IMG/VR virus record: IMGVR_UViG_3300029319_000019
Coordinates: 1-64,000 of that record
Length of the DNA stretch: 64,000 nucleotides
DNA from: a virus
Strand: one strand, 5' to 3'
Shown: in pieces, positions 1 through 64,000 of the stretch
Layout of the letters: every line of letters starts with the position of its first letter
Position numbering within the stretch: the first letter of the stretch is position 1
Program-made: the position numbers and the translations under genes
The notes under the pieces: model-generated
Database searches by the model: none
Told to the model about the DNA's origin: nothing
What the model saw: only the letters and a program-made list of their open reading frames with translations

Positions 1-3
1 ATA

Positions 4-636
4 GTGGAATTAAAATGTAATGATGTTCCTATAACTTTGTTTGATACTTTTTTTGTAGATAAGAAACCATATAAGGTTAATGATATTTCTTTAGAGGTAG
101 TAGACTACAAACCTAATTACATTTTATCTGTAGCTAAGTTAACTAAGTCTTCATTGTTTTTGCTGCCTATGCTTGGCGGTAATAGAAAACTATTTATGTA
201 TGATAAGTTATTTGTTAATGCATTTATAGCAGCTGAAGAACATAAAGACTGTATTGCTTTGCTGTACAGATTTTCAGGTGATACTATCTTTCTGAAGTTT
301 GAACAAGCTTTGAAGAAGTTTAGAAACTTTAGAGATACTTTTGATCCATCTCCATACTTTGTAATGTTTGTATTTGATATACCTACAGATTACAAAGCTG
401 ATTATCAATTGTTTATCAGAGGTAAATATTCAGAGTTTAGTCCTGTTTACAAAACTAGAATACTAGATTTTCATAACTTTAATATCCATGGTCAGATGGC
501 TCAGATATTATTTAAAGATGAAAAGCGCAGACTACGTTTGCAAGAAGAACTAAACACAGAGATAGATCCTGATTCAGAACTGCTAAGTATTATAGATGTA
601 GAACAAGAAACGTTTAATCCAAAAATTTATATATGA
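4..636 (+). CDS. Hypothetical phage protein (possibly 5'-truncated by the window edge)
   Basis: 210-aa ORF whose stop overlaps the ung start (ATGA); no recognisable motif. Confidence 0.7.
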   Translation: MELKCNDVPITLFDTFFVDKKPYKVNDISLEVVDYKPNYILSVAKLTKSSLFLLPMLGGNRKLFMYDKLFVNAFIAAEEHKDCIALLYRFSGDTIFLKFEQALKKFRNFRDTFDPSPYFVMFVFDIPTDYKADYQLFIRGKYSEFSPVYKTRILDFHNFNIHGQMAQILFKDEKRRLRLQEELNTEIDPDSELLSIIDVEQETFNPKIYI

Positions 637-1349
637 GTGCAATAAAAAAGCAAGTAGGGGACTGGTATCCCTTGCTTGAACCGATAGTCAAGTCTAATTA
701 CTTTAAAAGTTTAACGACATCAATAAAGAAAAGTAAAGCAGAGGGTAGAATTATATACCCTGATACTAAGCTTACTTTTCGTGCATTTAAACTTTGCCCT
801 TTGTCAAACCTTAGAGTAGTTATACTTGGACAAGATCCATACCACGACGGTAGCGCAACCGGTCTAGCTTTTGCTAACAGTAACAATAGCTTAAGAGTTA
901 GTCCTAGTTTATCCTGGATTAAGAAAGCTTTAGAACATGAGTATAAGACTTTATGTCTTGACTTTGATTATGATCTAACTAGCTGGGCTGATCAAGGCGT
1001 GCTGCTACTTAATACTGCCTTAACTGTTGAAAAAGGCAAAGCCGGTTCACACACTGTGTTGTGGAACGAGTTTACAAAACAATTATTAACCAGTCTTTCA
1101 GGTAATATAGACAATATTGTCTATGTTCTATGGGGCAAAAAAGCTCAAGATTATGAAAAATTCATACAAGGGAATAACAAAATTGTTAAAGCGCCTCATC
1201 CCGCAGCTGATGCTTACACCGGTGGTAGTGCTGGCTTCCATACTAGTAATAGTTTTACTAGAGTTAACGCGTTTCTTGAAACGCCTATTAAATGGAATAC
1301 ACACTGTGGCGAACCATTGCCTAGAGAGATTACTGAAGTACCTTTTTAA
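633..1349 (+). CDS. ung: Uracil-DNA glycosylase, family 1
   Basis: Catalytic GQDPYH motif, GLAF, QGVLLLNTALTV, LWG and HP(AA) motifs in the expected order. Confidence 0.95.
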   Translation: MSAIKKQVGDWYPLLEPIVKSNYFKSLTTSIKKSKAEGRIIYPDTKLTFRAFKLCPLSNLRVVILGQDPYHDGSATGLAFANSNNSLRVSPSLSWIKKALEHEYKTLCLDFDYDLTSWADQGVLLLNTALTVEKGKAGSHTVLWNEFTKQLLTSLSGNIDNIVYVLWGKKAQDYEKFIQGNNKIVKAPHPAADAYTGGSAGFHTSNSFTRVNAFLETPIKWNTHCGEPLPREITEVPF

Positions 1350-1352
1350 ATT

Positions 1353-1898
1353 ATGAAACAATTAGCAAGAATAATTAAAGACTGTGGCCATCGAGGAAAA
1401 GTTGGTCATGTATATGAAGTAATAGAAACTAATCCTAGAGAAGGATTTAGGCTTATAATGCCTGGAGAAACTCAGTTTAGTTTTTGGTATCCAAAGGATT
1501 GTGTAGAAAAAGTTGAGCCTGGTGCATGCACTGTGCCTACTACTGATCCTGTATCATGGGAAGAAAAGGTAAAAGCTTTAGATGAGATTACCACGGGTCT
1601 GAATATAGATAAGTGGAAAGTCCCTGAGAATGCAGATTTTGCGTGGCACTTGGACAAAGTTACTGAATCCATTACTAATTTACTGAAGGAAAAGAACGCT
1701 GCGTATGGAAACACGGCGCTCAATCCTCTTGGTGTGTTTAGTAAACTTGGAGCAAGTGAAGCTATCAAAGCTAGGATAGATGATAAACTAGCCCGCATAG
1801 CTAACAAAGGATTGAACGATGATACAGAAGACACAGCTAGAGATCTAGTTGGTTATCTGTTGTTACTGCTCATGTCTTTAGAAAGAGAAGGGAAGTAA
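1353..1898 (+). CDS. DUF1599-like (nucleotide-modification-associated) helical domain protein with N-terminal extension
   Basis: C-terminal KNAAYGN...RIDDKLARI...EDTARDLVGY pattern recognised by eye. Confidence 0.65.
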   Translation: MKQLARIIKDCGHRGKVGHVYEVIETNPREGFRLIMPGETQFSFWYPKDCVEKVEPGACTVPTTDPVSWEEKVKALDEITTGLNIDKWKVPENADFAWHLDKVTESITNLLKEKNAAYGNTALNPLGVFSKLGASEAIKARIDDKLARIANKGLNDDTEDTARDLVGYLLLLLMSLEREGK

Positions 1899-4800
1899 TT
1901 ATTTATACGTACCTGATATGAAGTACTTAGCCGCATCTTCTGGGGAAGCTGATTTATTCAGACCTCGAAGAAGCGGTATTAAGTCTTCAAGATCTTTCTG
2001 TATCTTTCTATCACCCTTGTTATAGCGACCTGTCTTTCTTTGATAAAATATTTCTTTTTCATCTATTGGTATTCCAACATTGTACATAAACTCTAGACTT
2101 ATTTGGTCTATTAGTCCTTGTACTTTTTCTATCTGTCTAGCTGTTGCTGTTGGAGATTTAAGTATTCTTATTGCTTCTGCTGTACCATATAGTGGTAGCC
2201 ACTGCTGTACTTCAGCTCTATATCTTAATGCTTGATATAATAAGAAATTGGTTGCCCATGTTTTTTCATCATCATCTATATTGCTTAATGCTGCTATTAT
2301 TACACCGGCTACAGCTAAAGATGATAGATCAGTAACTGTACGTTTAACGTTTTGTTTTTCCATATCAGTTAACTTACCGTATACTTCTTGAGGCATTTCT
2401 TTTTCTCTGACACTTTCTCTTAGCATGTTCCAGAATGATATGTATGTACCTTGTGTAACTGCACCAAGTTCTTCGTCAACATGTATAGATGGTCCATTAA
2501 CACCTCCATGACCATAACGCTTTCTGATACCTGGGTTCATCCAGCTACGGAATAGCATAAATAATTTACCATACCATATTCTGTTTAGAGTTGGTCTGTC
2601 AAAACTACCTTTAGTCTGGTTAGTTCTTCTACTTAAACCTTGTATTAGATTTATAAAATCATATCTATTAAAGTTTGCAACTCTTGGATCTACAGACATC
2701 TTACCTTTTTTATCTATGAGTAATAAATCATATAGATTAGCAGGGTTACCGCTTTCATTCATTATTACATTACCATCCTTATCTTTTAACTTACCTTCTA
2801 AGTTCTTCATCAAAGCTAACATTCTTGTAGAAGATGCTTCATGCTCAGCTGCTTGCTGTACTACGAGTGCATTACCTAGCTGTAAAGCTTTACGTAAATT
2901 TCCTCCTACTAATCTATTACCTTCTTGATCTGTAAACTCAGTTAATGCATCAAAGAATTCTAATGCTTTACCTAACTTTGTTTCAGGCATAAATTTACCG
3001 GTATCAGTTAATCCTGCACCTTCCGCCCAATACTGTGACTTTGCCCAAGCTAAGTCTTTTATATTAAAAAATTGTCCCGCATTTGCTTCAGCTACAATAG
3101 CCATATTATCTATCAAACTCTGGTTAAAACCTTGTAAGAAGTTGAATGATAAAGTATTTATTGCAGTGAATGCATTGATTGCATCTACAGTTTTAGTTAG
3201 TGATATTCCTTTTAGGTTTTGTTTTAGTTGTATCTGCCCAAACATTATAGTATCTACAAAGTCATTTACATGTTTTAAAGTATAAGACTCGCCTGGTTTT
3301 TTTGCAGGTAGTTTGTATCCTAGTTTACTAGCTACTTGACTCAGGTATGCGACACCTTGACTATCAAGCTCCATGGTATCTCTGTTCTCTATGATGTTTC
3401 TGAATAACATCACGTGTCCATAGATTTCACTTTTTGCTTTGAAGTTGTGTGCCATATCTCTAAATAGATATAAACTGCTAGCTACATCTCTAGATACATC
3501 CTTAGATTCTATAGGCCTTGTATGATATACAGGCACTGATTTTTTTAACTCTCCTGTTTTTTCATTATATATACCAAACACTCTATCAGTTTCTTTTACT
3601 GTAAATCCTTCTGATAGCATATCTTTTGTAGCAGGTATAAATCCTTGTTCTTTTAATCTGTCGTAATCTCTTTTACGAACAGATGGTAGTAGATATGAAA
3701 ACTCATCCCAGGTATTTTTAGGCATACGCTTTTTACCTATCATTGCATGTGCTTCTCCAAAGCTTTTTAATGTAAAGTCATAAAACTTTTTAAGTCTTGC
3801 ATCGTTTTGTATCTTAACATACTTTGGATTTTCATATATAGATTGTTTTGGTTTAACTAAGTCTGCTCTTGGATTACCTGTTTCAGGGTTTAGTATACGT
3901 TTTAGAGTAGTTTCTGCATCGTTGTATTGTATTCTAGCTGCTTCTGCGGCCCCTACTTTACCTGCTTCGTATGCTTTTTCTTCTGTTTTTAAAGCATCTT
4001 TTTTTATCTTTTCATATCCAGCTATAATCTTTTCGTATCCTTCAATTGGTTCAGTGTTTTGCTCAAACCATTTATCTACTTCTTTATAATATGCGGTTCT
4101 ATTTTTAGCATTCTCTGTGCTAAAGGTCCAGTTCTTACGCTCCTGTTCATACTTTGCTTGTGATTTATAATCAGCTCTCATTGGCTTTTTATATTTCTTT
4201 CCAAGCTCCTTATACATTTCACGCTTATTGTTTTCGTACTTGTCTATATCTGTTGGTTGTACTAGTGATAGTACTTTAATTGTTTCTGTTTCTCCAAGAG
4301 AGTTTTGAGTTTGATAATCTACCTCTTCTACTATATCTTCATATAACTTTTCTACATCTTCTTCAGGCTGACCTTGCGCGAACTCTTGATATTGTTCATT
4401 TAGATCGCCTTTAAAATCAAGAGTCATATCATTCTTTTTGAATGTAGCTTCTTTTACAGACTTGGTAAACAATTGTATTGTTGCTTCTGATGAATACATT
4501 AAAGGATCAAAGTAGTAAGAGAATGCACTTTTATCTCTATGAGCTTCTGTCATTTCTCTTATCAAAGGTTCTCTACCAGTTAACTTTCTATTCTTGAAAC
4601 TTTGAACAGTCATTCGTTGTGCTTGCTTGTTAAAGTTTTCTTCAGTTATTACCCCTCTATCTCTTTTGTTTTTTAATTCTTTATATTCGTTAGCAAACTT
4701 TCCTTTTTCTATCTCACTTTCAAATCTTCTCCAACGCCCGTGCTCTTCAATGTTTTTTACAATAGCATCTAGTTGTGGATCTACTGCTTCATTGTGATAA

Positions 4801-5759
4801 CCAATTAATATATCAGCCATTATAGGGATTATCTCTTGTTCAAACTGGTTGTTCAATCTTTCAGCTGTAGATATTGTATCAGAAAGCATATCTAACATTA
4901 CATCTAATCTACCTACAGCACCTAACGCTTTTTGATCTAGCACTATTTGTTTTAGTTTTAATAGTGTATCTACAGCATCTAGTGATTCTTTTATGGCATA
5001 CATGTTATTTAGATTAACAAATGTAGCTTGTTCTTCCCTAGGCATGTTCATAATAGAATCAAACTCTAGCACTGCGTTATCTATATTATCTTTGTTCGCA
5101 ACTATAAACGTGTAGAAGTCATCTACTCTGTTGATTCTTTTTACAGCTGCTTGTAGTTGTAGTAATCTTTTTTCTTTTTTAGTTCTCTCTTCTTCTGGTA
5201 AGTTTTTTAAATCTTCTATCTCAGACTCTATGATAACTTTAGCATCTATTGCTAGCTTTTGCATTTCATCATAAGCCTGCGCATCTGTTCTATATGTTTT
5301 AGGTAATGGTTTTTGTTCTACCTCTTCTGTTAAACTTTGACCAACGTTATCATTAGCTCTTTGATTTAGTTTTTTATCTAACTCATACTGATTGCCATAC
5401 GTTATGTCTGCATTTCTATCTTTAACGGCGTCAGCAAAGTTTAGAATAAGATTGTTTACAGATATTTGATATAGGTTTGTATTCTTCTTTGTAGTGGGAT
5501 CTACAATACTTTCTACAAATGTAGATGTTAGTAGTCCAGGCAGCAAACTAGGGTTGTCTATGTATCCTAATTGAACTAGATCTTCCTGTGTTGCGTATAC
5601 TCCGTCTCTTCCTTGAACAGCTCTCACAGCTCCAGTCTCTTTTAGTATGTCTATTACTTTATCAACCTTTCTAGTTCCCGGATTAGAGTTATCAATGTAG
5701 TCAAACAATGTGGTTAACATTGTATTCTCTTCTTTATTTACAAATATCTTACAAGCCAT
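1899..5759 (-). CDS. Large virion cargo protein, third gene of the RNAP block
   Basis: Helical protein directly downstream of the vRNAP. Start placed at ATG 5759 (MACKIF, TAATG overlap with the upstream stop) rather than 5774. Confidence 0.75.
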   Translation of the reverse strand: MACKIFVNKEENTMLTTLFDYIDNSNPGTRKVDKVIDILKETGAVRAVQGRDGVYATQEDLVQLGYIDNPSLLPGLLTSTFVESIVDPTTKKNTNLYQISVNNLILNFADAVKDRNADITYGNQYELDKKLNQRANDNVGQSLTEEVEQKPLPKTYRTDAQAYDEMQKLAIDAKVIIESEIEDLKNLPEEERTKKEKRLLQLQAAVKRINRVDDFYTFIVANKDNIDNAVLEFDSIMNMPREEQATFVNLNNMYAIKESLDAVDTLLKLKQIVLDQKALGAVGRLDVMLDMLSDTISTAERLNNQFEQEIIPIMADILIGYHNEAVDPQLDAIVKNIEEHGRWRRFESEIEKGKFANEYKELKNKRDRGVITEENFNKQAQRMTVQSFKNRKLTGREPLIREMTEAHRDKSAFSYYFDPLMYSSEATIQLFTKSVKEATFKKNDMTLDFKGDLNEQYQEFAQGQPEEDVEKLYEDIVEEVDYQTQNSLGETETIKVLSLVQPTDIDKYENNKREMYKELGKKYKKPMRADYKSQAKYEQERKNWTFSTENAKNRTAYYKEVDKWFEQNTEPIEGYEKIIAGYEKIKKDALKTEEKAYEAGKVGAAEAARIQYNDAETTLKRILNPETGNPRADLVKPKQSIYENPKYVKIQNDARLKKFYDFTLKSFGEAHAMIGKKRMPKNTWDEFSYLLPSVRKRDYDRLKEQGFIPATKDMLSEGFTVKETDRVFGIYNEKTGELKKSVPVYHTRPIESKDVSRDVASSLYLFRDMAHNFKAKSEIYGHVMLFRNIIENRDTMELDSQGVAYLSQVASKLGYKLPAKKPGESYTLKHVNDFVDTIMFGQIQLKQNLKGISLTKTVDAINAFTAINTLSFNFLQGFNQSLIDNMAIVAEANAGQFFNIKDLAWAKSQYWAEGAGLTDTGKFMPETKLGKALEFFDALTEFTDQEGNRLVGGNLRKALQLGNALVVQQAAEHEASSTRMLALMKNLEGKLKDKDGNVIMNESGNPANLYDLLLIDKKGKMSVDPRVANFNRYDFINLIQGLSRRTNQTKGSFDRPTLNRIWYGKLFMLFRSWMNPGIRKRYGHGGVNGPSIHVDEELGAVTQGTYISFWNMLRESVREKEMPQEVYGKLTDMEKQNVKRTVTDLSSLAVAGVIIAALSNIDDDEKTWATNFLLYQALRYRAEVQQWLPLYGTAEAIRILKSPTATARQIEKVQGLIDQISLEFMYNVGIPIDEKEIFYQRKTGRYNKGDRKIQKDLEDLIPLLRGLNKSASPEDAAKYFISGTYK

Positions 5760-8700
5760 TATTTTATTGTACAAGCTTTTGTTATAACCACCTCTCTAGT
5801 TGTTGGTGCTGGTATTGTTATTTCTTTTATTTTTCTATCCATTATAGGGCTAGCTGTTGTTTCACCTGTCTTTTCTTTACGTAGAGCGCTTTGATCTTCA
5901 ACGTTTCCAACTTCATTTACTTGTCCTTTTATCCCTTTCTGTTGAAGTTTTGCATAAATATCTTCTCCTACCTTCACATATATCTCAGGTCCATCTATTC
6001 CAGTGTTACTTACAAAGTAGTCTGGTTTATTACCTTTTCGTGTAATTTTGTAGTTGTTATTTCTATCTCTAGCTACTGCCCTAGAAGATACTGTTGGTAA
6101 CATAAAATTTCCGCCAGGTGTGTGCGTTCCAAAGTTACGAATAAAATCGTGAATAAAGTCATCAAAGTATTCATTGTTGTAAGATTGGTTCTCAATACTA
6201 GAGAAGAACTGCACTGGAGATTGTTGCTCTTCATTTAATATGTTTGTAGTAAATGCTTCTGGTGGTATTATGTCCATGTAAGATCCTCTTCTAGGATGAA
6301 AGCCAGATGTCATTAACTGATTAGCTACTAGGTCCTGTGCAAACTCTTTTACTTCAGAGTCTTCACTAAGTAATAGTTGTCTAAAACTATCTACTAGGGC
6401 ATTCTTTTCTGTAGCATTTAGATTATAAGTTGTATTCAAGTCTATTGTAAATACTATGCTTTGTGTATTGTTTGTAGTGCTTGATTGTAATAGGTCAAAG
6501 AATATATTGTTTTGTACCTTACCACTCTTTCTTAAATTATACAATCTAGTTGCTATGTTATCGTTTGGATTTGTATACAGTTTTTTAAATCTTTCTATAG
6601 ATGTATAATCTTTCAAAGGATTGTTTACATCTTGACTAGTCACCATCTTTAAGAACAACGCTCTGTCTATAAACTTATGTGTAGCTGCATCAAATCTTTT
6701 CTTACCAGTTAAGAATTTTAGTTTTTCTTTGAAGTTGTAGAACGCTGCTCTATTGTTTATAAAGCCTGCTTGATCTCCAGCTTTGATAGTTTCATTTAGT
6801 ATGTTTCTATATGTAGCTTGTATGGGCGAAATAACTTCATCAAACTCTGCTATTGATAAGTCTCTATTTATAAATGTTTCTACTCCGGATATAGCATTTT
6901 CTTCTCTTAGCACCTCGTTTTCTTTTTCAATAAACTCTCTTACACCGGATATTTCATTAACATTATCAAGACCATCAGGATTCATAACTTGGAATGATCT
7001 ACTCAACTCTCTTCCAGTCTTTACTAGAATATTGAAATTGTTTAACATTTTTAATTGAGTTGTATCATCTTCTGTTCTACTGTCTAGTTCTTCCAATGTC
7101 ATATTTTGTACAGACTTTTCTAGATCTCTACTCATTCCATACTCTTTTCCTATCTCTTGTATAGATATAAATAGTTGGCTTGGATTGTAGCCATTAGCTC
7201 TAGCATGCTGTATTGTTTTTACAATAGATGGTTGTGTTAGAAACTTAACTACATACTCTACGGGCACACCAGTTGTAAGCATTAGTCCTGCCACAGGCAC
7301 TGTAAATATATTATCATTTATATCTATTTGTATAGGTTTGCTAGCTGCGTCAACAGAAGCAGATAAATATAAAGATAGAGTTGAGTTTACAAATTTATTA
7401 GAAGGAAGACCAGTAGAAAAATCATGAGCATATGTTTCACCTATATTTTGAAATTCTACACCTTCTATTATTGGGTATCTTTTAAATACATTTCCATTAA
7501 AATCTCCAAGATCTGGTATTCTAAGACTTCCCATTTGAGCAACGTTATGTCCTGATAACATATTAGCCCATAGTCCTATCAATGCATTACCGGCTTTGTT
7601 ACGCATTTCCATTTCAATCTCGTTTAGAGGATTGTTGTAGTCAATAGCTTTTGATAAACTTAACTCAGCTGCTAAGTTTTCTAGCTCTTTACCATCCAGT
7701 GGATCAAATACTTCTTGTAGATACGCAGGACTTGTAATAAGATCCATCATAGTATCATATATCTTTTGATCTCTCTTCTGTCTATCAGTTTCACTAGATG
7801 TTTCTTTTTGCATGACCATCATTTTATCTACGTCAAAGTCACTACCCATCTGTGTTGTTATACCTCCAGGCACTACAATAGCTTTTTCATGGGACTCAGG
7901 TAAAAACTGTACTACTTTTAATGGTAGCATAGAGTTCTTACCTTGGTTAGGTATACGGTATCCTATGACTTTTAGTCTTGAGTCATTTGGATCTACATCT
8001 GCTATGTTTGTACCAGGCTCAAACCCTAAATCACTAGCTCGCATTAACATCTCTGCATGCCACATACCGCCTTCTTCTACATACATTCTAAGTTCTTTTG
8101 TCTGTCCTTGGCTATCTATGTATCCACCAGGCTCTGCTATCTGAACTAGTTCTTTGCCTTTTATCTTTTGTGTGTATACGTTATTGTTAAACATGCTAAA
8201 GAACACTTGTTCAAACTTAGCCTGGTAGTTAGGAAATGCTAGAGGTATATCAAAGCGCAAATCGTTATCACCGTTAGGCACTATGTCTAATGCCCCCAAG
8301 TAGGAGTCAGGAAGTTTTTTATCTCTTAGCGTTCTTACTAGAGCGTCCCTTAGTTTTTCTAAGTATTTTCTTTTTGCATTTAGTCTCTGTTCAGTAGTCT
8401 TAGCATTGTTTAGTTCTGTTATTCCTAGCTCATCTTGTAATGCTTTTAGATCTTCATTTACATTTTCTGAAACTAGTTCGTGGAATGTATTATATAAAGG
8501 TTTGTCTTCAGGTCTTAGGTTAGCTAGTATGTTTTTACGAACCTGTCTTGCAAATACTATTTCAGGCTTTGCAACTCTTGATATAGTTTGTGGAAATCTT
8601 AAGTTTCTAGATTTCTTTTTTATTATAGAGTCTTTTATGTTAGATAGATCATCGTTATATAAATCTATAACAAGACCTGGTGTACCTTTTGTAGCTCCTT

Positions 8701-11700
8701 CTTCATTTGCAACGCCTATGTTGTTTTCTATCATTACTGTTCGCAGTCTGTCTGCTACTGGGTAGTTTGCTGTAAACTCTGAGGTTAATACTGTGTATGA
8801 GTTCTTATCCATATGTAATACAGGCACACCGTTCTGAACAGTTAGCTCTTCATGGTACGGTTTCTGTGGATATATAGGTCTAGGATTACCTTCGTTGTCT
8901 ACGTAACCTCTACCTGCCATCTCATTATCATATGCTTCTTGATCTTTTTCGGTCCACTGACCTTTACCTTGTTGTATGTCTCTATACATTGGAACAGTTA
9001 TATAAGCTTGCGCATCTGTTTTAACTGTAGACTGATAGTTCCTTGTTATCTCAGTAGCTTCATCTTGTTCTAATTGTCTAAGTCCCGCTTTATTACTTGT
9101 TAGAGCTGCATCTAAATCATCCACTACATCTCTAGCGCCAAACGGATCTTGAAAGTCTAGCTCTCTAAACGTTATAGCATTATACTCTTCAGGCATACCC
9201 CATGTAGGATCACCTTGTACATCTCCTTTTATAGATAGTTTATTTCCAGGCGTGGTTAGAAGACGCATTCTTTTGTAGAAGTCTGCAGGACTTTTAGCAA
9301 AACTATAGCCGCCACGTAAAAATTTATTTAGTTCTATTCTAGCATAGAAATCATTTAGTACAAAGTTTCTTATGTCTTCATCACTTCTAATACTTTCATG
9401 CAGCTCTGTTCTATCAAGCCCTATATTATTAGAATAGTCTAGCATTTCTTGTTGATACTCTCCTATTCTAGTAAATGTCTTATCTACTAATTCTTCTACC
9501 TTGTCATTTATAAGTTGATATTTTGGATTCTCAGGATGATACTGTTTCATAGATTGTATCAAAGATTTGAATCCTAGCTCTGTGCTTACATAATCATTTT
9601 GTAATGATAGTATTTGTGGGTTTTTAAACACAGGAGCGCCTAGCTTTGGATGTGTAAATAGATCGTCTAGTTTAATAACTAATGGGTTCTCTCCTTTTGG
9701 ATAGTGGTAGCCTTCTATTAGTTTACTTATATCTTTAGTTTCTTTAGCTTCAATGATTGCATCTTCAGCTGCCTGCATTACAGACAAGTCTTGTAGTATA
9801 AATCCTTTGATTACTTCTCTTGGACTTGTATCCTTTAACTTATTTATACGTTTTACTGGTAAGAATCCCAGCTGATCTCTATCTGCTTGTGTAGATACTG
9901 CAATATACATTACATCCTCAGTCCCATTATTAGCATAGAAGTTTAATCTAGCAGTCAAAGACTCTTTTTCATTCTGTACTTTGTAACCTCTACCTTCACT
10001 TTTATCTTTTGCTGTTTTAGATGCGTCATATATTTGATAGTCAAAGATGGCTCTAAAGTTATTATCTCTTAAACTATTCATCAAAACAGACTGTGCTTTG
10101 TAAAACAATGGGTGTGTTTCATCAAAAGGATTAAATAGTTTTGTTTTCTTTAATTCTTCCCTACGCTCATTAAAACCTCTTCTAATATCAGCACCTATGT
10201 CTTTTATTGGTGTAGATGTTTGTATTGGGTAAAATGTTTTACCGCCAGCACTAAGCATAGATATAGCTCTTTGTCTTTGGAACGTTGGGTATATCTTACC
10301 TAATACACGTATTGCGCCTCTATCAGATTCAAATATATCTCTACCTTGGCTTACAGATCTAGCAAGTATCTCCATACTGCGGTTTGGTATTTGAAATAAA
10401 ATATTATTTAACGCACCAGTGCCTTCATTTCTAAAATAGTTTTGTAAGTTTTCAAATGATTCTTCTTTTGAGTTTGCAAACTGTATAGATAAATTCCATA
10501 AAAACTCATTTAGATTTCTTACGTCGTTGTCTGAATGTATGTGTGCAGGATTACTAAAGTTTCTTTTTTCTTTTTGTAGCAGGGCCCAAGCTTTCATAGC
10601 TGCAGATTGCTTCTCTTTTATTATAGATACCGTACCATCTTCTTGCTCTTTGTATGCAGCTCTTTCATTAGGCATCAATAACTCTCTAGATTGTCTTGAC
10701 CACTCTGTAACAATAGTTGTTGCTAGGTTGTTTGAGTTAGATGGTAGTATTACTACATCTTTTTTAGTTACATCTTTTTCTTGTGTAGGATCAGGTTTTG
10801 TTTTTACAAACGTCTTAACCATACTAAACTTGTTGTATGTCTTAGAAAAGTTGTAATGAAAAGCTGCTTGTTGCTTAGGCGTTAGTGTCTTTAGTTTAGC
10901 TACTACAGGAACTAGATTCTTTTTATATTTAGACAGTCTAGTTATTTCTGCTAGCTGTTCTTTAAAACTTAGCTTATCAACTGAAGCCTCTGCTATATCT
11001 GGGTAGATCTCTTCTAAAGGTATTGCTGTTTGATAGTTTAGTTCGTTGTTCTCAGTTCTTCGTATGTCTAATAAGAATTCTTTTACTTCTGCAGACAGGT
11101 TTAGTACAGGGTTCTCTTCAAGTCTAGATATTTGATGAATCTTTACAGGCGTGTCATCAACCTCTAACAACTCTCCTTGATCGTCTTTTATTCTAATACC
11201 AAAACTTTCTAGCTCTTCTTTTATCTTAGTTCTCCATCCGCTTGTAGTTTCTGTATCACTCCAGTTTTTGTAAACACTTATCATTACAGTTCCTACTTTA
11301 TTTCTTCCTTCAACACTGTTAGGTATATCATCTTTAAACTGTACGCCTTCAGGCATAGCTGCTATCATGGCAGTCTTACCTTGTTTTATTCCTATGTTTA
11401 CTAACTCTACCGCTTTCTCTACAGACTCTTGTGTTGGAGCCCCAAACTCATTTGTTGGCCAACCGCTGAATGCTTCAGCTGCAACTCTATTTGCAATGAT
11501 ACCTTTGTCTGTTTTACTACCAGGGTTAAGTAGCTCTGATATTCTATCTTTAAATTCTTGTGGACTGTTTCTACGTATGTCATTAGCAAATGTAACGACA
11601 GTGTCTATAACTTGTTTTTGTCTTTCGTATCTTAAGTTACTATTTGTTTGTGCTTGTGTTAGTTTAGCTGGTATTATTATTCTTTGACCGCTAGTAGCTA

Positions 11701-11974
11701 CAATAAAGTAAACTCCATTGTCAGGGACTAGTATAGGTTCACCGTTGTCATCTGTAAATAGGAACGTACCTTCAAGAGCTTTTGCATCATTTTCAAAATC
11801 TATACCAAACGCTTGTTTAGTCGCAGGGCTGTATATTCTTTCATATAATACTTGTGCTTTTTCAGGGTGTCCTGATGCATCTAGTAAGTCTTTAAACAGT
11901 TGTGAGTCATTACCATTCTTAGCAATAGCACCTGTTATATCTCCTTTGTTATTTCTTTTATATCTACAAGCCAT
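5759..11974 (-). CDS. Virion-packaged single-chain two-barrel RNA polymerase (crAss-like, phi14:2 gp66 type)
   Basis: GYRIPNQG...GSDFDVDK catalytic loop (DFDVD at 7826-7840), upstream TDAQ and PQKP motifs, 2071 aa, gene context. Confidence 0.92.
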   Translation of the reverse strand: MACRYKRNNKGDITGAIAKNGNDSQLFKDLLDASGHPEKAQVLYERIYSPATKQAFGIDFENDAKALEGTFLFTDDNGEPILVPDNGVYFIVATSGQRIIIPAKLTQAQTNSNLRYERQKQVIDTVVTFANDIRRNSPQEFKDRISELLNPGSKTDKGIIANRVAAEAFSGWPTNEFGAPTQESVEKAVELVNIGIKQGKTAMIAAMPEGVQFKDDIPNSVEGRNKVGTVMISVYKNWSDTETTSGWRTKIKEELESFGIRIKDDQGELLEVDDTPVKIHQISRLEENPVLNLSAEVKEFLLDIRRTENNELNYQTAIPLEEIYPDIAEASVDKLSFKEQLAEITRLSKYKKNLVPVVAKLKTLTPKQQAAFHYNFSKTYNKFSMVKTFVKTKPDPTQEKDVTKKDVVILPSNSNNLATTIVTEWSRQSRELLMPNERAAYKEQEDGTVSIIKEKQSAAMKAWALLQKEKRNFSNPAHIHSDNDVRNLNEFLWNLSIQFANSKEESFENLQNYFRNEGTGALNNILFQIPNRSMEILARSVSQGRDIFESDRGAIRVLGKIYPTFQRQRAISMLSAGGKTFYPIQTSTPIKDIGADIRRGFNERREELKKTKLFNPFDETHPLFYKAQSVLMNSLRDNNFRAIFDYQIYDASKTAKDKSEGRGYKVQNEKESLTARLNFYANNGTEDVMYIAVSTQADRDQLGFLPVKRINKLKDTSPREVIKGFILQDLSVMQAAEDAIIEAKETKDISKLIEGYHYPKGENPLVIKLDDLFTHPKLGAPVFKNPQILSLQNDYVSTELGFKSLIQSMKQYHPENPKYQLINDKVEELVDKTFTRIGEYQQEMLDYSNNIGLDRTELHESIRSDEDIRNFVLNDFYARIELNKFLRGGYSFAKSPADFYKRMRLLTTPGNKLSIKGDVQGDPTWGMPEEYNAITFRELDFQDPFGARDVVDDLDAALTSNKAGLRQLEQDEATEITRNYQSTVKTDAQAYITVPMYRDIQQGKGQWTEKDQEAYDNEMAGRGYVDNEGNPRPIYPQKPYHEELTVQNGVPVLHMDKNSYTVLTSEFTANYPVADRLRTVMIENNIGVANEEGATKGTPGLVIDLYNDDLSNIKDSIIKKKSRNLRFPQTISRVAKPEIVFARQVRKNILANLRPEDKPLYNTFHELVSENVNEDLKALQDELGITELNNAKTTEQRLNAKRKYLEKLRDALVRTLRDKKLPDSYLGALDIVPNGDNDLRFDIPLAFPNYQAKFEQVFFSMFNNNVYTQKIKGKELVQIAEPGGYIDSQGQTKELRMYVEEGGMWHAEMLMRASDLGFEPGTNIADVDPNDSRLKVIGYRIPNQGKNSMLPLKVVQFLPESHEKAIVVPGGITTQMGSDFDVDKMMVMQKETSSETDRQKRDQKIYDTMMDLITSPAYLQEVFDPLDGKELENLAAELSLSKAIDYNNPLNEIEMEMRNKAGNALIGLWANMLSGHNVAQMGSLRIPDLGDFNGNVFKRYPIIEGVEFQNIGETYAHDFSTGLPSNKFVNSTLSLYLSASVDAASKPIQIDINDNIFTVPVAGLMLTTGVPVEYVVKFLTQPSIVKTIQHARANGYNPSQLFISIQEIGKEYGMSRDLEKSVQNMTLEELDSRTEDDTTQLKMLNNFNILVKTGRELSRSFQVMNPDGLDNVNEISGVREFIEKENEVLREENAISGVETFINRDLSIAEFDEVISPIQATYRNILNETIKAGDQAGFINNRAAFYNFKEKLKFLTGKKRFDAATHKFIDRALFLKMVTSQDVNNPLKDYTSIERFKKLYTNPNDNIATRLYNLRKSGKVQNNIFFDLLQSSTTNNTQSIVFTIDLNTTYNLNATEKNALVDSFRQLLLSEDSEVKEFAQDLVANQLMTSGFHPRRGSYMDIIPPEAFTTNILNEEQQSPVQFFSSIENQSYNNEYFDDFIHDFIRNFGTHTPGGNFMLPTVSSRAVARDRNNNYKITRKGNKPDYFVSNTGIDGPEIYVKVGEDIYAKLQQKGIKGQVNEVGNVEDQSALRKEKTGETTASPIMDRKIKEITIPAPTTREVVITKACTIK

Positions 11975-11979
11975 GTTTA

Positions 11980-14900
11980 TTATAGGTTACAGTCATTATC
12001 AAGTCTATTATCACCAAAGAATGGATTCTCAATCTCATCACCAATAACTTGGTCACCTGCTTGAGGTAGACTTATTGTGCCACCTTTTGCAAATTTAGTA
12101 TTTTGTGCAGCTTCCTGCATTGTTCCTCCTAATATATTTCCTCTTGTAAGTTCTATTATAGGATTGTGGAATAGAGATCCGTCTCTAGTACGTACTAAAT
12201 CCGTACGCAGTATGCCTAGTCTACCTCCTGTTTCTTGTGGTGAAAACAAATAGTCTTTGTAAGACGGGTATGAAACATTAGTTACTGGACTGGTGTATTG
12301 CCCAGGCGTGGTTGCTTCATTTTTATCAATGTTATATTTTTTATCTTTTAAGAAGTTTTCAAAGTTAGTTACAAAATCACTTTTTAGTTTATCAAACTTG
12401 CTTTTATCTGCAGCTTTTTCTATATACCTACCATCACTATTAAGTGTAACAAACTGTCCTGAGAATGGTTTACCTGATAATGCATTCTGTACTTGACTGC
12501 CATACATTCTTACTGTCTCACCTAGATTATTATCTCTATATACAAGATAAGGCTGACCATCACTAAACTCTCCAAACTCTAGGAACTCAGACTTACGGAA
12601 ATCATCTTTTCTTTCTGCTAAATCTCTAGTTGTGCTGTTTGCTACTATCTTTTTAGCTGTGTCAAAGTCTCCCTCTCTAAGCGCATCTAATACTCTTTGC
12701 TGTGCTTGTGGAGTTAGATCAGCTGTTGATGCGGTAGAGAATGTTGGCTGTCCTCCAGGCACCTGATTGCTAGGTATTAAGAATCCAACTTGTCCTGAGT
12801 TTAAACCTCTTCTATTTACATTACCTTCTACTTCATTAGCTAATGATGTTGGCTGTCCTTGTTCTGTAGTTACTAGCTGGCGTACTCCATTAGTTACAGT
12901 TTGGAATACAAGCTCTGGGTTACCACCAAACACTGATTGTGGATTACTAAAGAAGGGCGCTCCAGCCTCAGTTCTAGCATTGTTATAGTTTGGAGCATAT
13001 ACACGTTTAACTCCTAGCTGTACTTCTTGTCCTGCTCTTAGTTTATTTATTATATCTTGCCTATCTTTTAGTTTGGCCTCGGCATTTGCTCCTCTAGCAG
13101 CTGCAAGTTTACCTACGTACTTACCTTCTGAGTTTATTAAATATAGTGGTAAGTTTTCTGTATCCGCAAATCCTTCTTGTTCAACTATCTGAACTGTAAG
13201 CACGTCTCCTGGTTGTAGATTATTCTTAGCTTGTACGTCTATTAGCTCATCTACTACAGGCTCAAGCGGTACACCTGATTCATTAACTTGTATTCTAGTT
13301 CTATTAGCTACTTGATCTACTATCACGTTAGCTGACCCGGCCATCTTAAGTGATAACTCTTCTCCGTTTTCTTGTGGCGGTACACCTGCTGATATTTTTT
13401 GTTTCAGAGCTTCGCCTGTAGGATAATTTGCTTTTGTCCATAACTCAAGATGAGTCTTTAAATTAGCCTCAAAATTAGCTGGATCAAGTCCCATTTCTCG
13501 ATAATAAGCTCTATATCTTTCTGTCTCCTCTTCAATTTCCTGTAAAGTAGGTACTTGTTGTCTTAGTAATTCACCAAATGTAGGACCTTCTACACTTTGC
13601 GGAGGAGTAAGTTGTTCTGCTGGTCCTGCTGATTCTTGAGTAGCAGCATTGTCTTCTAACTGTGCAGATACTGCATCATCATTTACATTTGTATTTTCAT
13701 TAACTTCTTGACTTCCATAAATTCTATTAAATTGGTCTTTAGATAAAGCAGCTTTCATCTTTGGATTCATAACAGCATCAGGGCCTTCAGTTTGATCTGT
13801 TGTAACTATATCTCCATCTTTTTCAAATACCTCTAGTTCTTGTCTAGTAGATAGGTTATCTCTTTCAATAATACTTTTATCAGCTATTTTACCACTGCCA
13901 AAAGGTTGATAAACACCACCACTAAATATGTCCCATTCACGTGAGCCATCTAAACGTTTCGTTACTCTAAACTTTTTAACGTTTCCATCGCTATCTGTTA
14001 CAGTAAAGTATTCTCTTCCAATAGGAATTTGAGCATCTAAAAACCTTGGTTTTACTTGAGCATCCCCCTCTTCTTGAGCGCGGTTATCAATATTTTGATT
14101 TTTTCCTGCATTGACTTGTTCTTCAGTTGTTGCTGTAGTGCTGGGGGCAGGCTGTCCTGTAGAGTCTGTAGATCCCTTATTTTTGCCATCTTCTATTCTT
14201 TTTAATTGTTTTCTTTCTAAATGTATGAAAGCGTTGTTTCTTTCTATAGATCTTTGTTCTGCTGCTAGCTTATCTTGATAGTTTTTTAAATCTGTTTGAG
14301 CTGCGGCCAAGGCATCTGTGTCTCCTTCTTGCTGATATTTTTCTACCAGCTTATTAGTTTCTTCTATCTTCTCTTGTAGTTCTACTATATTATTTTCTGA
14401 TAGTGTTACTTCTCCTGTAAGTTTACTTACTTCTTGTAATACCTTACTTTCTAAGTTAGACAGCTGGTCAGATGTTAGACCTACACTTTCTCCACGAGCA
14501 CCAAGAACATTTTTAATCTTTGTTATTTGTGTTCTTATTTTCTTTGCTTCTTTTTTTAGACCTGCAACATCACCCTCAGTAAACAATTCTAACCGAACTT
14601 GTTGAGGCGTAGCATTGCTAGAGGCTATGTTTTGTGTAAGCTTATCTATAGATTCGTTAACTGTTTCTAGTAATTTATCTAGTTCGTATACTTTTTCTTT
14701 TAAGGATTGTGTATCAAGAGCGCCGTACTTTCCTTTATATGCTGCCTTTGTTCTAGCAAACACAATAGCAACCTTAAGCATTTCTATTTCAGTAGGATCA
14801 GTAATGTCTTGTTGCTTACCCATCTTCTCTGCATAAGCTCCTAGTATGGCAACTGCCATAGGTTCCACAGTATCTGCTTTTATTTCCTTTCTAGTATTAC

Positions 14901-17790
14901 CATTCTCATCTACAAATGTGATAGATATAGGTTTACCATTTTTATCAAATCCTATTGCATCTACAGGATTAGATTCTCTTATGAATACTTGTTGTCCATC
15001 GTAGTATATAGTTCTACCGCCGTTAACTGCTTCAAACTTACCAGTATTCTCTGCCTTGAACACTTCTTCAACTTCACCTTTCTTTTTATCAGTAACAGTA
15101 TCATTTTTATTTTCTTCAGGTAGTACTTCTAACTCTCCATTCTGCTCTCTTCTTTTTATACTTTCATAATGCTCTATAGCACGATTAAGACCAGCCTTCG
15201 CTGTAGGAGCTAAGTCTTTTTTAGATATTTGTTTTAGATTATCTAACTTCTCTTGTACAGTATTACCATCAATCTTTACATATTTTTTGTATGCATCTTG
15301 TTCTTGCTTTTCTAACTCATCATATTTCTTTTGAGCTAAAGCCTTGTCTTCTTTGCTAGCATCTTTAAATAACTCATCAAGTTCTTCTGTTGTCTTAGCT
15401 TTTTCTGTTCCCTCTCTGTACTCTTTTTGACGCTCTTGATTTTTTATTATCTCTTCTTGAGTTTTCCTTTCTTGTTGAAACTGTTCTTGAGCTGCTGCAC
15501 TAGATGACAATTTATTGTATACATCTACTGCTCTTGTTACATCAAATGAAATATCTGAGTAATCTTGTGCTAGTTCTTTTAGTTGCATAGCAGCTATAGG
15601 ATCTATTTTACCTAGCTCTACTATAGCTTCATTTAATTTCTTTATCATTTTGGTACGAGCATCTTCAGCATCGTAGCCCTCTTCTGCAGTTCCTGGATCT
15701 GTTTTGTATAGTGAAAACTCAGATAATACTTGGTTCATGTCTAAAGAACCTTCCATCATTTTGTTATTACTTCTTAGAGAGTTATCTATTACAGCTTGCA
15801 TTTGTTTTTGTATTTTGCCTAGTCTGTCAGTTTTATCTTTTACAGAACTGCCTCTTAGTATAAGCTCTCTTCTCAGTGCTAGTTGATTATCATACACATT
15901 TTGCTGTGCAGTTCTAGTTGCTGCATCTTGTAGTAGTCTTGGTAAACCTTTAGCTGGCTCTTGTATGGGCATTGAGTTAGATACATTGTCATACATAGTT
16001 TTAAATCCATTTATTTTAGATTTAAGACTATCTACTATTTGATTTTTATCCTTAATCATTCCAGTAGAGTCAATAGTTTTTCCTTTTGAGTCTGTAAGCT
16101 CTTGTAACGGATTACCATTTTCATCTGTATAACCAAATCGTTTAGCAAAATCAAGGTCTGATAATTGTTTTGTATTTTCTAACTGCTCCATAAACACATC
16201 AAATGTTCCAGTTTCCAGTGCATGTAGAGCGTTAAATTGTATTAATTGAAATTGTAGATCTTTGAATAACTTTTTGTCTCCGTCTTGTAATGCTTTATGC
16301 ATTCTTTTTACTACATCAGTTTGTGCTTGTATATTAAGAAGAGAGTTTTTTGCATTATCTAAGAAGCCTCCATTTCTAACATCAGCTATTGTTTGAGCCA
16401 TGTGCTTTCTATTAGAATATTCTTTAGACATGGCCATGCCACCGCCTCTCATTAAAGCTCCTACTAAAAATCCAACAAGCATAGACTCTTGACCTTCTCG
16501 TGACCCAAATGTTTCGGAGAAGCCTTTATTTAAGGCCTTAATCATATCTCCATATCCTCCATTCTTATATCTATCAGAGTGATATGTAGATGAAAAAGTA
16601 CTAGATGCAAACTGAAATCCTTCCTGGAATGCTTCCGTAATACCAGCTCTACCCATGTCTGTAGCTTTACGTAATGTGCCTTTCCAAAAGCCATCATTAG
16701 CAAATTTACTTACAGCTTTTTTAGATGCTGCATCAAATATAACATCCGTGTTTACTTTAGTAGCTGTGTTAAAGCCCATCATTTGTTTACCAAACATTAT
16801 AAAGTTTGTTCCCGCAAGAACGGGTAGCTGTGATATAAAGTTTGTATTACCTGCAGCATAAGACGTATCTTCTATATCTTTTAATACATCTGCTGGTATT
16901 TGTGATAAATTGTCAACACCATCAGTTCTTTCAATATAAGCTTTTGTAAGATCGTCAAAGGTGCTTCTTTGAGTTTCCCTAGCTTCTACAGATGCTTCTG
17001 CCATAGACATCATTAACGCTCCATCTACAGAACTCAAGAATGTTTTATATGCACCCGCAGTGCCTTTCATTCCCTTAAGATTATTAGCTAATTTTGTTCC
17101 GTTTGTAACAGCTGTCACTGCCCTATTTAAAGATTTTAATTTGTTTGCACCTGCTAATGCTCTTATTCCTTTATCAGCTATTCCTACTGCTCCAAGTCCT
17201 CCTGTCAAATACATGGTAGCAATAGATCCAAGAGAATAACCTATACCGTTTGCAAAAGTATCAGCCCAAAAGTTAGCTGTGCCTAACCTTCTAAACCCAC
17301 TCATGTTCTGCTCTTCTCTTGTGAGATAGTTAGGCATGTTCTCACGCATCCAATCGTTAGTCTTATCTACAGTTCTACCTATAAAGTTATCATAATATGC
17401 ACCTCCGCTAAACACTTCGCCTAACCCAAACATTACACCCAAAGTGTTTTCAGCTACAGCTCCAAGTGTAGTAACACCTGCCTTAGCTAAACCATTACCC
17501 CACTGATCAGCTGTAGATTGATTTCTAGCACGAATCTCTTCCCAGTCTAATAATTGTCCTCTAGGCACATTGTACTTAGCAAACTTATCAAGATCTCTTG
17601 TACCTAGATAGTCTGTTCTAAACAACAGCCCTTGATCGTAACCAGGATTACCTAAATTTATCTGTGGTGTAGGGGCTTGCAACGCCTTACCAGTTATAGG
17701 ATTTATTGGAGTTTCCACTCCTGTAGTAGTGCTAGTAGTTGGCTGACCGCCTACTGGTAGTCCTGTTATTGGATTAATAGTTTCTGACAT
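11980..17790 (-). CDS. Large virion cargo/ejection protein, first gene of the RNAP block
   Basis: 1936 aa; N-terminal Gly/Ala-rich hydrophobic segments, long coiled coils; position upstream of vRNAP. Confidence 0.75.
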   Translation of the reverse strand: MSETINPITGLPVGGQPTTSTTTGVETPINPITGKALQAPTPQINLGNPGYDQGLLFRTDYLGTRDLDKFAKYNVPRGQLLDWEEIRARNQSTADQWGNGLAKAGVTTLGAVAENTLGVMFGLGEVFSGGAYYDNFIGRTVDKTNDWMRENMPNYLTREEQNMSGFRRLGTANFWADTFANGIGYSLGSIATMYLTGGLGAVGIADKGIRALAGANKLKSLNRAVTAVTNGTKLANNLKGMKGTAGAYKTFLSSVDGALMMSMAEASVEARETQRSTFDDLTKAYIERTDGVDNLSQIPADVLKDIEDTSYAAGNTNFISQLPVLAGTNFIMFGKQMMGFNTATKVNTDVIFDAASKKAVSKFANDGFWKGTLRKATDMGRAGITEAFQEGFQFASSTFSSTYHSDRYKNGGYGDMIKALNKGFSETFGSREGQESMLVGFLVGALMRGGGMAMSKEYSNRKHMAQTIADVRNGGFLDNAKNSLLNIQAQTDVVKRMHKALQDGDKKLFKDLQFQLIQFNALHALETGTFDVFMEQLENTKQLSDLDFAKRFGYTDENGNPLQELTDSKGKTIDSTGMIKDKNQIVDSLKSKINGFKTMYDNVSNSMPIQEPAKGLPRLLQDAATRTAQQNVYDNQLALRRELILRGSSVKDKTDRLGKIQKQMQAVIDNSLRSNNKMMEGSLDMNQVLSEFSLYKTDPGTAEEGYDAEDARTKMIKKLNEAIVELGKIDPIAAMQLKELAQDYSDISFDVTRAVDVYNKLSSSAAAQEQFQQERKTQEEIIKNQERQKEYREGTEKAKTTEELDELFKDASKEDKALAQKKYDELEKQEQDAYKKYVKIDGNTVQEKLDNLKQISKKDLAPTAKAGLNRAIEHYESIKRREQNGELEVLPEENKNDTVTDKKKGEVEEVFKAENTGKFEAVNGGRTIYYDGQQVFIRESNPVDAIGFDKNGKPISITFVDENGNTRKEIKADTVEPMAVAILGAYAEKMGKQQDITDPTEIEMLKVAIVFARTKAAYKGKYGALDTQSLKEKVYELDKLLETVNESIDKLTQNIASSNATPQQVRLELFTEGDVAGLKKEAKKIRTQITKIKNVLGARGESVGLTSDQLSNLESKVLQEVSKLTGEVTLSENNIVELQEKIEETNKLVEKYQQEGDTDALAAAQTDLKNYQDKLAAEQRSIERNNAFIHLERKQLKRIEDGKNKGSTDSTGQPAPSTTATTEEQVNAGKNQNIDNRAQEEGDAQVKPRFLDAQIPIGREYFTVTDSDGNVKKFRVTKRLDGSREWDIFSGGVYQPFGSGKIADKSIIERDNLSTRQELEVFEKDGDIVTTDQTEGPDAVMNPKMKAALSKDQFNRIYGSQEVNENTNVNDDAVSAQLEDNAATQESAGPAEQLTPPQSVEGPTFGELLRQQVPTLQEIEEETERYRAYYREMGLDPANFEANLKTHLELWTKANYPTGEALKQKISAGVPPQENGEELSLKMAGSANVIVDQVANRTRIQVNESGVPLEPVVDELIDVQAKNNLQPGDVLTVQIVEQEGFADTENLPLYLINSEGKYVGKLAAARGANAEAKLKDRQDIINKLRAGQEVQLGVKRVYAPNYNNARTEAGAPFFSNPQSVFGGNPELVFQTVTNGVRQLVTTEQGQPTSLANEVEGNVNRRGLNSGQVGFLIPSNQVPGGQPTFSTASTADLTPQAQQRVLDALREGDFDTAKKIVANSTTRDLAERKDDFRKSEFLEFGEFSDGQPYLVYRDNNLGETVRMYGSQVQNALSGKPFSGQFVTLNSDGRYIEKAADKSKFDKLKSDFVTNFENFLKDKKYNIDKNEATTPGQYTSPVTNVSYPSYKDYLFSPQETGGRLGILRTDLVRTRDGSLFHNPIIELTRGNILGGTMQEAAQNTKFAKGGTISLPQAGDQVIGDEIENPFFGDNRLDNDCNL

Positions 17791-20186
17791 TACAGTTTAG
17801 TTCTAATTTCGTATCCTAGCTTTGCAGCATCATTTACAAATGTAACAAACTCTGGGCTATCTACTCTGTAAGTTACATCTCTACCTTTAGTTGGGTCAAA
17901 CAATGTTACCTTATCTGATGCACCTGAGAATGAGAAAGTAGCTGAACCTGTTTCTTCACCATCTGGTCCGTATATTGCCATGTCTGCACTAGGAGCACCT
18001 GTATGTTTATGTAAGTTCATCTCCATCTGTAGTAGGTATCCAGGAGAGTTAAAGTATTGATCCATTTGTTTGTTTCTAATATTACTATATGGTAATATTA
18101 TTTCCTTACTTACATTTTTATTATTCTTATCCTTACCAACTACTGTTAGTTGTAATGTAGGCTCACCAAATGCTGGAGTAGTATGGAATAATACATTTTT
18201 AACTTGAATCTCTTCACTACTCCATCCTAAATCTTTAACCATTTCAGCTACAGTTCCAATCCCTCTTTGCTGTTTACCGTCCCAATAGATATTAAATGTT
18301 TTATCTAGTGGCGTAGACTTAAAGAATTCTTTTACATACTTAGTGTTTTTTGTAACATCTTGAGGAGTCATGCCTGGCATGTTGTTAGATGCAAAGGTAC
18401 CTTTAGTTAATGTAGAATTTTCCTCTAACCATCTATCTATCTCTTTCTTGTCTGCCTTTCCTGCATCTGTTAAAGCATTTAAAGATCTTAAAACCGCAAA
18501 AGAATCAGACTTATCTCCAAACATATTTTGTACAGCTAAAGCTCTTTTATATCTATTATGATCAGGATGGCTAGGATCTTGTAATATTCTAGGATCAATC
18601 TTAGTAGAAGTTCTAAAAGGATTAACTGTTTCAAAGAAAGATTCTTCTCCATATATGTCACCTATATCATCTCTGATATTAATAAGATCTATTAGAGTTA
18701 GGCTAGGATCGTTAAGAACTTGTCTAGCTCTATCTAATAATTCCTGACCTGTGTACTTTCCAAATTCTTGATTAAGTTTAGACTCATCAGTTATGCCAGT
18801 TGCTTCGTAAGCTCTCCTCAATCTCTCCTGTTGTATAACGACTTGTTTTTTAATAGTCATTACTTTATATCTCATTTCTTGGAATACAGCATTATCTTTT
18901 AACTCTTCAGGTACGTTATTAGATATAATATCCTGCTCAGTAAGTTTTCTACCATCAGTTAAAAATGGAGCAGCTAAAGAGTTAACATCTTGTACAGTTT
19001 TAGTTACTGTATTAAGGTTTAAATCAATATTAGCTCCAATCTCTGCAGACGTTCTACCACCTATATCATCAAGCTGATTAACTTCTGTAAGTTTAAGTAC
19101 ATTTGGAGTGCTATTTTCTAGTTCAAAATTATAATCAGCTGTCCATTTTGCTGAATATTCAACAGCGCTGTTCTGATCTACATTCTTAAACACAAACTTG
19201 TCATAAGATGTTTGTAGCTCTCTATTAATGTCTTGTTGTATTACAGAGTTTTTAAGATAAGTTCTACGCTGTGCAGTAAGATCTTCTCCACTGCCTGTAT
19301 CATTTAATAATCTTTCTTGTTCTTTTATTATATTATCAAGTCTTTGTGCTTCTTTATCGTTACCAGAATCAATTGCCTCTTGTCTTTGTTCTATTAGACC
19401 TTTAGAGTCTGGATTGTCTTCATCACCATATAATGTAGTAGATATTCTAGATCGTATCTCTTCATCACTCAAGTGGAATGTTCTTAGTTCTCCTTTTTGT
19501 TGAAATGCTGCTGCAACATCAGGGTCTTGCATTATGTTGTTAAATACACTAGCAACTCTTTCGGGACTAATCTCTTCAACATCAATACCATTAGTAACAT
19601 AGAAGTTACCATCTTTACTGATTACTTTACCTTCGTTACCATACTTTCTTACCGCAACATCTTTCATTTGCTCTGACATCATTGCTTGAATGTCAACATC
19701 GTCAACCACATTAAACCCAGAGAAGAAAGAACTTTGATCTATTGTACCATCTTCATTTTTTTGTAGTCCTGAGTATTCATGTCTAGATCTCTGCAAGGCA
19801 AGAGCTCTTGTTTCAGAGTCTATTCTCTTATCGTCATATAGCTTATTAAGATTCTCTCTATATGCATTGTATGCTTCATAGTTCTTTTTAATAGGCTGAT
19901 ATTGCTGATCAAAGACTCTAGCACTTTTAGCTACATCCATCATCATAGTTTCATAATCACCACGGCCCGCCCTGTCCATTAGTTGTTGTCTAGTACTTTG
20001 CTCTAACTGATTCTTAAGATCTTGGTCGCCTGCAAAATCTGCAGCTTGCATTTGATCTACAGCTCCTGCTAATGCATCATCAGCATTGAATGCTTGTTGA
20101 AACCTTTGTCTTTGTAGCGCATTTATCTGTACAGATCCTGGATCTCTATAAACACTTTGGTAGGGTTTTAAACTATATCTACTCAT
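17790..20186 (-). CDS. Putative internal virion (cargo) protein
   Basis: 798 aa, Cys-free, helical, coupled to both neighbours by 1-nt overlaps within the cargo block. Confidence 0.65.
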   Translation of the reverse strand: MSRYSLKPYQSVYRDPGSVQINALQRQRFQQAFNADDALAGAVDQMQAADFAGDQDLKNQLEQSTRQQLMDRAGRGDYETMMMDVAKSARVFDQQYQPIKKNYEAYNAYRENLNKLYDDKRIDSETRALALQRSRHEYSGLQKNEDGTIDQSSFFSGFNVVDDVDIQAMMSEQMKDVAVRKYGNEGKVISKDGNFYVTNGIDVEEISPERVASVFNNIMQDPDVAAAFQQKGELRTFHLSDEEIRSRISTTLYGDEDNPDSKGLIEQRQEAIDSGNDKEAQRLDNIIKEQERLLNDTGSGEDLTAQRRTYLKNSVIQQDINRELQTSYDKFVFKNVDQNSAVEYSAKWTADYNFELENSTPNVLKLTEVNQLDDIGGRTSAEIGANIDLNLNTVTKTVQDVNSLAAPFLTDGRKLTEQDIISNNVPEELKDNAVFQEMRYKVMTIKKQVVIQQERLRRAYEATGITDESKLNQEFGKYTGQELLDRARQVLNDPSLTLIDLINIRDDIGDIYGEESFFETVNPFRTSTKIDPRILQDPSHPDHNRYKRALAVQNMFGDKSDSFAVLRSLNALTDAGKADKKEIDRWLEENSTLTKGTFASNNMPGMTPQDVTKNTKYVKEFFKSTPLDKTFNIYWDGKQQRGIGTVAEMVKDLGWSSEEIQVKNVLFHTTPAFGEPTLQLTVVGKDKNNKNVSKEIILPYSNIRNKQMDQYFNSPGYLLQMEMNLHKHTGAPSADMAIYGPDGEETGSATFSFSGASDKVTLFDPTKGRDVTYRVDSPEFVTFVNDAAKLGYEIRTKL

Positions 20187-23100
20187 TATTTATCTTCTTT
20201 TTTATCGTCCTCTTTGGTAGCAGTTGGCTTCGCAAAACGCTTGTTAAATAGCTCAGCTATGTCAGCATTTGTATATGGTTGACCTGTTCTAGGATTAATT
20301 TGATTTCTTAAGAAGTTTCTTAATCTATCTCTTTCATAGATTCCCATATCACCAGTAGCTCTTGCTAGTCTCTCACTCGCTTGATAAGACATTGCATCAC
20401 CTGCTAATCCTGCAATACCTTGCGCAAATGTATCAACTGCACCTAATCTTCTATTAGACTGTGCAATACGTTCAGCTTCTCTTGCTGCAGTATTAATTTG
20501 ATTTACACGTAAAGCATTTTGTATATTCTGCGTTCTTGCTTGCATTTGCATTTGAGCTTCTCTATTTGCAATCTGAGTATTTATTCTAGACTCTTGTGCA
20601 GCAATCTTCATATCACCTTCTTGTTTACGTCTGTATGCAGACATCTTAGCAATGATACCAGCTGGTCCAATACCACTAGTTTCAATAAATCTATTTATCG
20701 CTCTATTGTCTGCTGCATTAGCTGCACGCTCTGCATTGAAGTTAACTCTATCTAGTGCAGGAGCTTTTATTCTACCAGGCGCACCCATTTGTTCTACCGG
20801 CTTGTCTTTCTTAAAGAAGGAATATGCTGCTGGTAATAACTGTGTTACCCCTGCAGCTATTGCTAAACCTGGTACATTTCTATTAAGTCTTTTAAGAGCT
20901 TTCTGTTCTTGCTCTGTTAATTCAACATTACTCTTTGCTTTATCTATTAAAGCTTGATCCTCTTCTGAAAGCTGCTCATTAATTTGATTTTGTAAATTTA
21001 ATGCACTCTGCACACCTTGATTTGGATCTACGTTTATTTCTACTAAGTCATCAAAAGGATTAGGTACTACATTCTCTGAAAGTGTATATTTATTAGGATC
21101 TATACCAGGATAAAATAGCTCTTGTCCCTCTTCTTGTCCCTCTTTCTCTTTCTTTTCTTCTTTTTTAACTTTTTTCTCTTCTTCTTTACTAGCTGGAGGA
21201 ACAGCACCGCTAGGCCCTAATAAATTTAGTTCCTCACTCATTTTATCTATACCGCTTATTGGGTTATATAAATTTATTCCCTGACTAAAGTCATCTATAC
21301 CATCCATATTAAGATCTGACATTATAACATTTCCTAGTGGGTCTACACCCCCTAACTGATAGTAACCACCCGCACCTAACTTAACAACGTTAGGATTTCT
21401 ACCTGCTTTCTTTTCTTGTAGCTTAGCTAGTGCATCAATATCTTTTTGACGTCCACCATTCTTTAGTATATCTTTATGTCTTTGTGCAAATGACTTACCT
21501 CCCATCTTTAAATGTTGTGAGAAGAAGTAATCTCCTACACCACCTTTCTTCATGGTTACTTTATCCATAGTCTCTCCACCCTCTACCTCTGTCATAGGAT
21601 CTAGCATTATGCCTCCTTGCTCATGACTTCTACCTTTAAACTCTACAGCATCACTACCTGGTATAGGTTTCATTTTACCTCCTGGTAGTTTTACACCACC
21701 TCTTTGATATACTTTATTAAAATACTTATCCATACTTGTAGGATCTCCTGCAGCTCCTGTGCCGTATAGTGCTGGCATGTCACTAGCATCTTGCATAGGG
21801 TTAACTAAAGATACTGTTTTTAAAAGTGGTGCTGCTGAGGCCGCTCCAACTCTTAAAAGTTTAGAACCCATAAGTAAACCTTTTTTTGCAGCTTTTTTAA
21901 GACCCATCTTTTCTACAACATTGCTAACACCTGATACTATATTATCAACTGCGCTAGGTTTTATTTGTTTTATAATTCTTTGACTAGGAGGCATTGGTAT
22001 GTTAGGTCTAGGCATATTTTGCAATACTCCAGGAGCCCCGCCTGTTTGATAATACCCACCATATCTAGCAACATCCTTACCAAAGTCAAATCCAGAATAC
22101 TCTCTAGCTTTTAAACTTTCCATTTTCTGTCTTTGTAATACTTTTGCAATTTCCCCTCTTTTCTTTCTTTCGGCTTTTGCCATCTCTTTCCTAGCCTTAC
22201 CTCTTTTTACAAGACCTCCAATTCCTGACACCCCTGCTCCTATAATACCACCAATCAACGCAGTAACAGGTGCAGCAGGTCCGCCAATCATACCTCCTAT
22301 ACCTGCCCCTGTTCCTAGACCTTGAAGTAATGAACCAGTTGTTTCTCCTACATTCATTGTTGTAGCATCATCATCGTCTGCTAATTTTTTAACACCCATA
22401 CCTGCTAAGGATGCAACCAGAGCTGGATTTAACATTGATGCTGCAGTAGATGTGCCACCTGTAATAGAACCTGTTAAAAACTCTCCTGCTTTTGCAGCTC
22501 CAGTTCCAGCAGTTGCAGATCCTAAATTAGCTATAGATTGTTTTGCTCCGGCAGCTACCTTAGACAAACCAGTGCTTAGTTTACTGCCCCCAGATACACC
22601 CATTACCTCAAATCCCGCTGGTACTTCTGCTCCAGGTAGTATAGACAGTTCTGCTCCTGTTGCAGGATTTACAGCAAATTGCACACCCTTTGGTGCTGAT
22701 GCTAGCCCCATTGATTCTGAAACTCCTTTACCATATAAGTCTGCACCTGTTTTAATTAGTGAAGGATCAGCAGTACTAGCTACCCCAACTGGCATAAAGT
22801 TACCAGCCTCATCTTTTATTTTTTCTCCTGTTTTAGGATCTACTTTAAACTTTTTACTTTTATCTGCTAAATCTAAAACTTGTTCACCTATACCTTGAAC
22901 AGTTTGCATTCGTGCTTCTTGCTTAGCTATTTCTTGCTGAGCTTCATCTTGATATTTAGTAGATTCTTGTGCTGCTTTTAAATCTTCTTCTATAGCTTTT
23001 AGTTTAGCAGGATCTGCTTCCTGATATGTAATGGAAGATGTTTCCGGTACACCTGGTAATGTATTAGCGCCATACATAGGGGCTTGTTGTAATCCACCTG

Positions 23101-23350
23101 CTTGGTAGTAACCCATACGTCTCATGAATTCTTTATTACTACTTTTAGGGTAACCGCCTTCTTGCATAGTATCAGCTAGTTTACCAATCTTTTTAGATTG
23201 TGCTGCATGTAGCTTAGATGCCTTAGCTAACTGCTTAGATACTTTACTAAGAGTTTTTGACTTTCCACCTTTTAACATTCTCTTAGGCTTCTTGCCAGCT
23301 TTCTTCATTGATATTGCTATTGCTGCTTGTTGCGCTCTTGATTTTGCCAT
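20186..23350 (-). CDS. Putative cargo/ejection protein with glycine-zipper membrane segment and repeated xxGG motifs
   Basis: 1054 aa directly after the muzzle gene; GLGTGAGIGGMIGG...LIGGIIGAGVSGIGG segment; GRSHEQGGI...EVEGGET module; many YQxGG-like motifs. Confidence 0.7.
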   Translation of the reverse strand: MAKSRAQQAAIAISMKKAGKKPKRMLKGGKSKTLSKVSKQLAKASKLHAAQSKKIGKLADTMQEGGYPKSSNKEFMRRMGYYQAGGLQQAPMYGANTLPGVPETSSITYQEADPAKLKAIEEDLKAAQESTKYQDEAQQEIAKQEARMQTVQGIGEQVLDLADKSKKFKVDPKTGEKIKDEAGNFMPVGVASTADPSLIKTGADLYGKGVSESMGLASAPKGVQFAVNPATGAELSILPGAEVPAGFEVMGVSGGSKLSTGLSKVAAGAKQSIANLGSATAGTGAAKAGEFLTGSITGGTSTAASMLNPALVASLAGMGVKKLADDDDATTMNVGETTGSLLQGLGTGAGIGGMIGGPAAPVTALIGGIIGAGVSGIGGLVKRGKARKEMAKAERKKRGEIAKVLQRQKMESLKAREYSGFDFGKDVARYGGYYQTGGAPGVLQNMPRPNIPMPPSQRIIKQIKPSAVDNIVSGVSNVVEKMGLKKAAKKGLLMGSKLLRVGAASAAPLLKTVSLVNPMQDASDMPALYGTGAAGDPTSMDKYFNKVYQRGGVKLPGGKMKPIPGSDAVEFKGRSHEQGGIMLDPMTEVEGGETMDKVTMKKGGVGDYFFSQHLKMGGKSFAQRHKDILKNGGRQKDIDALAKLQEKKAGRNPNVVKLGAGGYYQLGGVDPLGNVIMSDLNMDGIDDFSQGINLYNPISGIDKMSEELNLLGPSGAVPPASKEEEKKVKKEEKKEKEGQEEGQELFYPGIDPNKYTLSENVVPNPFDDLVEINVDPNQGVQSALNLQNQINEQLSEEDQALIDKAKSNVELTEQEQKALKRLNRNVPGLAIAAGVTQLLPAAYSFFKKDKPVEQMGAPGRIKAPALDRVNFNAERAANAADNRAINRFIETSGIGPAGIIAKMSAYRRKQEGDMKIAAQESRINTQIANREAQMQMQARTQNIQNALRVNQINTAAREAERIAQSNRRLGAVDTFAQGIAGLAGDAMSYQASERLARATGDMGIYERDRLRNFLRNQINPRTGQPYTNADIAELFNKRFAKPTATKEDDKKEDK

Positions 23351-23352
23351 AA

Positions 23353-26300
23353 TTATCTATAGAATTTTTTTGCAGCCACGTTGGTGGAATACAAATTTAT
23401 TAATTTTTTTGTAACATTGTCGTATTTTAAGCGAATTCCTATCCACTTATCTCTGAACTTTCTTTGTTTGTGCCATGATTTACCTGCATCTATAAAATTA
23501 TTGTTTATAGTTTCAGTCATTCCATCAATATTAAACATTGGATTTGCATTTACTTGACCATCTGTAACTTCTACACCTGTTGTTATAGTACCTGCAACGT
23601 TAGCACCAGGTACACCAAAGTTACTGCCAGTGAAAGCTCCTGTGTAAATAGTATCATTACTAGTAGTTAATTTAGCTAAGTCTCTAAATTTATTTATCTT
23701 CCACTCATTACCTACCTGTCTAGTGTTTATCATATACTCTATGGGTTGTTCATCAGATATTTGATGTGTAGTGTATACGTAGAAACTATTGAAGCCATGG
23801 TCATTTGCAAGAACATTATGAGAATCTTCTACATCTACCATATAATCAAAGCTGTAAAATATTTTATCAGAATCTTTACCTGAGTTATATATAAACTCAA
23901 ACTCTGTTAAATAATTTTCAGTATAAAATCTACCTCTATTAATTTCAGAACTATGAACCCAAACATTTCCATAACCTGGTGTAAATGATATAAGAGATTC
24001 ACCGTGTCTACTGTATATATACGGTATGTAATCATGGAATGAAACCCATACATTAAGTTCTACATCATACGAAATAGTCCAACCTGTTGATTCAAAATAT
24101 TCAGTATCACTGTAATCAATAGGAGTTACTTCAAGCGTAGAGGCTCCAGTATCGCCTACCTCTCCTATACTAAACACTTCATTTACTATTTCAAATTGAT
24201 TAGTGGTACTATTAAATTGTGCAATAGGGTACACAAGTTGTGATAACTGAGCAGCAAGTAAAAGTTCTAATAAATCCTCTGTTGGTTTTAAATCTCTCTT
24301 AGTTAAAAGTATCCTGTCATATCTTTCATCATACTCTGAGTGAAATCCTATACCAAGTATTGGATTATCAATGTCTGATGGCACACCATATTTTTCTAAT
24401 GTAAAAGGTATGTTGTCTTGGAACCAGCTTTCCATACCCTGCTTGCCTATGTCATACAACTGATCTTTAAATAAAAATACTCTACGGTTTCTATAATCTA
24501 AAGTGAAGTATCCATGTTTAGTTACCATAGAAACCCATTGAGATTGTGTGCCCCCATATCCATATTTAGTTTGTATAATCTCATCTGGGTCTTGTGCAAA
24601 TATGTCTCCACTACCTACAAAAGATTCTGTGCCATCTGACATTTGCAGGGATTGTTTACCTTTAGTTCTAAATAAACTATCTTCTGTATGCAAGTATAGT
24701 AGATTGTTTAATGATAAAAGTTTCCATAAATCTCCTCTGTTACGCGGCAGGTCTTTAAATTGTAATGCTAAGAATACTCTATAGTTATCTATAAGACTTG
24801 TATTGTCTGCCTTTGCAGATCTTTGCACCCTTGTTTTAAATATCTCTGGATCGGCCTCTCTAATAGGATAAGGCATTGGAGGTTTAATATCTGCTACTCC
24901 CAATGTATATGGATGAGAGTATAGCATAGCATCTTCTTTTGTTAAATCAACATCTGCTTTAAGATCTAACATTCTTTTAGCAGGGCTACCTGGGAAATAA
25001 GCACTTTCTTTATCTTTGTCATGTCTAAAGTTAATGTTATCAGTTGACTCACATATTGTATAAATAAGAGTTTTATGATCCCATGGGGCACTAAGGTTAT
25101 GCTCTGGTCTATGAGATATTCTATATCCATGTCTACATAAATATGTATCACCTCCCCACACTTCACCAGTCTCTCCAAAAACAGTAAATTCTGTAGCGTT
25201 CCCGTTTGCGTCTTCAACATAAGCACCAGGTTCTGTCCCATCGTCGTTTAAAATAAAATTTTGTAAATCTTCTCCTAATACTTCATAACCTGTCCATATT
25301 AACTCTTGTGTATCAAAAGATAAATACATATCAGTTTTAAAAGCATGTAGATTATGAATTTGCAATTGAACTGGAGAAGGCGGATTTTCATAATAAAATT
25401 GTTGGTCAGGATTATTAGGATCTCCTAGTACAGGATCTTCAGGATTAATATGCCAAGGAGCGCCTGTACCTGCATCAGACCACCCTCCTTGATTAGGTTG
25501 CCTATTTGCTAAGTACCCTAACATTATACTAGATTCTCCCCCTAAATTATAGATACGTTGACCAAACCCTAAAGACCTTCCATCAAATATAGAATTACCT
25601 CGTAAATATGTTTTACATTTTTCTCTTATAGGGTAGTGTCTAAAGTTTGGTGCTATACTCTGTTGTTGATAATTAGTTCCTATATGAAAACTCTTGAAAC
25701 TAGAATTTAATATACATTTAGGCCCGTCCCCTGCAGTATAAGGAGTGTTACCTTGAAGATTTTCACCAAGGTTGTAATGAACATCTTCATAAGAGTGAAA
25801 AGGCCCTCCAAAAGATAACATGTCAACAGTATACTCGTGACTTGTATGTGTTCCAGGCACTAAACTATTTTTTCTACTTAATAGATAAAAATCATGAAAA
25901 GTTGCAGAATTAATTGCCCCATTGTACAAAGCACCTGATGCTAGTATAAAATCTTCTGAGGCATTAAGAGTTTGTACACCATCATCTATGGTCCCTAATG
26001 TATCTATAGCCGCGTCACCAGCACAGTCAGATAGATCTATATCAAATTGCGAAATATTTTTTTTCAAAAGGTCTTGTCCAAGTATTCTTCTATTACTATG
26101 TTTTCTTTCAGCATAGTATATTCTAAACCCTTGCACTTTGTCTGCAATATCTACTGGTATTTTAATATCTTTAAACCTTACCCCTAAAGGTCTTACTTCA
26201 TGTGCTATCTGTCCTGCTAGGTTAGTATCAGTAACCTGAGCTTGCCATATAAAAATTCCGTATGTAACTTGGCTTGGCCATGTGCCTAAATCACCTTGAC

Positions 26301-28515
26301 CTGGTAAATTACCACTTCCAAAGAAATCAACACTATTGTCTTGATCTATTTCTACTTGACTATCATCACCATCTCCAATTCCTCCAGCCATGTTAACCCC
26401 TGTTACCGTTGACCAAGCACACCCTGATGTTGCAGTTAACGCTACTCCAACCTTATTCCAAACAAACCACCCTTCTTGCCCCATTAAAGCCGATGAAGGT
26501 TCCTGATATATCCATGTTTCAGCATCGCCCCAGTTATCAGTTATAGTATCCATAGCATTACCAAATCCAGGAGCGCCGGCTGTACCATTATTCAAGAGGC
26601 TATCAACGGGTGTATTACTTGTAACACCAATTAGTCCCAAGTTATCATCTGTATTATTCCCTCCGTTTGTATTTTCTGCAGCACCCGTATCCTGAAAGTT
26701 AGGATCACCAACTGCAAAATAATAAGTTTGTGTAAATGATCCATCTGTACCAGTAAACGTTGTAAGATTGTTAGTTATACTAGATTTATATGGGTTAGAG
26801 TTACTAGGCATATGATGATGTCTAACATTTGTACCTCTTAAATCTTCCGCAACCACTTCTGTTACCCCATCAAATACTTTGTAGTCATCTGTGTTGGGAT
26901 AAAATTCATTTTGGTTTTGCCAAAAATTCATACCATTAGAATTAGGTAAACCAGAGTAATCATAAAAATGAAATAACTGTCCTTGTGTCTGAGTCATTTC
27001 AACCAGACCTGGATCAAAACTAAACTGACTAAGAAAGTCTGTTTCTTCGTGATTAATATCATCCCAGTCAAGGCTGTTTGATGGGGTAGTACCTATTCCA
27101 GTAACACCTGAACCGTCTGTATCACCTATTGCTGTTCTACCTGGTATATGATATGCATAGGACATAGTACCATCATTAAGAACAAATGCTATATAAAATG
27201 CATATACTTCATCTCTCGTGTAGCCTTTACGCTGGGTTCTTGAAGCAAAAGGACTTGTACCTCCTACGTCAGATAATGATAAATTATTTACGTCTCTATA
27301 TCCTTGAGTTTTAGTAATATTAGCAGGAGGAGTTGTATTTAAATACCCATACATCATATTGTCTTGAGTCAACTCGTACGCATCAAATGGGTTAAATGTA
27401 TCTACAATACTTACTGATTTAATAAAGTTTGCATGTTTTTGATACCCAATATCTTTAGTCCCAGTTAAATTGCCCACATATAAAACACCATCTAATTGTG
27501 CTAAAGTTTTAGCTGTATCATATGCAACTGTATCTATTATAACTTCTTCTACTGATTTTGACTCATACCCTTCTAAACCAGAGAATGTAATTTTTTTACT
27601 ACCTCCTGTTGTTATATCAACATCGTTTAATTTAAAAGCAAATTCTGCAGGAGCTCCATCTTTATCTACAGATCTAAATACTACTACAGGTCTAAGAAAC
27701 TCATAGTCTTTATTTAAATTTGTAACTCTCCAAGCAATAGATTTACCTGTTTGACTATCAGGTAAACAACCATCATACCTTTCTATAGGACGAACTCCTT
27801 CATCATCTTCAACAATAGGAACTCCTAATGAATATGATACAAAATTAGTTTGTGTAAAGTCTTGATCTACATATGCTAAAAATAAATAGTATGTTCCAGA
27901 TTTAAGTGCACCTCCATTAGATATTGTATTAAAACTTATACGTGGAACTGGCCCTGAATGTGGAAATAAATTCATCCTATCTATATAGTTTTTGTTATTA
28001 GAAGACCCAGGAGAAACCCCATATAGTTCATTAGATAAAGAAGTTTGCTGTCTAGTAACATTTAAACTTCTTGGAGGATTAAAGTTATCAGTAAAATATA
28101 TTATTAAATTACCATTAGGATCAATTTTATATGTTCCTTCTATTGGATAATTTTTACTAAATTTTAAATCTACATCATTTTCTAAACCCGTAATTGAAGA
28201 AGTAGCAGTTTGTCCAGCCGTTGTACTAAAAATAGTAATCATACTTGCATCTTCAGGACCTATAGTGCTATATAAATGTATTGAAGAATCGCCATCTTCA
28301 TTAACTACAAATAGTATAACCTGATCTTCTGTAGTTTCTATAGTTCCAATAACCGTCTGATCAATAGATAAAGATTTATAAAATCTAGTACCAGGCTCAT
28401 TTGATATTGCACCAGCAGTTTCATTTATTAGAATGTTCTTAGCATATCTATACGATCCTTCTGGTTGGTCTACAGGAGCAGCATCTTTATTTAATCCTTT
28501 TATATATTTAGCCAT
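23353..28515 (-). CDS. Tail muzzle / stabilisation protein
   Basis: N-terminal KGLNKD...EGSYRYAKN, C-terminal WTISY...WVSFHDY and KFRDKWIGIRLKY patterns typical of crAss-like muzzle proteins; gene position. Confidence 0.8.
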   Translation of the reverse strand: MAKYIKGLNKDAAPVDQPEGSYRYAKNILINETAGAISNEPGTRFYKSLSIDQTVIGTIETTEDQVILFVVNEDGDSSIHLYSTIGPEDASMITIFSTTAGQTATSSITGLENDVDLKFSKNYPIEGTYKIDPNGNLIIYFTDNFNPPRSLNVTRQQTSLSNELYGVSPGSSNNKNYIDRMNLFPHSGPVPRISFNTISNGGALKSGTYYLFLAYVDQDFTQTNFVSYSLGVPIVEDDEGVRPIERYDGCLPDSQTGKSIAWRVTNLNKDYEFLRPVVVFRSVDKDGAPAEFAFKLNDVDITTGGSKKITFSGLEGYESKSVEEVIIDTVAYDTAKTLAQLDGVLYVGNLTGTKDIGYQKHANFIKSVSIVDTFNPFDAYELTQDNMMYGYLNTTPPANITKTQGYRDVNNLSLSDVGGTSPFASRTQRKGYTRDEVYAFYIAFVLNDGTMSYAYHIPGRTAIGDTDGSGVTGIGTTPSNSLDWDDINHEETDFLSQFSFDPGLVEMTQTQGQLFHFYDYSGLPNSNGMNFWQNQNEFYPNTDDYKVFDGVTEVVAEDLRGTNVRHHHMPSNSNPYKSSITNNLTTFTGTDGSFTQTYYFAVGDPNFQDTGAAENTNGGNNTDDNLGLIGVTSNTPVDSLLNNGTAGAPGFGNAMDTITDNWGDAETWIYQEPSSALMGQEGWFVWNKVGVALTATSGCAWSTVTGVNMAGGIGDGDDSQVEIDQDNSVDFFGSGNLPGQGDLGTWPSQVTYGIFIWQAQVTDTNLAGQIAHEVRPLGVRFKDIKIPVDIADKVQGFRIYYAERKHSNRRILGQDLLKKNISQFDIDLSDCAGDAAIDTLGTIDDGVQTLNASEDFILASGALYNGAINSATFHDFYLLSRKNSLVPGTHTSHEYTVDMLSFGGPFHSYEDVHYNLGENLQGNTPYTAGDGPKCILNSSFKSFHIGTNYQQQSIAPNFRHYPIREKCKTYLRGNSIFDGRSLGFGQRIYNLGGESSIMLGYLANRQPNQGGWSDAGTGAPWHINPEDPVLGDPNNPDQQFYYENPPSPVQLQIHNLHAFKTDMYLSFDTQELIWTGYEVLGEDLQNFILNDDGTEPGAYVEDANGNATEFTVFGETGEVWGGDTYLCRHGYRISHRPEHNLSAPWDHKTLIYTICESTDNINFRHDKDKESAYFPGSPAKRMLDLKADVDLTKEDAMLYSHPYTLGVADIKPPMPYPIREADPEIFKTRVQRSAKADNTSLIDNYRVFLALQFKDLPRNRGDLWKLLSLNNLLYLHTEDSLFRTKGKQSLQMSDGTESFVGSGDIFAQDPDEIIQTKYGYGGTQSQWVSMVTKHGYFTLDYRNRRVFLFKDQLYDIGKQGMESWFQDNIPFTLEKYGVPSDIDNPILGIGFHSEYDERYDRILLTKRDLKPTEDLLELLLAAQLSQLVYPIAQFNSTTNQFEIVNEVFSIGEVGDTGASTLEVTPIDYSDTEYFESTGWTISYDVELNVWVSFHDYIPYIYSRHGESLISFTPGYGNVWVHSSEINRGRFYTENYLTEFEFIYNSGKDSDKIFYSFDYMVDVEDSHNVLANDHGFNSFYVYTTHQISDEQPIEYMINTRQVGNEWKINKFRDLAKLTTSNDTIYTGAFTGSNFGVPGANVAGTITTGVEVTDGQVNANPMFNIDGMTETINNNFIDAGKSWHKQRKFRDKWIGIRLKYDNVTKKLINLYSTNVAAKKFYR

Positions 28516-29471
28516 TAGTAATCTCTATTTAACTCTTCTCTATGATTTAAGTATTCAAAGAAACAAGCATGTGCATTGATGTCTGGTATAAGTCTAACCC
28601 ACTGATTCATGTAAGATTCGTATCTTTCAATGTCAGGATAGTTAGCAGCGTTTCTAGCTTGCGTACAATAGTACTTCCATTTTGAATCTGCAAAGTTATA
28701 GTCTATCCTATTATTAGGTTTATCATAACCACCCAATAACATTTGTTTGTATATATACCAAAACATAGCTTCTTTATAACTTATATCGTCTGGTATCATT
28801 GGAAAGCATTCATCATCAATAGGAAAAGCTGTATAGCTTATACATACTTTACCGCTAGCAAAAGATGTTTTTATGTAATCACAATCTATTATATAGCTTT
28901 CGTTATTTGTAGCATGTTCGTTAATACAATCATCGCAATGCATAGAGCTATGGAAAGTGCTAGCTCCATAACGTAATGGTTCTAAGCCAGCACCTCCACC
29001 TTTAGCATTAAAATATATCCCCTCTAAAACGGTTATCCTACTAATTAGCTCTCTAAGCTCTGCTACATTTGCTTTGTATTGTGTATCATATGTGTTTAAA
29101 TCTGCATTAGTAATGTTAGCTCCATTGTTAGCTACATCATTTTCTAAAGTCTCATTATATTGTGCTATGTCAGCTCTAAGTTTTCTAACTTGCTCTGTAA
29201 GAACATCAAGCTCATCACTTGAAGAAGTACCAACAGTTCCATTAACTGCTACTTGATTTATAAAATATAAGTCTCCAGGTAAACATGCTTTATGATCTTC
29301 TATTGTAAGCACGCATTGTTTTTGACACAGTTGTGAAGCTGCCCCAATGTGCTCTAAAGCTTCTCCTATCCATTCTACTGCATCATCTACCCAGTCTGCA
29401 TGATTAGGTCTTAGATCACGCATAACCTTACGGATAATCATTTTACTTGATATGTTCTTATATACTGCCAT
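28515..29471 (-). CDS. Tail ring (tubular) protein
   Basis: EWIGEALEHIG, YIKTSF.SG.V.ISY.AFP.D...PMIPD and W..YC.QAR motifs; immediately upstream of muzzle. Confidence 0.75.
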   Translation of the reverse strand: MAVYKNISSKMIIRKVMRDLRPNHADWVDDAVEWIGEALEHIGAASQLCQKQCVLTIEDHKACLPGDLYFINQVAVNGTVGTSSSDELDVLTEQVRKLRADIAQYNETLENDVANNGANITNADLNTYDTQYKANVAELRELISRITVLEGIYFNAKGGGAGLEPLRYGASTFHSSMHCDDCINEHATNNESYIIDCDYIKTSFASGKVCISYTAFPIDDECFPMIPDDISYKEAMFWYIYKQMLLGGYDKPNNRIDYNFADSKWKYYCTQARNAANYPDIERYESYMNQWVRLIPDINAHACFFEYLNHREELNRDY

Positions 29472-29473
29472 AT

Positions 29474-29743
29474 TTATCTCCAGTTACTACAGCTACCACA
29501 ATTCCATGCGCGTAGCGATTTATTAATTCTTGAGTTAGGATCTCTTTGTCCTTTAGCTCCTGTACGTTTAGCCTTCATCCCACACATTCTACTGCAGAAA
29601 CTAGAACGTCTTTTGTTACCTTTCTTTTTACTAGGAGCTTTTAAGTTACCCCCTGTTGCTCTATTATAAGATCGTCTACCTGCAGCGTTTAGTCCACCGC
29701 TAGGATTCTTGCCTGCTTTTCTTTGCCATGCTGGTGTTGCCAT
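29474..29743 (-). CDS. Small basic protein (DUF6321-like)
   Basis: KNPSGGLNAAGR, RRSSFCSRM and DPNSRINKSLRAWNC motifs recalled from aquatic phage small proteins. Confidence 0.7.
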   Translation of the reverse strand: MATPAWQRKAGKNPSGGLNAAGRRSYNRATGGNLKAPSKKKGNKRRSSFCSRMCGMKAKRTGAKGQRDPNSRINKSLRAWNCGSCSNWR

Positions 29744-29745
29744 AT

Positions 29746-30036
29746 TTATATTCTTGCTGGTCCAGGTAGTATAAATCCACCACCCTTCGCACGTTTAACT
29801 TTCTTTTTTCTTTTGTACCTACTAACTCTTCCTTTAGTATTCTTTTCTCTCTGAGCTCTAGCCTTCTCTGATGCAGATAGTTCAGACCACGTAGATGGTG
29901 TATCCTTAGATATACGTCTAGTAGGTCTAAATGTGTTCTCACCTCCACTGTAGTCTTTCTTACCACTAGGTGTTCTCCATTTTTCTTTAAACCAACGCTT
30001 TAGTCTAGCGCCTGCAGCAGTCTTTCTTACAGCCAT
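29746..30036 (-). CDS. Small basic protein (DUF5872-like)
   Basis: LKRWFKEKWRT and RPTRRISKDTPST..ELS motifs; Lys/Arg-rich. Confidence 0.65.
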   Translation of the reverse strand: MAVRKTAAGARLKRWFKEKWRTPSGKKDYSGGENTFRPTRRISKDTPSTWSELSASEKARAQREKNTKGRVSRYKRKKKVKRAKGGGFILPGPARI

Positions 30037-30236
30037 TACTTCTTCTTTAATTTGCGACCACTGCCATATATGTCTGACATCAGACTGGTAGCTAGTCCAC
30101 CTTTTTCTTTTTTACTTTTATTTCCCCAGTTAGCAGCTCCAACCTTACGACACTTAGCCATCGCACCACTTCTGTATGCAGATGTCTTAGGACCGTATCG
30201 AGCTACAACTTTATGATAACACGCGTCTTTTGGCAT
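30036..30236 (-). CDS. Small basic protein
   Basis: KDACYHKV..RY...SAY.SGA..KCRKVGAANWGN; tightly packed in the operon. Confidence 0.65.
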   Translation of the reverse strand: MPKDACYHKVVARYGPKTSAYRSGAMAKCRKVGAANWGNKSKKEKGGLATSLMSDIYGSGRKLKKK

Positions 30237-30238
30237 CT

Positions 30239-30703
30239 CTAATTCTTTTTAAATTTTAAATAATCTAGTTCATCTAACTCCTTCAGTTTACCTTTGTTAC
30301 CCTTCACTCCTCGTGTAGCATCAAATCTGTAAACTGTTTTGTTCTTTACTTTGCACTTACCTTTACGCCAGTAGTATTTAAGATACTCACTGTCTGTATA
30401 GTATATGTGCCATTTGACACCGTCTCCAGTGTCCTTGTTGTAAAGCTCACTACCATTTTCTAATAGCTCAGCTTTATACTTGTTTGATTCGCCCCAGTCT
30501 ATACCAGGGTTTCTAGGATCTCTCTCCATTCTTACGACGGAAAGAGTTGATAGGTTATACCCCATGTTAAACTCTTTACCGTCTAGAATGTAATCTATAA
30601 TCATCATGTTAAACTCACTGCATATATCCACAAAAGTTTGCTTTGATATATTGCTGTCAGTCTCTACATAATCATTGTATATATGAGAGATGGTGTGTTG
30701 CAC
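30239..30703 (-). CDS. Conserved crAss-like protein, possibly IHF/HU-related
   Basis: Helix followed by IIDYILDGKEFNMGYNLSTLSVVR resembles the HU helix-strand arrangement; position near the ring and muzzle genes. Confidence 0.5.
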   Translation of the reverse strand: MQHTISHIYNDYVETDSNISKQTFVDICSEFNMMIIDYILDGKEFNMGYNLSTLSVVRMERDPRNPGIDWGESNKYKAELLENGSELYNKDTGDGVKWHIYYTDSEYLKYYWRKGKCKVKNKTVYRFDATRGVKGNKGKLKELDELDYLKFKKN

Positions 30704-31152
30704 TAGTCTCTATCTAAGTCAAATACACCTGGCTCGATGAATCCACCCATTTGGTACATCATCTTTTTACCGCCCATTCCCATCTTTTTCTTTCCACCCA
30801 TCATTTTCTTCTCTCCACCTTTCTTCATCATCGTTTTAGCCATAGCTGGGCCTTTCTTGCTTATCTTTTTGATAGCTTTGACAATTTTTCTTTTCCTTTT
30901 CTTTTTCGCTCTTTCTTCCTGTCGCATCTCTTTTTTAACGTTCTTCTTCTCATCTTCAGTCAATGGTCTCGCAGTCTTAGGACTACCACCCATCTGCATC
31001 TTACCTTTACCGTCAGCTGCAAAGAAAGGAACCTTCTTACCATCTTTCATGACCATCTTCAGCTTACCGCCGTCCTTCATCATCTTCTTTTTACCACCGT
31101 ACATCATCATCTTTTTCTTAGATCCTCCGTACATCATTTTTTTCTTATTCAT
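30703..31152 (-). CDS. Lys/Met-rich low-complexity basic protein with repeated xxGG motifs
   Basis: KKKMMYGG-type repeats; ATG at 31152 preferred over TTG at 31158. Confidence 0.75.
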   Translation of the reverse strand: MNKKKMMYGGSKKKMMMYGGKKKMMKDGGKLKMVMKDGKKVPFFAADGKGKMQMGGSPKTARPLTEDEKKNVKKEMRQEERAKKKRKRKIVKAIKKISKKGPAMAKTMMKKGGEKKMMGGKKKMGMGGKKMMYQMGGFIEPGVFDLDRD

Positions 31153-31176
31153 TTTCAAAAATATTTATAATTATAA

Positions 31177-31866
31177 TTATCGTTTTGGTGCAGGTCTACC
31201 CTGACCTTGATCCTGTAATGTATCATTAGTAGTATCATTTACTGATGACGATAACATCATAAGCTCTCCACTCATAATACCTTGTGTTATTGTTTGTAAC
31301 ATATCCATTGGTATAGGAAAGTCTGAATCACTATCATAGCAATCAGATCCATCACAATCAAATAGAGCAACATCTTCTGGATCTTCAAATATTCCTCTCA
31401 CATTTATAAATTTCAAACCATCTGCATTGTATACATACAAATAATCTTCAATCATATAAGCTTTCATTTTATTTTTAGTGTACTTATCAAAAGGTAACCA
31501 TTGAACTGTATGTGATTCTACTATAGGTATATTAGCTTTACCATCAATAGCTCCTACATAAGTAACTGCATCCTTAAAATTAAATCTAACTGTTTTTGGT
31601 ATCTTCTTAACTGTTCTATATACAGCACACTCTGTTGGTAAATTGCAACATTTAGATGCATCTACCTTTATTAATTCTAAACATCCTAAATCTTGTTCTA
31701 GGTGTCTAGTAATCATACCGTTTCTAGCAAAGTCCCTACGTATGAGCATAGCTCTGTAGTACTTTACATTAAATTTAATTTGACTAGTAGATATATGATC
31801 ATTATTGCTAGATCTACCTCCTCTAACTAAATTTAAAATATTGTATGAAATTTCATTTAATGTCAT
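31177..31866 (-). CDS. Putative tail ring / structural protein
   Basis: MTLNEISYNI..., YLYVYN, INVRGIFEDPED and FPIP..M patterns of crAss-like ring proteins. Confidence 0.65.
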   Translation of the reverse strand: MTLNEISYNILNLVRGGRSSNNDHISTSQIKFNVKYYRAMLIRRDFARNGMITRHLEQDLGCLELIKVDASKCCNLPTECAVYRTVKKIPKTVRFNFKDAVTYVGAIDGKANIPIVESHTVQWLPFDKYTKNKMKAYMIEDYLYVYNADGLKFINVRGIFEDPEDVALFDCDGSDCYDSDSDFPIPMDMLQTITQGIMSGELMMLSSSVNDTTNDTLQDQGQGRPAPKR

Positions 31867-31869
31867 TTG

Positions 31870-33000
31870 TTATATGTTAGTTTGTAAATATCCTTCATAT
31901 CCACGCGCTTTACTCCATATATGTGCTTGTCCTGTTCTTTTGGCTTCGTATCCCATCATCTTATGCCAAGCATCGTTAGCACAGATAGATGGTATAAATC
32001 TTACTTTTATTCCTCTAAACTCATCAACTCTTTCTTTATGTTTATGTCCACAGTGTACCTCTCTAAACGTAGCTTGTGCAAATAGCATAGGCTGTTCAGT
32101 TGCCATTATTAGTGGCATATCAGCTGTCTTTTCTTTATCTCCGTGTGTAAACATAATTAAGTTAACTCCGTATTTATAATATTTTCTAGAGTCAAAGTTG
32201 TTATCAACACTAACTCTTTCATCGTTTTTAAAGAATGCTCTTAGGTATTCACCTGCATAAAACATTCTTTCATAGTCGTGGTTACCTTGTACAACAACCA
32301 CATCTACTGGTGCAGTATCGGCTAAGTAGTTTATTGCTCTTACCATTAAGTTACAATATCCTACAAATGTTTCTTGCCACTCTGCTGAATCCTGCTGAGG
32401 TGTACCTTTTGTGGTAGCACGGGAATATCCCTCAGAGTTCATACCATCATTACCTATTGGTAATAAGATTTTTTCTATATCTAAGCCTTCTGCTTTAGCT
32501 AGTAAATCTTTTACAGTATTCATATACTCTTCCTCAGCTTCGTCAAGTGTCTGTCCAGTGTATTTACCATAGTGTATATCTGGTAAAGAGATCTCATATA
32601 CTACTGGGTCTTTGACAGCGTTGTAGTCCTTTTCAACCTTTGGGCTGTAAGACTCTAGAAGTGCAAGTATTTCTTCCTTTGCTTTCTTCATTAGATCGTC
32701 TTCTCCTTTTACTACAACAGAGAATCTATGATCCCCTTGCATGTTTTGCCAAAACTTAACAGACTTGACATCTGTTTCTTCTATTTCATTTTCTTTTAAG
32801 AACTTTTTGAACTCACTTATTTCTGACGCATTTACATTGTCTAGATCAAAGTTAGATCCTTTTGCTTCAAGCCTAGCTTCTTTCAAAGCATGTCTGCATG
32901 TTTCAACACTGCAGTTTAGTCTCTCAGACAATCGTTCGGCACCTTCATTCAGGTAACCAGGCTTCTCTTTTAGAAAAGCCTTAATTTCACTTTTAGTCAT
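31870..33000 (-). CDS. Calcineurin-like metallophosphoesterase with N-terminal HTH-like segment
   Basis: DIHYG, GND, GNHD, HGD and GHKH metal-binding motifs in order. Confidence 0.85.
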   Translation of the reverse strand: MTKSEIKAFLKEKPGYLNEGAERLSERLNCSVETCRHALKEARLEAKGSNFDLDNVNASEISEFKKFLKENEIEETDVKSVKFWQNMQGDHRFSVVVKGEDDLMKKAKEEILALLESYSPKVEKDYNAVKDPVVYEISLPDIHYGKYTGQTLDEAEEEYMNTVKDLLAKAEGLDIEKILLPIGNDGMNSEGYSRATTKGTPQQDSAEWQETFVGYCNLMVRAINYLADTAPVDVVVVQGNHDYERMFYAGEYLRAFFKNDERVSVDNNFDSRKYYKYGVNLIMFTHGDKEKTADMPLIMATEQPMLFAQATFREVHCGHKHKERVDEFRGIKVRFIPSICANDAWHKMMGYEAKRTGQAHIWSKARGYEGYLQTNI

Positions 33001-33016
33001 TATATTGGTCTATTGG

Positions 33017-33436
33017 TTATTTTTTTTCTGTATCATTTTTTTTGGAACTACCACCAAAAAAGAAATCAACAATTGTGTTAACTTTTGCACTCATTGCCCC
33101 AAAGATAGTGGAAATAAAACTAATTTCAAACTCTCCTAAGTTAATGTCTCCCAGCACAAAGTGATTAAACATCACAAAACTAATGCCAAAGTATGCAACT
33201 GTGAACAAAGTTGCTAACACTTTTTGGATGATAGCATCGTCCTTATACATGTCTCTTGCAGACTTGCGATCTTCTACTTCTTTAGCAAAAGCTTCGCGCT
33301 CTGCTTCTAACATTATCTTTTGTAATTCTATTTTAGCCTGATCTCTTTCTTTATCAGTTGTAATTACTTTGTCCAATATTCCTTCGGCGTTGTCTAGAAC
33401 TTTACCAAACAGTCCGCCCATTACTTTTTGTATCAT
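33017..33436 (-). CDS. Putative holin
   Basis: Amphipathic N-terminus, DRKSAR motif, two hydrophobic segments, FFFGGS and a basic tail; near a putative endolysin. Confidence 0.7.
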   Translation of the reverse strand: MIQKVMGGLFGKVLDNAEGILDKVITTDKERDQAKIELQKIMLEAEREAFAKEVEDRKSARDMYKDDAIIQKVLATLFTVAYFGISFVMFNHFVLGDINLGEFEISFISTIFGAMSAKVNTIVDFFFGGSSKKNDTEKK

Positions 33437-33437
33437 A

Positions 33438-33893
33438 TTAATATCCTGTTGTTATTCCTTGCTGTGATGTACTTAGATTTCTTTCATGTAAATTTCTACC
33501 TCCTTCATAATCCAGTAAAACATCTACGTTTTGTGTTGCTTTAATTACAAAATTATACATGTTACCGTGTGTACATGGATGATCTGTAAATAATGATAAT
33601 GTAGATCCTACAGGTATAGTAACACTTTTTATGTGATAGTATATTTTTTGATCAGCTTTAGTTGCATAATCATCAGCATCAATATTATAATTACTATCAT
33701 CGTTACGCCCATGCAGTTTCACAGTCTTATCTATATTATAAGTTTCTAAGTATACATCTACAACTGCGTCAGTAGAATCTACGTTAGCTATTTGACATTT
33801 ATGTATGGTAACATTATTATCACCATAAATATCACTTCTCCTAATAAGAATCTGTTCAACAGTTGTCGTTATATTTCTATATATATATTTCAT
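33438..33893 (-). CDS. Hypothetical beta-rich structural protein
   Basis: 151-aa ORF in operon; IANV...VDVYL...IKSVTIPVGSTL pattern. Confidence 0.55.
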   Translation of the reverse strand: MKYIYRNITTTVEQILIRRSDIYGDNNVTIHKCQIANVDSTDAVVDVYLETYNIDKTVKLHGRNDDSNYNIDADDYATKADQKIYYHIKSVTIPVGSTLSLFTDHPCTHGNMYNFVIKATQNVDVLLDYEGGRNLHERNLSTSQQGITTGY

Positions 33894-33899
33894 TCTATT

Positions 33900-34817
33900 T
33901 TAAGATGGTATTAAAGTTTTAATAACCACAGTCATTGATATTTGAATAGTATCACCTGTACTACCATCTCCTCTTATAGCTGGATAAATCATATCACCAG
34001 CGCTTAATGTAAAATCTCTACTTAAATCTTCTACCTTAGCAGCAACATTATTAAAAGTTCCGCCATCTTTGTCAGCTGCAGCGTAAGCTCTTAATGTTGC
34101 GTTTATAGAATTTGTAGTGCCCCAATCAGGAACACCCACGAACAAACCAGCTGCAAACTGTCTATCACCGTTAGCATTTCTACCAGCTCCGTATATTCCT
34201 ACTAACTTACCAGCGTAAGGTACCCTAACACCGGCATGTTGATATTGCTTTGCTACAGATATAGTAGTACTACCAACTGTTGTCGCGTTTTGATTAGAGT
34301 CGATAGTCCAAGTATGATTTGATATACCGTTACCACCAGGAAACTCCCAATCGCCATTAGCTTGAACCGTAGAGTTACCTAAGAAAGATATGTATTGATA
34401 ATGGTATCTAGCATCAACGTGAGACTTTAAACCTGCCGGCGTTACTGCTCTAGCCGTATCAGTTCCTGTATCAGCTTCTCCAGTTGTTGCTAACTCAACA
34501 ATCCCTTTATTAGACGTACTAGCGTCTTCTCCAGCTATAGTAATAGTTCCAACACCTCCAGAAGTATCTATACCTTCACCGCCAGCTATAGTAAAGTTGG
34601 CATCGCCCGACGTCACTTGCGTCGCGTTTAAATCATCTGCCAAAAGCTGAACGGATGTTATATCGCCAGCTGGAACATTGGCTTTTACTATTTTATTATT
34701 AGCATCAAGACCAAGCATACCACCACTAGAAATAGTACCCGCGCTTACATCTTCTAAGTAAACATCGCTTCTAAATCTAGCAATTAAATCTTGTATGTAT
34801 TGACCTATAAACTTCAT
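33900..34817 (-). CDS. Tail or head fibre protein
   Basis: Tail-fibre repeat ASTSNKGIVELAT...AVTPAGLK followed by a beta-rich C-terminal domain. Confidence 0.65.
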   Translation of the reverse strand: MKFIGQYIQDLIARFRSDVYLEDVSAGTISSGGMLGLDANNKIVKANVPAGDITSVQLLADDLNATQVTSGDANFTIAGGEGIDTSGGVGTITIAGEDASTSNKGIVELATTGEADTGTDTARAVTPAGLKSHVDARYHYQYISFLGNSTVQANGDWEFPGGNGISNHTWTIDSNQNATTVGSTTISVAKQYQHAGVRVPYAGKLVGIYGAGRNANGDRQFAAGLFVGVPDWGTTNSINATLRAYAAADKDGGTFNNVAAKVEDLSRDFTLSAGDMIYPAIRGDGSTGDTIQISMTVVIKTLIPS

Positions 34818-35284
34818 TAATCAAAATCAATATATTCTATTGTTACTTCTTCTCCATTAGCTATTGCCTTTGCAATAGACGGATAAATCCTTTTATAAGC
34901 GTTAACGCTTTTACCAACAAACCCGTCAGGTAGTAGTTGGTTATTTTCCTGTGCATCGCCAACGATAAGACACCCAGCAGTGTGCTCGTCAGTGTTTCCA
35001 GTATGAATAAGAATATACTCAAAGTTAGGAACATCAGTGACATGCAACATACCACGGTGTATACCAGGATATTTTTTAGTATATCTTTCATGAAATCCAC
35101 CTTCTTTTCTTAATTCTATTTTATATGTGCCTGCAGGTACTCTAGTTTCACCTCTAACTTTTAAAGCTCTACGCTCGTCTTCAAGTGTGTAACAGAGAAA
35201 TTTATTACCCATATCACCCTCTTCAAATAATAAACCTGAAGTTGAGTCTGCTTCTGAGCTAAATCTTAATACTTTTAGTTTCAT
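34817..35284 (-). CDS. DUF5675-family protein, putative L,D-transpeptidase-fold endolysin
   Basis: CYTLED, ETRVPAGTY and ILIHTGNT..HTAGCLIVG (His/Cys) motifs. Confidence 0.8.
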   Translation of the reverse strand: MKLKVLRFSSEADSTSGLLFEEGDMGNKFLCYTLEDERRALKVRGETRVPAGTYKIELRKEGGFHERYTKKYPGIHRGMLHVTDVPNFEYILIHTGNTDEHTAGCLIVGDAQENNQLLPDGFVGKSVNAYKRIYPSIAKAIANGEEVTIEYIDFD

Positions 35285-37683
35285 TGTACAATTATTATTG
35301 TTGTAAAGTTTACCTTATCTTTAGTAACCTTTAAATAGTTTATACCTTTTTCTAATTTTATTCTTCTTACATTTTTATAGAAAACATGATCCGTACCTAA
35401 GTTGTCTATTACTAATACATCTACCTCTTCTTTAAAGTTTATGTAATCTTTTGTTGGATTAGGATATGGTATAAGCGCTGATCTTTCATACATTGCAATG
35501 TCTGTCGGTCCTGACCAGCCATCTTCACAATATGCGTATAATGCGTCACATGTGCCATCCCATGTATCATCACAGCAATAAGGATCTACCTGTATTACCC
35601 ACTCAAAACAAGCGTTAGGAATATAATATACATCACCAGAGTTACACCCAGCACTATAATAACACGAACTGTCTGCCACGTTAGCAAGCGGATTGTAATT
35701 AATAGCGGTCGCATCAGTGCAGCCAGACAAAGGATAAATACAGCTACCATTATCAGTATTTGCATTATCATCGTAATTAAGTGCTGTGCTGTCGGTACAT
35801 CCATAATAGTAAGGTATACAGTTTCCATTATCAGTATTACAAGTATCGCAATAGTTCCACATAGTTGGATCAATACACCCAAATATTACAGGTATGCAAG
35901 ATCCATCGTCAGTGTTAGCTAACGCATTATAATTAAAGGCTGCACCATCAGTACAGCCCCAGATAACGGGTATGCATGAACCATCATCTGTATTCGCTAA
36001 TATGTCATAGTTAAAAGCTGTACTATCCGTACAACCTAGTACAACATCTATACATGTACCATCATCAGCATTTGCTAATGGGTTATAGTTTATTGCATCA
36101 ACATCCATACATCCGTATACAAAAGGAGTACAAGATCCATTGTCTGTATTAGCAAGAGGATCAAAATTAAACATTGTACTATCTGTACATCCATATATAA
36201 ATGGTATGCAACTACCATTGTCTGTGTTTGCTAATGAGTTATAATTAAACATTGTATTATCTGTGCAACCAAAAATAATTGGAACACATGAGCCGTCATC
36301 TGTATTTGCTAACGGATTGTAGTTAAAGGCTGTGACGTCTAAACAACCTAAAACTACGGGCGTGCACGACCCATCATCCGTGTTTGCTAAGGAATCATAA
36401 TTAAAAGCTGTTACATCTGTACAACCGTATATATAAGGAATACAGCTACCATCGTCTACATTTGCATTAATATTGTAGTTTAACATTGTAGGATCAGTGC
36501 ATCCTTCTACTACTTCTATACAAGAGCCTGCTATTTCTACATTTGCAAGAGAGTCGTAATTTAACGCAGTACTGTCCATACACCCTATCACAACTAAAGT
36601 AGCACATGACCCATCATCATAATCATAAGAAGCGTCGTATTCTAAATATATAGGATTAGTACATCCTGGATTATAGTAACAACTTCCATCGTCTGTATTT
36701 ACTGTATCATTATAGTTTACAGCTAAGCTGTCTATACATCCGTACGTTCTTTCTATACAAGTATTACCACAATATGGTTGTCCTATAATAGGAAAGAATG
36801 GTGGTATAGGATTAACAAAACCACCTTCTATGTCTATTGCATAATAATCTTCTGAGTATAAAGAATAGCCACATTGTACTGCAGTAAAGTCTGATTGTTG
36901 TGTTATTTCAAATATTGCTCTAACAGGATAACCTGCTGCTAAATTTATAAAGAACGTTGTATCAAAACCATCTACTAAAGTATAAGTTCCAATGTCTTGA
37001 TAGTTGAATGGCGGTATTAAACTAGTTGCTTGTGCTAACTTTAAACTAGATCCAGCCCAACCATTACCAGCTAAATCTGTTAATTCTAACTCATGCATAC
37101 AGCTATCTATGTTTATATCTGTATTAGCTGAGTCTAAATAATTATATGCTAATGAGTCTGTACAACCGTATATTCTTGGTGTAAAGCACATTCCCGTGTC
37201 TAATGTAGCTGCTATGTCAAACTCTACATAGCTACTATCCATACACCCAAATACTGGAGGGGGCGGAGGGCACCCTGACGTATATATTGTATCATACATA
37301 AAGCTACCAAAGTCAGCCATAGGCAGCTCCCAAATAGTGTCGCCACATTGTTCTATATATACAGAACCATCATTACCACCCCATAAACTACCTGCTATAC
37401 CATCACCGTATGTATCATTGATAACAAAATAAAAACTATCAATAGGTGCACAAGCTGCAGCATATTGTGGTTCATAATCTATAATGTTTGTGTATGGCCC
37501 ACCTTGCATTAGTGTATCACCAAAGAAAGTCATTATATACCAAGACGTTTCTTCTGGATATTGATCAGGATTTATAGTAACATTTAAACTCCACGTACCT
37601 GGAGGGCATTGTCCAAATGTTGTAGCTACAGTAAATACTGTAACCATAATTAGTGCATATAATGTTTTTGTAAAATTATTCAT
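35281..37683 (-). CDS. Secreted Cys/Asp-repeat protein with signal peptide and T9SS type-A C-terminal sorting domain
   Basis: Signal peptide ending TFG|Q; 16 GCxDxxAxNY...DDGSC repeats; C-terminal PYPNPT...DNLG...KGINYLKV...TIIIVQ. Confidence 0.8.
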   Translation of the reverse strand: MNNFTKTLYALIMVTVFTVATTFGQCPPGTWSLNVTINPDQYPEETSWYIMTFFGDTLMQGGPYTNIIDYEPQYAAACAPIDSFYFVINDTYGDGIAGSLWGGNDGSVYIEQCGDTIWELPMADFGSFMYDTIYTSGCPPPPPVFGCMDSSYVEFDIAATLDTGMCFTPRIYGCTDSLAYNYLDSANTDINIDSCMHELELTDLAGNGWAGSSLKLAQATSLIPPFNYQDIGTYTLVDGFDTTFFINLAAGYPVRAIFEITQQSDFTAVQCGYSLYSEDYYAIDIEGGFVNPIPPFFPIIGQPYCGNTCIERTYGCIDSLAVNYNDTVNTDDGSCYYNPGCTNPIYLEYDASYDYDDGSCATLVVIGCMDSTALNYDSLANVEIAGSCIEVVEGCTDPTMLNYNINANVDDGSCIPYIYGCTDVTAFNYDSLANTDDGSCTPVVLGCLDVTAFNYNPLANTDDGSCVPIIFGCTDNTMFNYNSLANTDNGSCIPFIYGCTDSTMFNFDPLANTDNGSCTPFVYGCMDVDAINYNPLANADDGTCIDVVLGCTDSTAFNYDILANTDDGSCIPVIWGCTDGAAFNYNALANTDDGSCIPVIFGCIDPTMWNYCDTCNTDNGNCIPYYYGCTDSTALNYDDNANTDNGSCIYPLSGCTDATAINYNPLANVADSSCYYSAGCNSGDVYYIPNACFEWVIQVDPYCCDDTWDGTCDALYAYCEDGWSGPTDIAMYERSALIPYPNPTKDYINFKEEVDVLVIDNLGTDHVFYKNVRRIKLEKGINYLKVTKDKVNFTTIIIVQ
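35660..36745 (-). repeat. Tandem array of 14 ~26-aa (~78-nt) GCTD...DDGSC repeats
   Basis: Counted directly in the translation; boundaries approximate. Confidence 0.9.
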
Positions 37684-37690
37684 TATTATA

Positions 37691-38410
37691 TTATAAAGTT
37701 ATTCCTACTCTGCTAGCTATATCTTCTCTAACTAGCGTAGCGTCTGAATCGCTAAGAACTTCGTTATATATAGCAACTTCGTATATTGTTCCATTAAAAG
37801 GGTTTGAACCTCCTGTGCCTTGAGAACCCAATACTTCAAGGTTAAAATCAGACCCAGTACTATTTGCTAAAGCAAAATTGTCAAGGTCAGCGTTTACTCC
37901 TATGGTTACAGTGTTATCACCTTCTTGTCTAAACATTACTATAAACTTTTCTACTCCTCCATTTCCTTCAAAACTAAAGTCAGTAGAATGACTCACAATA
38001 AGGTCAAGTGAGTTATCAGCTCTTTTTGTCCTAAACTCATTATCAGCAGTTTGATTTATTCTTATAAAGTCAGCAGCGTTAGAGCTAGATAAAAAAGTCA
38101 TAGAAGTAGCACTGTCTGGCTCCATAGCAACAAACATAGTAAACGTAGATGTTGTTATTGTAGATGTTAAATCATAGTGGTCTCCATCATCATGATTAAA
38201 GTCAATACCACCATCTTCTACAGTTCCTTGCCTTGAAGAGGTTGATTGAGCTACGTGATTATCATTACCGCTAGAATCATCCCATTGAGCAGCAGTAACA
38301 CCTTCTCCATTTTTAAGCCATAGTTGTAAACCGCTAATATCAGATAAAGAAAACTCTGACAAAGGTCTATTACCACTAGATGATGTTGTATTTGATATTC
38401 CTAATCTCAT
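37691..38410 (-). CDS. LamG/concanavalin-A-like domain protein
   Basis: GLQLWL...QWDDSSGNDNH and FNGTIYEVAIYNEVLS motifs. Confidence 0.75.
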   Translation of the reverse strand: MRLGISNTTSSSGNRPLSEFSLSDISGLQLWLKNGEGVTAAQWDDSSGNDNHVAQSTSSRQGTVEDGGIDFNHDDGDHYDLTSTITTSTFTMFVAMEPDSATSMTFLSSSNAADFIRINQTADNEFRTKRADNSLDLIVSHSTDFSFEGNGGVEKFIVMFRQEGDNTVTIGVNADLDNFALANSTGSDFNLEVLGSQGTGGSNPFNGTIYEVAIYNEVLSDSDATLVREDIASRVGITL

Positions 38411-38766
38411 TAAAATTTACTCATTATTAGTTCGTCTATATAGTTTTGCACCTCTTTTCTTGTTGCTTGCATAGCAAAACTAAGATCTGCTTGAAATCTT
38501 TTTACTTCTTCACCGTCATCAAATATTATAATAGTTGGTACTACAGCTATTTGATATTTCTTTTGTAAATCATTATTGTCTATCATATATGATTCTTTAT
38601 CACAATCTCCTAGTTTGTTAAACCACTCTACACTGTTTTGTTCATTCCAACTAGCATTAAATTGCATCGCGGTCACCTGAGCTGAGCACGTAACACAAAC
38701 CAGCAATAATGGCAATACTAGCAAGTATGTCGCAAATGTTTTCCATATTAAATTTAGTTTTTTCAT
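38410..38766 (-). CDS. Exported thioredoxin-fold protein lacking CxxC
   Basis: Signal peptide ending CSA|Q; QFNASWN in place of F.A.WCxxC; KYQIAVVPTIIIFDDGEEVKRF cis-Pro region. Confidence 0.75.
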   Translation of the reverse strand: MKKLNLIWKTFATYLLVLPLLLVCVTCSAQVTAMQFNASWNEQNSVEWFNKLGDCDKESYMIDNNDLQKKYQIAVVPTIIIFDDGEEVKRFQADLSFAMQATRKEVQNYIDELIMSKF

Positions 38767-39042
38767 TTATCTTAATTCATCAATCTTATCTTCCATTCTA
38801 ATCATTCGCTCTTCTAATTTTTTAACATCATCACGTGTTTCTATGATTGTATTACGAATGTTTATATCCTTCATATCAAATTCCATTTTTGATACTTCAG
38901 GTTTTGGAAGCTCTTTTGCTTCTGATATGTCAGCTTGTAATGTAAACCACATACCAACAAGAGTAAAAATAAGTGCTGCAATACCTGCTAATGTTTTTAT
39001 ACTTATTTTAAAGCTAGTGTCTTCGTTTAATTCCTTTGCCAT
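38767..39042 (-). CDS. Single-TM protein with C-terminal coiled coil
   Basis: TM LAGIAALIFTLVGMWF followed by heptads; ATG at 39042 (MAKEL) preferred over TTG at 39090. Confidence 0.65.
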   Translation of the reverse strand: MAKELNEDTSFKISIKTLAGIAALIFTLVGMWFTLQADISEAKELPKPEVSKMEFDMKDINIRNTIIETRDDVKKLEERMIRMEDKIDELR

Positions 39043-39132
39043 TTTATTTTTTACATTTTGCAGAACAGTATCCGTAGCATACTTTTCCAAAAGTTAAAAA
39101 TTTAATTATATTACATAGTGTCTTTTTCATAT

Positions 39133-40167
39133 CTAAAATATTATATAGTTTATACCTAATTTAAAATCGTACCACTCTTTGTTCCAGTACTTGTTATATT
39201 TACCTTCAATAAAGCATCCTAAATTTTTAGTAGCTTTTAATCCAAATATTAAACCCCCTGAGTAATCATACCACTGTTCTCCATTATTGAAGTTGTGGTA
39301 TGAGTATTGTCCGCCATCATCATAGTGATAAGGCATTAGGTTACCCCAGGAATGTAACCAAAAGTTTTTCTTGTAGTAGTAATAATCAAATCCTACTACT
39401 ATTGAATATTGCCATTGATTAGCTAGTGCGTTTCTCTTTTTCTCTACATACTCTTCTAACACCTGTGGTATAACCACCTCATTCCAAACTTCTGCGCTAG
39501 TAGCAACAACATTTCCGTTAGGATCACTATACTCAGATTCATATACATCAACGCTATATCCTTGTTCAATAGCTAGCTGAGTGTAGTGTAAATTACCAGA
39601 TTGCATTGTCCATTCTTCTAATGGATCATAACCGTATGGTTCAGCTAATCTAGTAACTCCTCCAAAATTAAACGATAACTTTTTGTTACCTCGTAATCTA
39701 AATCTTTGCGTTGCTTCATAGTATTCTATATCTGCAAACCCATCTTTAATATACTCTACTTTTGTAAACCAAATAGGTCTTACATATCGTATAAAATGAT
39801 GTTGATCTAAATACTCTATACCTTCTTGTCTTTTATATTCTATCTCAAATAGATACTCAAAGGGATTTCTTCCTACACTTGCTGCATCAGAAAAAGATGT
39901 TTCTGTACCATCTTTAAACGGTGATGTGCCTTCATATTGAAACCTTTGTATCTTACGTATGCCCATAGCTAATGAATAGTCATATGGGGTACGTATTGTA
40001 TCATATACAAGACTACTACCATCTACAGAATATACTTCTCTATCTGATAGTGATGTGCCGCCATTTGCTGCTACATAGAATGTAGAAAACTTAAAAGCTT
40101 TTCTAAACTGTGCAGTTGCAGATAGTGACGCAAAAAGAAATACTAATATAAGTACTCTCAATTTCAT
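39133..40167 (-). CDS. Putative outer-membrane beta-barrel protein
   Basis: Signal peptide ending ATA|Q, aromatic-rich alternating strands, C-terminal FKLGINYIIF beta-signal. Confidence 0.75.
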   Translation of the reverse strand: MKLRVLILVFLFASLSATAQFRKAFKFSTFYVAANGGTSLSDREVYSVDGSSLVYDTIRTPYDYSLAMGIRKIQRFQYEGTSPFKDGTETSFSDAASVGRNPFEYLFEIEYKRQEGIEYLDQHHFIRYVRPIWFTKVEYIKDGFADIEYYEATQRFRLRGNKKLSFNFGGVTRLAEPYGYDPLEEWTMQSGNLHYTQLAIEQGYSVDVYESEYSDPNGNVVATSAEVWNEVVIPQVLEEYVEKKRNALANQWQYSIVVGFDYYYYKKNFWLHSWGNLMPYHYDDGGQYSYHNFNNGEQWYDYSGGLIFGLKATKNLGCFIEGKYNKYWNKEWYDFKLGINYIIF

Positions 40168-40170
40168 ATA

Positions 40171-40536
40171 CTATGCTTTACTAAACTGTGCGTATTCAAG
40201 TACACAAGCAGCAGTGTATGCCTCTGCTTGAACAGTTAGTCCACTGTACATAGGAACAAATGCAAACTCTCCTACATCTAGTCTTATAACTGCATTACCG
40301 CCAAGTTTAATTTGTAAAAAAGAAGCAGCATTGCTAGATGAAATATTTTTTATGTATAAATAAGAAAAAGCACTATTACTAGCTAGCACGTCTTGTGCAG
40401 ATCCAGTTGCTATTGATTTTCTTGATACATTTGTAGTAGGTTCTCCAACCACTAATACATCTGATACACTTAAATTTAAAACATCGCTTGTAGCAGTGCT
40501 ACTATTTAACGTTAATTTTGTTGTTAATGTTGCCAT
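40171..40536 (-). CDS. Small beta-rich structural protein
   Basis: YLYIKN...L..GEFAFVP pattern; tail module context. Confidence 0.55.
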   Translation of the reverse strand: MATLTTKLTLNSSTATSDVLNLSVSDVLVVGEPTTNVSRKSIATGSAQDVLASNSAFSYLYIKNISSSNAASFLQIKLGGNAVIRLDVGEFAFVPMYSGLTVQAEAYTAACVLEYAQFSKA

Positions 40537-40561
40537 TTTATTTTATGATTAATAATTAATA

Positions 40562-40870
40562 TTATGATCCTGCATTTACGGGCGTTACACCTGTTCTTGC
40601 ATATGCTAAAACCTTACCACTATCTAATTCAATAGAAGTAAAGTTTCCATATATAGTCATACCTTTTGGTATTGAAATTGTTGCTGCTGCGTCTGTAATA
40701 TTTGTTGTACACTCTGAAGTATCTATGACAGAGTCTTCTAATGCAGCTATTGCAAAGTATGGCCCAGTATGCTCAACCGTGTCGTCAATCATATGCACAA
40801 CACCTGGAGCCATAGTTTCACTTAAATTTTTTACTAAGCTTAATAATAAGCTTTCTGATACTGTTGACAT
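40562..40870 (-). CDS. Small structural protein
   Basis: FAIAALED...IPKGMTIYGNFTSIELDSGKVLAY; tail module context. Confidence 0.55.
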   Translation of the reverse strand: MSTVSESLLLSLVKNLSETMAPGVVHMIDDTVEHTGPYFAIAALEDSVIDTSECTTNITDAAATISIPKGMTIYGNFTSIELDSGKVLAYARTGVTPVNAGS

Positions 40871-41271
40871 TATTCTATAATTTTATCTATGTTAATAATT
40901 TGTTCTCCAGTAATATCTGCTGGTAAGCAGTCTTCTGGTATACCATGCAATTCAATTTCAGTTTCTTCTAATAGTAGTTTGTCTACCTCAGCTAACTGTT
41001 CTTTACGAGCATCAACAAGTTCTTTATTCTCTTCCTCTAATTTAGCTATCGCTTCATCATCTTTCTGATTCATAAGAACCTGCATTTTTTGTGATAGTCC
41101 TAAAAACTCGTCTGTAGGCTTACTAGCCTCTTCAATATCTTTAAGTTCTTCTTGTATTACTCTAATGTTCTTAGATACTAATAATCCAAACTTAACTCCT
41201 TTCAATTGTTGTACTGCTGTTAGTCCGTTAAATAATTCAACAAACTCACCATTTTTCATTTTTACTTTCAT
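40870..41271 (-). CDS. Putative tail-fibre assembly chaperone
   Basis: Helical acidic/basic 133-aa protein directly after a fibre gene. Confidence 0.5.
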   Translation of the reverse strand: MKVKMKNGEFVELFNGLTAVQQLKGVKFGLLVSKNIRVIQEELKDIEEASKPTDEFLGLSQKMQVLMNQKDDEAIAKLEEENKELVDARKEQLAEVDKLLLEETEIELHGIPEDCLPADITGEQIINIDKIIE

Positions 41272-41298
41272 TTTGTCTATATAATTAATTGGTTAATA

Positions 41299-42822
41299 TT
41301 AAGCGATTCTGTACATAGTTACTGCACTAGAACCAGTTCTTCTTATTCTGAATCTGCCAACACCTGCGTATCCTGCATCGTCAGCGTCATCTTGTGATTT
41401 TACTTTCATGTTACCTACAAGTGTTACACCGGTTCCTCCAGTAAGAGTAATATCAGATGTACCGTCTGTAGCTAAACTAATTAAACTAAAGTCAAAACTA
41501 TCATTATCTGCTGTTAAAGACAGTCCTGATATTAAATTAGATGCTGTATCTGTAGCTTTACTTCTATCAGCTGTAGGTGTACATTTTATAATACCTGTCA
41601 AAATATTAGCTGCAGATAATGCTGTAGTGCCATCATCTGTAGTAGCTTCAGCTCCTTGGTATTGTATAAATGCTGCCGTACTAGACGCTCTTGCATAAAT
41701 AGGTTTTGCTTTTACAAATAAATTACCTGTTTCTACTGATACATCTTGACTAGTATCTATAGTTACTGCTGTAGTTATTGATCCTCCGCTTGTATATGTT
41801 CTTAGTAATACATTACCTGCATCTCCTGATGCTGCATCTCCTCCAGATAGTGCTACATCACCTCCATTACCAGATCCTGTAGCAGTACCTGCTGAAAGTC
41901 TTAAATCACCACCATCCATATTTCCACCACCTGCAGTAGCTGCGTTTATAGCTAAAGTTGCGCCAGCAGTTCCAGACGCTGATGTTGTAGTTTGAATAGT
42001 GTATATAGATTGATATGCAGCAGTATTACCTATTGTAATCGCTGTAGCTGTACTACCTTGTATATTTAATTGACCTGTAGCTTCACCTGTAGTTAAAGTT
42101 GATCCAGAATCATTAAGTATTGTTTTACCATTAGTATGTACATATATACCTCTATCAGATCCATCATCACTAATATAGTTAGTATTCAAGTCAATGTTAT
42201 AACTACCTGTATCCAGGTTAGCTGCTAGACTTGATAAACTAGCTGCAAGTGTAATTGTACCTGCACCATTAGTAACAGTCATATTAGCTCCAGCTGTAAG
42301 AGTTGCTACTGATGGATAACCGTTAGTTGCATTACCTATAAGCAGTTGTCCATTTGTAGACATTGCGTCTGTAGCTGCTATTACATTATCTGCACTAGCG
42401 TATAATAACTGACCTTTAGATATTGTAGATAATCCTGTACCTCCATTTGTAACTCCACATTCTCCTGTAACTGTACCTGAAAAATCCATTCCAGATAAAA
42501 ACCCTGCTGTTGTATTGTTACACAAGCTAAGATCTATACCTGCTTCTAATACTGTTAATACTATATTATTTGAACTAGTTGCTACTGTTAACAAACCTGT
42601 GTCTCCAGAAGCAATACCCTTAAATACTATCTGATTTTTATTTGTTAGTGTTGCACTAGTATATATTGTTTCTGAACTTGTCCCTGCTGTAGAAACTGCT
42701 GGAAACAACGTTTGTAGTTGTAACTTTTTAGCAGCTTTTGTACTAGAGTTAGCTACTAATAAAAATTCATTAGCATCTACGTTAGTTTTTGAAAGGGTAC
42801 TTAATGATGTTATTTCTGCCAT
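41299..42822 (-). CDS. Tail fibre protein
   Basis: Thr/Gly/Ala-rich; GVTNGGTG...GQLLY, GQLLIG and GGD..LSAG repeats. Confidence 0.75.
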   Translation of the reverse strand: MAEITSLSTLSKTNVDANEFLLVANSSTKAAKKLQLQTLFPAVSTAGTSSETIYTSATLTNKNQIVFKGIASGDTGLLTVATSSNNIVLTVLEAGIDLSLCNNTTAGFLSGMDFSGTVTGECGVTNGGTGLSTISKGQLLYASADNVIAATDAMSTNGQLLIGNATNGYPSVATLTAGANMTVTNGAGTITLAASLSSLAANLDTGSYNIDLNTNYISDDGSDRGIYVHTNGKTILNDSGSTLTTGEATGQLNIQGSTATAITIGNTAAYQSIYTIQTTTSASGTAGATLAINAATAGGGNMDGGDLRLSAGTATGSGNGGDVALSGGDAASGDAGNVLLRTYTSGGSITTAVTIDTSQDVSVETGNLFVKAKPIYARASSTAAFIQYQGAEATTDDGTTALSAANILTGIIKCTPTADRSKATDTASNLISGLSLTADNDSFDFSLISLATDGTSDITLTGGTGVTLVGNMKVKSQDDADDAGYAGVGRFRIRRTGSSAVTMYRIA

Positions 42823-42839
42823 TTTATTTTATTGTTATG

Positions 42840-45800
42840 TTAGTTTAAATCTTCAAAACTGCTTTCGCCTGTTTCTTCTGTCTCATCCGCTCCTAGCGAT
42901 CCTCCTAATTCTGTAACATCAGAAACATCATCAAAAGTAGAATCATTCACTGTTACAATAGTGCCACCAATATTAAAGGTTCCTGTAACTTCAGTATTTG
43001 AGTCACCCGTTTCTCTATATGCTGGTATGCCGCAGTCCTTACAATACTCTTTAGCAAAGCTAAGAAAATTTGATAAATAATTTTCAGTCTCATTTTGTAT
43101 TTGGAAAGTTATACATTTTCTCCAACCGCTTGCTGGGTCATTAGAAAAAGGATCTATATGCAAACCTGTATTAGATATTGCTACATATATTACTCCAGCT
43201 AGTCCAAGTGGATTTGGAACAAATGCTCTTCTTACATATGTACCTAATGCATATGAGCCTACATTAGCAGGGTTCCAAAATTGAGAACCAGAGTTATTCC
43301 ACTTATCAACACAATTTACTTGCGCTCCTGCTAAACTAGGTGTTGCTGGATCTGTGCAATTGTATATACAAGGTAATCCTTGTCTAGACATTAAGTCTTG
43401 TATAATAACCATCTTCCATGTTTCCATGTTAGAGCAGTTGTTTCCTAGTCCTGTTATATGTTTAGTGTAAAATCTATGTCCAGATCTCGCAATACACTCA
43501 GCATTATAATCTAATAAATTAGCAATACCTCTTGGAGTACATGCTGGAATAGTTGTATCTACATCATCACAATCTTCCAAACATCCATTATATTCATATT
43601 CACAAGGACATGTAGCATCTGTATAATTTGCAGCTGGATTATAGTTAACAGCATTTTCATCCATACACCCACATATTGAATTATCAGGACAACATGTAAG
43701 ACTAAATGTTCCATCAAGACATGGGCACCCTCCTGGAGGTGGTGGATCATTAAACTCACAACACCCGTCATCTACATTTGCTAGAGGCACAGATGCACCA
43801 GCGCAGTTTACAAGATAGTTAAGTGCACTAGGATCTAAACACCCATGAATAATATTAGTACCATTTCCATTATCGCAATCTTCTATCGCTAGTGTTACCA
43901 TACCTACAAGGTGGGCGCAGGAACTGGTCAGTGCAACGTCGCCGTCAGCATCAGTGTCATATGGAAGTTCTGCATTGCCGTTAGCATTGATAAAAGCATC
44001 ATCGAAGAATGCTACCGCAAACTGATATGCTCCACCAGGAAGATCAGTAATATTTATTGTTTCATTAGCTGTAAGAGTATCAACTTCAAAAGAAGACAGA
44101 GAATCTACGTCCAATATAGGATCACCACTAGTCACTGGACCTGTAAACCAACTTCCATAAGTAATATCAACAGTCGTATGCTGTAAAACCCAAACATACC
44201 CAACACCAGCTGTGTTAGTTATATTCGCTAATAAATTTGTTGCATCTGGCAAGTTAACAGTCACAGAACCTGTAGAATTGTCATCACACAATCCTGTAGT
44301 TTCATTATAAGTTGATGTAGAATCTACTACATTACTAAATTGTACACCTCCAGATGCATTTGCTGTTGCTTCATATTCTTCTAGTTCACAACAGTCAGTA
44401 TCCAACCCTCCATTATTTTGCAAATAACCTTCGCACGCTGCTTGTGTAGGAAAGCCAAGACCAGCTGTACCTATTTCACTTACACATGTACCACATCTGT
44501 CTGGTACCCAAGTTACATTATTTCCATATAGACATGAGCCATCGTCAATAGTTGCCAGTGGATTAAAATTAGTCGCTGTTGGATCAGTGCAACCTAAAAC
44601 ATCTTCGGTAGGGTCTGTATCATAAACACAACTTCCATCATCTATTACTGCATTTGGATCAAAATTAATTGCTGCTGGATCTGTACATCCAGATGTAGAA
44701 ATAACAGGACAACAAGCTTCTATTGTAGATATTTGTGCTGGAGTAAATGGTACGAATACATCAACAGTTTCTTCCCAAACATTATTTGTTCCATAGTTAT
44801 ATGAAAAATTCACGCCTGTAGGAGCACCATGATTTTGTATTAAAGAGCAAAGTTGAGTACTTGAACTTGTAAGATTTGCAGAATTCACAACTTTGTGAAC
44901 GGCCTGGAAGGTAAATGTAGTTATGACGGTACCATCACCCATAACTAGATTAGTGTTTATGTGAAGTAAATCTAGAACGTGACCATTTCCATTACCACCT
45001 ATTTGTATAGGATCACCATTTGTATTTAAAGTAGTAAATTGAAGTGCATTACCGCTAAAGAAAGTATTTCCAATACCTATTACTTCATTTGGATTAAATG
45101 ACGGATAGCACAGATAATTATTAACTAAATACTGTGCATATACCCAAGTATTAGATCCAGAAGCAAAATTCAGAAACTGGCCAGCAGTAGGACCATTGCT
45201 AATAATAAAACCACCAGCATTTAAAACATCAATTATGTCAGGATTTGATATACCTAAAGGTACAGTGCTAATTCTAGGAAAGTCTCCAAGTGTAGGATGA
45301 GTTTCACAAGTTACCTCTACCTCAAAATTTAAATCATTACAACCATCAAAGTCAGGATCTATTGGTAAACATGAACCATCATCAAAAGTAGCAACTGGGT
45401 TAAAATTTGGAGAGCTTGGATTTGTACATCCTCCCTGTCCCACTGAATACTCTCCAAAAATAGTATAACACTGTTCTACTTCATCATCACCATCGTGAGT
45501 TCCATCATTATCATAAACAGCCGCTATAAAATATCTTCCATCTTCTAAACCTGTAAATGTATGCGCACCCCCAGTTCCTGAAACTGTTGTAATTAATGTT
45601 GAATCTTGAGTTAGATAAGTAAGGCCGTCTGCTCCACCTTGTATAAATAGCTGCGCAAGTTGCACAGTTACCTGAGTAATGTTAATCTTATATAACTTAT
45701 AATCAATTGGAGCAGCCTGATTACTAGTAGTAAATTCTGAAGCAGGGTTAAAAATTAAAGGAGTTGGTCCAGGAAGAACAGTATAAGGCGATGCAAAATT

Positions 45801-47234
45801 AACTCCTGCAAACGAAATAGTACCATCAGAAAGACTTGCTCCCGCAGGAGTTGATGTTGCAGGGGTCGTGCTTGTTCCTATACCTTCTTCAAATACAGGT
45901 CCTAGTACTTGTAAAAATCTACCACTACCTGCTTCTAACTGACCTGTAGTAGCATTACAAAATACACAGGCAGCATCTTCATTTGTAGTAACAGTATTAT
46001 CGTAGTTAATTGCAGATGCAGTGTCTTTACATCCAAAAGAGCTATTTACAACATCTATATCCTCTAAGATATTAAATGTCATAATATCACTACAGGCCGT
46101 TCCAGTGTTAGAATCTGTTACTGTAATTTCATATGATCCTGGGAATAAACCACTAATAGTAAAAGGAGAGGAACTTATTCCTGAAGTTGTTGCTGTGCTG
46201 TAAGTTAATGTTGGGTTATCTAAAGATAAAGCTTCTACAGTCGCAGTAAAGTTTGCTGTACCACCTGTAACAGTAACAGTGATTGTACCATCAGCTGTAT
46301 CTGTAGTTGCTGCAGTTGAATTTGATAAAGTTATTTCAAAATCATCACATCCAGTAGTATACTCACAACATCCTCCATCTACATTAACATAATCATTAAG
46401 CCTTTGTGAAGTAAGAGCAATGCCATCACAATCGTTAGCATGCGTACCACCAGGTAAATCTGTACAAGGTAATGATTGACCAACACATCCTGTTAAGTAG
46501 TAGTTTGAGGCTGTAGGATCTAAACATACACTGTTTATAATAAGATCCCTAGCCTGCATTTGATTAAATACAAAACCACCCACAACTGTTGGTTGATCTT
46601 TTCCTGTAACATTTGGAGTTGTAGTAAATAATAAACTACTATTATTATCAAATCCTCCTCTAGGCTTACCTAAATTTTCAGAAGTAGACCCGCTGTTTGT
46701 ATATTTTATGCTATTTAAAAACTGATTTTGTAAATCAGTAGATGCTACATATGCTGCATTGCCAGAACTTAAATAATAAAAATCTTTTTTACTACTTGTA
46801 TCTAAATGTGGATTTGTAGATTCTGGAAATATTACTAACTGTTTAAATACTGCTTTATCATAATATAAAGCATCTGTAATATTATATCCAGTTTTTGAGC
46901 CTTCTTCTATAGAAAATGTAAAAGACCTTTGTAAACTTGCATATGGAACTGGTAAAGCTTGTGCTTCTGTTAGTTCATTTAAAACAACTTGACTTGTATC
47001 CCCGTTTCTAAATACAATGTCAAATGTACCTGAACCGTTGTAAGTTAGTACTATTTCATTTGTTCCGTCTCTTAGAGATTGTCTAGTATCAGAAGTGATT
47101 ACACTTAAACCCTTAAGAGTAGGTGTTATAGATACAATAGGATTCTCTGCATGAGAATTGAAAATAGCGTAGTTTACGCCAGCAGCATCTTTTAGATACT
47201 TATATGAATAAAATGTCTGTAATACCTTTGACAT
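42840..47234 (-). CDS. Large Cys-rich tail hub/fibre protein with GCTDP repeats and an SprB-like Ig module
   Basis: About 7 GCxDPxAxN...DDGSC repeats; DGTITVTVTGGT...GL.PG.Y.ITVTD module; no signal peptide; tail-hub gene position. Confidence 0.65.
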   Translation of the reverse strand: MSKVLQTFYSYKYLKDAAGVNYAIFNSHAENPIVSITPTLKGLSVITSDTRQSLRDGTNEIVLTYNGSGTFDIVFRNGDTSQVVLNELTEAQALPVPYASLQRSFTFSIEEGSKTGYNITDALYYDKAVFKQLVIFPESTNPHLDTSSKKDFYYLSSGNAAYVASTDLQNQFLNSIKYTNSGSTSENLGKPRGGFDNNSSLLFTTTPNVTGKDQPTVVGGFVFNQMQARDLIINSVCLDPTASNYYLTGCVGQSLPCTDLPGGTHANDCDGIALTSQRLNDYVNVDGGCCEYTTGCDDFEITLSNSTAATTDTADGTITVTVTGGTANFTATVEALSLDNPTLTYSTATTSGISSSPFTISGLFPGSYEITVTDSNTGTACSDIMTFNILEDIDVVNSSFGCKDTASAINYDNTVTTNEDAACVFCNATTGQLEAGSGRFLQVLGPVFEEGIGTSTTPATSTPAGASLSDGTISFAGVNFASPYTVLPGPTPLIFNPASEFTTSNQAAPIDYKLYKINITQVTVQLAQLFIQGGADGLTYLTQDSTLITTVSGTGGAHTFTGLEDGRYFIAAVYDNDGTHDGDDEVEQCYTIFGEYSVGQGGCTNPSSPNFNPVATFDDGSCLPIDPDFDGCNDLNFEVEVTCETHPTLGDFPRISTVPLGISNPDIIDVLNAGGFIISNGPTAGQFLNFASGSNTWVYAQYLVNNYLCYPSFNPNEVIGIGNTFFSGNALQFTTLNTNGDPIQIGGNGNGHVLDLLHINTNLVMGDGTVITTFTFQAVHKVVNSANLTSSSTQLCSLIQNHGAPTGVNFSYNYGTNNVWEETVDVFVPFTPAQISTIEACCPVISTSGCTDPAAINFDPNAVIDDGSCVYDTDPTEDVLGCTDPTATNFNPLATIDDGSCLYGNNVTWVPDRCGTCVSEIGTAGLGFPTQAACEGYLQNNGGLDTDCCELEEYEATANASGGVQFSNVVDSTSTYNETTGLCDDNSTGSVTVNLPDATNLLANITNTAGVGYVWVLQHTTVDITYGSWFTGPVTSGDPILDVDSLSSFEVDTLTANETINITDLPGGAYQFAVAFFDDAFINANGNAELPYDTDADGDVALTSSCAHLVGMVTLAIEDCDNGNGTNIIHGCLDPSALNYLVNCAGASVPLANVDDGCCEFNDPPPPGGCPCLDGTFSLTCCPDNSICGCMDENAVNYNPAANYTDATCPCEYEYNGCLEDCDDVDTTIPACTPRGIANLLDYNAECIARSGHRFYTKHITGLGNNCSNMETWKMVIIQDLMSRQGLPCIYNCTDPATPSLAGAQVNCVDKWNNSGSQFWNPANVGSYALGTYVRRAFVPNPLGLAGVIYVAISNTGLHIDPFSNDPASGWRKCITFQIQNETENYLSNFLSFAKEYCKDCGIPAYRETGDSNTEVTGTFNIGGTIVTVNDSTFDDVSDVTELGGSLGADETEETGESSFEDLN

Positions 47235-47236
47235 AA

Positions 47237-47773
47237 TTAACAGTTACACCCACAATGTCCTGCGCACATGTCTTGGGCTGTTAGATACTTTCTTTTTGCA
47301 TTGTCGATAACAGCTTGAATTTGATCTATAGTACCTTCTTCAGATGAGGTAGCTAATTCATTTTCTGCTGTTTTTAGTAATAAAAATATTTTTTGTGCTT
47401 CAACAAAATGTGGTGAACATTTGTTACAATCGCAATCACAGTCTAATAATTCGTTAATTTTATGGGCTATACAACACAAAACATCACACGCAAAAAGTAT
47501 TCCTTTACGTGCAAAAACTTGTCCATCTACAATATGGTCAATAATAAACACACCATTACCACCGCCTACTTGACTTGCTAAAACAATTCTTGTATTATCT
47601 GGTCCTCCTGGAAATGTATAATTATAAGTTCCGTTAGGCCCTGTTACTAATATTTCATGTGTGGCTTGTGGATCAGGACTTGTAACTCTAATTATAACTT
47701 TATTACAATCCGCTGTTTGAGTTGTATTTATTGCCATATTGTTGTTAGGTTTTATTATGGTGCCTAAGGCCAT
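47237..47773 (-). CDS. Putative tail hub protein
   Basis: Cys clusters CDCDCNKC and terminal CAGHCGCNC; position after the auxiliary capsid genes. Confidence 0.55.
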   Translation of the reverse strand: MALGTIIKPNNNMAINTTQTADCNKVIIRVTSPDPQATHEILVTGPNGTYNYTFPGGPDNTRIVLASQVGGGNGVFIIDHIVDGQVFARKGILFACDVLCCIAHKINELLDCDCDCNKCSPHFVEAQKIFLLLKTAENELATSSEEGTIDQIQAVIDNAKRKYLTAQDMCAGHCGCNC

Positions 47774-47788
47774 TGTTTAAATTTTTGT

Positions 47789-47829
47789 AAAAAAAGACCT
47801 ACAGGGGAAACTAGTCCCCTGTGAGTCTT
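47789..47829 (-). terminator. Intrinsic terminator
   Basis: Minus-strand hairpin AAGAC..ACAGGGGA-CTAGTT-TCCCCTGT..GTCTT followed by a U tract. Confidence 0.8.
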
Positions 47830-47842
47830 ATATGTTAAGAGA

Positions 47843-48346
47843 TTATGCTATATCTCCAGTTTGTACGTACTCTACGAACAAAGTAATTTTACCAGCATCA
47901 ATGTTGTGGTCATTGTTAAGAGTTAACAATAATTCAACATCTGCGGCAGTATACAATAAAGTAGCGTCTCTTGCTATACCCATGTTAAGCTGTGTTAGAG
48001 CGTTTCCATCTAAAGCATAGTTGTCTACTAAAGTCATACCAATACCTGCTGAATACTGAACTGTGTTACATGCAACTGCTGCAATGAAAGCTCCTGTAGC
48101 TCCAGTATAACCTAAAGCTAGAGTTGTTGAGTTATCATCATCATCAGTTAATGCTGTTTCACAGTATGTATAAGCACGAAGAATTAAAGATCCTTCAGGA
48201 ATGATAATACTTTTACCTGCTACATAACCGTTATCGCTGTTAGTACTTGTGCTTGGAGCATAAGATTTGTTAGTTGCTAAAGTACCGCTAACCCCTATAT
48301 CCCAAACTGCTTTAACCATTGTAGGTGCATAAATGTTATTTGCCAT
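47843..48346 (-). CDS. Putative capsid decoration protein
   Basis: IPEGSLILRAY...LALG...AGKITLFVEY jelly-roll-like pattern; followed by a terminator, suggesting high expression. Confidence 0.55.
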   Translation of the reverse strand: MANNIYAPTMVKAVWDIGVSGTLATNKSYAPSTSTNSDNGYVAGKSIIIPEGSLILRAYTYCETALTDDDDNSTTLALGYTGATGAFIAAVACNTVQYSAGIGMTLVDNYALDGNALTQLNMGIARDATLLYTAADVELLLTLNNDHNIDAGKITLFVEYVQTGDIA

Positions 48347-48372
48347 TTTTTTAAAGTTTTAAAAGATTAATA

Positions 48373-49314
48373 TTATAAGTTAACGTTTGCAAATCCAGCT
48401 GAGAATAAGTAAGGATTAAGTTGTCCTTCTAAAGCTGAAGTTAAAGCTGCTGTTCCATTATCAAACGCAATGTAAATTTCAATTAAGTTATCTACACCGT
48501 GAATTTGAGAAGCTGAAGATCCGTCTTTAGTAGCTACAATGTGGTAAACATCATAAGAGTCACCAGTTACAGTACTTTGAGTTGGAGTGTTAGGAAGTTC
48601 AACACGGTTATAAAAACCATACTGAGAACCTCTTAATTCTTCTTCCATCTCTTTAATGTAAAATCCATCACCTGCACCTCTATCTCCAGCAGTTTGATAA
48701 GTTACAGTATCTGCTGTTGTGTTAGCTGCAGGAACTGTTTCAAATACTATGTCCATGTGTACCAATTCATTTTGAACTGATCCGTCAGCTTTAACTTCAC
48801 CTTTTTTGAAACCAGTAAAATCAATACTAGTACCATTGTTAGTAATACTACTTACCCAGTGAGGTAAATCAGCGTTAATAGCTGTTGTAAAAGCTGTACA
48901 CTGCTCAGTTGGAGTGTTTGTACCAGCTGGATCAACGTCAATCTCATAACTCTTAAACTCAAATGGTGCCTCACCATTAGTTAAGTTAATTACTTTAATT
49001 GTGTGCTGTCCTACAGCTGCAGCGTTACCAGCTAAAGCGATTCTACAAACCTCTGCAGTTTGAGCTGCGTGAGACTTACCGCCCCATGCTATAACATCTC
49101 TTCCGTAGATCCAAGGAGATACGATGTTTACATCAATCCCAGAGGGACCTCCTTGTACAATTCTAATTTGATCAGAATCTGCTATAGTATCATTCGGTAA
49201 CAATGAAGTTGGTCCGTCAGAAGATAATTTTTGAACATCTATTGCTCCGTCTGCCAATAATCCATTAGTGTAAGATACTGCAACAGCATTTCCAATATAC
49301 AAATGTCTTGCCAT
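48373..49314 (-). CDS. Putative auxiliary capsid protein
   Basis: 313 aa, beta-rich; occupies the auxiliary-capsid position of crAss-like gene order. Confidence 0.6.
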   Translation of the reverse strand: MARHLYIGNAVAVSYTNGLLADGAIDVQKLSSDGPTSLLPNDTIADSDQIRIVQGGPSGIDVNIVSPWIYGRDVIAWGGKSHAAQTAEVCRIALAGNAAAVGQHTIKVINLTNGEAPFEFKSYEIDVDPAGTNTPTEQCTAFTTAINADLPHWVSSITNNGTSIDFTGFKKGEVKADGSVQNELVHMDIVFETVPAANTTADTVTYQTAGDRGAGDGFYIKEMEEELRGSQYGFYNRVELPNTPTQSTVTGDSYDVYHIVATKDGSSASQIHGVDNLIEIYIAFDNGTAALTSALEGQLNPYLFSAGFANVNL

Positions 49315-49329
49315 TTTTCTAAAATTTAT

Positions 49330-49344
49330 GCGGCATTATGCCGC
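49330..49344. other. Intergenic GC-rich inverted repeat (possible mRNA processing or stabilising hairpin)
   Basis: GCGGCAT-T-ATGCCGC between the ring and auxiliary capsid genes. Confidence 0.55.
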
Positions 49345-49353
49345 TATTAATAA

Positions 49354-50517
49354 TTATTCATTCTTTGTCACTTCTCCAAGCGCTGTTCTATATCGCGGAT
49401 CAGAGATAGCTTCTAAAATACTACTCACTGTCATAGCAACAATCTCTTGATGAGTGTGCTCTGGCAGTTCGCAATCAATCCCCAAAGATAAGGATATTTC
49501 TTTCGGCTTTCTTATGTACGTTATTTTTAAGGTATCTATTATAAATATATCACTAGTGTATACATCTATAGACCTTCCTCTAATTGTTGTCAATGGAGAG
49601 GTATGTTTTGTTGTATTAAACGGGTCACTTAAAAGCGCAAATATGTCGTCTTGTTGAGAGAATCTGTTTCCCTCTTGTATTCTCGCTGAGTACTCTATTG
49701 GCTCTCTTCTTTCAGCATATGTTATATCCACAACCTGTGCTGCCTGTGCTGTAGGTGCTGTAGCTGTTGCTATAGGAGTTCCTACTATGTGACTAACACT
49801 TCCTGCGGATAAATCAAAGTTAAACCAGTCATGTTGATCTGTATCTACTACAACAATAAACTGGCCTGGAAAATTTAATGTTTCATACTCTTCCCAGTAT
49901 ATTTCAAACCCAGGTCCTGGGTGGTCTAATATATCCTGTATAACTGCTTGCACATTTGCAGGATAACTTTCTGGTGTCCATCCTGTAGCTACAAAATCTG
50001 ATGATGGATTCCATACTACAGCAGATGTAGGATCAACTCCTGTAGTATCAGCAACCATATCTATAGCAGTAATAAATGCTGTAGAGTCATTAGCTGCATT
50101 ATTCAATACAAAATTATTTAAGTCTAGTGTAAAGAATGATACTGCTGGGGGATTAACTAATTCAAAACTTATAGGTTTACAATTATTAATCCATATTTTA
50201 GACATTTGATTTACTAGATACATATAATCTACAGGTAGTTGAAATGTATCTACAAATATTTTTGGTTTTAACTGCTCCTTAAATGTTACAGGAGCTTCAT
50301 ACTCACGCACAAGTGTACGTAAATCATCTATTCTTTTTTGTGATTCTTCAAAACCTTTTCTGTACATGTTATTTCTACCGTACTTGGTGTTGATGAATCT
50401 AAACATGTTTTTGTTTAATTCAATATCTATCTCTTCAGATAATAAACTGTCAGCTTGGAGTGAATTAATCTTATCCACTCCTTGCTGTACAGCTATATGC
50501 ATTTCAGTTACATTCAT
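49354..50517 (-). CDS. Tail ring / head-tail connector protein
   Basis: MNVTEMH...DK..S......EEID..LNK, GFEESQKRIDDLRTLV and YIRKP....CELPEHTHQEIV motifs. Confidence 0.75.
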   Translation of the reverse strand: MNVTEMHIAVQQGVDKINSLQADSLLSEEIDIELNKNMFRFINTKYGRNNMYRKGFEESQKRIDDLRTLVREYEAPVTFKEQLKPKIFVDTFQLPVDYMYLVNQMSKIWINNCKPISFELVNPPAVSFFTLDLNNFVLNNAANDSTAFITAIDMVADTTGVDPTSAVVWNPSSDFVATGWTPESYPANVQAVIQDILDHPGPGFEIYWEEYETLNFPGQFIVVVDTDQHDWFNFDLSAGSVSHIVGTPIATATAPTAQAAQVVDITYAERREPIEYSARIQEGNRFSQQDDIFALLSDPFNTTKHTSPLTTIRGRSIDVYTSDIFIIDTLKITYIRKPKEISLSLGIDCELPEHTHQEIVAMTVSSILEAISDPRYRTALGEVTKNE

Positions 50518-51326
50518 TAAGATGCTAATGTTTTAAGTTTTGCTCTTAAAGTAGTTAATTTTCCTGAGTTCTTTTTGTCATTCAGGTGTATAACAGTGTC
50601 ATCTAATGTTTCTCCTAATACCTCATCAATAAAGATAACTTGGTTACCTATCTTTCTTAGTACTCCTGCAGATACCATTGTCTCGATTTCTGCTTTTAGT
50701 TCTAAGTGTTTATCTTGAGATACTTTGATAAACTTCTTAGGTTCTTTCTCCTTAATGTCATAGAGTAAGTTTTCTACTTGTTCTCTAGTCAATGTTTTAG
50801 GATCAATGTTTCCTAATAATCTAAACACTCTTCTCATTTGATTTTCATCATTAGATACTTTGATAAATGCTTTGTCAGCATCTTTCTTAATCTGAATATC
50901 ATTATTACGTTGAAGATCCTTCTTAGCTAAATCTTGAATATAGAAACGTTTTTGTGAACTTGCGTTCATTTCTTTTTCTGATAAAGCTACATGTGGATGT
51001 CTCAATGCAAAATTATATTTGATAAAATCAGTAATATCAATAGGTTCACCGTCTTCAGTTTTACCTACTTCTAGTTCTACACCTTCAAAGCCTACTGGGA
51101 TTGTAAATTCAGCCCAGAATGTTTTGGTGTGTTTAGGCCACTCCATATGTGAAGGGTCTACATCTAACATACCAGCTAAATATTTCTTTTCATCTTCTGG
51201 ATCAAAAGCTTTTAGTGGTTGTCTGTTTACATATACGCTACTTAGTTTTCTAATAGCGCTAGCGTTAATTTCCTTGGGTAAGTGATTATTAATCTGCTTA
51301 GCCCTTAAATAAACTTTCTTGCTCAT
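50517..51326 (-). CDS. Conserved crAss-like protein downstream of the major capsid gene
   Basis: 269-aa ORF in the conserved post-MCP position. Confidence 0.65.
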   Translation of the reverse strand: MSKKVYLRAKQINNHLPKEINASAIRKLSSVYVNRQPLKAFDPEDEKKYLAGMLDVDPSHMEWPKHTKTFWAEFTIPVGFEGVELEVGKTEDGEPIDITDFIKYNFALRHPHVALSEKEMNASSQKRFYIQDLAKKDLQRNNDIQIKKDADKAFIKVSNDENQMRRVFRLLGNIDPKTLTREQVENLLYDIKEKEPKKFIKVSQDKHLELKAEIETMVSAGVLRKIGNQVIFIDEVLGETLDDTVIHLNDKKNSGKLTTLRAKLKTLAS

Positions 51327-51387
51327 AATATAGTACTTTTAAAGTTTTAATAGTGGATGTAAAGTATAACTCCCCAATATCTTAAAG

Positions 51388-51413
51388 TAAGGAAGCGGGG
51401 GCACTAAGCCCCC
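51388..51413 (-). terminator. Terminator-like hairpin after the major capsid gene
   Basis: GGGGGC-TTAGT-GCCCCC followed by a weak pyrimidine tract on the minus strand. Confidence 0.6.
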
Positions 51414-51470
51414 ACGACCTCAACCAAAAACCAATATATAGACTTGCGAATGCACGCTTCTTTAGTCTCT

Positions 51471-52919
51471 TTATGAAGCAGTACACGTAATGTCTAAAGA
51501 CGTATCAAATCTACGTAAGCAGATACCTGCAGTCTTTAACATGTGTACGCTCGCACCGTCAACATCTGACGCTCTAGTATCAGTAGCCGCGAATCCTCGT
51601 GGAACTACAGAACCAGCAACGCACCAACGCATCATCTCACGACCTTTCTTAGAGATCATTGTAAGGTTAGCTTGTCCGTCATAGTTAGACTGGTCAACAA
51701 ATACCATACGGTAAGACTCTAATGAGTAACCAGTAACTGGGTGCTTTTCACGAGCTTGTGCAACAGGACCATGATCAAATAATGGAATCTTAACCACATT
51801 GATCACATGACCATCTACGTGCTCGTAAGTAGTGAAGTAACCAGTTAATCCTAAGTTACGTCCGCTACCTGTGATGAATCTGTTCTCACCACCTACTTTG
51901 AAAGTATTAGATGCGAAGTGATTTTTAAGAGCTTCATCAAACTCTCTTGCTCCACCAGTACCAGTAAATAATGTTACTTGCTTCTGGTTTGCATCCGTCA
52001 TTTGGTAGAATAAATCACCAATGATGTTCTTCAACTTAGTTTCAGTCATAGTTGAATAAGTATCAGTGTTTACGATTTGCTCGAATAAACCTGGGCCTAC
52101 AATTACAGGCTGTCCATTCTCATCCTTCATAAACGTGTTACCGTTTGAATCATAAGTTTTTTGTCCATACCAGTAGTACATCTCACACTCTTCTTTAAAG
52201 TCAAGCATGTGGTTGTACTCTTCATAGTCCATCCAAAGGTTAGTAGTACCACCACCTTTAGTTGGTAAAGTAAAGTTCGCTACGTAATCTTTAGCATGTC
52301 CTGACATGTGGTAAGATTTACGAACTGTAGTAATTTTGTTACGAACTTTTCCTGGAGCTTGCCAGTTAGAAGCGTTACCTCTTGAGAAGTCAACTCCTAC
52401 TGGTGCATACAATTGAGCCCAAAGATCACCTGCAGTAAAACCTGAAGTTAATACTGTAGCTGCTGCTGGGTTTACTAATTGTAATGTATACTCCCATCCT
52501 GAACCTGCCGCATAAGGTGTAGGTTCTTTCATGATACGAGCTAGTTCACCTTTGTTGTTTACTAACACGTATGGAAATACGAATCGTTTGTCAGGGAAAA
52601 CCAATGTAAAAGTTGATCCTCCTTGTCCTAAGTTTGCTCCTGCATTAGTCACAGCCACTGGACGCGTTCTCAATTTGTGAGTAGCCACACGATATTCGTA
52701 CTCTAAACGGTCAATTGATTGAACGTTTCCAGCTCCTTCAGTTAAGAAAGATAGTGGAAAACGCTTATCATCTTTGCCCGCTAGGTGCGTAATAATCGGA
52801 GATAGTTCAGTTGGCTTAGACAGTAATGCATTAGCTAGACTGTTCATGTCTGTCATTTGCGAATCATTATAAAACGTCTTGTGTACGCTAATGTTCGTTC
52901 CGGTCATTTGTCCTGCCAT
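51471..52919 (-). CDS. Major capsid protein
   Basis: 482 aa; TD.N.L, RNKITTVRKSY..SG, GPGLFEQI, LFTGTGG..EF and HP.TG..LESY motifs of crAss-like MCPs; between scaffold and ring genes. Confidence 0.9.
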   Translation of the reverse strand: MAGQMTGTNISVHKTFYNDSQMTDMNSLANALLSKPTELSPIITHLAGKDDKRFPLSFLTEGAGNVQSIDRLEYEYRVATHKLRTRPVAVTNAGANLGQGGSTFTLVFPDKRFVFPYVLVNNKGELARIMKEPTPYAAGSGWEYTLQLVNPAAATVLTSGFTAGDLWAQLYAPVGVDFSRGNASNWQAPGKVRNKITTVRKSYHMSGHAKDYVANFTLPTKGGGTTNLWMDYEEYNHMLDFKEECEMYYWYGQKTYDSNGNTFMKDENGQPVIVGPGLFEQIVNTDTYSTMTETKLKNIIGDLFYQMTDANQKQVTLFTGTGGAREFDEALKNHFASNTFKVGGENRFITGSGRNLGLTGYFTTYEHVDGHVINVVKIPLFDHGPVAQAREKHPVTGYSLESYRMVFVDQSNYDGQANLTMISKKGREMMRWCVAGSVVPRGFAATDTRASDVDGASVHMLKTAGICLRRFDTSLDITCTAS

Positions 52920-52965
52920 TATTATCTAATTTATAAAGTTAAGTTTTGCATTTTAAAATTGCCAT

Positions 52966-54093
52966 TTATATGTTAAGATCTAAATCATCCAAGTCTACTT
53001 GTTTACTCTTACGTCTTTGACGTCCTCGTGCACTTTTAACTCTTTCTTCATTTCTGGATATTCTATCTCTTAATGATTTAGCATTTGATGTTCTAGCTTT
53101 TGTTTCTACCAATTTTGATAAATCAAAACCTTTGAACATTAAATAATCAATCGCGAGTTTAGTCTCCATCTCTGCTTCAGAATGATCTAAGTCTCGTTGT
53201 GTGCGACCATCGTTAGTCACAGGGTTTGAGATATAATCAAAAAACTTTGACTTCTCTCTCTTTGGAATAGAGATACCTGCAAAATCATCAGTACTATCGA
53301 TGGCTTCATACACACCATTCCAAAATTCTTCTTGCTGTTCTTCTTGTTGAGCTCTTTGTTGTTTTTGCTGTTCAACCAATTGACTTCTTGATTGTTCTTG
53401 CATCTTACCTAAAGCTACTCTAGCAGATTCAGCTTTCTGGTATAATTTACCAGTATCTTCATAATCAGTCAGTAGCTCATTTATAAAATTCTGATCGTGT
53501 CCTTTTGTTGCAAAGTAATCAGATAAAATAGCTTTTTGACTTCTTATGTCATCTTCTTCAAAACTAACTTGGTTATAATCTAGTTGCGGATCATATGCCT
53601 GCATAAAATCTCTAGATTCCCCTCCGTTAAGAACGTATTCTAGATGTTTTTGTACTAGTGGAAAGTTCTCAAACAAATTATTTAGTTGATCTTCCGCTAT
53701 CTGTTGTCCAACATCTTGTGTCATTGCTAAAAGACCTTCTTCAGTATCATCATACTCTTCTTCAGTCTCAAAGCCTAGTTTATCTAGTATTGAAGAAACT
53801 ACTGTAGAAGTAACAGCTTCTCTGTCATCTTCTTCTTCATCGTCATCTTCATACTCTTCGTCTTCTTCGTAGTCCTCATCCTCTTCATATTCTTCCTCTT
53901 CTTCTTCTTCAACTTCTTCTACGTCTTCAGACTCTTCTAATTCTTCTGCATCCGCATCTAACTCTTCAGCTTCTGCGCTTGGGGTTTCAACTGCTAAATC
54001 TTCAGCAACTTCACCTCCTGGATTTCCTCCATCTAAAACATCGTCAAATGAAATATCATCCAAACCGATGCCTTCTTCTTCTGGTTCTATCAT
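52966..54093 (-). CDS. Putative capsid scaffolding protein
   Basis: Very acidic N-terminal tract, coiled coil, basic C-terminus; immediately upstream of MCP. Confidence 0.7.
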   Translation of the reverse strand: MIEPEEEGIGLDDISFDDVLDGGNPGGEVAEDLAVETPSAEAEELDADAEELEESEDVEEVEEEEEEEYEEDEDYEEDEEYEDDDEEEDDREAVTSTVVSSILDKLGFETEEEYDDTEEGLLAMTQDVGQQIAEDQLNNLFENFPLVQKHLEYVLNGGESRDFMQAYDPQLDYNQVSFEEDDIRSQKAILSDYFATKGHDQNFINELLTDYEDTGKLYQKAESARVALGKMQEQSRSQLVEQQKQQRAQQEEQQEEFWNGVYEAIDSTDDFAGISIPKREKSKFFDYISNPVTNDGRTQRDLDHSEAEMETKLAIDYLMFKGFDLSKLVETKARTSNAKSLRDRISRNEERVKSARGRQRRKSKQVDLDDLDLNI

Positions 54094-54114
54094 AATCTAT
54101 ATATTAATTTTTTA

Positions 54115-54122
54115 CAAAAATA
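54115..54122 (-). promoter_or_regulatory. Bacteroidota sigma-A -7 element upstream of scaffold/MCP
   Basis: TATTTTTG matches TAnnTTTG, intergenic, about 20 nt upstream of the ATG. Confidence 0.65.
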
Positions 54123-54185
54123 GTTAAATATGTGTGTATTGGTACACTCACATATGTTTTTGGATATGTCTTTATTATATATCAC

Positions 54186-55364
54186 TTATGCTCTTTTTCT
54201 AGACCTTCTAATAGCCTCTTTACCTTTAGTAAATATACTTGCCACCTGTCTTTTACCCATTACTTTGGCTCTTTGTTCGCCTACCGTAAGGATTTGGATC
54301 TTCCTAGCAAACGGTTTATTAACTCTTTTAACCTTAGCCACAGTAGCGCGAGCGTCAGCAGGTGTGGCAAAACGTATACCAACAGTATCCTTTGGATTTT
54401 CATCCGTATATAATCTTCTACCACTTCCTTTTGGTTTTTTACCTGTTCCTGTTACTGGATCTTTACCATGCTTAGATCTATAGCCACCTTTTTTATATAT
54501 TTTACTAGAGTATTTATCTATACTAATAGGATCACCCGCTGCACCAGTACCATATAAAGCTGGCATATCGCTAGCATCTCTAGATATGTCTACTGGTAAT
54601 ATTGTAGTAAAACCTGATTTTGCAGTTTTTGCTAAAGGTTTTACAACTTTGTAAATATCTTTACCAAATTTCTTACCTTCCCTTATCAACTCATCTACTT
54701 TTGCTTTTTCTTTTCTATAAAATATCTTTAAAGCTTTTTTAGCAACCTTATCACCTTTGGCTGCATCTTTAACTGCTTTAACCATTCCTTTATAATATTT
54801 TGGCTTTTCAACTACCCTTTTTAGATAATCAACTAAGTTTTGTCCAGCAGTTCCTTCAAAAGGTCTAGTCTTCTTCATACTAGTATATAATGGTTCTCCA
54901 GCCCCTGCTGCAGAACTTATAACTTCAAGCTTGTCTTTAAAACCTCCTTTTTGATAGGCTGGTGTCTCTATAACTGTACCACTCTTTGGTCCTGTAGGTA
55001 AATCTTTGATGCCTGGTGGTACATTCTGATACGATTGTACTAAATGTCCTTGGTCATCCACCTTTGTAATATTGATAGGCACTCTCATACCTTCAGTATT
55101 GAATGATGTATTAGCTGGTACATCTGGAAAAACCATGCTAGCACCTATGTTACCCATGGCTTGCTGTTCACGTAAACCTACTTGTTGTTCTTGTGGAGTT
55201 TGTGCAACTAGCATATTCTCTTGCTTAGCCTGTGCCTCTGCTTGTAACATTGCTGGTACATTAGCGCCCTGGTTAGCCATTTGATACAAGTCTAATATGC
55301 TACCTTCAAATCCAGTAGACCTAGCCATGTCTAATATTTCTCTACGCATTTGGTTATTCAGCAT
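54186..55364 (-). CDS. Basic modular protein with YxKGG motifs, probably virion-internal
   Basis: 392 aa, Cys-free, between portal and scaffold; shares a 32-aa cassette with the 1054-aa cargo protein. Confidence 0.7.
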   Translation of the reverse strand: MLNNQMRREILDMARSTGFEGSILDLYQMANQGANVPAMLQAEAQAKQENMLVAQTPQEQQVGLREQQAMGNIGASMVFPDVPANTSFNTEGMRVPINITKVDDQGHLVQSYQNVPPGIKDLPTGPKSGTVIETPAYQKGGFKDKLEVISSAAGAGEPLYTSMKKTRPFEGTAGQNLVDYLKRVVEKPKYYKGMVKAVKDAAKGDKVAKKALKIFYRKEKAKVDELIREGKKFGKDIYKVVKPLAKTAKSGFTTILPVDISRDASDMPALYGTGAAGDPISIDKYSSKIYKKGGYRSKHGKDPVTGTGKKPKGSGRRLYTDENPKDTVGIRFATPADARATVAKVKRVNKPFARKIQILTVGEQRAKVMGKRQVASIFTKGKEAIRRSRKRA

Positions 55365-57609
55365 TGCCCTCTCTTGCTATCTGATTTTTCTCGTTGTCAT
55401 TGTTTGTTTTAGCATCAAGTTCTTTCTCTCTAATATCTAGCTCACGCTGTTTGTTTTCAAAGTCTTGCATTAACTTCTGCATATTGAAGCTATCTAACTC
55501 TGGATTCTTTCTAGCTTCTGCGTTGATTAATGCTACCTCAATATCTAGCTGTCTATCTTTTTCTTTATCAATAGAAGCTCTTTCCATTTCTTGTTGTTGC
55601 ATTTGCATCTGCTGTTGAGCTTGTGCTTGTTGTGCTTGTTGTTGTGCTTGCTCTAATTCTGCTGCAGCTTTCTCTGCTGCTTTTAACTTGCCTTTTATTT
55701 GACTGAAGTTTTCAGACTCAAACATCTCAGCAACCATAGAAGCTTTAGTACCATTCTGAATCATAGCCTGTGCGAGACCCTTAATCTGATCTAATCTCTG
55801 TTGATCCTTGCCAGCGTCAGATACAAAGATACCATAGTTAGCCTCCATATGTTGCAAAGTGTCAATGTCTAAAAAGTCTGCAGTACCATCAGGCATTACA
55901 AACATACCTTGTTTACCAGTAAGCCATGCTTCTTTTGAATAGTCAAGCAGTGCTTGTAAATCTCTTTGTTCTAATCTAGCAAATTTTCTAAATAAATCTT
56001 CTGTAATATGTGAAGATTGTAATATAGCTTGCTGTGAACTAGCTTTACCTTCATACGCACCAATCGTACCTTGTCTTTGTCTAGACACACCAGATATTTT
56101 CTCCCACTCTTGTAGTATAGATTCTAACAGTGTTATGTATTGTGATATAGTCTTGATTGACATATCAAGAACTGATTGATGTTGTGGGTTAAGTTGTATA
56201 CCTTCTTTGTTATAATCTACCCATGCAATACCCGTACCTTCTACATAGTACATAAATTTATCCATGTCCCATTTCTTAGGAATCATGTTAATATCAAACT
56301 GTGCAATAATATCTTTACTTCTAGCTATTGCCAGTTCCATTCTATACTTGTAGATATTGTAGTTTAACTGATAAGGTATACCAAGTGATACTAGTGAAAT
56401 ATTGTCTGCATTTATATCAGAGTACTTTCTACCATTGATAGGCAGTTTGCAAGTAGATGCATTGTCAATAGATAACCTTTGATTAGCTACAGGATTAATG
56501 TTAATGTAAAATCTACCATCAATACGTGTACCTTCCCATACTTCATTTACCCATAGATAAGTTACCTTAGCTCCTGCTTCTTTTAGCTCTTTAGGCATTC
56601 TAAACTTTTCATCAACCTCCATCTCTTCCATAGCTCCAGTATCTGGGTCCATGTATTCTAAGAAACCTACTCTTTTTCTTGACTTCCAATATACAGTAAC
56701 TACTTCTATTAATCTGTTTCTGTATGTGTTTGGATCAGAACCTGCTCTTGCTCTTCTGTATAATAGGTATGATTCTGGATCTGATTGTCTAGGCTCTTCT
56801 AGTTCTAGTACTTGTTCATCTGTTAATGACTCATAGAATGAATCTATAACTGATGATGCATGTACATACTTTCTAACTAATGCCCAGTCTCCATCTTCTA
56901 CAAACTCTATGTCTGGATCTTTATCATAATCAATATCAATAGGATTTAATACTTCATAGAATGGCTCTTTGTTTCTCACGCCTCTATGTGTATATACTTC
57001 ACCTGATACTAAAAAGTGAAACCAAGCTTTTTGTATTTTATCATACACCTCTGACTGTTGCATTATGTATGTCATAGCATGTTGTCCTTTGATAGCTCTG
57101 TTATCTACATAACTATTCTCAAACTGATCTGCTATTTCTTTAGGCATTGGAATATCTTCTGGAGTTTCAATATTCTGCATTACCTCTGGATTAGTTTCAG
57201 CTAATACTTTTAAGAATCTTTGTTGTAAGTTTTGATATATAGCTTGTTGCTTTGCTTTTTCTTTCTGACTTACAGCGTCTCCATTTTGTACTGTAACGGT
57301 GTAATTAAGAGGTCTTTTAGACTTCTCACCTAATAAAAGATCAATAATAGGTTTGATAATAGGATAGTTACGCATTTTAGAGGGGAAATTTGTACGGGAC
57401 TTGCCGTAAGGTTGTGTAACGTAACGATAGTCATCCTCATAAATTACACCGTTGTAGTAATCATACAATCTCTTTAGGTCATCTTTTCTTTCGTTGACCC
57501 CATATAAAGATAACTCTATGTAGGCTTCTACACAGCTCTCTCTCCATTTTTTATTCTTCTTTGATAAAGGCAGCTTTTGCTGCGGTATTTTGTCTCCCCC
57601 TAGATACAT
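55354..57609 (-). CDS. Portal protein
   Basis: 751 aa after terminase; PQQKLP..KK...W, YPIIKPIIDLLLGE, WVNEVWEGTRI, GVSRQRQG and a Gln-rich crown. Confidence 0.9.
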   Translation of the reverse strand: MYLGGDKIPQQKLPLSKKNKKWRESCVEAYIELSLYGVNERKDDLKRLYDYYNGVIYEDDYRYVTQPYGKSRTNFPSKMRNYPIIKPIIDLLLGEKSKRPLNYTVTVQNGDAVSQKEKAKQQAIYQNLQQRFLKVLAETNPEVMQNIETPEDIPMPKEIADQFENSYVDNRAIKGQHAMTYIMQQSEVYDKIQKAWFHFLVSGEVYTHRGVRNKEPFYEVLNPIDIDYDKDPDIEFVEDGDWALVRKYVHASSVIDSFYESLTDEQVLELEEPRQSDPESYLLYRRARAGSDPNTYRNRLIEVVTVYWKSRKRVGFLEYMDPDTGAMEEMEVDEKFRMPKELKEAGAKVTYLWVNEVWEGTRIDGRFYININPVANQRLSIDNASTCKLPINGRKYSDINADNISLVSLGIPYQLNYNIYKYRMELAIARSKDIIAQFDINMIPKKWDMDKFMYYVEGTGIAWVDYNKEGIQLNPQHQSVLDMSIKTISQYITLLESILQEWEKISGVSRQRQGTIGAYEGKASSQQAILQSSHITEDLFRKFARLEQRDLQALLDYSKEAWLTGKQGMFVMPDGTADFLDIDTLQHMEANYGIFVSDAGKDQQRLDQIKGLAQAMIQNGTKASMVAEMFESENFSQIKGKLKAAEKAAAELEQAQQQAQQAQAQQQMQMQQQEMERASIDKEKDRQLDIEVALINAEARKNPELDSFNMQKLMQDFENKQRELDIREKELDAKTNNDNEKNQIAREGNAE

Positions 57610-57616
57610 ATGTATG

Positions 57617-57624
57617 CAAAATTA
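57617..57624 (-). promoter_or_regulatory. Bacteroidota sigma-A -7 element upstream of portal
   Basis: TAATTTTG matches TAnnTTTG, intergenic, 7 nt upstream of the ATG. Confidence 0.55.
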
Positions 57625-57687
57625 ATTAAATTTATATTTTGTTATACTACCTGTGTGCCTTTTGTACTCCCTATTATAAATATAACA

Positions 57688-59679
57688 CTAGTAGTAATTT
57701 TTATCAAACCAATCATTAGATGAGTTATCTTCTAATATTTCTTTTACCTCTGCGTTATACAACTCTCTGGTATGATACATTCCCACCATTAGTGCCATAA
57801 CACGGTCAAAGTTACCTCTGTGATTAAACTTTATTAACTCTTGTAAAAGAGCCAAGTCATATATCTTGTGTAAGTTCAAAGTTATTTTATCTCCATCGTC
57901 TGATCTTACAGCATTTAGCCAGTCTCGTATGTACAACTCTCCTTGTCTTTTTCTAGCCTCTGTTGTATGCATACCATAGTTACGTTTTACATTTCTAGAT
58001 CTTAGATCTTTTTTGTCTAGCATTTCAAACTCTTCTTGTAATCTATGTAACTTTCTATGCTGTCTTGCGTATTGTATAACAGCACCACGATCATTCTCAA
58101 ACCCTATCTTTGCATTATAATAATCAGCTAGCATAAATAAATTTTTATTATATTCGTCTTGCGTATGTGGTCTACCTACATAGCTAGCAACAATTAAATC
58201 ATCAGGCTTTGATATATTATTTATTCTCTTTATCACATACGCAGCACCTAGAGAACTGGAATCTGCTGATTGGTTTTGTCCATACGGGTCATGACAAACT
58301 AGATATAGATTGTGTGGGACTTGTCCCTCTTGATTCCGATATGGACCTTCATACAGAACAATGGCTCCTGTTAAATTATCTTCCTTACGATGAGGAAACC
58401 TTAGAATAGGTCTTGCATCTCCATCTGGTTCAAACTTTATCTTATTATCTTTACCATAGTACAATCTACCAGCTGTACCTATTGCATGCAGCTTGTTTGC
58501 TTTTACTTTGTTATACTGTTCTTGTAGTGATGAAATGTCAAATAGATTTGATGACACTTGTAGTGTAGCTTCACTAGGACATAATGGATGTTCTGCTATA
58601 TATTGATCGTAGGCTTTTGGATCATTAGTGCCTTTCTTTTTATTCCTATTAGTCTGTTCAAACTCTTTAGCTTCTTCTACATTAGAGTTACCATCATCAT
58701 CAATAAATCCTTCTAAGTTCTCAAAGATTGGTACAAAGTATCCACACTCTGTGCCCATAGCACCATCATCCCACTCGTTTGCAAAAGATAGACAGTCATA
58801 TGATTCTGGGTTGTAGAATAATTCTTCCATACCCGCAAAGTCTACACCCTGTGTACCGCCTGTACCAAAAGCAATCATAGTACCTAGCGTCTTACTACCT
58901 TGACGCATTGTTGGCATAGCTACTTCCCAAGCTTTTAGTAGTCCTGGAAATGATCCTGCCTCTTCAAAAAATATAAGTTCACCTGCCTTACCCCTTACTT
59001 TATCTGGATCATCTTTTAGTGACACACCTATAATCTGTGACTTCATACCCATCTCTACAAGTGCACCATTTACATTCTTCTTGTATCCAGATTGCTTGTG
59101 CATTTCTCTATCTCGCAATCTTGGCTGTGTCCATGCTGTATTATCATCTACAAATGACATAATATCCCAAGCTTTAGATAATAAACCATCCCCAATCAAG
59201 TATTCTTTCTGCCCTGCAAATACATAGTTCTTACTATTACGCACATGAAAGTAGTTACGTACCAACATAGCAGCAGCTTTGTAAGAAAATCCTTTACGAC
59301 GTGCTTTTAACACTGTCATGTGCTTGTTTTCTTTCCTACATCTATCTACTGCAGTAAAGTATTTCCAATCTCCGTCGTAAAATGCTGGGAATGTACGCTC
59401 TCTTCGAGCTATAACTGTACCATCTGGTAGTTCTTCATCAACAGATCTGTCAATGGGACAATAGTTAAGATAAAAATAGTGGTTGCCTGTGATTGTTACA
59501 CCGTTATAGGTGTACCCATATAAGCATCTTTTGCGTTCTTCGTCCCAGTATTCAAAGTATGGCTTTGTACCAGGCAGTGCATTAGTATAATATCCGTTCT
59601 TAAGATACTTATTAGCTGCTGGAGCTAATCCTTGCGTTTGTTTAAAAACTTGTTTTTTATATTCTGTAACTCCTGACAT
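57688..59679 (-). CDS. terL: Terminase large subunit
   Basis: Walker A LKARRKGFSY, Walker B LIFFEEAG, GTGG coupling motif, nuclease HDPY and NFDRVMA; exact start uncertain. Confidence 0.95.
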   Translation of the reverse strand: MSGVTEYKKQVFKQTQGLAPAANKYLKNGYYTNALPGTKPYFEYWDEERKRCLYGYTYNGVTITGNHYFYLNYCPIDRSVDEELPDGTVIARRERTFPAFYDGDWKYFTAVDRCRKENKHMTVLKARRKGFSYKAAAMLVRNYFHVRNSKNYVFAGQKEYLIGDGLLSKAWDIMSFVDDNTAWTQPRLRDREMHKQSGYKKNVNGALVEMGMKSQIIGVSLKDDPDKVRGKAGELIFFEEAGSFPGLLKAWEVAMPTMRQGSKTLGTMIAFGTGGTQGVDFAGMEELFYNPESYDCLSFANEWDDGAMGTECGYFVPIFENLEGFIDDDGNSNVEEAKEFEQTNRNKKKGTNDPKAYDQYIAEHPLCPSEATLQVSSNLFDISSLQEQYNKVKANKLHAIGTAGRLYYGKDNKIKFEPDGDARPILRFPHRKEDNLTGAIVLYEGPYRNQEGQVPHNLYLVCHDPYGQNQSADSSSLGAAYVIKRINNISKPDDLIVASYVGRPHTQDEYNKNLFMLADYYNAKIGFENDRGAVIQYARQHRKLHRLQEEFEMLDKKDLRSRNVKRNYGMHTTEARKRQGELYIRDWLNAVRSDDGDKITLNLHKIYDLALLQELIKFNHRGNFDRVMALMVGMYHTRELYNAEVKEILEDNSSNDWFDKNYY

Positions 59680-59903
59680 TTTTCATATTCTTCTGTGCTT
59701 ATAAAATGATGTATTAACAAATCTAAAGTAGCTTCATCTCTTCCATCACTTTCTATAGGATCAAAAGGTAAATAAAAATCTTCTATCCTACCTGTCTTCT
59801 CAGCTTTCTCGTATATATCATCAAGAGTTATTCTTTTAGTTACAAAGTCATACGCATTCTCCATGGCATTATTATAATCTTGTAAGTCTTCTAAAAAATC
59901 CAT
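59625..59903 (-). CDS. Small protein with UvrB/C-like EEYEKC motif
   Basis: LIHHFISTEEYEKCQELQNIK. Confidence 0.55.
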   Translation of the reverse strand: MDFLEDLQDYNNAMENAYDFVTKRITLDDIYEKAEKTGRIEDFYLPFDPIESDGRDEATLDLLIHHFISTEEYEKCQELQNIKNKFLNKRKD

Positions 59904-59912
59904 GTCTCAAAT

Positions 59913-60419
59913 CTACGAACTATATTTGTTAACTACAACACCGCCACGTGTATTTGTATTTACTTGTTCTTGTTTAGCTACTTGCTCTTCTAGTTTTGAT
60001 AATCCACTAACTACATCTCCCATCTTAGATAAATTAGCAACCAAGTCTTTTGCATGAAAGATCGGTCTACCATTATCATCCATCATTGTTAGATCTACAG
60101 TCTCAAAATACTTTTGTAGTTTTATTACTGACAGTCTTGCTGCCTTCAATAGTTTTACTGCAGATGTTTCTTTTAATTTTTTGTATGTATCACAAGCTGC
60201 TTTTACTTTAGAACTAGGTGCCCACTTTGATTTACCATATACACCTAACACTACCTCATCATGTCTACTCTCTTCATCATATACCGCATATGGAGATTTA
60301 TGATCACACATAAAGTACACATATGCAAGTTCTTTAGAATCTAAAGGCTTAAATTCTATAATACTTAGTGCATATGGAGAAGGCACTGCTACGTTATCAA
60401 CTATCTCTAGTAACTCCAT
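59913..60419 (-). CDS. Conserved phage protein, candidate terminase small subunit
   Basis: ELAYVYFM.D.KSPY motif, helical body, RGG tail; near terL; function inferred from position only. Confidence 0.5.
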   Translation of the reverse strand: MELLEIVDNVAVPSPYALSIIEFKPLDSKELAYVYFMCDHKSPYAVYDEESRHDEVVLGVYGKSKWAPSSKVKAACDTYKKLKETSAVKLLKAARLSVIKLQKYFETVDLTMMDDNGRPIFHAKDLVANLSKMGDVVSGLSKLEEQVAKQEQVNTNTRGGVVVNKYSS

Positions 60420-60612
60420 TTATATTATCTCTTCTTTCTTTTTTAGAATAAAATCTACCAAAGTATGGCAGTCTTACAGAGTGAAAATTACCTTCAGACA
60501 TAATTTTTGCTACATACTTAAACTGGCTGTTTATAATTTTCTCTACCTTTTCAAGAGGTAAATTATACTTTGTCGCTAGTATCTGTATTACTTCCTTTTT
60601 TGACTTTGCCAT
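60397..60612 (-). CDS. HU/IHF-like DNA-binding protein
   Basis: KKEVIQILATKYNL....VEKIINSQF and SVRLPYFGRF. Confidence 0.7.
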   Translation of the reverse strand: MAKSKKEVIQILATKYNLPLEKVEKIINSQFKYVAKIMSEGNFHSVRLPYFGRFYSKKERRDNINGVTRDS

Positions 60613-60862
60613 TGGTTTGTGATTTCCATTTGTTTATAGGACATGTAGTTGATCTCCATTTTGCTTTGTGTTGTATTAAACATCCGCATTTACCACACCT
60701 CATTCTATCTCTTATTAAATGCTCACAGCTATTACAATCAGATAATCTCTCTGCATAGTCTTCTTCAGATACATTAGGGGCACCTTCAGATATATACTTA
60801 GCAAGATCTTTACTAAAACTCTTAGTCATTTGCCATAAACTTGGCATTTTATCCTTACTCAT
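60563..60862 (-). CDS. Zn-finger protein (DUF6171-like)
   Basis: RL..CNSC...RCGKCGC....KA......CP..KW. Confidence 0.7.
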   Translation of the reverse strand: MSKDKMPSLWQMTKSFSKDLAKYISEGAPNVSEEDYAERLSDCNSCEHLIRDRMRCGKCGCLIQHKAKWRSTTCPINKWKSQTNGKVKKGSNTDTSDKV

Positions 60863-61187
60863 TCCAGTTAATGTTTACTTCTACTTTCTTAGTATCTAAA
60901 TTTAATAATCTACTTAAAATATAGTTTTTACCATCTTTTCTAATAGCTCTTTTGTCTTTCATCTTCTTTACATAATTATTTAATGTATTGAAGTCTGCTA
61001 GTCCTAAAACTTTTGCTGCAGCTTTTTTAACTTTTGCAGAACATATACTAGGATCTTCTAAGGCAACAGCTGCATCTACTAAGGCTGCTAAAACTTTTAC
61101 CTCTGTAGAAGTAAGATTAAACACCCCGTTCCAGAACTGTAAATATTTTAGTGTAGAATTTACTTTAATCGTTATCTTTTGCTCCAT
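60855..61187 (-). CDS. Putative winged-helix DNA-binding protein
   Basis: LTSTEVKVL...AAKVLGL..NTLNNYVKKMKDK.AI pattern. Confidence 0.55.
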   Translation of the reverse strand: MEQKITIKVNSTLKYLQFWNGVFNLTSTEVKVLAALVDAAVALEDPSICSAKVKKAAAKVLGLADFNTLNNYVKKMKDKRAIRKDGKNYILSRLLNLDTKKVEVNINWNE

Positions 61188-61347
61188 CTTGTTCTTCTTT
61201 TTCTTTTAAATACGCAGTAAGTATAGCTTCGTACTGTTGTAATTGTATTTTTTGGTTTTCTAATAATTGATACACTTCATACGCTACTCTTATAGGTTTA
61301 CCATCAATATATATTCTTCTTTTATTCTGTTTCTTCAGTGCTTTCAT
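61165..61347 (-). CDS. Hypothetical protein
   Basis: 60-aa ORF overlapping neighbours in the operon. Confidence 0.5.
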   Translation of the reverse strand: MKALKKQNKRRIYIDGKPIRVAYEVYQLLENQKIQLQQYEAILTAYLKEKEEQDGAKDND

Positions 61348-61513
61348 CTTCTACTGTTACTATTAATATATATTCCATGTCCCCTATCAAGACTTGTATA
61401 TCCCATGTACAATTTATATTTTTTTCTGACCACATGTCTAACTTTTCTTCAAATTCTCTATACAATAAAAAGAGTTCTTCCCAACTATGAGTCTGAAACT
61501 TTGTTCTGATCAT
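61322..61513 (-). CDS. Hypothetical acidic protein
   Basis: 63-aa ORF overlapping neighbours in the operon. Confidence 0.5.
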   Translation of the reverse strand: MIRTKFQTHSWEELFLLYREFEEKLDMWSEKNINCTWDIQVLIGDMEYILIVTVEDESTEETE

Positions 61514-61751
61514 CCTTAAATTGTATTGTTGCTCTATCGTTTTCTACTACTATGGTAGCAGTCTTAGATTGCCTGTTAAATTCATCTATATACTTAGATA
61601 TATCTTCTCTTGTACACAAAAATGACAAGAACACAGACAGCTCTTTTGCTGCTCTGGATGTATTATGCTTTAGATCGTTAGTTTTTTGAGTGTGTTCTAT
61701 CAATTCTAAGTAATCATCCAGGTTTATTGTAACTGTTCCTGGCAACTTCAT
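61485..61751 (-). CDS. Hypothetical protein
   Basis: 88 aa; start overlaps the groES stop (TAATG). Confidence 0.6.
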   Translation of the reverse strand: MKLPGTVTINLDDYLELIEHTQKTNDLKHNTSRAAKELSVFLSFLCTREDISKYIDEFNRQSKTATIVVENDRATIQFKDDQNKVSDS

Positions 61752-62026
61752 TAGAACTTACCTAATACTTGAAACTCATTAACAAACAAATACTGAACTT
61801 CGTCAATATGAATAAGCATTGCCTCTGTGTTTGGATCTACCATGATCTTATCACCCGGCTCACACTGCGTAACTTGCGGTCCTACCGCCAATACTTCTAC
61901 AATATTTGTCTGTAATTGTCTTGCAGTCTCGTCATCAAGAATGATACCTGCATCTGTCTTCTTTTTGTCCGGTCTTGGTACTACTATCCATGCACCAAAC
62001 GGTTGAAATGTAAATTCCTTTGCCAT
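61751..62026 (-). CDS. groES: Co-chaperonin GroES (Cpn10)-like
   Basis: FQPFGAWIVV, mobile loop KKTDAGIIL, EVLAVGP, GDKI and a terminal VLG. Confidence 0.85.
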   Translation of the reverse strand: MAKEFTFQPFGAWIVVPRPDKKKTDAGIILDDETARQLQTNIVEVLAVGPQVTQCEPGDKIMVDPNTEAMLIHIDEVQYLFVNEFQVLGKF

Positions 62027-62051
62027 TGCTATCTATAATTAGTTATAAATG

Positions 62052-62059
62052 CAAAGGTA
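62052..62059 (-). promoter_or_regulatory. Bacteroidota sigma-A -7 element heading the late block
   Basis: TACCTTTG(C) 25 nt upstream of the groES ATG; a TTG lies 21 nt further upstream. Confidence 0.75.
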
Positions 62060-62094
62060 TAATAAAATATTTTACAAATACAAGTGTTTTTTGA

Positions 62095-62372
62095 AGAACT
62101 TCACTATTGGGTACACCACACCCCTAGGAGATTTGCTATTTCAGTTGGAATTTTACCTCTGGCAGTGCTGTCTTTTGGACTACCTAAGGACACTAAAACT
62201 GATGTTAATTCATCACACCTACCTCTGTGTAATGTGCCCTAACCGTTGGCTATATCCGCCTTTTCAGAGACTATTGGAGAAAACTCTAATCCTTATTTAG
62301 GATCTACAATCCAACGTCTGACCCCATAACTACCTTTCGGCCCTCTGGGGTGATACGTATATTACGTGTCTC
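62095..62372 (-). ncRNA. Candidate structured non-coding RNA (~280 nt), family unassigned
   Basis: GC-enriched intergenic segment with at least 6 hand-identified helices, a GAAA tetraloop and an upstream TAnnTTTG element. Confidence 0.55.
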
Positions 62373-62378
62373 TGCGGA

Positions 62379-62386
62379 CAAAAATA
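62379..62386 (-). promoter_or_regulatory. Bacteroidota sigma-A -7 element upstream of the candidate ncRNA
   Basis: TATTTTTG matches TAnnTTTG. Confidence 0.55.
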
Positions 62387-62583
62387 CTAAAAAAAATTTA
62401 ACCACCAAAATTTTTGAGCGTGTGTACCTACTATTGCAAAGACCCTACCTATGTTTCGGAGTTAGAGATACCCCGTGCATAAATATATATAAATTATATG
62501 TATGTTCTATTGCATAGACATTCGCTAGCTCTCGCGTAGTGTGTCGCGGTGATACACTCGTATAATCTAACAACAATTGTGAT

Positions 62584-62832
62584 ATGAATAAGCTAAGCAC
62601 TTATCTTAAAGAAAACGGCTATATGCAAGCCAAAGTAGTAAATGGCCCTAATGGTGACTTCGTTGTTGCAGCTAAAGAGGATAACTCTATTGCAACATTC
62701 CCAGTAGGCAAGAACTCTCAAGGAGAAACAGACATCTTCGCATTCAACTATGTAGTAGGTACGCGTGACGGTATTAGTCAAGTAATTGCTACTGTTAATC
62801 AGTATAGTGAAACAGAGTTCCAAGTATTGTAA
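62584..62832 (+). CDS. Hypothetical early protein
   Basis: 82 aa, preceded by the repeated motif and followed by a terminator. Confidence 0.75.
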   Translation: MNKLSTYLKENGYMQAKVVNGPNGDFVVAAKEDNSIATFPVGKNSQGETDIFAFNYVVGTRDGISQVIATVNQYSETEFQVL

Positions 62833-62838
62833 TTAGTT

Positions 62839-62869
62839 AGAGGCTTCGGCCTCTTTCTTTTCTTTTTTC
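62839..62869 (+). terminator. Intrinsic terminator
   Basis: AGAGGC-TTCG-GCCTCT hairpin followed by a long U-rich tract. Confidence 0.9.
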
Positions 62870-62959
62870 TGTTGTTTACTACAATACGAATAAGATACTT
62901 ATTGTTCTATTGCAAAGACTTTAACTAGATTACGAGAGTGTGCGTTGTAGCGTTCATTC

Positions 62960-62983
62960 ACCACATTTTACCACATTTTACCA
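62960..62983 (+). repeat. Short tandem repeat (ACCACATTTT x2.4)
   Basis: Read directly from the sequence. Confidence 0.7.
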
Positions 62984-63019
62984 ATCAATAGGTTTATTCC
63001 TATTACATTATATATCATT

Positions 63020-63208
63020 ATGACTAACGATGAATTATTTGAAATTGTAGCAGTGCTTACTGCTAAAAATATGGCTCTTGAAGAAAAGATAGAGAAAATG
63101 AAAGAATCTCATGAATTCCGATTAAGAGCTCTACAACAACAGATTGATCTCTACAAACGTTTATATGAAAATAAATATGAATCAGAAGTAGAAGAGGAAG
63201 ATCATTAA
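63020..63208 (+). CDS. Small coiled-coil protein
   Basis: 62 aa with heptad pattern and AT-rich leader. Confidence 0.65.
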   Translation: MTNDELFEIVAVLTAKNMALEEKIEKMKESHEFRLRALQQQIDLYKRLYENKYESEVEEEDH

Positions 63209-63512
63209 AGATATTTAAGATTACAGGAGCTTTACATAATAGAGTGGTCGATCTCTATATGACAGGCAGGTTTGATCACCTGCTCTGTTGCTCCGTACGA
63301 TATAAAGAGAGTTAGCTAGTGCACATAGCTACCATCCTGATACTATTATAAGGCAGTGAAATACAGAAATAAGACTAGGATCTGTACTCTCTTTTAACCT
63401 ACATGCAGCAACGTGGTTGACTAGGATCAATGACCAGACAGGCCTGTAGCCTAGCTTCCACCAAGCTGTATCAATTATTAACTTACATTTATTAACCAAT
63501 ACTTACATTATT

Positions 63513-63758
63513 ATGAAATCTTACTTTCATTTAAAACGATTGACAGCCATTTACCAAATATTGTCGTTTATTTCTTTTGTTCCTTTACTTATATCTATGG
63601 TCTTTATCATAGATGGTAAAGCTTTTACATTAGAAACTACATTAACTTTAATCATATCTATCATAGCAATGATTGGATTTACTATGCGTCACGATATGTA
63701 TCAGAAGAAGTTAAGGAACTTTGATTACAAACATTATCTTGATAAACTAGATAAGTAA
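63513..63758 (+). CDS. Small two-TM membrane protein
   Basis: Two hydrophobic segments and a basic tail. Confidence 0.65.
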   Translation: MKSYFHLKRLTAIYQILSFISFVPLLISMVFIIDGKAFTLETTLTLIISIIAMIGFTMRHDMYQKKLRNFDYKHYLDKLDK

Positions 63759-63760
63759 AG

Positions 63761-63925
63761 ATGAGGTTAGTTATATTATGCATTTGTGTTATGGCTCTAG
63801 GTAGCTGTAGCACAACGCATAGTCTTGAGCGTATTAAGCGAGACTATGAATTAGATAAGTTATGGATTGAGTATACTTACAAAGCAGACAGTTTAATCAT
63901 TCAATATAAAGAGTCATGCAAATAG
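63761..63925 (+). CDS. Small predicted lipoprotein (54 aa, not in the supplied ORF track)
   Basis: Hand translation MRLVILCICVMALGS|CSTTHS...; LGSC lipobox. Confidence 0.6.
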   Translation: MRLVILCICVMALGSCSTTHSLERIKRDYELDKLWIEYTYKADSLIIQYKESCK

Positions 63926-64000
63926 TATACAAATTTATAAAGTTCTTAATGTATTGTGTATGTGCGTGTGTGATTGCTAGTGCAGCAGTCATATTCGCAT
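63916..64000 (+). CDS. Partial small hydrophobic protein running off the window
   Basis: Hand translation MQIVYKFIKFLMYCVCACVIASAAVIFA; overlaps the previous stop. Confidence 0.45.
   Translation, partial: MQIVYKFIKFLMYCVCACVIASAAVIFA

Follow-up and report, generated by a model that had tools for sequence, protein, structure and literature searches.

The window analysed here comprises 64 kb of the 80,339-bp IMG/VR record IMGVR_UViG_3300029319_000019. Its large terminase (TerL) shares ~40% identity with gut Crassvirales, 33% with Flavobacterium phage FpV4 and 27% with Cellulophaga phage phi14:2, values that place the source in an uncultured marine lineage of crAss-like phages. This group ranks among the most abundant phages infecting Bacteroidota, both in the gut and in the ocean, and to our knowledge its RNA biology has hardly been explored. 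In the phage studied here, the head of the late block is organized as follows:

62379–62409, minus strand: predicted promoter of the RNA, with a -33 element TTTG (62409-62406), a 19-nt spacer and the -7 box TATTTTTG (62386-62379)
62109–62372, minus strand: structured RNA of ~264 nt, in two domains
62059-62052, minus strand: -7 box TACCTTTG of the groES promoter, ~50 nt past the 3′ end of the RNA
61751–62026, minus strand: GroES-like co-chaperonin gene, the first gene of the late block (Pfam Cpn10, E = 1.6e-06; PHROG co-chaperonin GroES, E = 4.7e-11)
57688-59679, minus strand: large terminase, to which the late block runs, with small genes between groES and the terminase

The order RNA, groES, terminase is kept in every locus with enough flanking sequence (41 of 41 metagenome loci), across syntenic loci in which terminase identity falls to ~68% and GroES identity to ~40%. 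In all loci with enough flank, the RNA is also the first element on the late (virion) strand and lies in sense orientation. It occupies the point at which two transcription blocks diverge, beside repeated CTATTGCAAAGAC-type motifs. A CTATTGCAWAGAC motif, which reads TCTTTGCAATAG on the minus strand, occurs three times on the plus strand of the window (62431-62443, 62503-62515 and 62903-62915), in intergenic positions among the plus-strand (early) genes. The GC skew reflects nothing beyond the strand bias of the late block and is uninformative on the replication origin, and PHROG and Pfam analysis of the neighbouring small proteins identified no RNA-related partner.

A search with the GroES protein yielded 45 related viral loci, in which a block matching window positions ~62136-62373 shows 77-99% identity, whereas the sequences on either side diverge or contain insertions. 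A scan for exact matches to a motif (GGATTGTAG, 8-30 nt, TAGAGTTTTCTCC) identified the RNA in at least 120 viral (IMG/VR) contigs and at least 120 marine metagenome contigs, many of them from Tara Oceans. Its matches provided 101 unique copies of full length, which form 66 clusters at 93% identity. Two covariance models were used, one of the whole RNA (R1) and one of the P3-P5 core (R2). R1 detects exactly one full-length copy per locus in 78 of 78 sources, with scores of 120-311 bits, and recovers the RNA of the window at 62107-62374 with 309 bits; in the source genome the RNA is likewise single-copy. Exactly one full-length copy is also found per locus in 31 of 31 loci selected by TerL similarity alone. 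These loci revealed two divergent variants, C and D, which keep the 5′ domain, the closing helix, the long-range helix and the terminal hairpin and exchange the insert for a different one. Copies measure 244-286 nt, and in alignments of related loci conservation ends at both boundaries of the RNA, which surpasses every neighbouring protein in conservation (motifs of 9 and 13 nt are invariant, against ~40% identity in GroES). The structured RNA belongs to the core features of one clade of marine crAss-like phages.

Searches beyond this clade were negative. A distant-mode BLASTN search of GenBank phages with positions 62030-62600 gave no match, and an exact scan for the core motif in 185,579 prokaryote genomes returned 0 matches. 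R1 and R2 produced nothing significant on the full records of cr115_1, FpV4, phi14:2 and crAss001, the best match (16.5 bits, E = 0.05) lying within a coding region, and inspection by eye of the gap at the head of the block in cr115_1 disclosed no homologue. An isolated 31-nt motif match in an unrelated contig (L218) was discarded as chance-level (12.7 bits). Within the window, a search with the invariant 13-mer for antisense targets or further copies returned only chance-level matches.

The proposal of a large structured RNA at this locus came from a sequence-only reading of the window. In single-sequence folding, the minimum free energy of the minus strand is -78.7 kcal/mol, a value equalled by 1 of 200 dinucleotide shuffles (z = -2.65); the plus strand gives z = -2.26. 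The folding energy is thus modestly better than that of shuffled sequences, as the proposal implied, and comparative evidence constitutes the stronger argument. Applied to 23 sequences, RNAalifold predicted 68 pairs, of which 21 show compensatory changes. In the refined structure, three weak RNAalifold helices were replaced by a long-range helix, identified through mutual information and by eye, and by a terminal hairpin; the helices dropped were a GCC/GGU helix paired in 70% of cells, and UGCC/GGUA and UCC/GGG, both about 83% paired and showing one-sided changes only. The refined structure was tested on 77 distinct homologue sequences against shuffled and slid controls:

Pairs in the refined structure: 60
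Cells paired: refined 97.5%, shuffled 85.3%, slid 37-46%
Pairs with compensatory change: refined 31, shuffled 25.8, slid 3-10
Covariation score: refined 0.399, shuffled 0.191 (reached by 0 of 500 shuffles), slid at most 0.091

Covarying homologues, on which the original proposal turned, are therefore abundant, with compensatory changes in 31 of 60 pairs. G-U pairs make up 10.5% of cells and A-C pairs 0.6%, so the fold exists only on the minus strand of the window, where 97.5% of cells are paired against 87.6% on the other strand; the sequence-only reading had favoured a minus-strand RNA on the same grounds. GC content is 0.44 in the RNA of the window, and the family mean is 0.41 in the RNA versus 0.34 in its flanks. 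The sense strand holds ~6-7 stops per frame, its longest stop-free stretch drops to 35 codons in some copies, and length differences among copies are not multiples of three; the region is therefore non-coding. Both termini are base-paired in the refined model, and covariation moves the 3′ end from the position first suggested, 62095, to about 62109-62111. Solid covariation and wide distribution identify a genuine new structured-RNA family, and we consider it very likely that positions 62109-62372 of the minus strand encode a real member of such a previously uncatalogued family. The elements of the fold, all on the minus strand, are as follows:

62267–62372: 5′ domain, the universal core, closed by P1 and bearing two or three arms; kept in variants C and D
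62372-62368 with 62271-62267: P1, GAGAC/GUCUC
62367-62364 with 62358-62355: P2, in some variants only
62351-62346 with 62326-62321: P3, ACCCCA/UGGGGU
62341-62339 with 62334-62332: P3 tip helix, with a GAAA (GNRA) cap in the variant of the window
62315-62310 with 62278-62273: P4, GUUGGA/UCCAAU
62303-62299 with 62293-62289: P5, AUCCU/AGGAU
62279–62309: P4/P5 internal loop, UUGUAG (62309-62304) and UAGAGUUUUC (62288-62279)
62111–62255: 3′ domain, with a closing helix, a long-range helix around a replaceable insert, and a terminal hairpin
62255-62251 with 62115-62111: closing helix, AUAUA (a GUAUAA-type box) with UGUAC (3′ tail)
62246-62243 with 62162-62159: PL, long-range CUAG-type helix, weak in the subfamily of the window, enclosing the insert (here P7-P10)
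62240-62234 with 62193-62187: P7
62230-62227 with 62218-62215: P8
62214-62211 with 62204-62201: P9
62180-62178 with 62172-62170: P10
~62132-62128 with 62124-62120: terminal hairpin

P1 forms in 101 of 101 unique copies through about nine strand combinations, represented by GAGAC/GUCUC, GAAGC/GCUUC, GAGGC/GCCUC, GAGGC/GCUUC, GCAAC/GUUGC, GCAAU/AUUGC, GUAAC/GUUAC, GUAAU/AUUAC, GUGAU/AUCAC and CCAAC/GUUGG. PL covaries in relatives (CUCUAG/CUAGAG, CUUUAG/CUAAAG, AACCUAG/CUAGGUU, CUCUAA/UUAGAG, ACUCG/CGAGU), as does the terminal hairpin (ACGCC/GGCGU, AUCCC/GGGAU, UCUCU/GGAGA). The P4/P5 internal loop is invariant in variants A and B and changes only in C and D, where its 3′ side reads RGUYKUC; it is a candidate binding or tertiary-contact site. 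Candidate alternative pairings around the GUAUAA box, which oppose a helix X to an extension of PL, exceed permutation controls. The sequences of two proposed tertiary pairings (GGUAAC of the P3 loop with AGUUAGG, and a G-run with UCUCC) are invariant across copies. Dimerisation through a kissing loop at a near-palindromic AAUUAA loop was rejected, as this loop varies freely. In two relatives the RNA reaches 309-341 nt owing to an insertion in the P5 arm (L341:4623-4963 and L314:2543-2851), an arm that therefore tolerates expansion.

This fold retains about half of the nine-helix list from which the analysis departed. Compensatory changes among the 77 homologues bear out four of the listed helices: ACCCCA/UGGGGU, the GAAA-capped GCC/GGU, AUCCU/AGGAU and AGGGCAC/GUGUCCU. 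A fifth, AUUACAC/GUGUGAU, stands in its inner part (ACAC/GUGU), while its outer part competes with a covarying GAUG/CAUC hairpin. Three are contradicted: GGUAGU/ACUGCC and GGGUGU/GUACCC are paired in 58% and 62% of cells, and CGUUGG/CCAACG in 41%, the real helix being GUUGGA/UCCAAU, which covaries to AUCGGA/UCCGGU and GUUGGG/CCCAAU. The remaining helix, GAG/CUC, is invariant in most copies and competes with P4; in variants C and D the GGA/UCC of P4, otherwise invariant, changes to GGG/CCC and GAG/CUC is broken, which settles the conflict in favour of P4. The key long-range helices (P1, the closing helix and the CUAG-type helix) were absent from the list.

The RNA starts 6 nt after a Bacteroidota-type TAnnTTTG box, and its promoter is, judging from these elements, of host type (Bacteroidota sigma-A). 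Both this box and the separate -7 box of groES lie where the sequence-only reading had placed them, and its claim that the RNA has a promoter of its own agrees with the conservation of the former, which is found 4-8 nt before P1 in 91 of the 101 unique copies. The promoter of the RNA is the sole intergenic minus-strand match to TTTG-N17-21-TAnnTTTG in the 64-kb window. In about six copies the RNA instead follows an ORF: a small Cys-rich reading frame with the C-terminal sequence ...CENCGS has its stop exactly at P1. Many relatives carry, directly upstream of the RNA, Cys-rich ORFs of 61-85 aa that terminate in C-E-N/K-C-G-S and match no Pfam family (for instance L024:1667-1852, and L033:1483-1740 and 1787-2029), and a degenerate remnant of such an ORF (..FGG stop) overlaps the -33 element at ~62400-62412 of the minus strand of the window.

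No intrinsic terminator was found after the RNA in the window. In ~50 of 78 copies the RNA is followed next by the promoter of groES, some 45 nt further on, and in ~25 of 78 an ORF begins 3-35 nt past the RNA with no promoter in between. In two of the variant C phages, which are GC-richer, the gene of an Amidase_2 lysin (N-acetylmuramoyl-L-alanine amidase) begins 3-5 nt past the RNA, and its end overlaps the groES promoter (L362, 2154-2570; L339, 5687-6196). In other relatives this position is taken by different genes without a promoter, some of them coding for small membrane proteins or small Cys-rich proteins. As predicted from this arrangement, the RNA is co-transcribed with whatever lies downstream. 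A -7-like box of groES itself is present within 90 nt upstream of the gene in 149 of 151 unique loci, and variants C and D have one as well. The late strand of the window has just four intergenic -7 boxes, at 62386, 62059, 57624 and 54122. Strong terminator-like sites, each a hairpin followed by a U-run, lie inside the late block at 47774-47842 and 51327-51470 (minus strand), the latter following a 482-aa gene at 51471-52919. No -7 box follows them, so that transcription of >45 kb of genes requires read-through.

The RNA was compared with known families using the 4227 models of Rfam 15, applied at the gathering threshold to the whole window and at E<=10 to positions 61900-62700. The former search gave no match, and the latter gave two chance-level matches outside the RNA or at its edge (RAGATH-25, 16 bits against a cutoff of 49; RefA1, 13.7 against 94); Rfam 15 likewise gave no match on the RNA in 13 further loci. 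ARAGORN finds 0 tRNA or tmRNA genes in the window, which together with the Rfam result upholds the view that the RNA is no tRNA, tmRNA or RNase P and belongs to no known Rfam family. We found nothing relevant on non-coding RNAs of crAss-like phages in the literature, where an unnamed entry among the >10,000 candidates of Fremin et al. 2023 (PMC10690425) is possible.

Several characterized phage RNAs offer partial likenesses. GOLLD (RF01998) and ROOL (RF03087) are likewise phage-borne, strongly covarying and multi-helix, with no known function and no obvious regulatory platform; they are, however, roughly 500-800 nt long and often tRNA-adjacent, whereas the marine RNA measures ~260 nt, lies in a window without tRNAs, matches no Rfam model and always heads the late block, behind a putative host-type promoter. 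The pRNA of phi29 (RF00044) resembles it in being phage-encoded, with its own promoter and paired ends, beside head and packaging genes. In contrast to phi29, the marine phages possess a conventional large terminase, the RNA has no Rfam match, and no conserved complementary loop pair of the kind used for ring formation stood out on inspection by eye. The tRNA cluster of crAss001 provides a positional parallel: an array of ~14 tRNAs, with ORFs between them, precedes the chaperonin-terminase block at a short distance and shares its strand (L169:51-2272), and in the marine clade the structured RNA heads the corresponding block. Both cases involve predicted co-transcription with ORFs and lack a dedicated terminator, but the marine RNA is single-copy, has no cloverleaf and is not detected by ARAGORN. 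The crAss001 array implies that stable RNAs can sit in such operons without terminators.

The sequence-only reading had left open whether this was an independent phage ncRNA or a long regulatory leader. The evidence supports that pair of alternatives and does not separate them. We tentatively prefer the first, namely that the RNA is the functional product of its own unit, stable and acting in trans, and for this statement as a whole, mechanism included, we hold a confidence that falls slightly short of calling it probable. Host RNA polymerase would make the RNA as the 5′-most part of transcripts reading into the late genes; the RNA would be stabilised by the burial of both ends in helices and trimmed or cut from the longer transcript, like phage tRNAs and other operon-embedded stable phage RNAs, and it might then act in trans as a protein-binding scaffold or decoy through the invariant P4/P5 internal loop. 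The sharp boundaries, the sealed ends, the invariant loop, the separate late-gene promoter and the crAss001 tRNA precedent count towards this reading. Since groES has its own -7 box in nearly all loci, and in variants C and D too, the late genes do not need the RNA as a leader. On the other side stand the missing terminator in the window and the promoterless ORFs at 3-35 nt, which in about a third of the loci turn the RNA into the physical 5′ leader of an mRNA, as well as the fact that it invariably heads, in one and the same orientation, a block of roughly 60 kb with internal terminators and almost no internal promoters, where a cis element would look alike.

The main rival to a trans-acting RNA, which we judge unlikely, is a cis-acting operon leader that either promotes processive antitermination on host polymerase, in the manner of the HK022 put RNAs and the Bacillus EAR element, or serves the protection or timing of late mRNA. 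Under antitermination, polymerases starting at the promoter of the RNA would read through the terminators inside the ~60-kb late block. An element of this kind would be expected where the RNA is found: like put and EAR, it lies in sense orientation near the start of a long operon, single-copy and always first on its strand, with no terminator behind it and with terminators downstream (47774-47842 and 51327-51470) that no later promoter relieves, the only intergenic late-strand boxes being the four listed above. The promoterless ORFs that follow it directly and the alternative pairings of the GUAUAA box fit the same reading. In a system of the put or EAR type, however, all transcription of the operon would pass through the element, whereas here the separate groES promoter, present in essentially all loci (149 of 151), means that most late transcription can start downstream of the RNA and not carry it. 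The RNA also follows an ORF, and not a promoter, in about six loci, and an element bound to polymerase during transcription needs neither sealed ends nor sharp boundaries. It shows no homology to put or EAR and, with about 12 helices in two domains, is far larger; the cis antiterminator RNAs known to us are all much smaller and simpler. Cis action stands as a candidate.

We consider it improbable that the RNA is a riboswitch-like sensor or a self-cleaving or other ribozyme, with the conserved junctions and loop forming a ligand pocket or active site. The multi-way junction closed by P1, with its invariant unpaired nucleotides, and the candidate mutually exclusive pairings (helix X versus the PL extension) would suit such a device; copies without a promoter would need a 5′ end made by cleavage, and small ribozymes do occur in these phages, a Pistol ribozyme (RF02679; 74.7 bits, E = 6.7e-12) being located in a related contig at L048:3860-3926 (plus strand), ~1.6 kb from the RNA and on the opposite strand to it. 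Yet no terminator or start-site-sequestering helix that could act as an expression platform is common to the loci, the downstream neighbour varies or is preceded by its own promoter, no conserved candidate cleavage site was identified, and neither the riboswitch nor the ribozyme models of Rfam 15 (hammerhead, twister, pistol, hatchet and others) match the RNA. That the region is instead a DNA-level element (a replication origin, packaging site or protein-binding array) or an overlooked small protein gene is highly improbable, for its place at the divergence of two transcription blocks beside CTATTGCAAAGAC-type motifs and a plus-strand ORF of 83 codons, which is not conserved, are outweighed by compensatory changes that preserve pairing and not sequence, by the strand-specific pairing and G-U excess, and by the stops and non-triplet length steps of the sense strand.

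The RNA occupies the control point of the late genes, and every member of a marine clade with global distribution carries it. It is possible, if on the unlikely side, that it represents a new functional class, as a large RNA that reprograms host RNA polymerase or as a trans-acting ribonucleoprotein or ribozyme that the whole clade requires. Polymerase reprogramming, if true, would amount to RNA-only processive antitermination in Bacteroidota, heading a ~60-kb crAss-like late operon. The RNA constitutes a well-bounded experimental object, with a predicted promoter, defined ends, a fold supported by covariation and four structural variants, and its study could show how crAss-like phages have host polymerase transcribe a late block of ~60 kb, or bring a new RNA-protein interaction to light. 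The RNA merits a family model in RNA databases, which would end the annotation of these loci as small hypothetical ORFs or empty space. As a separate observation on coding in these phages, the terminase of the gut phage cr115_1 (L166:5001-7046) contains 7 in-frame stops under table 11, consistent with stop-codon reassignment in that crAss lineage, and the late genes of the window itself read open under table 11.
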